Part shown: positions 1-32,000 of the stretch, one piece after another
Numbering within the stretch: position 1 is the first letter of the stretch
How the letters are laid out: every line of letters starts with the position of its first letter
Source of the DNA: Candidatus Iainarchaeum sp.
GTDB taxonomy: Archaea; Iainarchaeota; Iainarchaeia; Iainarchaeales; GCA-2688035
Direction: 5' to 3'
Assembly (NCBI GenBank): GCA_028713935.1
Contig: JAQTNI010000008.1
Location: 3,846 to 35,845, forward strand
DNA length: 32,000 bases
Position numbers and translations under genes: made by a program
Notes under the pieces: generated by a model
Told to the model about the DNA's origin: nothing
The model's database searches: none
Seen by the model: only the letters and a program-made list of their open reading frames with translations

Positions 1-553
1 AAATATCGCCTTTTTCAATTTTCCCGCATTCTTTTGCCGAAAAATTTCCAAAAGAATCCAAAACTATTACTGAATGATTAAGGCTTGTTTCTACTTTTCC
101 GCCATCAAATTTGATTTTTGCAATAGTTGAAATTTTGTGCCTTGAAATAAGTGAAACTGGCATAAAGCAAATTTTTCCATCAAGGTTTACAGAAAGTGTT
201 TCTAAACCAGTGGGAAGCGCATTTTTTTCTTGCTCATCTAAAAAATAATTTTGTGCAAGCTCCGAAAAATTTGTCCTGAAAATTTTTTCATTTCTCTTTA
301 CCAAGATCGGAGTTTCCGGAGTTACGCTTGCATTCAATTCCAAAAAATTCCTTTCAAAGTCTTTTCCAAAAAGCTCTTTTGCAAGCGCAACCGCTGCGCT
401 TGTTTTTCCAACTCCGGCTGGCCCTGAAAAAAGCAGGTTTGGCACATTTGCCTGTTTTACATAGCTTTCCAGCCTTCGGATTATTTCTTTCTGGCCAATC
501 ACATCAGCCAGTTTTGCAGGCCTGTATTTTTCAATCCATGGCAATTCCGGCAT
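1..553 (-). CDS. rfcS: Replication factor C small subunit, 5' part: N-extein followed by the start of an intein-like insertion. Open at the window start.
   Basis: My own minus-strand translation from the ATG at 553-551 gives [75 protein letters not shown], then [15 protein letters not shown]...[21 protein letters not shown]...KIEKGDI. It shows the clamp-loader N-terminus, Walker A GPAGVGKT and the ELNA(S) box. There is no stop before position 1, which explains its absence from the ORF track. Confidence 0.85.
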
Positions 554-676
554 AGCAAAAACCCTTTCAATACAAAAGTTTTCTTCAAAAACCAATAAAA
601 ACCGATGCAATAACAATTTTTTCCTGCCCCCAATTATTTTTAATTGATACGCTCCAATTGTTAATACGGTAAAAAT

Positions 677-1216
677 ATGGCAAACGAGCATCACCCCGAA
701 AAAGGCTTTGACCCATTGAAAATGATTCTTGGAATCATATTTTTCATTATTGCCTATGCAGTGCTTTTTTTTGTTGGCAGCGCAAATTCCCAGATTGGCA
801 CAGCAGTTGCAAATATTCCTGTCTTAAACCTTGTTTTGCCAATTCCGCCTGTCATTGACCCGCCTGGAAATCTCTTTCCCCAGGTTTCAATGATGCACCT
901 GTTATTGCCCGCAATTGGCTTTTTGATTATTTTTTTCGGCACAGATTGGATAGGCAGGTTCTTTGAAACAAAGCACAGCAAAACAATTGTTTTCCCAATA
1001 ATTTTCATTATTTTCTGCCTTGGAGCTTTTTTTGTTTCGCTTTACTGGATGGCAACAGAAACAGCAGTCCTGAATGGAGTCCCAATAAGCCAGATTGTGC
1101 CAGATTTCTGGTCTTATTTCTGGAGTGAACTCAGGGTATCCGCTTTTTATCTTTTCCTGCTTGGCGGCCTATTGGGCTGGATTTCAAAAATAGTGCTTGA
1201 AAAAATCAAGCTGTAA
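677..1216 (+). CDS. Hypothetical multi-pass membrane protein
   Basis: 179-aa ORF with an ATG start and several long hydrophobic segments ([52 protein letters not shown]). No recognisable catalytic motif. Confidence 0.6.
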
Positions 1217-1240
1217 ATTCTTTTTTTTGCCTGGTTTTAT

Positions 1241-2497
1241 ATGCCTGAAAAGTTTTTTCTGGAGGGGTACGGTTGTTCCCTGAACAGGGCTGAAACAGAG
1301 CAGGCAGCAGGCCATCTTGAAGCCTCTGGGCTGAAACAGGTTTCAAGGCCTGAAGAAGCCGCAATTATCCTTGTCAATACCTGCGCAGTGAAAGAGCAGA
1401 CAGAAACACGGATGATTTCCCGCATTAAAGCGCTTTTTGCAATTGCGGAAAAAACAAATGCAAGGCTAATTGTTTTCGGATGCCTTCCAAAAATAAATTC
1501 CGAAAAAATTTCTGAAATTTCAAAAAAAATAATCCAGGCAGGCCCTGACCTTAAAGAATTGTCAAAAAAACTCGGGATAAAGGAAATTTCTTTTTCTCCT
1601 GAAGCCCCGCAGAAAAAATCAAGCAAATTCGTTTCAATTATCCCAATTGCGCGCGGCTGCCTTGGAAACTGCAGTTTTTGCGCCACAAAAAACGCGCGCG
1701 GAAAACTGGAAAGCCATTCCATTGAACAGATAAGGAAAAAATTTTTTGCCGAAACAAAAAAGCCCTGTGAGGTCTGGCTTACTGCCCAGGACTGCGGCTG
1801 TTACGGCTTTGACATTGGCACAAGCCTTCCCTGCCTATTGAAGAAATTGCTGGAAAGCAAAAATGATTTCCGCATAAGGATCGGGATGATGAATCCCCAG
1901 AATGCCCTGCGCATTGCAGACAAGCTTTTGCCGCTTTTCAGGGACAAGCGCCTCTACAGGTTTTTTCACATCCCTTTGCAATCCGGCTCCGATAAAATCC
2001 TGAAAAAAATGAACCGGCCTTATTCAAAAAAACAATTTTTTTTGCTGATAAAAAAAATCAGGAAAACAATTCCAGATGCCATGATTTCCACTGACATTAT
2101 TGCCGGCTTTCCGGGAGAAACTGAAAAAAATTTTGCAGAAACAGTGAAAGCAGTGAAATTGCTCAAGGCGGACATAGTCAATGTTTCGCGTTTCGGTTCA
2201 AGGCCAGGCACTGCTGCGGAGAAAATGCCCTTGCAGCTTCACGGAAGGCACAAAAAAAATCGCAGCAGGATTCTTTCCGAATTGCAGAAAAAAATTTCAC
2301 TGCAAAAAAATCTTTCCCTTTTGGGGACTGTCCAGGAAATTTTTGTTTCTGAAAAAGGGAAAAAAGGAAATTTTGTGGGAAGGCCTGTTTCTTACAGGCC
2401 TGTTGTGATTGAAAAAAATTTTCTTGGCAAAACCCTGAAAATAAGGGTTTCAAATGTGTTTCCGCATTTTGTTTTTGGAAAAATCACAAAAGATTAG
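1241..2497 (+). CDS. Radical SAM methylthiotransferase, MiaB/MtaB (CDKAL1-like) family
   Basis: N-terminal UPF0004-type segment (GCSLNRAETE, VNTCAVK), radical SAM cluster motif CLGNCSFCATK (CxxxCxxC) and a C-terminal TRAM-like tail (GKTLKIRVSNV). Confidence 0.85.
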   Translation: MPEKFFLEGYGCSLNRAETEQAAGHLEASGLKQVSRPEEAAIILVNTCAVKEQTETRMISRIKALFAIAEKTNARLIVFGCLPKINSEKISEISKKIIQAGPDLKELSKKLGIKEISFSPEAPQKKSSKFVSIIPIARGCLGNCSFCATKNARGKLESHSIEQIRKKFFAETKKPCEVWLTAQDCGCYGFDIGTSLPCLLKKLLESKNDFRIRIGMMNPQNALRIADKLLPLFRDKRLYRFFHIPLQSGSDKILKKMNRPYSKKQFFLLIKKIRKTIPDAMISTDIIAGFPGETEKNFAETVKAVKLLKADIVNVSRFGSRPGTAAEKMPLQLHGRHKKNRSRILSELQKKISLQKNLSLLGTVQEIFVSEKGKKGNFVGRPVSYRPVVIEKNFLGKTLKIRVSNVFPHFVFGKITKD

Positions 2498-2548
2498 TTA
2501 TTTATAGTTTTTCCCAATAAGAATATACACAATTAAAAGGGGTTTTTC

Positions 2549-3307
2549 ATGCTTTTAGCTCATGCGTTTTCAGAATATCTTGCCAATTTCAAGACAGCGC
2601 TTGTTTTTGTGCTTTTGCTGGTTTTTGCGCCAGTAGCCTTTCTTCTTGGAAATTTTTTTATCGGCTCGGGAACAATTTTCCTTGATTACAGTCTTTCCTA
2701 TGCAAACCCCTCGCAATTGCTGCTTGCCCTTGCATTTGCAGTTGTTTATGTGCTTTTGTACTCTTTTTTTGTCTCAATAATAATTTTTTCAGTCAGGAAA
2801 GACCTCAGCACGCTGCATTTCAATTATTACCTTTCAGAAATGATAAGAAAATTCACTTTCAAAATTTTCTGGTTTAACCTGGGCTTTTTCCTGATTTTGT
2901 TTTTTTTGGGTTCCGCCTTGTTCTACCTTCATGTTCCTGCGCTTGCAATTGCAATAATTCTTTTCCTTGCCTCAATTTCAGTGCTTTTTGTTCCGCAGGC
3001 AATAGTGGTTGACGAAGAAAGCATTCCAAATGCATTGTACAATAATTTTGATTTTTTCAGGGCAAATTTTTCCTCTTTTGTCTATGTCCTTGTAACCGCA
3101 ATAATTCTCCTCCTGATTGCACAATTAATAGAATTTGCAGTTGGCCTGCTTGTGCCAATAGGGGCCTACGTTTCCATTGTAATCTCGCTTATTTTCATAG
3201 TTCCTTACCTAGAAATAATGAAAACCTATCTGTACATGCTCAGATATGACCTGATAAAAAACCCTGATTTGCTGCACAGAAAATCAAGGAAGAAAAAATT
3301 GCACTAA
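2549..3307 (+). CDS. Hypothetical multi-pass membrane protein
   Basis: 252-aa ORF that is almost entirely hydrophobic helices, with a basic C-terminus (HRKSRKKKLH). Confidence 0.6.
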   Translation: MLLAHAFSEYLANFKTALVFVLLLVFAPVAFLLGNFFIGSGTIFLDYSLSYANPSQLLLALAFAVVYVLLYSFFVSIIIFSVRKDLSTLHFNYYLSEMIRKFTFKIFWFNLGFFLILFFLGSALFYLHVPALAIAIILFLASISVLFVPQAIVVDEESIPNALYNNFDFFRANFSSFVYVLVTAIILLLIAQLIEFAVGLLVPIGAYVSIVISLIFIVPYLEIMKTYLYMLRYDLIKNPDLLHRKSRKKKLH

Positions 3308-3319
3308 ACAGGCTTTAAC

Positions 3320-4096
3320 TTATTCCGCGCCGGCTTTTCTTGAATACAGGCGCCAAAGGGCCTGGTGAACATAAATTTGCCTTGCAAGCTCATCCAAAAA
3401 ATGCTGCGGAGCTTTAGTGAATCTTTGGGTTACGCCATGGTAAAACCGTGCCATTTCAATTTCCTGTTCTTCCTGCATTACCTTTGCCTCTGCAACAGTT
3501 TTTTCCGCTTTTGCAAGAAATTTTAATTTTGCCTCAACTGAAGTTTGGGTTTCAGAAAAAAGCCTTTGTGCAAACTCGTCAAAATCTTTTTCTTTTTTAA
3601 CTGCTTCCGCCCTGCGCTTTTCAAGTTCAACTTTTAGTTTTGCATAGTGCTGGTTTTTTTCGACTCTTTTTATTAATTTTGCGCTTTCCTTGGCCCAAAT
3701 TGTTTTGTACTTTGCATGGGATTCAATAGTTCTTTGCAAATAGTCATTTATCCTAGTCATTTCTCTTGCAGCCAAGCCAATGCGTTCAATGATGTGCCCA
3801 GGCAATTTTAAAAATTCAGGGTATTTCCTGAAAAGCTCAATGTACTGCTTGCAGAATTCATGCTCCTGCTCCAGAGCCCGTATTGCATAACGCATCATTT
3901 CCTGGCTGTGGGTTAATTGGCCCAATGCTGAAACCCATTGCTTTGTTTCCCTGTGCTCATGAAATTGTCTTATGCGGTAAAATCTGAGATAGGCTGATAT
4001 TGCCTCTTTATAATGAACGCGCAGCCTTCCTGCAATCCCAATCCTGATTCTCCTTCTGCGTCCTTTTCCGTCGCCAGAAGCTCTTTCGCGGGGCAT
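3320..4096 (-). CDS. Hypothetical coiled-coil protein with an Arg-rich N-terminus
   Basis: The track ORF runs to 4384 and overlaps the opposing lipoprotein gene. The in-frame ATG at 4096 gives MPRERASGDGKGRRRRIRIGIAGRLRVHY... and has an AT-rich TATA-like element (AATATTTAATA) about 20-30 nt upstream on the minus strand. The C-terminal half is rich in heptad-like E/K repeats. Confidence 0.5.
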   Translation of the reverse strand: MPRERASGDGKGRRRRIRIGIAGRLRVHYKEAISAYLRFYRIRQFHEHRETKQWVSALGQLTHSQEMMRYAIRALEQEHEFCKQYIELFRKYPEFLKLPGHIIERIGLAAREMTRINDYLQRTIESHAKYKTIWAKESAKLIKRVEKNQHYAKLKVELEKRRAEAVKKEKDFDEFAQRLFSETQTSVEAKLKFLAKAEKTVAEAKVMQEEQEIEMARFYHGVTQRFTKAPQHFLDELARQIYVHQALWRLYSRKAGAE

Positions 4097-4170
4097 ATAA
4101 AAATTATCAGTGAATAGTATTAAATATTTGTAAGGCATAATCCATAAGGAATTATTTGAGGGGGGAATTA

Positions 4171-4707
4171 ATGAAAAAGCTTTTTCCAATAATTTTTTTG
4201 TCAATTGTTTTACTTGTTCTTCTGGCAGGCTGTGTTTCAAACAACCAGGCAGGCGGGCTGCCGGGCATTGGAGATTCTCTTGAATCGCAATTGTATTCCC
4301 AAAAATGTTCTCCTTCAAATTCAAGCGAAAAAATAGACCGCCTGGGTTATTTGGAGCAAAAAGACGATGTTGACAATGAAACATTCGGCTTTGTTGTCTG
4401 CAAAAGGCAGAATCTTAATACAGGCGAATGGGATGTAATAATCCAGTCCAATATTGCAGTCGGAGCAGGCCTGACAAACGCGCAGGCAACTGAAAAAACA
4501 AGTGAGGCGCAATCACAAGGCCAGGATTACCTCAAATTCGGGCTTCCATTCAATCCTCTCGGCCAAAATGATCTGAGAAACATTGAATACAGGCTTTACC
4601 AGCAGAATGGATTGCCAGCAAAAATAGAGCTTTTTGTAGTGCTGAGAAATTCCGACAGGACAGCAAAACAGCCAAAAATCCTTTCAGTCAACTGGCCCTC
4701 CCAATAG
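4171..4707 (+). CDS. Putative lipoprotein
   Basis: The ATG at 4171 is preceded by the purine-rich GAGGGGGGA. The signal peptide is MKKLFPIIFLSIVLLVLLAGC, with lipobox LAGC. The track start at 4156 is an upstream TTG. Confidence 0.6.
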   Translation: MKKLFPIIFLSIVLLVLLAGCVSNNQAGGLPGIGDSLESQLYSQKCSPSNSSEKIDRLGYLEQKDDVDNETFGFVVCKRQNLNTGEWDVIIQSNIAVGAGLTNAQATEKTSEAQSQGQDYLKFGLPFNPLGQNDLRNIEYRLYQQNGLPAKIELFVVLRNSDRTAKQPKILSVNWPSQ

Positions 4708-4734
4708 GAAAAAAGCAGAAAATAAAAGCCCAAT

Positions 4735-6345
4735 TTAGGGCTTGAAGCCTATCCAGGAAACATTTTCATCCATCAGCCTGTTGAAGCCGCTTTTGTTTTT
4801 TGCAAAAGCCCTGAAAAAAATGCTTTTCTGCAATCCAAGCTTCAAAAGCATTTTCTGCTCATCGCTTTTTGTTTCAAGCTTAAGCTTCCTGTTCTGCGCT
4901 TCAAACCTTTTTATTGCGGTTGGATTTTCAAGTTCCGCAATAATCCATTCTTCCCCAAGTGCTTTCCTGGTTTTTTCAATTGTTTTGCAGCACAAATCAA
5001 TATTTTTCTTTCTGGAAGAGGATTGCAAGGAATGCCTGCATGCCTGCAGCAATGAATGCAGACCAAGCACTGGCTGCATTTTTTCAATTTCAATCCCCGC
5101 ATTTTTTAAATAGGCTCTTTTTGCAAGTTCGCTTTTTTTAAGTTCAGCCAATTGCTTTGCTTTTTCAGCCAAAAAAACTGTTTTTTCCAAAAATTCTTCA
5201 GGAGAATTCGGCACAGCCTGTTTCAGCAGGTTCAATGCAATAAAAGAAAGAATCCCGTTTTTTGCGGGAATCCCATTAAAAGCCTGGAAATAATTTTTTT
5301 TGCAGTTCAGGAAACCTGCTTTTTTGCAGAGCTTTTTGTTTACAAGGCCAATCTTGTATTTTGTGTCAACCAAAAAAACAGGCTTCATGCCAGAATTGCC
5401 CGCAACTGTTTTTTCAAGAAATTTGTTTGCAAGCACAACAAGCGTTTCATTGTCAAGCTCAAATTCAGTGTTTTCAGGCACAAAAAGATTCAGCCCAATA
5501 TTCCCCAAAGGCTTTTTTGTTGAAGCGCATGCAAGAGCCCCTGCGAAAAAGTCTGCAGCCTCTTCCGCCTGGCTTTTTTCAATAAGAGAGGCAATTGCAA
5601 TGTTTGCTTCCGCAATATTAATCCCCCAGGAAAAAAATTTTTGCAGCTTGTTTTTCTGCTTTACGCATTCAAAAATTGTTTTTTTCATGCCAGCGCGCTT
5701 TTCGGCTTTTACTGTAAAAGCAGAGGGCTTTGTGCTGAAATCCCCTATGTTTGCAATGAAAATGTCAGAAGAAAAATGCAAATCGCTTAATTCTTTTGGA
5801 ATTACTTTCAAAAGATTGTATTCAGTGAGAATAGCCCTGTTTGAATAGGGCTGCCTTGAAATTTTTTGTTCAACTTCAAAAACAGGCAATCCAACTCTTG
5901 CATACTCATTTCTTATTGTTTCATGGCCGTATTCAAGCAGCTTTACATTTACAAGCTCCCTTATGAGCGCAGTTGTAAGATAGGAAATTTGCAGGCCATT
6001 GATTTTTTCCTCGACTTCCTTCCCGATTTTTTCCGAGACCCCTCTTGTGATTTTTGTTTCTTTCAGGAGGGATTTTATGATATTGCCCCTGTCAAAGGCA
6101 GTTATTTCCAGATTAGAGTTTCTCACTGTCATTCTCTGGAAAGAAGCAAAAATATTCGCGGCTTTAGGGTCAAGTTCCCTCAGCACTTCCAATGCCCTGA
6201 GGCGCATTTTTTCAGGCTCTTTTGTTTCCATTGAATTTAATTCTTTTATGATTCTCACAATGCACCATTTGCTAGCATTTGCTTCCTCGCATTCCTTTGC
6301 AATTTTTTCAATTGCCTCTTCAATCGGTTCCTGTTCCTGAGCCAT
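4735..6345 (-). CDS. ATP-cone domain protein with a class III ribonucleotide reductase (NrdD)-like body
   Basis: ATP-cone-like segment ITAFDRGNIIKSLLKETKITRGVSEKIGKEVEEKINGLQISYLTTALIRELVNVKLLEYG. NrdD-like stretches HFSSDIFIANIGDF and GILSFIALNLLKQA. Only 536 aa, and I saw no RVCGY-type glycyl radical motif. Confidence 0.6.
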   Translation of the reverse strand: MAQEQEPIEEAIEKIAKECEEANASKWCIVRIIKELNSMETKEPEKMRLRALEVLRELDPKAANIFASFQRMTVRNSNLEITAFDRGNIIKSLLKETKITRGVSEKIGKEVEEKINGLQISYLTTALIRELVNVKLLEYGHETIRNEYARVGLPVFEVEQKISRQPYSNRAILTEYNLLKVIPKELSDLHFSSDIFIANIGDFSTKPSAFTVKAEKRAGMKKTIFECVKQKNKLQKFFSWGINIAEANIAIASLIEKSQAEEAADFFAGALACASTKKPLGNIGLNLFVPENTEFELDNETLVVLANKFLEKTVAGNSGMKPVFLVDTKYKIGLVNKKLCKKAGFLNCKKNYFQAFNGIPAKNGILSFIALNLLKQAVPNSPEEFLEKTVFLAEKAKQLAELKKSELAKRAYLKNAGIEIEKMQPVLGLHSLLQACRHSLQSSSRKKNIDLCCKTIEKTRKALGEEWIIAELENPTAIKRFEAQNRKLKLETKSDEQKMLLKLGLQKSIFFRAFAKNKSGFNRLMDENVSWIGFKP

Positions 6346-6451
6346 TTAACAAGAATTGTTCAGAAACCAATAAAACAAAAGAGGGTTCTTTGAAAAGCAA
6401 ACTTTTTAATATGTTTTTCTTAAGAATAATTACTGCGGGTTTGGGGCTATT

Positions 6452-6925
6452 ATGAGGGTTTCTCTTGACAAGATTGATTTGGTTGTAATCCAGAAGCTTA
6501 TTGAAGACGGAAGGGCAAGCTTTTCCAGCATTGCAAAGGAAGCAAAGCTGACCGATGTTGCGATTAAAAAGCGCGTTGAAAGCCTAAAGCGAAAAGGAGT
6601 TATTTCTTCCATAACAGCAAACCTGAGTTACAAAACCTTGGGATTTGAAAACCCTATTTTTATCCAGATAAGAAGCGAGGTTGCAAAAAACAAGGACCTG
6701 ATAAAAAAATTGTCTGCGCTTGATTATGTCTGCGAGCTTTACCAGGTGCTTGGGGAATACAATTTGCTTGCAAAAATAATTGTGCAGGATCTTGATGCTG
6801 CTGAAAAAACAATCAGCAGGCTTGGCACTATTGATGGCATACTTGACCTGAAAACTCTTGTTGTGCTGACAGAAATAAAGCGCTCCGGCGCCCTTCCTTC
6901 AGAAGCACTGCAAAAAAAGCTTTAA
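6452..6925 (+). CDS. Lrp/AsnC family transcriptional regulator
   Basis: N-terminal HTH LDKIDLVVIQKLIEDGRASFSSIAKEAKLTDVAIKKRVESLKRKGVI, followed by a RAM/AsnC-C-like domain (IFIQIRS...VCELYQVLGEYNLLAKIIV). Confidence 0.85.
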   Translation: MRVSLDKIDLVVIQKLIEDGRASFSSIAKEAKLTDVAIKKRVESLKRKGVISSITANLSYKTLGFENPIFIQIRSEVAKNKDLIKKLSALDYVCELYQVLGEYNLLAKIIVQDLDAAEKTISRLGTIDGILDLKTLVVLTEIKRSGALPSEALQKKL

Positions 6926-6973
6926 GCCTGCAAAATTTAAATTGTTACGCCTGTTTTTATAGTGTGGTAAAAA

Positions 6974-7561
6974 TTGCCTGAAACAGCAAAGCCAATTGTG
7001 ATTACAAGGATTGAAGTATTAGTTCACCCGTTTTACACTGGGATTAGTGGCATGGTGCTAAGACGATATAAAATGCAGGGGCAGGCTAATGCAAAAAAGC
7101 TCGCACATTACTGGGGAGAGCAAATCCAGAGTGCTGCCAAAGACCCTTCTGCAGTTCTTATTGTGGTTCCTTCCCCAAAAGCCAATTGGATCCCAACGAA
7201 ACAGCAAAGACGGTATTATGAAGAGAGGCAAAAAAAATTGTTGCTTTTTGCAAAAAAAGCACTTGGGCAAAGGTTTTTTTGCTTTCGCAATTTTTTACAA
7301 TTCCAGAATTTTAATGAGCAATTTAATGCAAGAGGTTTTACCTTAGACAAAAGCACTTTGCACGGAAAGGTTTTTGGAGAATATTTGCCCATGTGTGTTT
7401 CTGCGGCACAGATTAAATTATGCGAAATCTTGGGCATTAATTCCAACAATTTACAAAGAGAAATGCGGCTAAGTGTTGGAGACGCTTTTGAGTATGTTGG
7501 GGGAAAAAGAAGAAGGGCAAATCCAAGGAAAGCGATAAGAAGGCAAGTTAGAGGAAAATGA
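6974..7561 (+). CDS. Uncharacterised protein, paralog 1 of a tandem pair, with a basic C-terminal tail
   Basis: The TTG start is supported by residue-for-residue alignment with the next gene (MPETAKPIVITRIEVLVHPFY versus MSGIKQPIMISRIEVLVHPFF). Shared blocks are DPSAxLxVxP, KKLLxFAKKxLGxRxF and GxxFGEYLxxCVxxAQ. The tail is GGKRRRANPRKAIRRQVRGK. Confidence 0.6.
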   Translation: MPETAKPIVITRIEVLVHPFYTGISGMVLRRYKMQGQANAKKLAHYWGEQIQSAAKDPSAVLIVVPSPKANWIPTKQQRRYYEERQKKLLLFAKKALGQRFFCFRNFLQFQNFNEQFNARGFTLDKSTLHGKVFGEYLPMCVSAAQIKLCEILGINSNNLQREMRLSVGDAFEYVGGKRRRANPRKAIRRQVRGK

Positions 7562-7566
7562 TTTTT

Positions 7567-8172
7567 ATGTCTGGAATAAAACAGCCAATTATGATTTCGC
7601 GTATAGAAGTTTTGGTGCACCCGTTTTTCACGCTAATTTGTAATAGAGACAGTTTTATTGGGGATAATAAAAAGCAGGTGAAAAAAAAAATTGAGGCTCT
7701 TGCGAAGCAATGGGGAAGGGAGATACAATTAGTTGCCTCAGATCCTTCAGCAATTTTGGTTGTAATGCCTACTTACAAGCAGGTGCCTGTTTCAAATAGC
7801 CCTAATAGCAAGCTGAGCAAATGGAGCGCCTTGCAATTGAAAAAATTATTGGTTTTTGCAAAAAAAACTCTTGGAAACAGGCTTTTTGCTTTCAGCACTT
7901 TTGGGCAACTCCAATCTTTGGAAAATGCCGCTAGAAAAAAAGGTTTTGTTTTTGACAAAAAAGCTTTGCGCGGAAGGGCTTTTGGCGAATACCTGGATCT
8001 TTGTGTCCAGACAGCGCAGGAAGTATTATGCAAAGGCCTGGGAATTGGCGTGGAAAGAATTCCGGTTTCCCGAAGGTTAGGTGTTGAAGGCGTGCACGAT
8101 TATTTTGAATTCAAAACAAAACCCCCTGCCAAAAAGAAAAGAGCATCAAGCTCAAGAAGGCGCCCTGTATGA
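7567..8172 (+). CDS. Uncharacterised protein, paralog 2 of the tandem pair, with a basic C-terminal tail
   Basis: About 40% identity to the preceding ORF by eye. I prefer the ATG at 7567 because it aligns with the paralog; the alternative ATG at 7558 overlaps the upstream stop. The tail is KPPAKKKRASSSRRRPV. The stop overlaps the topA start (ATGA). Confidence 0.6.
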   Translation: MSGIKQPIMISRIEVLVHPFFTLICNRDSFIGDNKKQVKKKIEALAKQWGREIQLVASDPSAILVVMPTYKQVPVSNSPNSKLSKWSALQLKKLLVFAKKTLGNRLFAFSTFGQLQSLENAARKKGFVFDKKALRGRAFGEYLDLCVQTAQEVLCKGLGIGVERIPVSRRLGVEGVHDYFEFKTKPPAKKKRASSSRRRPV

Positions 8173-10361
8173 TTCTTATCGTTTCTGAAAAGCCTATTGC
8201 GGGAGAAAGGATTACTGCCATTCTTTCCGATGGAAAATTCCAGACCCAGGGAAGCGGAAGGGCTGTTTTTTTTGTTTTTGAGAAATCAGGCCAGCAATTC
8301 ACCACTGTTCCCTTGAAGGGGCATGTCAGGGATGTGGATTTTCCTGTCCAGTACCAGAGCTGGATTGGGACTGATTTGAAGCAGCTTGCCAATGCAAAAA
8401 TAAATTATATTGACACTGAAAAGGAAATTGTTGAATTGCTCAAAAAGGTCGCTCCAAGCGCGGAAAAAATAATTATTGCAACAGATGCTGACAGGGAAGG
8501 CGAATCAATCGGCCTTGAGGCTTTGAATGCAGTGAAATCAGTCAATCCAAAAATAAAAGTTGAAAGGGCAATTTTTTCAGCCATAACCCCTAAAGACATA
8601 AATCCTGCTTTTGAAAAGCCAGTTGCCTTTGATTATAATCTGGCCGATTCTGCCGATGCGCGCAGGGAAATTGACCTTGTCTGGGGAGCAGCGCTTACAA
8701 GATTTTTGTCAATTGTTTCAGGAAAGCTTGGAAAAGAATTTTTGAGCGCAGGAAGAGTCCAGATGCCAACCCTGAAACTTATTGTTGACAGGGAAAAAGA
8801 AAGAACTGCTTTTCTAATAAAGCCTTTCTGGGAATTACAGGCAATTTTTAGGAAAGGTACAGAACAATTCCCCGCAGAACATAAGAAAGGAAGGTTCTGG
8901 AACAAGGAAGAGGCAGAAAAGGCTTTTGACTGCCAAAAACCCCCAATCGGAATTGTTTTAAGCGTGGAAAAAAAGCACAGGATAATTTCAAAGCCAATTC
9001 CTTTCAACACAACAGGCTTTTTAAGAAGCGCAACCGCAATCGGGTTTTCAGCAAGCCAGGCAATGAGCATTGCTGAATCCTTGTACCAGGCAGGGTTTAT
9101 TTCTTATCCCAGGACTGACAATTCCGTTTATCCCGCGAGCCTTGACATCAGGGCAACTCTGGCAGAGCTTGGAAAAGTAAAGGAATTTTCAAAGGACACT
9201 GAAAAATTGCTTGCCATGAAACAGATTGTCCCGAGCAGGGGCAAGGAGGCAAAAGACCATCCTCCTGTGCATCCTGTTGCTGCCGCAAAAAAAGATTTTT
9301 TGGCTTTGCAGCAATGGAAAATTTATGAGCTTGTCTGCAGGCATTTTTTTGCTACTCTTGCAGAGGATGCTGAAACAGAAAACATGCTTGTTGAAATTGA
9401 TTTGAATAAGCAGCCTTTTGTTGCGCATGGGCAGATTTTTACAAAGCTTGGCTGGAAAGAATTTTACCGTTATTCAAAGGCAACAGAAGTAGAACTTCCA
9501 AAGCTTGAAAAAGGCGACAAGCTTGATTTGGTGAAGCTTGATTTGCTTGAAAAGGCAACAGAGCCTCCTGCGCGTTACAGCCAGGGTGCACTGATAAAAT
9601 TAATGTCTGACTTGAATCTCGGGACAAAGGCAACCCGCGCGGAAATAATCCAAAAGCTTTATGCAAGGCAGTATATTTCAGGGCAGAAGGCAATTGTCCC
9701 GAACAGGATTGCTTTTGCAGTGATTGATTCCCTTGAAAAATACGGTGAAAAAGTTGTCAAGCCAGAAATGACTTCTGACCTTGAAAAAGAAATGGATATT
9801 GTTGCTGCGGGTTCAAGGCAGAAAGAATCAGTTGTTGAAGAATCAAGGGGATTTTTGCTCGGCATTCTGGATGAATTGTTGAAGAACAGGGCAAATATTG
9901 GCTCTCTCATAAGGGATGCTGCGAGGTCTGATTCCATTGTTGGAAAATGCGGAAAAGGTGGCTGTGAAGGAAATTTGATAATAAGGCATGGCAGGACTGG
10001 CAAAAGGTTTTTGGGCTGCACAAAGTATCCCCAATGCACAAACACTTTCCCCCTTCCCCAAAAAGGAAAAATTATTCCTACTGAAAAAAAATGCCCTGAC
10101 TGCGGCAATATTGTAATCCAGGTTGCTGGCGGAAGGCGCAGGTTTGAAATGTGCATTGACATGAACTGCAAAAGCAAGGATGCCTGGAAAAAAGCCTCAC
10201 TCGAAAAAGCTGCAAAAAAAGAAGCCGATGAAAAAGCAAAGGCAGCTGAAGTAATTCCCGCAGAAAAAGCAATTGAAAAGCCAGTGAAAGAAAAAAAGAG
10301 GCAGTTGAAAAAACCAGCAAAAAAGCCAAAAAAAGAAAAGAACAAACCCCAAAAAATTTAA
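8169..10361 (+). CDS. topA: DNA topoisomerase, type IA (archaeal TopA/Topo III-like)
   Basis: TOPRIM motifs (ILIVSEKP, IIIATDADREGESIG), active-site tyrosine context GFISYPRTDNS, and two Zn-ribbon-like Cys clusters (CGKGGCEG...GCTKYPQC and CPDCGN...CIDMNC). The C-terminal tail is Lys-rich. Confidence 0.9.
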   Translation: MILIVSEKPIAGERITAILSDGKFQTQGSGRAVFFVFEKSGQQFTTVPLKGHVRDVDFPVQYQSWIGTDLKQLANAKINYIDTEKEIVELLKKVAPSAEKIIIATDADREGESIGLEALNAVKSVNPKIKVERAIFSAITPKDINPAFEKPVAFDYNLADSADARREIDLVWGAALTRFLSIVSGKLGKEFLSAGRVQMPTLKLIVDREKERTAFLIKPFWELQAIFRKGTEQFPAEHKKGRFWNKEEAEKAFDCQKPPIGIVLSVEKKHRIISKPIPFNTTGFLRSATAIGFSASQAMSIAESLYQAGFISYPRTDNSVYPASLDIRATLAELGKVKEFSKDTEKLLAMKQIVPSRGKEAKDHPPVHPVAAAKKDFLALQQWKIYELVCRHFFATLAEDAETENMLVEIDLNKQPFVAHGQIFTKLGWKEFYRYSKATEVELPKLEKGDKLDLVKLDLLEKATEPPARYSQGALIKLMSDLNLGTKATRAEIIQKLYARQYISGQKAIVPNRIAFAVIDSLEKYGEKVVKPEMTSDLEKEMDIVAAGSRQKESVVEESRGFLLGILDELLKNRANIGSLIRDAARSDSIVGKCGKGGCEGNLIIRHGRTGKRFLGCTKYPQCTNTFPLPQKGKIIPTEKKCPDCGNIVIQVAGGRRRFEMCIDMNCKSKDAWKKASLEKAAKKEADEKAKAAEVIPAEKAIEKPVKEKKRQLKKPAKKPKKEKNKPQKI

Positions 10362-10415
10362 CTATTCTTTTTATACTGTCATCTATTTATACACTCCGAT
10401 CAGAAGGTATTTGTT

Positions 10416-10883
10416 ATGGCTGGAAGGATTCGTTCAGTTGGAAAAAGAGCGTGGGCCACTATTCGTGGTAGCATGGCAAGGAAACCTGTCTTCAGGGGCA
10501 GAAAAATAGGCGTTGATGCGCAAGAGGCTGTTTTTCATTTGAAGGATGCACGGTTGACACGAACCATTGGCACAGTGTTTGCAGCTCTTTCTGGGGTTGG
10601 GATTCAGCATCATGCAATTGCGAAGGGCGCGCAGGCAGTAGCCAATGCCATGATTTTTCAGATGGTTGCAGTGAACGGAATAAGGAGTGCAACAAAGTTT
10701 GTTGGAAAAGAATTGTCAAAAGAAGCTTTACAAAATCAAGACCTTAAAACTTTTCTGCAATCTTACAAATTTGTGATTATTGACAGGAAAGGCAGAATCA
10801 GGGGCACTGATCAAAAGCAAGTTTTGCAAGGGGTTGGCAGGATTCGCTTAGAAACAAGTAGAATTTTGAACAACTGGTATTAA
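10416..10883 (+). CDS. Hypothetical protein with repeated GRIR motifs
   Basis: 155-aa ORF with an ATG start, two TTTATAC elements and AAGGT upstream. It contains MAGRIRS, KGRIRG and VGRIRL. No recognisable family. Confidence 0.5.
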   Translation: MAGRIRSVGKRAWATIRGSMARKPVFRGRKIGVDAQEAVFHLKDARLTRTIGTVFAALSGVGIQHHAIAKGAQAVANAMIFQMVAVNGIRSATKFVGKELSKEALQNQDLKTFLQSYKFVIIDRKGRIRGTDQKQVLQGVGRIRLETSRILNNWY

Positions 10884-11161
10884 CATAATTTGTTCTTTTT
10901 GTTATTTCGGCTAATTGGCAATTTTTTTACAATAACAACTAATGCGGAAAATTTGAAAGAAGAGGGCCTTTAAAAAAGAAGAACTGAACTTAAGGTGAGC
11001 CTATCCCTCTTCTCCCAACTCAATTGGTTTTGTCCTCCTAAGTTATGGTATAGATATACGGCTGTTCCTAAATATATAAAACAACTGACTTTTGATGTAA
11101 CAAAAAATACATTTTAAATATCTTTGATGTGATATTTTTAATATTGGAATTGGTTTTTTTT

Positions 11162-11701
11162 ATGGCTTCTGCACCGAAACTTGATGATTCTATCCGCCTT
11201 AAAATTCTTGAGGCTTTATTGAAAAATGGCACTGTCACTCCCCATATAAGGCAGATTCAGAAAATAACAGGCTTCCACAAGGCCACAATCAAAAGTTCCC
11301 TTGATTTTTTGAAAAAAGAAGGCGTTGTTCAGGGCTTTGGCCCGAAAATTAACATGAAAAAATTCGGCCAGTCACTTGAAGTTTTTTTCTTTCTGCAGGC
11401 AGACACTTCGCAAAAAAAAATTTTTGAAAAATTTTTGGAAACAGCAAAAGATGATCCCCATCTTTTCAGGATTTCCGCAATAATCGGCTCGGGTAACTGG
11501 AACCTGCTTGCGCGCTTCCTTTACAGGGATGTTGAGTCTTTTCACCATGAACTGCAAAAAAAATATTATGATGCGATTCCGGGCTTTTATGATTTGGTGA
11601 AAAACAGGCAGGTTTTTTATGCAACAGAGCCGCAGTACAAAGGCTCTTCAATAACAGATTCAATAATCCAGATATTAAAAAAAGAAAAGGGGCTTGACTG
11701 A
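11162..11701 (+). CDS. Winged-helix transcriptional regulator, Lrp/AsnC-like
   Basis: The ATG at 11162 (MASAPKLDD...) has TTTTTAATATT about 20 nt upstream. The wHTH is LKILEALLKNGTVTPHIRQIQKITGFHKATIKSSLDFLKKEGVV. A C-terminal AsnC-like segment reads LEVFFFLQAD...HLFRISAIIGSGNWNLLARFLY. Confidence 0.6.
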   Translation: MASAPKLDDSIRLKILEALLKNGTVTPHIRQIQKITGFHKATIKSSLDFLKKEGVVQGFGPKINMKKFGQSLEVFFFLQADTSQKKIFEKFLETAKDDPHLFRISAIIGSGNWNLLARFLYRDVESFHHELQKKYYDAIPGFYDLVKNRQVFYATEPQYKGSSITDSIIQILKKEKGLD

Positions 11702-12500
11702 CTTGGAAATAGAGCTTGACATTAACAAGAGCCTTGAAGAGAATGCTGCGCATTTTTTTGAGGAAAGCAAGAAGGCAAAGAAAAAGCTCAAAGGCCTGCT
11801 TCCTGCAATAGGGGAAACAGAGAAAAAAACAGCGAATATTGAAAAAGGGCAGTCGAAAAAGGAAGATGCCCTGCCATTGAAGAAAAGAAACAGGGCCTGG
11901 TTTGAGGCTTTTCACTGGTTTTTTTCAAGCGATGGGCTTCTTGTTATTGCGGGAAGAAGCGCAAAGGAAAATGAGCAGTTAGTGAAAAGGCATCTTGAAG
12001 AAGGGGATTTGTTTTTGCATGCTGATATTCAGGGAGGCGCTGCCACAATTGTCAAGCCTGAAGGAAAAAAAATTCCTGAAATTACATTGCTTGAAGCTGC
12101 AAATTTTGCGGGTGTTTTTTCCAAGGCCTGGCAATCTGGAATTCCTTCTGTTGAAGTTTATGCTGTTTCAAAAGAACAGGTTTCAAAAAAAGCCCCAACT
12201 GGGGAAGCGCTTTCAACTGGCGGCTTTATGATTTATGGTAAAAGGCAGTGGTTCAAGGCGGAAATGAAACTTGCAATTGGCCTTAAGAGGGAAGGTGATT
12301 ATTTCATTGTAATTTCCGGGCCAGTGAATGCAGTGAAAAAACAGGCAGTTGCCGTAGTTGAAATAAAGCAGGGGAATTTGAAGGCAAGTGAAGCCGCAAA
12401 AAAAATCCTGAAAAAATTTTCAGAACAATTGAAACAGGAACCCAAGATAAGCCTTGATGAAATAATAAGAATGCTGCCAAGCTCAGATATTGGTTTTTAA
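11694..12500 (+). CDS. NFACT-R (DUF814) domain protein, related to the C-terminal part of Rqc2/RqcH/FbpA
   Basis: WFEAFHWFFSSDGLLVIAGRSAKENEQLVKRHLEEGDLFLHADIQGGAATIVKP followed by EAANFAGVFSKAW matches the NFACT-R pattern. There is no ATG before residue ~180, so the start must be TTG (11694 or 11703), and it overlaps the upstream stop. Confidence 0.65.
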   Translation: MTDLEIELDINKSLEENAAHFFEESKKAKKKLKGLLPAIGETEKKTANIEKGQSKKEDALPLKKRNRAWFEAFHWFFSSDGLLVIAGRSAKENEQLVKRHLEEGDLFLHADIQGGAATIVKPEGKKIPEITLLEAANFAGVFSKAWQSGIPSVEVYAVSKEQVSKKAPTGEALSTGGFMIYGKRQWFKAEMKLAIGLKREGDYFIVISGPVNAVKKQAVAVVEIKQGNLKASEAAKKILKKFSEQLKQEPKISLDEIIRMLPSSDIGF

Positions 12501-12580
12501 TTGCTTTCGGAGGGATTATTTTTTTTGGGAGCTTGTTTTTTTAGTTTTTGTTTTTTTAGTGTTAGTTGTAGTTGGTTTTT

Positions 12581-14758
12581 ATGAACAAGATGAACGAGGT
12601 TGTTTTGAAGGTTGAGGACCCTGACCCGAGCCATGTGGGCAGGAATATTGTAACACTGGATATGCAGACAAAGCAATTGCTTGGCATTACTTCCGGGGAT
12701 ATTGTTGAATTGCAGGGCACAAAAAAAACAGCCGCGATTGTCTGGCCTGCAAGGCCTGAGGATGAAGGAAGGCAGATTGTCAGGATGGATTCTTACATAA
12801 GGCACAATGCGGGCGCTTCTTCAGGGGAAAAAGTCACTGTGCGCAGGGCAGATGTGAAAGAGGCAAAAAAAGTTGTTCTTGCCCCCACAGAAGAAATCCG
12901 GATTATTGCTTCCGGCTATGACAGGATTTTGAAAAAAAGCTTTTTGGGAAGGCCTCTTAATTCCGGAGACAGTGTTTGGGTCAGTGTTTTTGGCTCTGGA
13001 AGGGGATTTGTTTACAAGGTTGTTGAAACAAATCCAAGGGGCACAGTAAAAATTACTGATTCAACTGATTTTATTTTAAAAGACAAGCCTGCCAAGGGAG
13101 AATTAGAGGGCTTGCCAAAGGTTGCTTATGAGGATATTGGCGGCCTTGAAGAGCAGGTCAGGAAAGTAAGGGAAATGATTGAATTGCCAATGAGGCATCC
13201 AGAGCTTTTCAGGAAACTTGGAATTGACCCTCCTAAAGGCGTGTTATTGTATGGGCCTCCAGGCACAGGCAAGACAATGCTTGCAAAGGCTGTTGCAAAT
13301 GAAACAAATGCGCATTTTATTTCAATTAATGCGCCTGCAATTATGTCAAAATTTGTCGGAGAGGCAGAGGAAAGAGTCAGGCAATTGTTCAAGGAAGCAG
13401 AGGAAAATGCCCCGAGCATTATTTTTATTGATGAAATTGATGCCATTGCGCCCAAGCGCGAAGAAGTTTTTGGTGAAGTTGAAAGGCGCGTTGTGGCGCA
13501 AATCCTCGCATTGATGGATGGGCTTGAGGCAAGGGGAGGAGTAATTGTAATTGCAGCTACAAACAGGGTTAATTCAATTGATGAGGCTTTGAGAAGGCCT
13601 GGAAGGTTTGACAGGGAAATAGAATTTCCTGTTCCTGACAAAAAATCAAGGAAACAGATTTTGCAGATTCACACAAGGGGAATGCCTCTTGCAAAGGACG
13701 TTGACCTGGATTATTTTGCAAACATTACCCATGGTTTTGTAGGGGCTGATTTGTCTGCCTTGTCAAAAGAAGCTGCCATGAAGGCTTTGCGCAGGTATTT
13801 GCCAAAAATCAATCTTGAAGAGGAAACAATCCCTCAAGAAGTTTTGGAAACCTTGGAGGTTAATCATAATGATTTTTTGCTTGGTCTGAAAGATGTGCAG
13901 CCAAGCGCTTTGAGGGAGGTTACTGTTGAAATTCCAAATGTCAAATGGAGTGACATTGGCGGCCTTGAAAGTGTAAAGGATGAATTGAAGCAGGTTGTTG
14001 AATGGCCATTGAAGCACCCTGATTCTTTCAAAAAAATGGGAATCAAGCCTCCGAAAGGCGTGTTGTTGTACGGCCCTCCCGGAACTGGAAAAACTTTGCT
14101 TGCAAAGGCTGTTGCAAATGAAAGCGAAGCGAATTTTATTTCAATCAAGGGGCCTGAGCTTTTGAGCATGTGGGTTGGCCAGAGCGAGCTTGGCATAAGA
14201 AAAATTTTTAAAAAAGCAAGGCAGGTTGCTCCTGTAATTGTTTTTTTTGACGAAATTGATTCCATTGCAAGCACAAGGGGTTTTGCTGCTGACAGCGGTG
14301 TTACCCAGAGAGTTGTCAACCAGCTTCTTACTGAGCTTGACGGAGTTGAGGATTTGGTAAATGTTGTTTTTTTGGCTGCAACCAACAGGCCTGATTTGAT
14401 TGACCCTGCATTGTTAAGGCCAGGCAGGATTGACAAGATAATCAAGGTTGAGGCTCCTGATGAAAAAACAAGGCTGGCTATTTTGAAGGTGCATACTTCA
14501 GGAGTAAAGCTTGCCAAAAGCGTTGATCTGAATGAATTGGCAAAAAAGACAGAGAATTTTACTGGTGCCGATATTGAAGGGTTGGTGAGAGAGGCTGCGC
14601 TTTCTGTCCTGAAGGAAAACAAAATGGAACCGAAGCCGATTGAAAAAAGGCATTTTGATGAAATAATTTCAAAAATAAGGGGCAGCATTACAAAGGAAAA
14701 AGAAAAGGTTTATGATGAATTTGAAGAGAATGTCGGAAGCATCAGTTATGTCGGCTGA
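12581..14758 (+). CDS. cdc48: Cdc48/VCP/p97-type AAA+ ATPase
   Basis: Cdc48 N-domain (VGRNIVTLD..., GDIVELQG), followed by two AAA modules, each with GPPGTGKT and a Walker B (IIFIDEIDA and [10 protein letters not shown]) and SRH regions. The ATG at 12581 is preferred over the upstream TTG. Confidence 0.92.
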
Positions 14759-14760
14759 CT

Positions 14761-14802
14761 GCTGATTTAAATTTGCAATTCAATGCTTTTTTTTTAATCA
14801 GC
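14761..14802. terminator. Shared convergent terminator region: inverted repeat plus a T9 run
   Basis: GCTGATT (14761-14767) and AATCAGC (14796-14802) flank a T9 run (14787-14795), between the convergent cdc48 and M50 protease genes. Confidence 0.3.
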
Positions 14803-15385
14803 CCAGCACTGGAAAAAATAAGATTGCGCCAAGCGGAAAAAAGCATGCCGCCCAAATCAAGGGGTTCCAGACAAGGACTTTGCTTCCGTCAAGCGGCGGG
14901 ATTGGCAGCAAATTGAAAAATCCAAGCCAGAGGTTTATCAGTATTCCGTATCTTGCAATTTCAATTGTCATTGGGTTTGCTGACAAAACCAGGATTAATG
15001 CGAAAACAATTCCAATTGCAATATTTGTAAGCGGCCCTGCAATTGAAATTATTCCGTTTTGCCGCCTGTCAATGTTTTCCCCTTCAATGTAAACAGCGCC
15101 CATTGCCGCAAAAATAAATCCAAAAAAAGAGGATATTAATGCAAATATTAACCCAAAATTCCAGACCCTGTATTCTGCATGTGCCCCGAAATGCTTTGCG
15201 ACCTGCCTGTGGGCCAGTTCATGCAGTATGAAGCCGGCGCCTACTGCAATCATGCTTGTTGCAAGGGCGAATGAAAAATCATTGAAATTCCCGATATTCA
15301 GAAAATCCCTGCCGAGCAGTATTGCAAAGGCAACGCTGATTGTTATGTAGGAAATGAATAAATCTCGGAATTCTGTTTTGTTCAT
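14798..15385 (-). CDS. Site-2 protease family (M50) membrane metalloprotease
   Basis: HELAHR (HExxH) lies in a TM helix, and FNLLPIPPLDGSKV is the NxxPxxxLDG motif. The ATG at 15385 (MNKTEF) is preferred over the upstream TTG. Confidence 0.8.
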   Translation of the reverse strand: MNKTEFRDLFISYITISVAFAILLGRDFLNIGNFNDFSFALATSMIAVGAGFILHELAHRQVAKHFGAHAEYRVWNFGLIFALISSFFGFIFAAMGAVYIEGENIDRRQNGIISIAGPLTNIAIGIVFALILVLSANPMTIEIARYGILINLWLGFFNLLPIPPLDGSKVLVWNPLIWAACFFPLGAILFFPVLG

Positions 15386-15489
15386 AAAAAATTTTTTCTG
15401 GAAAACAATTAAAAAAGCCAATTGTTCAATGTTCGTTTTTTGCCGAATTGGGGCAATGTTTTTTAAATTCTCTTTATGCGATTTGGTTT

Positions 15490-15669
15490 ATGAAGAGATT
15501 TTTTTTGCAGGAAAAAGCGCAGATTTCAATTGAAATGATAATTGTTTTGGCTGCTGTGGTTGCCCTTGTTTTGCTTTTTGTTTCCCAGTTGAGGCAGACA
15601 AGCGAGCAGGGAACAAAGGCAATTGATGACAAGACCAAAAAGATTTTTGACGAAATAGGCAAGATTTGA
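15490..15669 (+). CDS. Small class III signal peptide (archaeal type IV pilin-like) protein
   Basis: MKRFFLQEKA/QISIEMIIVLAAVVALVLLFV has a short basic leader, Q at +1, E at +5 and a hydrophobic helix. TTTTTTAAATT lies about 25 nt upstream of the ATG. Confidence 0.6.
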   Translation: MKRFFLQEKAQISIEMIIVLAAVVALVLLFVSQLRQTSEQGTKAIDDKTKKIFDEIGKI

Positions 15670-16094
15670 AGGTTTTGGTTTTGCACAGTGCACAGGTTTC
15701 CTTGGAGTTTCTGCTTGTCTTGCTTGGCTTTGCAGCTGTTTTTGCTGCCTTGCTTCCTTTTTATGTGGTGGCATACAATGCGGGTGTTTTTGCGCTTGAT
15801 TCAATGAATGCAAAAAGGTTTGTGAATTCAGTTGAGGGCGCTGTTTTGGAACTGGATTCGCTTGGAAATGGTTCCAGCATTGCAATCTCAGCCAGCCCTT
15901 CGCTTAAATGGAAAATTTTTTCTGAAAAAAACGAGCTGTTTGTTTCTGTGCAGCCAGATTTTCAGGGCAAGGAAAAAACATTCAAGGCAATTTTTCCAGA
16001 CAGCATTGGTTTTTTGGAATTGGAATTTGATTCAAAGAAGAGTTTTGCCCTGGAAAAAATAAATGGAAAAATTTTATTCAAAAACCTTGATTGA
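15666..16094 (+). CDS. Class III signal peptide (pilin-like) protein
   Basis: The TTG start overlaps the upstream stop (TTGA). The N-terminus is MKVLVLHSA/QVSLEFLLVLLGFAAVFAALL, with the same QxSxE pattern. Confidence 0.55.
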   Translation: MKVLVLHSAQVSLEFLLVLLGFAAVFAALLPFYVVAYNAGVFALDSMNAKRFVNSVEGAVLELDSLGNGSSIAISASPSLKWKIFSEKNELFVSVQPDFQGKEKTFKAIFPDSIGFLELEFDSKKSFALEKINGKILFKNLD

Positions 16095-16514
16095 AATTCT
16101 TGTTTCCCCGCCTTCTGAACTAAAAAAATAAATTTCCGAGGCAATTGCTTTTTGAGTTTTGTTCCCGATTTGCAGGATTTTTCCGTCCAGGAAAATTTCC
16201 CCTCCCGCTTTGGGAAATGCGAATTCAAAGTCTTTTTGCATTTCTTCAGGGGCAAATTTTTGCTGTTTTGCCCAGATTTTTAGCAAATCATTTTCTTTCT
16301 GGAAAACAAGGAGTTCATGCAAATCCTTTTTCTCCTGCGGCATCTGCATTAACAGGAATCCAGAGAGCAGAATCAGGCTCAGTGCAGCTTCAAGCGAAAA
16401 AACAAACGCTTTTTGCGCAGCCTTTTTCCCACGCTGCAAAGCTCTGCTTTGCGGCGCGTCGCAAACCTTTTGGTTTGCAACGAGGCTTTTTGCGCAGCAA
16501 AAAGGCTTGTTCAA
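16074..16514 (-). CDS. Class III signal peptide (pilin-like) protein
   Basis: Contains ...RGKKAAQKA/FVFSLEAALSLILLSGFLL. The ATG at 16514 overlaps the upstream stop by 4 nt but gives a 35-aa leader. An in-frame TTG at 16439 would give a canonical short leader (QRGKKAAQKA). Confidence 0.5.
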   Translation of the reverse strand: MNKPFCCAKSLVANQKVCDAPQSRALQRGKKAAQKAFVFSLEAALSLILLSGFLLMQMPQEKKDLHELLVFQKENDLLKIWAKQQKFAPEEMQKDFEFAFPKAGGEIFLDGKILQIGNKTQKAIASEIYFFSSEGGETRISIKVFE

Positions 16515-16972
16515 TTGCAGCCCACCACAACGATTTTTGAAATTTTGCCTTCAACCAGCGCAATTCTTTCAACAGCGAGGCAGTTCTTTTTTTCTGAATT
16601 TTTTGAAAAAACAATTTTTTCGTCCGAACCACTGCCAGTTATTTTTACAAGCTTTATTTCGAATTCCCTGTTTTCAAAGCCGGAAATTTTTTGCATTTTT
16701 TCAGGGCTGATTTCATTGCTTTTCACCCTGTGTTTTTCTTCATCGAAAAAAGCGCTTCCAAAGAGGGGGGTTTCTTCGTTGCTGTTTTTTACAAGGCTGT
16801 CTGCTGCAAAAACAGTGTTTTTCCATAATTCAAAATTTTTTTCTGCAAAAACTTTTTCCCGCACGTTTTGCGCTATTGCAGAAGTGACCAGGAAAAGCAT
16901 GCAGATTGCCAGGGCAAAAGCAATCCCCGCGTCAAGGGAAAACACAAATCCCTGTTTACCTGTAATGTTCAC
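16511..16972 (-). CDS. Class III signal peptide (pilin-like) protein
   Basis: MNITGKQG/FVFSLDAGIAFALAICMLFLV. The FVFSL(D/E)A motif is shared with the downstream gene. Confidence 0.6.
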   Translation of the reverse strand: MNITGKQGFVFSLDAGIAFALAICMLFLVTSAIAQNVREKVFAEKNFELWKNTVFAADSLVKNSNEETPLFGSAFFDEEKHRVKSNEISPEKMQKISGFENREFEIKLVKITGSGSDEKIVFSKNSEKKNCLAVERIALVEGKISKIVVVGCN

Positions 16973-17321
16973 TTGTTTTCACTTCCAGAAAGCTTCTTCC
17001 GCCTGCCTGTGTTGTCTTAACCTGTTTTGCAATGCAAAAAGCGCTTTTTTCCTCCCCCTTAAAGAGGCTTTTTATTTCAAATTCCCTGCCTGCAAAGCAA
17101 TTCACGCTTGTTTTTTTCAATGAGGTTTCAGTGCTTGAAAAAAGCGCATTTGCCAGCAATGCGCATTCCTGTGCATTTGCTTCTGCAATGGAAATGTTTT
17201 CAGCCTGCAGAAAGCCCTGTTTTTGCTTTTCCACTCCCGCAAGTGCAATGCCTAAAAAGCCGATAAGGAAAAGAAAGGCAAGTATTGCTTCAAAATGAAT
17301 CTGGGCTTTTTTTCCCGTCAT
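16956..17321 (-). CDS. Class III signal peptide (pilin-like) protein
   Basis: MTGKKA/QIHFEAILAFLFLIGFLGIALAGV (Q at +1, E at +5). Confidence 0.6.
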   Translation of the reverse strand: MTGKKAQIHFEAILAFLFLIGFLGIALAGVEKQKQGFLQAENISIAEANAQECALLANALFSSTETSLKKTSVNCFAGREFEIKSLFKGEEKSAFCIAKQVKTTQAGGRSFLEVKTSEHYR

Positions 17322-17857
17322 TGCAATCCCGCTGCAAAGGCTTTTTGTGAATAGCCAATCGGCAATTCAAATGTTTTTTCAGAATTTTTGGATTCGATTT
17401 TTGCTTTCAAAAAAGCATCCTTGAAAATTCCGCCAGTGAAATTGTATTCCGCAAGAGCAATGTTTTCATAATTGACAACAAGGACTTTTGAATTCAGGTT
17501 CAGGAATTCTTCGGAAACAGGCCCGTTTTTCTGGAAAAAAACAATTGCAATTCCCCTGTTTGCGGCTTCTTTTTCAGCCTGCATGAAAAAAGAAACTAAT
17601 TTTTCACTGGCTTTTTCCTTTATTTGTTCGGGATTCCTGTTTCCTTTTTCAAGCTCTGATTCCATTGTTTCCCTTATCAGAAAATCAATGTTTTCTTCAA
17701 GAACAGCCCTTTCCAAATCAAGCTTTTCAATTTCAAAGGCAATGCCTTTTGTTTCATTGAAAATGATTGATTCTCCTGTTGAGCTTGCTGCAATAGCCGC
17801 AATAATCCCGACAAAGCCCAGTGCAATCAGGAAACAAAACAACCCTTTCTTGTTCAT
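17318..17857 (-). CDS. N-terminally anchored, possibly pilin-like, hypothetical protein
   Basis: The ATG at 17857 gives MNKKG/LFCFLIALGFVGIIAAIAA, followed by a soluble domain. The track start at 17926 adds 23 unlikely residues. Confidence 0.5.
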   Translation of the reverse strand: MNKKGLFCFLIALGFVGIIAAIAASSTGESIIFNETKGIAFEIEKLDLERAVLEENIDFLIRETMESELEKGNRNPEQIKEKASEKLVSFFMQAEKEAANRGIAIVFFQKNGPVSEEFLNLNSKVLVVNYENIALAEYNFTGGIFKDAFLKAKIESKNSEKTFELPIGYSQKAFAAGLQ

Positions 17858-17931
17858 TGCAAAAAAATGCGCTTGGGAAAAATTTAAAAAACAGTTTTTT
17901 TGTTCGCTGAAAAGCGAACTCCGCAAAAGAG

Positions 17932-18474
17932 CTATTTTTCCCTTGTTTTTGCAATTAAAAAACCAATAAGGATTGACAATCCAACAATAACCACTGCAAG
18001 AACAACTATTTTTTCAAAAAGCAGTGAAGTTTGCTGTGCACCAACAATTGTTTCATTAACCCCGGTGCTTATTGTACCAAGAATCTTGTCTCCTTCGCTT
18101 TGCAATGGCATGGCAGGCGGAAAAATTTGTGCCTGCCAGAATAATCCCAAAAAAGAATAAAGAGTGGCTGCAAGCCCGAGAATTCCTGCTGCAAGCACAA
18201 TAAGAATGCTTTTTGGCTCTTCTCCGCAGAGAATTTTTTTTCCTTTTTTTGTAAGGCTGTAATATTTCCATTTCCTGCCTTCATCTGCCTGTTCCACAAG
18301 TCCTGCTTTTTCAAGGATTTCAAGGTGCTGTTTTATTGTTGGCGCAGCAAGGCTTGTTTTTTGTGCCAATTCGCTTAAAGTGTGGTTTCTTTGCTGCAAT
18401 AATTTTATGAGGCCTGTCCTTGTTTCCGATGCAAGCGCCTTGAATTCACTGCCTGAAAGAGTAATAGAATCCAT
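17932..18474 (-). CDS. Membrane-tethered ArsR-type winged-helix regulator
   Basis: FKALASETRTGLIKLLQQRNHTLSELAQKTSLAAPTIKQHLEILEKAGLV...KWKYYSLTKKGKKIL is followed by two TM segments (ILIVLAAGILGLAATLYSFLGLFW and IVVLAVVIVGLSILIGFLIA). Confidence 0.7.
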   Translation of the reverse strand: MDSITLSGSEFKALASETRTGLIKLLQQRNHTLSELAQKTSLAAPTIKQHLEILEKAGLVEQADEGRKWKYYSLTKKGKKILCGEEPKSILIVLAAGILGLAATLYSFLGLFWQAQIFPPAMPLQSEGDKILGTISTGVNETIVGAQQTSLLFEKIVVLAVVIVGLSILIGFLIAKTREK

Positions 18475-18489
18475 AACAACCAGCTTCTT

Positions 18490-18771
18490 TTAAATTATAA
18501 AAAATACTATGAATACTGCAAAAAGAATCACTGCAACTGTCCTGTTGTAATACGCAATCAGGCCAAGCACTGCAGGCGCAATTATGAAGTAAATCGCGAT
18601 TTCAGGGAATTTTGTGTAAACAAATGCCCCGAAAAAAGCGCCCAATGCAAACAACAAAAACAAAAAAGCCACAAAAGTGCTTATTTGTGCGCTTAAATAA
18701 TCCGCCAGCCCTGAAAAGCGCCTTTCAACCCAGTTCAAAGCATCTTCTTTCGGTTCAGGCTTGTCTGCCAT
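18490..18771 (-). CDS. Small membrane protein
   Basis: 93 aa with three hydrophobic helices after an acidic N-terminus (MADKPEPKEDAL). Confidence 0.5.
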   Translation of the reverse strand: MADKPEPKEDALNWVERRFSGLADYLSAQISTFVAFLFLLFALGAFFGAFVYTKFPEIAIYFIIAPAVLGLIAYYNRTVAVILFAVFIVFFII

Positions 18772-18824
18772 AAAAATCCCTTAAATAACTCCCTGTACGC
18801 GAAATTTAAAAATAATGCGCTTTC

Positions 18825-19070
18825 TTAAGGCAGCCGCTTTTCTATGCCCCTGAGCTTTTTTTCCCATTGTTTTTTTTCCTTTTTCATCCTGCCTATCTCG
18901 GCCCAAATTCTTTCAGGGCCGCCTTCCAAAACCCTTGTGATTTGCTCGTGAATGTCGGCTTCCAGGCTGCCAATCCTATCCAGAATTCTTTTTCTTTGTT
19001 CAGCCAGTTCAAAAGGCATTTGTAGTTGCCTTCTGTCGCCAGGTTTTCTGCGGGTTATTTGCTTCTGCAT
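18825..19070 (-). CDS. Small basic/coiled-coil hypothetical protein
   Basis: 81-aa ORF between co-directional genes, with a charged heptad-like sequence. No family recognised. Confidence 0.4.
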   Translation of the reverse strand: MQKQITRRKPGDRRQLQMPFELAEQRKRILDRIGSLEADIHEQITRVLEGGPERIWAEIGRMKKEKKQWEKKLRGIEKRLP

Positions 19071-19079
19071 TTTTTTACT

Positions 19080-19916
19080 TTATATTTTTTCAAAATATTT
19101 TTTCATCAGCAGTGCGTCTTCTTCAAGATTCGGGCTTTCGGAAATAATGCAGCCGGAAACATTTTTTTCCTTCAATGCTTCAAGAAGCCATTTGTAATTG
19201 AAGGAATTCCCTTTTTCCTCCATGTTCAAATGGTTTCTTTCGCCTTTTTCAGAAAAATTAATGCCCGAAGCATGCATCTGCAAATCATTCAAAAATTTTT
19301 TCGGGATTTCCTCAATTGCAATTTCAAAATCCCTTTCAGCCTTAAACCTGCAGTTTTCCCTTGCATGCAGATGCGAAAAATCAACCATTGGCTGCAGTTC
19401 CTTTAAGGCAGAGCACATTGCAATTGTTTCTTCCAAAGAACCAACCTGTGTTGGCTTTCCAGTTGTTTCCGGCGCAAGCGCAATTGCACATTTTTGCTTT
19501 TTCATTTCATCAATAATGCTTCCAATTTCCGAAATCACTTTTTCCAAAACTGTTTTTTTGTTTCCTCCCTGAAAAAAACCAGGGTGGAAAGTAACTATTT
19601 TTGCGCCTGCAATAGAGCCGATTTTTGCAGAATCCAGAATCCTTTTTTTGCTTGCTTCAAGCTTTTTTTTGTCAGAAGAATTCAGGTTAATAAAATAAGG
19701 CGCATGAACCCTGAGCAAAACATTGTTTTTTTCAGCAGCAATTTTCACCTGCCTTGCTGTTTCCTCGCCCATATGGACTCCGCGCACAAACTCCAATTCC
19801 ATTGCATCAAGGCCAAGTTTCCTCACTCTTTCAATCCCGCTTACAGAATCACTGCCCTTTGAAGAATGAGGAATTCCCGCAGTTCCAAAAATGATTTTTG
19901 AAGCCATTTTTTTCAC
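19080..19916 (-). CDS. nfo: Endonuclease IV / AP endonuclease family 2 (TIM barrel)
   Basis: GLDAMELEF, RVHAPYFINLNS, VTFHPGF, LAPETTGK and VDFSHLHAR follow the order of metal-binding motifs seen in Nfo-type enzymes. Confidence 0.8.
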   Translation of the reverse strand: MKKMASKIIFGTAGIPHSSKGSDSVSGIERVRKLGLDAMELEFVRGVHMGEETARQVKIAAEKNNVLLRVHAPYFINLNSSDKKKLEASKKRILDSAKIGSIAGAKIVTFHPGFFQGGNKKTVLEKVISEIGSIIDEMKKQKCAIALAPETTGKPTQVGSLEETIAMCSALKELQPMVDFSHLHARENCRFKAERDFEIAIEEIPKKFLNDLQMHASGINFSEKGERNHLNMEEKGNSFNYKWLLEALKEKNVSGCIISESPNLEEDALLMKKYFEKI

Positions 19917-19917
19917 T

Positions 19918-20325
19918 TCAGAGGGCTACAAGTTCTTTTGTTGTGAAAATTTTTATTGTTTTTTGCTGTTTGAAATGCTTGTCATCAGACCAAATAGGCT
20001 TGTTAAGCTCTATTGCAAGCGCAATAAAAGGCACATCGTTTTTGTCAATTTTTTCCATTATCTGCAGCGCCTTCTCAATGGATTCTTTTGAAATTTCGCT
20101 TTCCGATTTTACTGCAATTTTTGAAAGCAGCCTGTGCATCAGCAGATTGAATTCCTGTTCATTGATTCCAGCTTTCTTTTTAATCAGTGCCTTATATTTC
20201 TCGGTTTCCTTGATTCCGAATTCTATTGTGTAAAGGGGGAATCTTCCGCCTAGAATTATTTTCCTGCTTTCGCCATTTTTTACAAGCGCTGCAATTATCC
20301 TGTTGGTGTTTACAATCAAGTCCAT
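19918..20325 (-). CDS. PIN domain protein (VapC-like toxin)
   Basis: LIVNTNRIIAAL (first-strand motif, with N where D is usual), DVPFIALAIELNKPIWSDDKHF (third and fourth acidic positions). 135 aa, preceded by an overlapping small gene. Confidence 0.75.
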   Translation of the reverse strand: MDLIVNTNRIIAALVKNGESRKIILGGRFPLYTIEFGIKETEKYKALIKKKAGINEQEFNLLMHRLLSKIAVKSESEISKESIEKALQIMEKIDKNDVPFIALAIELNKPIWSDDKHFKQQKTIKIFTTKELVAL

Positions 20326-20546
20326 TTTCCGAACCTTTTTTCAAAGCGCTTCCTGATTTCAGCTTTTATTTTGTGCCCGATTTCTTCAGCGTCCTCTTCT
20401 GAAAGCCTGCTTTCTTTGAGGATTTTATCCATTATTTCAAGCTCTTTAACGCGCTCTTCAAAGGTTTCACGCGCAATGCTGCTCCAGCGAATTTCAGAAT
20501 GCTTTGCCATTTTCTCCTGCAGTTCATCAGGAATGGCCAGAGTCAT
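20316..20546 (-). CDS. Putative antitoxin (VapB-like)
   Basis: The ATG at 20546 gives MTLAIPDELQEKMAKHSEIRWSSIARETFEERVKELE..., an RHH-like N-terminus. 76 aa; the 3' end overlaps the PIN gene start by 10 nt. Confidence 0.55.
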   Translation of the reverse strand: MTLAIPDELQEKMAKHSEIRWSSIARETFEERVKELEIMDKILKESRLSEEDAEEIGHKIKAEIRKRFEKRFGKWT

Positions 20547-20702
20547 GTTGCCCAAAACAATCACCAAAATAATTATGTGAAAACACATATTTAAACATAT
20601 TGCTTTTTTTCTTTGCGCATGGCAAAACGCCTGAAGCCCTTTTTGCCCCTGTTATTTGTTTCAGGAAAAAATTTTAACTGATTGCTTTATAGTATTTTTT
20701 GC

Positions 20703-21800
20703 ATGCCAAACAATGTTTTTGAAAAATCATCAAAACTCAATCCTGTTTTCAAGGATGAGCGTTTTTTGTATCCGGAATTTGTGCCTGAAAGGCTGCCTCA
20801 CAGGGATTCTGAGATTGACGCGCTTGTTTATGCGCTCAAGCCAGTAACAGAGGGAAAAAAGCCCCAGAATGTTTTTCTTGCAGGAAAGCCGGGAACGGGG
20901 AAAACAGTGACTGCAAAGTTTGTCCTGAAAGAGCTTGAAGAATATTCCGACAGGGCAAAATTCTTGTATGTGAATTGCTTCAGGCTGAACACTCGGCATT
21001 CTGTTTTGACTGAAATTTCAAATTTTTTGGGCCTGCCTATTTCAAGGAGAGGCACTTCTTCCGATGAGGCTCTTGACTCTGTTTTGCAGGCATTCAAAAA
21101 AATTTCTTTTACGCCAATAATTATTTTTGACGAGCTTGACCAGCTTGTTTTTCAGGGAGAAGCATCAGCACTTTTTTACGATCTCCTGAGAATTTTTGAA
21201 TTCAGCAAGGCGCGCTTTGGAATAGTGATAATAAGCAACAATCCTGAAATTTTGCAGCAGCTTGATTCAAGGGTAAGAAGCAGCCTGATGCCTGAAACAA
21301 TTGCCTTTGAAACTTACAATCCGCAGCAATTGAAAGACATCCTAAAAGAAAGGGCGCAGTTTGCTTTTTTTCCCGAAGCAGTTGAAGCGGATGCAATTAG
21401 CGTGGCAGCTGCCCATGCAGCAAAGCTTGGCGGGGATGCAAGAGTTGCAATTGAATGCCTGTTAAAGGCAGGCAGGCTTGCTGAAAAGCAGAATGCAAAA
21501 AAAGTTTCTGTTGCTCACCTAAAAGAGGTTTTTTCAGGCATTGAAAACAGGGCAATGCAGAAGGCAGAGCCTTTTTTAAGCGAGCACGAAAAATTAATTC
21601 TTTCTCTTGTGCCTCCAAATGAAAAAATTTCTTCCGGTTCTTTGTACAAAAAATTTTCCTTAAAATCAGGCCAAAAAATTTCGCAAAGGAGATTCAGGGC
21701 TTTTGTTTCAGCGCTTGAAAAAAAAGGCCTTCTGGAATGCGCTTTCACTGAAAAAGGCGTGAGAGGAAGGACAAGAATGATTGCATTGAAGGCGAAATAA
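20703..21800 (+). CDS. cdc6: Orc1/Cdc6 replication initiator
   Basis: YPEFVPERLPHRDSEIDAL, Walker A GKPGTGKT, Walker B IIIFDELD, a sensor region and a C-terminal winged helix (RRFRAFVSALEKKGLLE). The ATG at 20703 is preferred over the upstream TTG. Confidence 0.9.
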   Translation: MPNNVFEKSSKLNPVFKDERFLYPEFVPERLPHRDSEIDALVYALKPVTEGKKPQNVFLAGKPGTGKTVTAKFVLKELEEYSDRAKFLYVNCFRLNTRHSVLTEISNFLGLPISRRGTSSDEALDSVLQAFKKISFTPIIIFDELDQLVFQGEASALFYDLLRIFEFSKARFGIVIISNNPEILQQLDSRVRSSLMPETIAFETYNPQQLKDILKERAQFAFFPEAVEADAISVAAAHAAKLGGDARVAIECLLKAGRLAEKQNAKKVSVAHLKEVFSGIENRAMQKAEPFLSEHEKLILSLVPPNEKISSGSLYKKFSLKSGQKISQRRFRAFVSALEKKGLLECAFTEKGVRGRTRMIALKAK

Positions 21801-21801
21801 A

Positions 21802-22383
21802 ATGGTTATTCATCCAAACAAGCCGATTATTTTCAGCGTAGTGCACGAACCTCCAAACGTCGAAGCAGCATTGGAAGAATTCAAAAAAGCGATTCAAGGC
21901 AAAAAAGTTCTTTTTATTGAATTGATGCAAAAAAGCATAGACCAGATTCTTGTGCAAGGCAAGTATAATTTCGATTTGAAAATTAAATCTTATCAACGTT
22001 TGTGTTTGGAAGCGCATCAAGCAGGGCTGAGAGTGATCCCACTGGATATTGAAGCCGGCGATATGTTCGATGTTGACTTTCGTTCTCATGGCAGAAGCAG
22101 GATTTCTTACCAACTTTTTCACAAGCGCGAGAAACATTGGTCAGAGTTACTGCGTAATGCAGAAAGCAATTCTGTTGCAGTTATGCATCCTACACATGCA
22201 TTGGAAATTGCAAGGCTGCTGAAGCTGCCTAAGGAAAATATTCTTGGAGATATTGCAATGCGGGGCCCTTCATTTTTGCTTCAAAGGGAAGTTTCAGAGC
22301 TTGAAAGAATCCGCATTGAGAAGGAAAGACTTGAAAGGAATAGGCGGCGTGCAATCGCAAGGGCAAGAAAGCCATTGGCCTGA
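21802..22383 (+). CDS. Hypothetical protein with an Arg-rich C-terminal tail, coupled to orc1/cdc6
   Basis: Starts 1 nt after the cdc6 stop. Motif order IIFSVVHEPP ... VLFIELMQ ... VAVMHPTHALEI, with tail ERNRRRAIARARKPLA. Confidence 0.55.
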   Translation: MVIHPNKPIIFSVVHEPPNVEAALEEFKKAIQGKKVLFIELMQKSIDQILVQGKYNFDLKIKSYQRLCLEAHQAGLRVIPLDIEAGDMFDVDFRSHGRSRISYQLFHKREKHWSELLRNAESNSVAVMHPTHALEIARLLKLPKENILGDIAMRGPSFLLQREVSELERIRIEKERLERNRRRAIARARKPLA

Positions 22384-22450
22384 ATTGGTTGGCAATCCGC
22401 AAGTATTAAAAAAGGAAATTATCATTACTTAATTATTCTGAGTGAATCTT

Positions 22451-23401
22451 ATGCCTGTGAAGAAGAAAAAAAAACTTTTGAGAAAAGCCAGTGCAAAATC
22501 CGTTAAGGCTCTTGCAAGCAAGACTGCGAAAGCCAGTGCTAAACTGAAAAAGACTGATTCAAAAATTAAATCTGATTTGGTAAAACTTAAGGCAGAGCTT
22601 GCAAAGCTGAAGAAAAACCCCAAGGCAAAAAAGCGCGAATTGAATGAATATAATCTTTTTATGCGCAAGCAGCTGCGCCTTGGAAAAACTTTCAAGCAGG
22701 CTGTTGCTGCCTGGAAAAGGTTCAAAAAGCTTTTGTCAAAAAGAAAGCCTTCTGCTTACAATTCTTTTATTGCTTCGCAGTTGAAGCAGGGCAGAAGTTT
22801 TCCGCAGGCAGTTGCATTTTGGAAGGCACAGAAAAAGGGCGCAAAGTTAAAGCAGAAAGTAAAAATCCGGCGCGTGGTTGTAAAAGCCAAGCCAAAGTTA
22901 AAATACAGGACTCGCATAAAAAGGGTTCTTGTAAAATCAAAGCCTAAAATAAAATACCGCATCAGGACAAGGATTATTGAGAAACCTGTCGAGCCAGCTG
23001 AAAAAACAGAAGTCATTTCCCTGCCTGTCCAGATTGAGGATATTGTTGAAAAGGTTTCAAAGAAGCTCAAATATCCTGAGCACGGCTTGCCTGTTGAGGA
23101 AATTGCTTACAGGATGCTGACTCTTTATTTTGAAGAGCTTGCAAGGCTTGGCTTGAAAAGGAATGTTTCTTTGAACGAGCTTGTTGACATTTACCAGTAT
23201 TCCCTGAACAAGATTTCCCAGAAGCTTGGGAATTCCGAAAAAAGCCTTTTGCACGAGGAAGAAATTGCCCACAGGATAGTAAAACTCTATTTTTTGGAGC
23301 TTGCAAGGTTTGGCAGGAAAAGGACAACTTCTCTGGATGAGCTTATTGACGCATACTTTTTGGTTTTATCAAAAATCGGCCCTGCGCCAAAAACAGCTTA
23401 A
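22451..23401 (+). CDS. Lys-rich protein with three sets of internal duplications (putative chromatin/DNA-binding protein)
   Basis: MPVKKKKKLLRK... The duplicated pairs are NEYNLFMRKQLRLGKTFKQAVAAWKRF / SAYNSFIASQLKQGRSFPQAVAFWKAQ, VKAKPKLKYRTRI / VKSKPKIKYRIRT, and EEIAYRMLTLYFEELARLGLKRNVSLNELVDIY / EEIAHRIVKLYFLELARFGRKRTTSLDELIDAY. Confidence 0.6.
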   Translation: MPVKKKKKLLRKASAKSVKALASKTAKASAKLKKTDSKIKSDLVKLKAELAKLKKNPKAKKRELNEYNLFMRKQLRLGKTFKQAVAAWKRFKKLLSKRKPSAYNSFIASQLKQGRSFPQAVAFWKAQKKGAKLKQKVKIRRVVVKAKPKLKYRTRIKRVLVKSKPKIKYRIRTRIIEKPVEPAEKTEVISLPVQIEDIVEKVSKKLKYPEHGLPVEEIAYRMLTLYFEELARLGLKRNVSLNELVDIYQYSLNKISQKLGNSEKSLLHEEEIAHRIVKLYFLELARFGRKRTTSLDELIDAYFLVLSKIGPAPKTA

Positions 23402-23428
23402 AGCCTTTTCCTGCACAGCAGGTTCAGT

Positions 23429-23818
23429 TTATTTTCTATTCTTCAAATAATTCCCTTTTTTCGGAATGATATTTCTTACGCCGCCTCTGGGGTCTGAAGT
23501 GTCCCCGAAATAACGTGGCATTAGGTGGATGTGCAGATGCGTTATTGTTTGCCCGGCTGCCTTTCCGTTGTTGATTCCGATATTGTAGCCATCGGGGAAA
23601 TATTTTTTGGAAAGCAGTTGTTTTGCTTTTTTCAGCAAGTCATAAAACAGTTCAAGTTCTCTGCTGTTGAAATCAAAAAAAGACTTTTTGTGCTCTTTTG
23701 GCACTATCAACATATGCCCTTTTGTTACTGGATTCAAGTCAAAAAGGCAGTAATATTGTTCATTTTCAAGTACCCCTGCTTTCTTGCAGGCTTGACTGCA
23801 AAATACGCATTCTTTCAT
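23429..23818 (-). CDS. HIT (histidine triad) family hydrolase
   Basis: Histidine triad THLHIHLMPR, GHMLIVPKEH and an N-terminal CVFC. Confidence 0.85.
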   Translation of the reverse strand: MKECVFCSQACKKAGVLENEQYYCLFDLNPVTKGHMLIVPKEHKKSFFDFNSRELELFYDLLKKAKQLLSKKYFPDGYNIGINNGKAAGQTITHLHIHLMPRYFGDTSDPRGGVRNIIPKKGNYLKNRK

Positions 23819-23833
23819 TAAACCATCTGAATG

Positions 23834-24154
23834 TCATTTTTTCAATTCTGTTATTCTAGCTTGAACAGTTCTTATTCTGTTTTTTAAGTCTACACTTTGT
23901 GAAGCTTTATCTGCCTGCAGCCGGCCTGAAATTCTTCTTTCGTCATCCCAAATGCCTTGCTGGTTTCTGGCAGGGTCTGTTCTTTTGGTTTCCCTGAGTT
24001 CTTGTATGTCGTCCAAATAATATCGCCTGCTCTGTTCGGTTTCCGCCGATTTTTGCTGCAGGCGTGCAAGCTCTGCTTCAAGCCGTCGTATCTGCCAGTT
24101 TCGCACAAAACGCGGCTTTGCTCTGCCCAAAAATCTCCTGATTCTGCCTGCCAT
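23834..24154 (-). CDS. Small Arg-rich coiled-coil hypothetical protein
   Basis: MAGRIRRFLGRAKPRFVRNWQIRRLEAELARLQQK... Starts 2 nt after the GTPase stop. Confidence 0.5.
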   Translation of the reverse strand: MAGRIRRFLGRAKPRFVRNWQIRRLEAELARLQQKSAETEQSRRYYLDDIQELRETKRTDPARNQQGIWDDERRISGRLQADKASQSVDLKNRIRTVQARITELKK

Positions 24155-24156
24155 TT

Positions 24157-25350
24157 TTATCCCTTGAAAATTATTTCTATTGCGTCCCTGTGTTTCAGCA
24201 GGTGTTCTTTGCCCACTGCTTGTTTTGTTTTTACATCAATTGCCCTGATGAAGCCTTCTCCCATTGTTGTGTGGAGCTTGAATGCAAAATCAAGAGCTGT
24301 TGAATTTGGCGGAAGCAAAAAAACATCAGGCAGAATCCTGCCTTCAGAATCCGCAAGCTTGTGGACTCCTGCGGGAAAAACAGCAAAATATTTTAACAGG
24401 TCAAAAACAGTTTTTTCAAGAACTTCCTGTATTCCTGTTGAATCGTATTTGTCAAGCACGATTTTCTGGATTGCTTCAAGAACCTGTGCCTGTTTTTCGT
24501 TTAAAGGGGAATTTTTTAAGAATTTTTCAGAGCCTGCATCATATTCTATCAGGCCTTGTTTTGTAGCCTTTTTCAATGCAAGTTCCGCAAAACCAGAACA
24601 AGGGATAATCATTGAATCAGGAAATTTTTCTTTTAACCTTTGAATATTTTTTTCCGCTGCAGGAATATCCGCCTTGTTTGCAGCAATCACAATCGGCTTT
24701 GAGGCTTCCCTCAGTCCAAAAGCAAATTCTTTCTGGTCTTGTTCTTGCCATTGCACAAGCTTTTTTTCCAACAAGCCTGTTTTTTTCAGCGCTTCTTCAA
24801 TCTGGCTTTCTTTCACTGACAAGCCGCTTAATGCCCTTGAAAAAGCCTCTAACAATTTTTGTTTTGATTCAAAAGGCGCTTTTGAAATTTTTGGCCAGTT
24901 TTTCTGCACAATTCCAAAAAACCACAGGCCTATTTCCTGTTCAAGGAATTCAACATCATTGCAGGGGTCATGGCTTCCTGCTGCAACTGGCTCTCCTTTT
25001 TCATTTGTGCTGCCAGAAGCGTCAATCACATGGATAAGCGCGTCTGCCCTGCTTAAATCAGACAAAAAAGCATTTCCCCTTCCTTTTCCTTCGGAAGCCC
25101 CCGGAACAAGGCCCGCAACATCAATCAATTCAATTGGAACAAATCTTACGTGGTTTTTGCAATAGCCAGTGCGCGGATTGCATTGCACGCCAAATTCCTT
25201 GTCAATGCATTCAACCCTTACAAATCCAATTCCCTTGTTTGGCTCTATTGTTGTGAAAGGGTAATTTGCAATTGCAACATCAATTAAGGTTGCGGCTGAA
25301 AAAAAAGTGCTTTTTCCAGAAGAAGGCTTTCCAACTACTCCAATCAGCAT
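24157..25350 (-). CDS. Obg-family GTPase, YchF/OLA1-like, with a C-terminal TGS-like domain
   Basis: G1 GKPSSGKST, G3 DVAGLVPGA and G4 NKAD. The C-terminal segment is IRAIDVKTKQAVGKEHLLKHRDAIEIIF. Confidence 0.85.
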   Translation of the reverse strand: MLIGVVGKPSSGKSTFFSAATLIDVAIANYPFTTIEPNKGIGFVRVECIDKEFGVQCNPRTGYCKNHVRFVPIELIDVAGLVPGASEGKGRGNAFLSDLSRADALIHVIDASGSTNEKGEPVAAGSHDPCNDVEFLEQEIGLWFFGIVQKNWPKISKAPFESKQKLLEAFSRALSGLSVKESQIEEALKKTGLLEKKLVQWQEQDQKEFAFGLREASKPIVIAANKADIPAAEKNIQRLKEKFPDSMIIPCSGFAELALKKATKQGLIEYDAGSEKFLKNSPLNEKQAQVLEAIQKIVLDKYDSTGIQEVLEKTVFDLLKYFAVFPAGVHKLADSEGRILPDVFLLPPNSTALDFAFKLHTTMGEGFIRAIDVKTKQAVGKEHLLKHRDAIEIIFKG

Positions 25351-25532
25351 TTTGAAACCCCAAAAATTGTATTATGTCAAATACTTAATATTATTGCATC
25401 CTGTTAACCTAACTTCTGTCAAATTCCTTTTTTGAGCATTTAAATAGGGTTATGTTATAGCATAATCTTGCTTGTGGCGCAGTAGCCCAAAATACACTGC
25501 ATTTAAGAATTGTAGTCACCTAATTATATTGT

Positions 25533-26471
25533 ATGTTTGTTGAAGTCAGGGAAGCTGCGGGAAAGAAAAAATACTATTTGGTCTATTCTTTCAGGCATGG
25601 CAAGAAAGTCAAGAAAATCAGAAGATACCTTGGCACAAATCTAAGCAAAGAAAAACTCTCTGAATTGCGAAAGATTGCAGAACAACAGATAGCCCAAAGA
25701 GTTAATGTTTTCAAGAAAATCAGCGACCCCTTGCTTGAAGTTCTTTCAGAGGGAGAAATACAAAAAATAAAAGAATTGCAGGAAAACAAGCAATTCAAAA
25801 TATTCCACTTGTCAGAAGAAGAATGGAAAAGGTTCTCGGAAGTTTTTACCTATAACACCAATGCAATTGAAGGCTCGGAATTAAACCAGAAAGAAGTAAA
25901 GGAAATACTTGAAAAAGACAAGTGGCCGAAAGACAAAAGCAAAGAAGACATTTCCGAAGCATACGGGGTAAAAGAAGCAATTCAATTCATTAGGGAAACC
26001 AAAGAGCACGTTTCAATAGAATTAATCAAAAAAATACACAAAATTATCTTTGAGAACTCAAAATCCTATGCGGGCCAACTCAGGCAAAGAGGAATCGAGG
26101 TCGTCGTAAGGGATGGATTGGGCAACACAGTGCATGAAGGCGCACCATCAGAAAAAGTAACAGAACTGTTGAAAGAGCTTGTTGAATGGTACAACAAATG
26201 CAAAAAGAAGTATCCCCCGATATTGCTTGCGAGCGTTGTCCACAACCAGTTTGAAAACATCCATCCGTTCCAAGACGGGAACGGCAGGGTCGGCAGGATA
26301 TTAATGAGCAACATACTCATAAAACACGGGCTTCCGCCGGTCAACATTGACCTCAAGAATAGAAAAAAATACTATCAAGCACTGCAAGAATACGAAAAAA
26401 ACCATGACACGAGGCCAACAATAGAATTATTGTTAGAGGAATACAAGCAACTCAAAAAACAATTAAGGTGA
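25533..26471 (+). CDS. Fic/DOC family protein (AMPylase-type motif)
   Basis: Canonical Fic motif HPFQDGNGRVGR, plus an upstream TNAIEG matching the (S/T)xxxE(G/N) inhibitory-helix motif. Confidence 0.85.
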   Translation: MFVEVREAAGKKKYYLVYSFRHGKKVKKIRRYLGTNLSKEKLSELRKIAEQQIAQRVNVFKKISDPLLEVLSEGEIQKIKELQENKQFKIFHLSEEEWKRFSEVFTYNTNAIEGSELNQKEVKEILEKDKWPKDKSKEDISEAYGVKEAIQFIRETKEHVSIELIKKIHKIIFENSKSYAGQLRQRGIEVVVRDGLGNTVHEGAPSEKVTELLKELVEWYNKCKKKYPPILLASVVHNQFENIHPFQDGNGRVGRILMSNILIKHGLPPVNIDLKNRKKYYQALQEYEKNHDTRPTIELLLEEYKQLKKQLR

Positions 26472-26523
26472 CCACAAAATAGCAAGGCGTGGCCACCCAG
26501 TGATAACTAATTGCTGCTTGCGC

Positions 26524-27528
26524 TTAGAATGAGTAAAAATTTCTTTCCCAAACATGTTTCCTGAGCTCTTTCAACAATGCGGGAGAAAGAATTTTTCCGT
26601 CTGAAATAGCAGTGTTTTGTTTTACATATTCTGTTTTCCGCATTCCGGGGATTGCAGTGGAAACTTCTTTGAAGGACAAAACATACCTCAATGCCAGTTC
26701 CGGAAGGCTCTTGGCTTCATTGCCAAGCAGTTTTTTCAGGGCATCAGTTCTTTTCACAAGTTCTTTCAGCCTTTCATTTGCAAAATATTTTTTCCTGAAA
26801 TCGCCTTCCTGAAAAACAGTGTTTTCAGTTACCTTCCCTGACAGCCCGCCTTCATCAAGCGGCACTCTTGCGATTAAGCCAATTTTATTTTTTCTGGTAT
26901 ATGGAAACAATTCTTCAATTGGTTTTTGATGAAAAATATTGAATATGAACTGAATAGTGGATATCAGGCCGGTATCCAGAGTTTGGATGCAACTGGATGG
27001 CTCGTAATCGTTTATTGATATCCCCCAATGCTTTACCTTTCCTTCCCTGCTAATTTTTTGCATGGTTTTTTTCCAGCCTTCTTCTTTTGCAAAGCTGTCC
27101 TGCCATACATGAAACTGAACCAGGTCAATGCTGTCAACTCCCAAACTGTTCAATGAATCGTCCACACATTTCTCAATATGGCCATCGGGAAATATTTGTG
27201 ATATTGGGATTCCTTTCCTTGCAGGCCATTGGAAATTTTTTGGCGGTATTTTTGTTGCAATTATTATTTCCTCTCTTCTTCCTGATTCTTTCAAAAATTT
27301 TCCAATCAGTTCTTCAGAAGGATGCTTATTTGGTTCGGTTTTAGAGTATCCATAAATCCAGGCAGTATCAATGAAATTTCCGCCCAATTCAACAAATTCA
27401 TGCAGGGTATTCAAACTTTCTTTGAGGTCTGCCCCGACCCAGCAATTAGGGTCATTGGCAAGTTGCCATGTTCCACAGCCAATCTCGGAAACCTTTAAAC
27501 CAGTTTTCCCCAAAACCCTGTATTTCAT
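26524..27528 (-). CDS. Aldo/keto reductase
   Basis: MKYRVLGKTGLKVSEIGCGTWQL, NFIDTAWIYG, HWGISN-like KHWGISIN and the C-terminal AIPGMR. The ATG at 27528 is preferred over the upstream GTG. Confidence 0.85.
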   Translation of the reverse strand: MKYRVLGKTGLKVSEIGCGTWQLANDPNCWVGADLKESLNTLHEFVELGGNFIDTAWIYGYSKTEPNKHPSEELIGKFLKESGRREEIIIATKIPPKNFQWPARKGIPISQIFPDGHIEKCVDDSLNSLGVDSIDLVQFHVWQDSFAKEEGWKKTMQKISREGKVKHWGISINDYEPSSCIQTLDTGLISTIQFIFNIFHQKPIEELFPYTRKNKIGLIARVPLDEGGLSGKVTENTVFQEGDFRKKYFANERLKELVKRTDALKKLLGNEAKSLPELALRYVLSFKEVSTAIPGMRKTEYVKQNTAISDGKILSPALLKELRKHVWERNFYSF

Positions 27529-27556
27529 TCCAATCACCCATATTGCAATAGTTAAT

Positions 27557-28312
27557 CTAACGTTTCTTATCAGAATATTCCCAGTGCTGCGGAAGAGTAA
27601 ATTTCATTCCTTGGGTTCTTCTTTTGGCAACAATGCTGTTTTGCATTTTTCCAGAAAATATGTTTGCCCCAAGCTGGCCCACTGGAACATTTTTTGTTAC
27701 ATATGTGTAGGTCTTGGAGTCAACCAGCCCCTCCAAAGAATATGCTGCAACTGGCTCTAAAAGAAAAATTGGCCTTTCTGATTCCGGAACTTCAACCATT
27801 CTTATTAATTTGTATTCAATCCAAGACATCGCTTCCCTGATTATCGGCACATTTAATTTTTGTGAGTCCTGCAAGGTAAATCCACTGTCCTTGATTTTTT
27901 TATTGCCGGAATTATAACTTCCGTCAGAAAGCACATACATCTTTTCAACATCTTTTTGTTTTGGCCAGAGAAAATTTGCAACTGCCTCTCCTGTCTCAAG
28001 CAACCCAGCGTAAGTTTTTCTTGTGCCAGTAACAGATACCAAATGGACTGGAGGCCCGGCACTCTCAAATGGCCCAGTATGCTTTGGGGGCCTTTTGCCC
28101 TGCAATGTCAAAGTCGACATGGGGGCAGCATCATAATCAAAATCAGGGTTGTATGAAAACCCCGGCATTCGAGCGAAGTATTCATCATGGATGCCAAGCC
28201 CTTTTCGTATTGTAGTTAATACTGCAACCGGCCTTGGAGCGCACAGATTAAAAGCAGCATAGAGCGGAACGCTCATAATTTTTTCTTTTTTATCTTCAAA
28301 TTTGCTTGCCAT
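27557..28312 (-). CDS. Flavin reductase-like (FMN-binding split barrel) protein with an insertion
   Basis: PRPVAVLTT, PPVHLVSV, TGEAVANFL and VPIIREAMSWIEYKL...PIFLLEPVAAY follow the flavin-reductase-like domain pattern, with an extra segment of about 40 aa after the first strand. Confidence 0.5.
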   Translation of the reverse strand: MASKFEDKKEKIMSVPLYAAFNLCAPRPVAVLTTIRKGLGIHDEYFARMPGFSYNPDFDYDAAPMSTLTLQGKRPPKHTGPFESAGPPVHLVSVTGTRKTYAGLLETGEAVANFLWPKQKDVEKMYVLSDGSYNSGNKKIKDSGFTLQDSQKLNVPIIREAMSWIEYKLIRMVEVPESERPIFLLEPVAAYSLEGLVDSKTYTYVTKNVPVGQLGANIFSGKMQNSIVAKRRTQGMKFTLPQHWEYSDKKR

Positions 28313-28620
28313 AACAAAGTAGTAATGGGCATATGAAATTAAAGGTTAACATCCATATTCTCAATTGGCGATGATGAGGTTATAGCCTGAAATTTGGCAG
28401 GTGTTACCACTATTTTTCAAAATTTTTTCAATCCCTATTGGAGTGGTCTTAGGCGGATATTTTAAACGTTGCTCCGCACGAAGAATGCCGCTTGAAATTA
28501 CGACGAAGAACTGAAGAACTCTTTATGTAAACAAATTCCTCTTTATAAATAAGAGGTCGTTTTTGTGTTATCTGCAGTTAACGCAAACTGTTAATTTGTG
28601 TTAAGTGCGTTCCCTAAATA

Positions 28621-28676
28621 GTTACTTAAAACAGTAACATTTATTAACTATTTGTTACTAAAATAGGTAACATTTA
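28621..28676 (+). promoter_or_regulatory. Two tandem dyad-symmetric sites (putative operator) bracketing a TATA-like element upstream of the DUF4143 ATPase gene
   Basis: GTTAC-N8-GTAAC-ATTTA occurs at 28621-28643 and again at 28654-28676, 33 bp centre to centre. ATTTATTAA lies between the copies. The GTG start of the ATPase gene is at 28679. Confidence 0.35.
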
Positions 28677-28678
28677 GG

Positions 28679-29980
28679 GTGTTGTTTTTGGCTATAATTG
28701 ATGTTTTAAACGAATGGAACCCTTGGTGGTTCGGCAAAAAAGAAGTGCTCGAAGAACTTGCCGGTGTTGAAAGACCCGAATATGGGGGAATAATAAAAAC
28801 GGTTGACATGCGGGAAACAACAGTCATTACTGGCATAAGGCGCTCTGGAAAAAGTACCATAATGTACCAGATGGTTAAACGCTTGATAGAAAATAAGACA
28901 GATCCCAAAAACATTTTGCTGGTAAACTTTGAAGACCAAGCACTCATTGACGTGCCACTGGATGAAATTTATGCCGAATACAGACAAAAAATAAACCCTA
29001 ACAAAAAAGCATTCCTTTTCCTTGACGAAGTCCAGAAAAAAGAGAAATGGGAACTCTGGGTGAGAAAAAAATACGATTTGAAAACCGATGCAAAATTTGT
29101 CGTTTCCGGCAGTTCTGCCAGACTGCTAAAGAAAGAATATTCCACTCTGCTAACAGGCAGGATTGTTTCTTTTGAAATAATGCCGCTTAATTTCAAAGAA
29201 TTTTTGGGATTCTCAAAAATAAGTTTCGACAAAAAAATGGCAGAGAACGGGCTATTTGCAGAGCAAGACAAACCAAAAATACAAAACGCTTTAGACCAAT
29301 ACCTGAAAGAAGGCGGTTTCCCAGAAGTATTCTTCAAAGAAAAAGAACAAAAAAGACTGCTCTTAACCAATTATTTCGATGACATAATTTTCAAAGATAT
29401 TGTAGACAGGCACGGCATAAAGAGCCAAAAACCAAAAGAATTAGCAAGGCACCTAGCAACAAACCTTGCAGGAAACATATCACTCCGAACTCTTAGGCAA
29501 GCCACTGAATTGTCATACGACCAAATAAAAGAATATTTGAATTACCTTACAGAAGCATTCCTGTTCTTTGAAACAAACCATTTCTCATACTCGCTGAAAG
29601 AACAAAAAACCAGGCCAAGCAAAATATACTGCGCAGACAACGGATTAAGGAATGCCGTGGCTTTCAAGTTTTCCGAAGATGCTGGAAAGCTCGCAGAAAA
29701 CCTCGTATTTCTAGAACTGAAAAGAAGGGGCGCTGAAACATACTATTGGAAAAACAAAAATGAAGTGGATTTTGTAGTCAAAAACCCAGATAATTCTCTT
29801 GATGCGATAAACGTTTCCTTCACTGATGAAATAAACGAGCGAGAAACGGCAGGCCTACAAGAATTCAAGAAACAAAACAAAAGAACTGGCAAATTGCTGC
29901 TAATAACAAAAAACCTGGAAAAAACCCAACAAGAAATAAAATATATTCCGCTCTGGAAATGGCTAATAATGAAGGAATGA
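28679..29980 (+). CDS. AAA+ ATPase with a DUF4143-type C-terminal domain
   Basis: Walker A GIRRSGKST, Walker B FLFLDEVQ. The overall layout is typical of the AAA_14 plus DUF4143 family (…YLKEGGFPE…, …NEVDFVV…). The start is non-ATG (GTG 28679 or TTG 28682). Confidence 0.8.
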   Translation: MLFLAIIDVLNEWNPWWFGKKEVLEELAGVERPEYGGIIKTVDMRETTVITGIRRSGKSTIMYQMVKRLIENKTDPKNILLVNFEDQALIDVPLDEIYAEYRQKINPNKKAFLFLDEVQKKEKWELWVRKKYDLKTDAKFVVSGSSARLLKKEYSTLLTGRIVSFEIMPLNFKEFLGFSKISFDKKMAENGLFAEQDKPKIQNALDQYLKEGGFPEVFFKEKEQKRLLLTNYFDDIIFKDIVDRHGIKSQKPKELARHLATNLAGNISLRTLRQATELSYDQIKEYLNYLTEAFLFFETNHFSYSLKEQKTRPSKIYCADNGLRNAVAFKFSEDAGKLAENLVFLELKRRGAETYYWKNKNEVDFVVKNPDNSLDAINVSFTDEINERETAGLQEFKKQNKRTGKLLLITKNLEKTQQEIKYIPLWKWLIMKE

Positions 29981-30076
29981 AAAAATGGCGAAAGTAACAA
30001 TTCAAGCGGGACAAAAAGAAAAAGGCAAAATTGAAGTGGTATCGGCTTTCAAATATTTTTTGGGCAAGTAGGCAGA

Positions 30077-31024
30077 ATGATTTTTATGAAATTTGAAAAA
30101 ATTGTTTTGTATGATTTGAAATCAAAACCGCTTGAAAAGGAATTTATAAAAAAACTGAAAGAATTTGCTAGTTCCGTGAAAGTGGTTTTCGCTGAAGCAG
30201 AATATTCAAGAAGGCTAAAACCTGCAGACCTTATAGACGCTGATGCTTTTGTAACGAGAATATTTGATTATTATGACAACTCGCTGTTTGAAAATAAAAA
30301 AATAAAGTACATTGGAGCAATGCATACTGATATTTCGCATTTTGACAAGGATTTCCTTAACAAAAAAAGGATAACTTTGACCAATGTTCCTGATTATGCA
30401 ACAGAAGCGGTTGCAGAGCTAACAATATCAGCATTGCTCAACATTTCCAGACAGACTTATGATGCAATGAATCTTGTCAAAAGCGGGCATTGGGGTTTTG
30501 AAGGTTTTTTGGGTTGGGAATTGAAAGGTAAAACACTTGGAATAATTGGTTTGGGAAAAATTGGAAGCAGAGTTGCTGAGATTGCTAAAAGCTTTGGAAT
30601 GAACACAGGTTACTATTCAAAAAGTAAAGGAGATTTGCCTTACAAGTTTCTGGAATTAAACGACCTATTGAAACAAAGTGATGTAGTAAGCTTGCATTGC
30701 CCGCTTACTGATGAAACCAGAAATATTTTGAACAAAACCAACTTGAAATTATTGAAACAAAACGCGGTGCTACTGAATTCTGCAAGAATGGAACTAGTGA
30801 ATTTAGAAGCACTGTATGAACTCTGCCAGCAAAAAAAGATTTTCGTTTGGTTTGATGAATTACAAGATAAAAAGTGGAGAGAAAAATTCAGAAAATTGGA
30901 CAATGTTTATTTGACTCCTGACTATGGCTGGATGACGAGAGAAGCACAAGAAAGAGTCAGAGAAATCGCCCTAAACAACATAAAATTTTATCTTGAAGAA
31001 TATGCTCGGGCTAACCGGACTTAA
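30077..31024 (+). CDS. D-isomer-specific 2-hydroxyacid dehydrogenase family protein (atypical active site)
   Basis: NAD-binding GKTLGIIGLGKIGSRVAEIAKSFGM, LHCPLTDETRNILN and NSARMELV. The usual TPH catalytic His position reads TPD. An alternative ATG start is at 30086. Confidence 0.8.
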   Translation: MIFMKFEKIVLYDLKSKPLEKEFIKKLKEFASSVKVVFAEAEYSRRLKPADLIDADAFVTRIFDYYDNSLFENKKIKYIGAMHTDISHFDKDFLNKKRITLTNVPDYATEAVAELTISALLNISRQTYDAMNLVKSGHWGFEGFLGWELKGKTLGIIGLGKIGSRVAEIAKSFGMNTGYYSKSKGDLPYKFLELNDLLKQSDVVSLHCPLTDETRNILNKTNLKLLKQNAVLLNSARMELVNLEALYELCQQKKIFVWFDELQDKKWREKFRKLDNVYLTPDYGWMTREAQERVREIALNNIKFYLEEYARANRT

Positions 31025-31045
31025 CAAAACAGTTAGCCTAAATTT

Positions 31046-31069
31046 TGTCCGAACTTTCGGACATTTTTT
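31046..31069 (+). terminator. Hairpin plus T-run downstream of the dehydrogenase-like gene
   Basis: TGTCCGAA-CT-TTCGGACA is a perfect 8-bp-arm palindrome (31046-31063), followed by TTTTTT (31064-31069). A third TTCGGACA copy lies at 31074-31081. Confidence 0.4.
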
Positions 31070-31214
31070 GAATTTTCGGACAAAAAAGCAAATTTGCAAT
31101 TCCAAGCGAATTTTTGCTTCAATTCAAAATTAGTTCGTATAAACGCGACAAAATCACAGCAAATGATAAACCAATACAATATTCTTTTATGGTGTTATCG
31201 CCTACTATTTTTCA

Positions 31215-31274
31215 GGCGATGATGAAGTTAACACCGTCTGACGCAAGAATGATGAGTTAACTCAACACTGAGCC
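31215..31274 (+). ncRNA. C/D box sRNA (2'-O-methylation guide)
   Basis: The element reads GGCg-AUGAUGA(C, 31219-31225)-12 nt AGUUAACACCGU-CUGA(D', 31238-31241)-CGCAAGA-AUGAUGA(C', 31249-31255)-12 nt GUUAACUCAACA-CUGA(D, 31268-31271)-GCC. The terminal GGC/GCC can pair, a T-run follows, and CTTTTAT lies about 25-30 nt upstream. Confidence 0.75.
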
Positions 31275-31402
31275 TTTTCTTGCAAGCAAGAAAAGCCTCG
31301 GGAAAAGAATATTTTTTTCTTTTCTTTGGGCAACTTACACTTTCTTTTTCTTTTTTCCAAAAAGAAAAGAAAGGGCAGCTCAACACTGAGCCTTTTGCAA
31401 TC

Positions 31403-32000
31403 TTATTTTTGCAGCATTGCTGACAGTTTTTCATAGTTTGGCCATTTGTGGTAGCAGTAATAAAAAGTGCTTAGCATTACTGCTGTCAGGTTGTGTTCTT
31501 CCCATTCTGAAAGTTGTTCCCCTTTCTCTGCTTTTGCCAGAAGCCCTTTTATGTATTCTGGGCTTGCTCCGGCAATTGTGAATATTTCATTGTAACTGTT
31601 TTTTGGAACAGGCTTTTCGCCAAAATAAAACCCTCTTGGGGATTGTTCAACTTGTTCTCTTGCACTGCCTTTTGCCTGGTGCCTTGCGTCTGCACAAGCT
31701 GCTTTTGCACCGCTGAAAATCCACCTAATGGCTTTGCCGTGCCGCACTATTGTTTTGCTGCTTCCTTTTTCAAGGTCCTGGACAATTGCCCTGTGCTTAA
31801 TGCCCAATCTTTCATAATGCCTGTGCAATTGCCTTGCGTGTTCTTCAGGGTCTGCAGATAAAGGCATTTTCCTTATTGCCCTGCCAATTGTTTCGCCTGC
31901 CTTGTCACTCCAGCCAATGCTTTGTGCAAAGCCGGAAACATTTTTTGCTGTTGCTGCAAGATTTTCAACGCAAAGTGCTTTTCCGCCTCCACAGGCAGCT
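31403..32000 (-). CDS. Hypothetical protein, C-terminal part (open at the window end)
   Basis: The track ORF starts at the ATG at 31867, but my translation shows the frame stays open to position 32000 (…AACGGGKALCVENLAATAKNVSGFAQSIGWSDKAGETIGRAIRK-MPLSADPEEH…). No family recognised. Confidence 0.45.
   Translation of the reverse strand, partial: AACGGGKALCVENLAATAKNVSGFAQSIGWSDKAGETIGRAIRKMPLSADPEEHARQLHRHYERLGIKHRAIVQDLEKGSSKTIVRHGKAIRWIFSGAKAACADARHQAKGSAREQVEQSPRGFYFGEKPVPKNSYNEIFTIAGASPEYIKGLLAKAEKGEQLSEWEEHNLTAVMLSTFYYCYHKWPNYEKLSAMLQK

Follow-up and report, generated by a model that had tools for sequence, protein, structure and literature searches.

Positions 31215-31274 on the plus strand of the window, as we call the whole 32-kb stretch of DNA analysed, very probably form a functional gene whose product is an archaeal box C/D sRNA with two guides; the host belongs to the DPANN archaea (Iainarchaeota/Diapherotrites). 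Its membership of the box C/D class, and of no curated family, is well supported by its anatomy, by the improbability of such an arrangement arising by chance, by a syntenic ortholog in a second genome, and by full-length, sub-threshold matches to covariance models. An earlier sequence-only reading had described a canonical dual-guide C/D sRNA in an intergenic region, and the same lines of evidence uphold that description. Box C/D sRNAs are seldom annotated.

The host is identified as a DPANN archaeon of about 40% GC by the proteins that the window encodes. These include archaeal housekeeping proteins (Cdc48, Orc1/Cdc6, an Obg/YchF-like GTPase, a topoisomerase, NFACT and a MiaB-like enzyme), as well as a 2-hydroxyacid dehydrogenase whose gene (30077-31024) lies just upstream of the sRNA. 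A protein of a 'Candidatus ainarchaeum sp.' MAG is 100% identical to the dehydrogenase, and the second-closest sequence, with 83% identity, belongs to a 'Candidatus Diapherotrites archaeon' MAG.

The sRNA gene sits between two protein genes and reads, in order, GGC-G-AUGAUGA-12 nt-CUGA-CGCAAGA-AUGAUGA-12 nt-CUGA-GCC-UUUU. We confirmed base for base the layout of boxes, spacers, stem, T-run and upstream CTTTTAT that had been proposed. The features are given below together with their state in the syntenic ortholog, locus L002 of the Diapherotrites MAG GCA_040755695.1.

31184-31190, plus strand: TATA-like element CTTTTAT, a putative promoter element, within the gap-free conserved block 31176-31214
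31215-31274, plus strand: whole box C/D sRNA gene, 60 nt
31215-31217, plus strand: 5' half of the terminal stem, GGC, pairing with GCC at 31272-31274; identical in L002
31218, plus strand: spacer G, read from the sequence
31219-31225, plus strand: C box AUGAUGA (DNA ATGATGA); unchanged in L002
31226-31237, plus strand: D' guide, 12 nt, AGUUAACACCGU (DNA AGTTAACACCGT); core GUUAACACC at 31227-31235 kept in L002
31238-31241, plus strand: D' box CUGA; unchanged in L002
31242-31248, plus strand: D'-C' linker CGCAAGA (K-loop); the most variable segment relative to L002
31249-31255, plus strand: C' box AUGAUGA; degenerate GUGAAGA in L002
31256-31267, plus strand: D guide, 12 nt, GUUAACUCAACA (DNA GTTAACTCAACA); core UUAACUCAAC at 31257-31266 kept in L002
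31268-31271, plus strand: D box CUGA; unchanged in L002
31272-31274, plus strand: 3' half of the terminal stem, GCC, pairing with GGC; kept in L002
31275-31278, plus strand: T-run TTTT, a likely archaeal oligo-T terminator; TTTTT in L002

Archaeal C/D sRNAs are defined by a length of 50-70 nt, RUGAUGA and CUGA boxes, and guides of 10-12 nt (PMC7994747), and the kink-turn test that we applied is taken from the same source. The sequence described here has the RUGAUGA and CUGA boxes, internal D' and C' boxes, guides and overall length within these ranges, a terminal stem, and the signs of a kink-turn: GA dinucleotides in the C and D boxes, an available U, and a G at C-box position 6 that would face the C at D-box position 1.

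This arrangement occurs once in the window. A regular-expression scan of both strands for the four boxes returned a single match, against an analytic chance expectation of about 6e-6 per 32 kb, and none of 500 first-order Markov simulations produced one. A looser pattern with the terminal stem as an added condition returned the same single site, with a null mean of 0 over 200 simulations. No tRNA was found in the window. These numbers argue against a chance arrangement of the four boxes. A related reading would make the sequence part of a small open reading frame (31114-31260 on the plus strand, or 31228-31434 on the minus strand), and mechanically called ORFs of 48 and 68 amino acids do overlap the region. 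We found no protein evidence for either, and comparison with L002 reveals indels of 9 and 5 nt upstream of the sRNA and a 4-nt length difference in the linker within it, which rules out a conserved reading frame across the sRNA. Taken as a coincidence of motifs or as coding sequence, the locus is thus explained with next to no plausibility, and we return to its reading as a guide RNA gene.

Covariance models place the sequence in the same class. A search of Rfam at the E-value threshold gave 53 matches, nearly all of them to C/D-box families, on the plus strand and extending end to end (31215-31273/4). Among them are sR1 (RF01152; 23.9 bits, E = 1.7e-4) and snoPyro_CD (RF00095; 26.1 bits, E = 9e-4, model positions 1-58 of 58), and weak matches include the eukaryotic families snoR38, SNORD36 and SNORD60. 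No family reached its gathering score anywhere in the window (the thresholds are about 45 for sR1 and snoPyro_CD). Scores below gathering are expected, as these models include family-specific guide sequences.

The ortholog occupies positions 11152-11215 of L002 (64 nt), about 230 nt downstream of the gene for the 83%-identical dehydrogenase, and reads GGC G AUGAUGA GGUUAACACCUU CUGA GGCGCAAGCCU GUGAAGA CUUAACUCAACC CUGA GCC UUUUU. Three of the boxes (C, D' and D) do not differ between the genomes, nor do the terminal stem and the two 12-nt spacings, and the guides share cores of 9 consecutive nucleotides (D') and 10 consecutive nucleotides (D), differing only at positions 2 and 12 of the D' guide and positions 1 and 12 of the D guide. 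The remaining differences fall in the C' box and in the D'-C' linker, which in L002 is the longer GGCGCAAGCCU and could form a stem of 3-4 bp capped by GCAA. By segment, identity amounts to 25/27 for the stretch between C and D' inclusive, 22/25 for everything from C' onward, and 3/8 in the linker, while the surrounding intergenic DNA is 54-58% identical. In this comparison of two genomes with one ortholog, the pattern of conservation is, at the level of sequence, the one expected of a functional guide RNA.

Logan contig L001 does not differ from the window across the sRNA and adds no independent information. Synteny look-ups found no sRNA downstream of the dehydrogenase homologs P0005, P0010, P0004 and P0003; the homologs of 74-80% identity sit in different gene neighbourhoods and are not followed by an sRNA, and the dehydrogenases P0001 and P0002 form a clade of their own. 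A synteny look-up of P0001 and the downstream ORF returned no record. Scans of viral contigs yielded 0 matches for the sRNA and 6 irrelevant matches for 16S.

Both guides contain GUUAAC, as had been observed, and the proposal that they might pair with each other leads to a different account of the locus: a structured RNA or DNA element (a hairpin, a dimerisation site, or a cis-regulatory or terminator element) and not a guide RNA. Some features point in this direction. In the minimum free energy (MFE) folds predicted for both orthologs, the region of the D' guide is paired to that of the D guide, the naked sRNA here being modelled at -13.3 kcal/mol (z = -1.9), and GAGTTAACTC at 31253-31262 is a perfect palindrome. 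The z-score is weak, however, with 6-8 of 200 shuffled sequences folding equally well, and an uncompensated G-to-C change at the first base of the D guide in L002 breaks a pair and destroys the palindrome (GAGUUAACUC). Guide-guide pairing through GUUAAC is thus not conserved in the ortholog, and the palindrome, lost there, is probably incidental. The four boxes and the exact 12-nt spacings would moreover be without a role in a hairpin, yet they are the best conserved parts of the locus. We consider an element of this kind very improbable, and a guide RNA gene remains the preferred explanation.

Upstream of the sRNA, the block 31176-31214 aligns to L002 with 30 of 39 positions identical and 0 gaps. 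It contains CTTTTAT, separated from the start of the sRNA by 24 nt, and the corresponding CTTTAAA of L002 lies at the same distance from GGC. The archaeal TATA box is centred near -27, and the spacing observed here is consistent with that. As the TATA-like box at the same 24-nt distance and the T-run are present in both genomes, we infer that the sRNA has an archaeal promoter of its own and an oligo-T terminator. Only about 20% of archaeal C/D sRNA genes have a TATA-like motif in the 50 nt upstream (PMC7994747).

Between the TATA-like box and the start of the sRNA lies GGTGTTATC (31191-31199), the upstream element to which the sequence-only reading had drawn attention and which is indeed present. 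It matches the predicted target of the D' guide, GGTGTTAAC, at 8 of 9 positions. Its counterpart in L002, GGTGCTAAC, also matches the D' target at 8 of 9 positions, with the mismatch at another position. If transcription began upstream, at the conserved TAGTTCGTATAA (31131-31142), the resulting leader could base-pair to the D' guide.

The 3' end of the sRNA gene is duplicated. An exact 18-bp direct repeat, CTCAACACTGAGCCTTTT, occupies 31261-31278 and 31379-31396; it is made up of the final 7 nt of the D guide, followed by the D box, GCC and TTTT. The copies are separated by 100 bp (31279-31378), which are predicted to form three polypurine/polypyrimidine hairpins (z = -4.26); this stretch is missing from L002 and has no second copy elsewhere in the window, and Logan contig L001, an independent assembly, ends inside it. 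Beyond the second copy, the ORF at 31403-31867 on the minus strand is an ORFan with no Pfam, PHROG or NCBIfam match, and GC content climbs from 0.32-0.39 to 0.45-0.475 beyond 31500. The repeat and the 100-bp stretch may represent an insertion or an integration scar at the sRNA 3' end. That the 3' end of the sRNA gene itself served as a site of integration or recombination, as the ends of tRNA genes do for integrative elements, is an idea we put forward as a speculative one that is probably wrong; if it were true, mobile DNA in DPANN archaea would use C/D sRNA genes as attachment sites.

From what is known of the class, we propose the following mode of action. The RNA would be transcribed from its own TATA-type promoter and end at the T-run. 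The GGC/GCC stem would bring the C and D boxes together in a kink-turn, and D' and C' would form a K-loop; L7Ae would bind both motifs, followed by assembly of Nop5 and fibrillarin. Each 12-nt guide would then pair with a target RNA, and fibrillarin would add a 2'-O-methyl group to the target nucleotide that faces the fifth guide base, counted upstream from D' or D (the N+5 rule; PMC7994747). For the D' guide the fifth base is A31233, predicting Um in GGUmGUUAAC (target core GGUGUUAAC); for the D guide it is C31263, predicting Gm in GUUGmRGUURR, that is, GUUGm(A/G)GUU(A/G)(A/G). Genes for fibrillarin, Nop5 and L7Ae are not among the ORFs of the window, a count that covers these 32 kb only. Fibrillarin is reported from over 90% of archaeal taxa; together with Nop5 it serves as a near-universal single-copy marker for archaea, DPANN genomes included (PMC9258230, PMC8481954).

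The targets most probably lie in 16S or 23S rRNA. We searched for the guide cores in eight reference archaeal rRNA sets, all from lineages other than that of the host. Neither core has an exact match in the 16S or 23S rRNAs of the seven archaea aligned by Dennis et al., N. equitans among them, or in those of Halomicrobium. The window itself holds no target for them, the tRNA-Ile of L002 does not match them, and no guide in the published sRNA set of seven species (PMC4644070) has either core. Three rRNA sets (E. coli, Halomicrobium and M. maripaludis) were in addition scored computationally, with a Watson-Crick pair required at N+5.

The best match of the D guide among these three sets is to E. 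coli 16S rRNA, positions 1083-1094, with which it forms 11 contiguous pairs. The sequence-only reading had pointed, with a hedge, to this segment of helices 35-37, and its count of 10 Watson-Crick pairs and one G:U with the E. coli sequence UGUUGGGUUAAG is numerically correct. As it stands, the site lacks support as a target for the D guide, since it has the bacterial form: archaeal 16S reads UGUCC(G/U)GUUAAGUC there in all seven archaea of Dennis et al. and in Halomicrobium, and two conserved positions of this sequence are in conflict with the guide. When GTDB species representatives were scanned for CAGCTCGT-N8-16-GTTGAGTTAA-N3-12-CAACGAGCG, there were 8 matches, all in bacterial 16S and none in archaea, which is a weak negative because the anchors would miss Halomicrobium (UAACGAGCG) and N. 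equitans (CAGCCUGU, AAACAGGCG).

Further candidates were rejected or fell to chance level. Neighbouring partial matches at E. coli positions 2863 and 2874 raised the idea of adjacent targets at the 3' end of 23S rRNA; a metagenome scan for GTTGAGTTAA-N0-6-GGTGTTAAC returned 22 matches, a number in line with chance, and none was in rRNA context. For the D' guide, GCGGGGGUAACU in helix 69 of 23S rRNA, a known hotspot also in species with few sRNAs (PMC4644070), matches at 9 of 12 positions, a chance-level result, and has a mismatch at the N+5 methylation position. Partial matches of 9-10 contiguous bp in M. maripaludis, namely ACUUGGGUUAAG in 23S rRNA (about E. coli 993-1002), UAGGUGUUAGGU in helix 26 of 16S rRNA and AAUGUGUUGAUC elsewhere in 16S rRNA, are at chance level, about 1-3 such matches being expected by chance in the scored sequence; the archaeal form of the 5' strand of 16S helix 26 is CUAGGUGUU... 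After candidates had been checked against conserved consensus columns for conflicts, no convincing pair of D and D' sites was left.

This outcome bears on whether the RNA guides methylation at all. A relic or orphan would have the C/D shape and guide no methylation, or would act only as an RNA chaperone or on a target other than rRNA. The failure to find a target in any sequence searched is compatible with this, and orphan guides are common in archaea (PMC7994747). A relic should drift, however, and here the 9- and 10-nt guide cores are identical despite flanks that are only 54-58% identical, with the boxes and the promoter block kept too; the missing targets are, for their part, explained by the searched rRNAs being of other lineages. 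We regard a relic or orphan as improbable, and favour an active guide RNA whose two guides are maintained. Since these two guide sequences are constant between genomes whose neighbouring protein is 83% identical, the comparison suggests that selection acts on two modification sites, and the organism likely has very few guides.

The neighbourhood of the gene offers some observations of its own. Window positions 31050-31080, starting 26 nt past the stop codon of the dehydrogenase gene, contain the palindrome GTCCGAACTTTCGGAC, followed immediately on its 3' side by a T-run and then by a third half-site, TTCGGAC. L002 has GTCCAAACTTTTGGAC ... TTTGGAC at about 10965-11005, with the three arms altered in concert (G to A, C to T). 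Either a terminator hairpin that has an alternative 3' arm or a repeated site for protein binding could account for this palindrome. On the other side of the dehydrogenase gene, upstream, the block 25533-29980 encodes a Fic-domain protein, an aldo/keto reductase, a flavin reductase-like protein and an AAA_14/DUF4143 ATPase; it has no synteny to L002, and the dehydrogenase-sRNA pair is the sole part common to both genomes. Homologs of the dehydrogenase with 76-77% identity occur on bacterial-looking, CPR-like contigs (L005-L007), which carry genes for type II secretion/type IV pili and GrpE-DnaK-DnaJ and which some sources assign to Wolfebacteria or Patescibacteria. This distribution of the dehydrogenase suggests gene sharing between DPANN archaea and CPR bacteria.

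The gene sequence predicts that a small-genome, moderate-GC DPANN lineage keeps RNA-guided 2'-O-methylation. The value of the finding lies in annotation and in later mapping of methylation; the known mechanism is unchanged by it.

In the literature searched, no box C/D sRNA is described for the Iainarchaeota/Diapherotrites; the one DPANN species for which a set was found is Nanoarchaeum equitans, with 26 C/D sRNAs (Randau 2012; Dennis et al. 2015, PMC4644070). The two hosts share membership of the DPANN and a small genome, and their sRNAs share the dual-guide architecture and RNA-guided 2'-O-methylation, which is predicted in the present case. N. equitans nevertheless belongs to a different phylum from the Iainarchaeota/Diapherotrites host, and its rRNAs are without both target cores. 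Families snoPyro_CD (RF00095) and sR1 (RF01152), from Pyrococcus, Sulfolobus and other archaea, and related families have the same C-guide-D'-loop-C'-guide-D layout with 12-nt spacers; a short terminal stem and a total of about 60 nt are likewise common to them and to our sRNA. Their guide sequences, in contrast, are unrelated, the scores here are 24-26 bits against a gathering score of 45, and the present host, a DPANN archaeon of moderate GC (about 40%), is no hyperthermophile. Eukaryotic box C/D snoRNAs resemble the sRNA described here in their C and D boxes and kink-turn, and in a fibrillarin-based mechanism that follows the N+5 rule, but they are longer, with degenerate C' and D' boxes and variable spacers, whereas the perfect C' and D' boxes and exact 12-nt spacers of this sRNA are those of the archaeal form.
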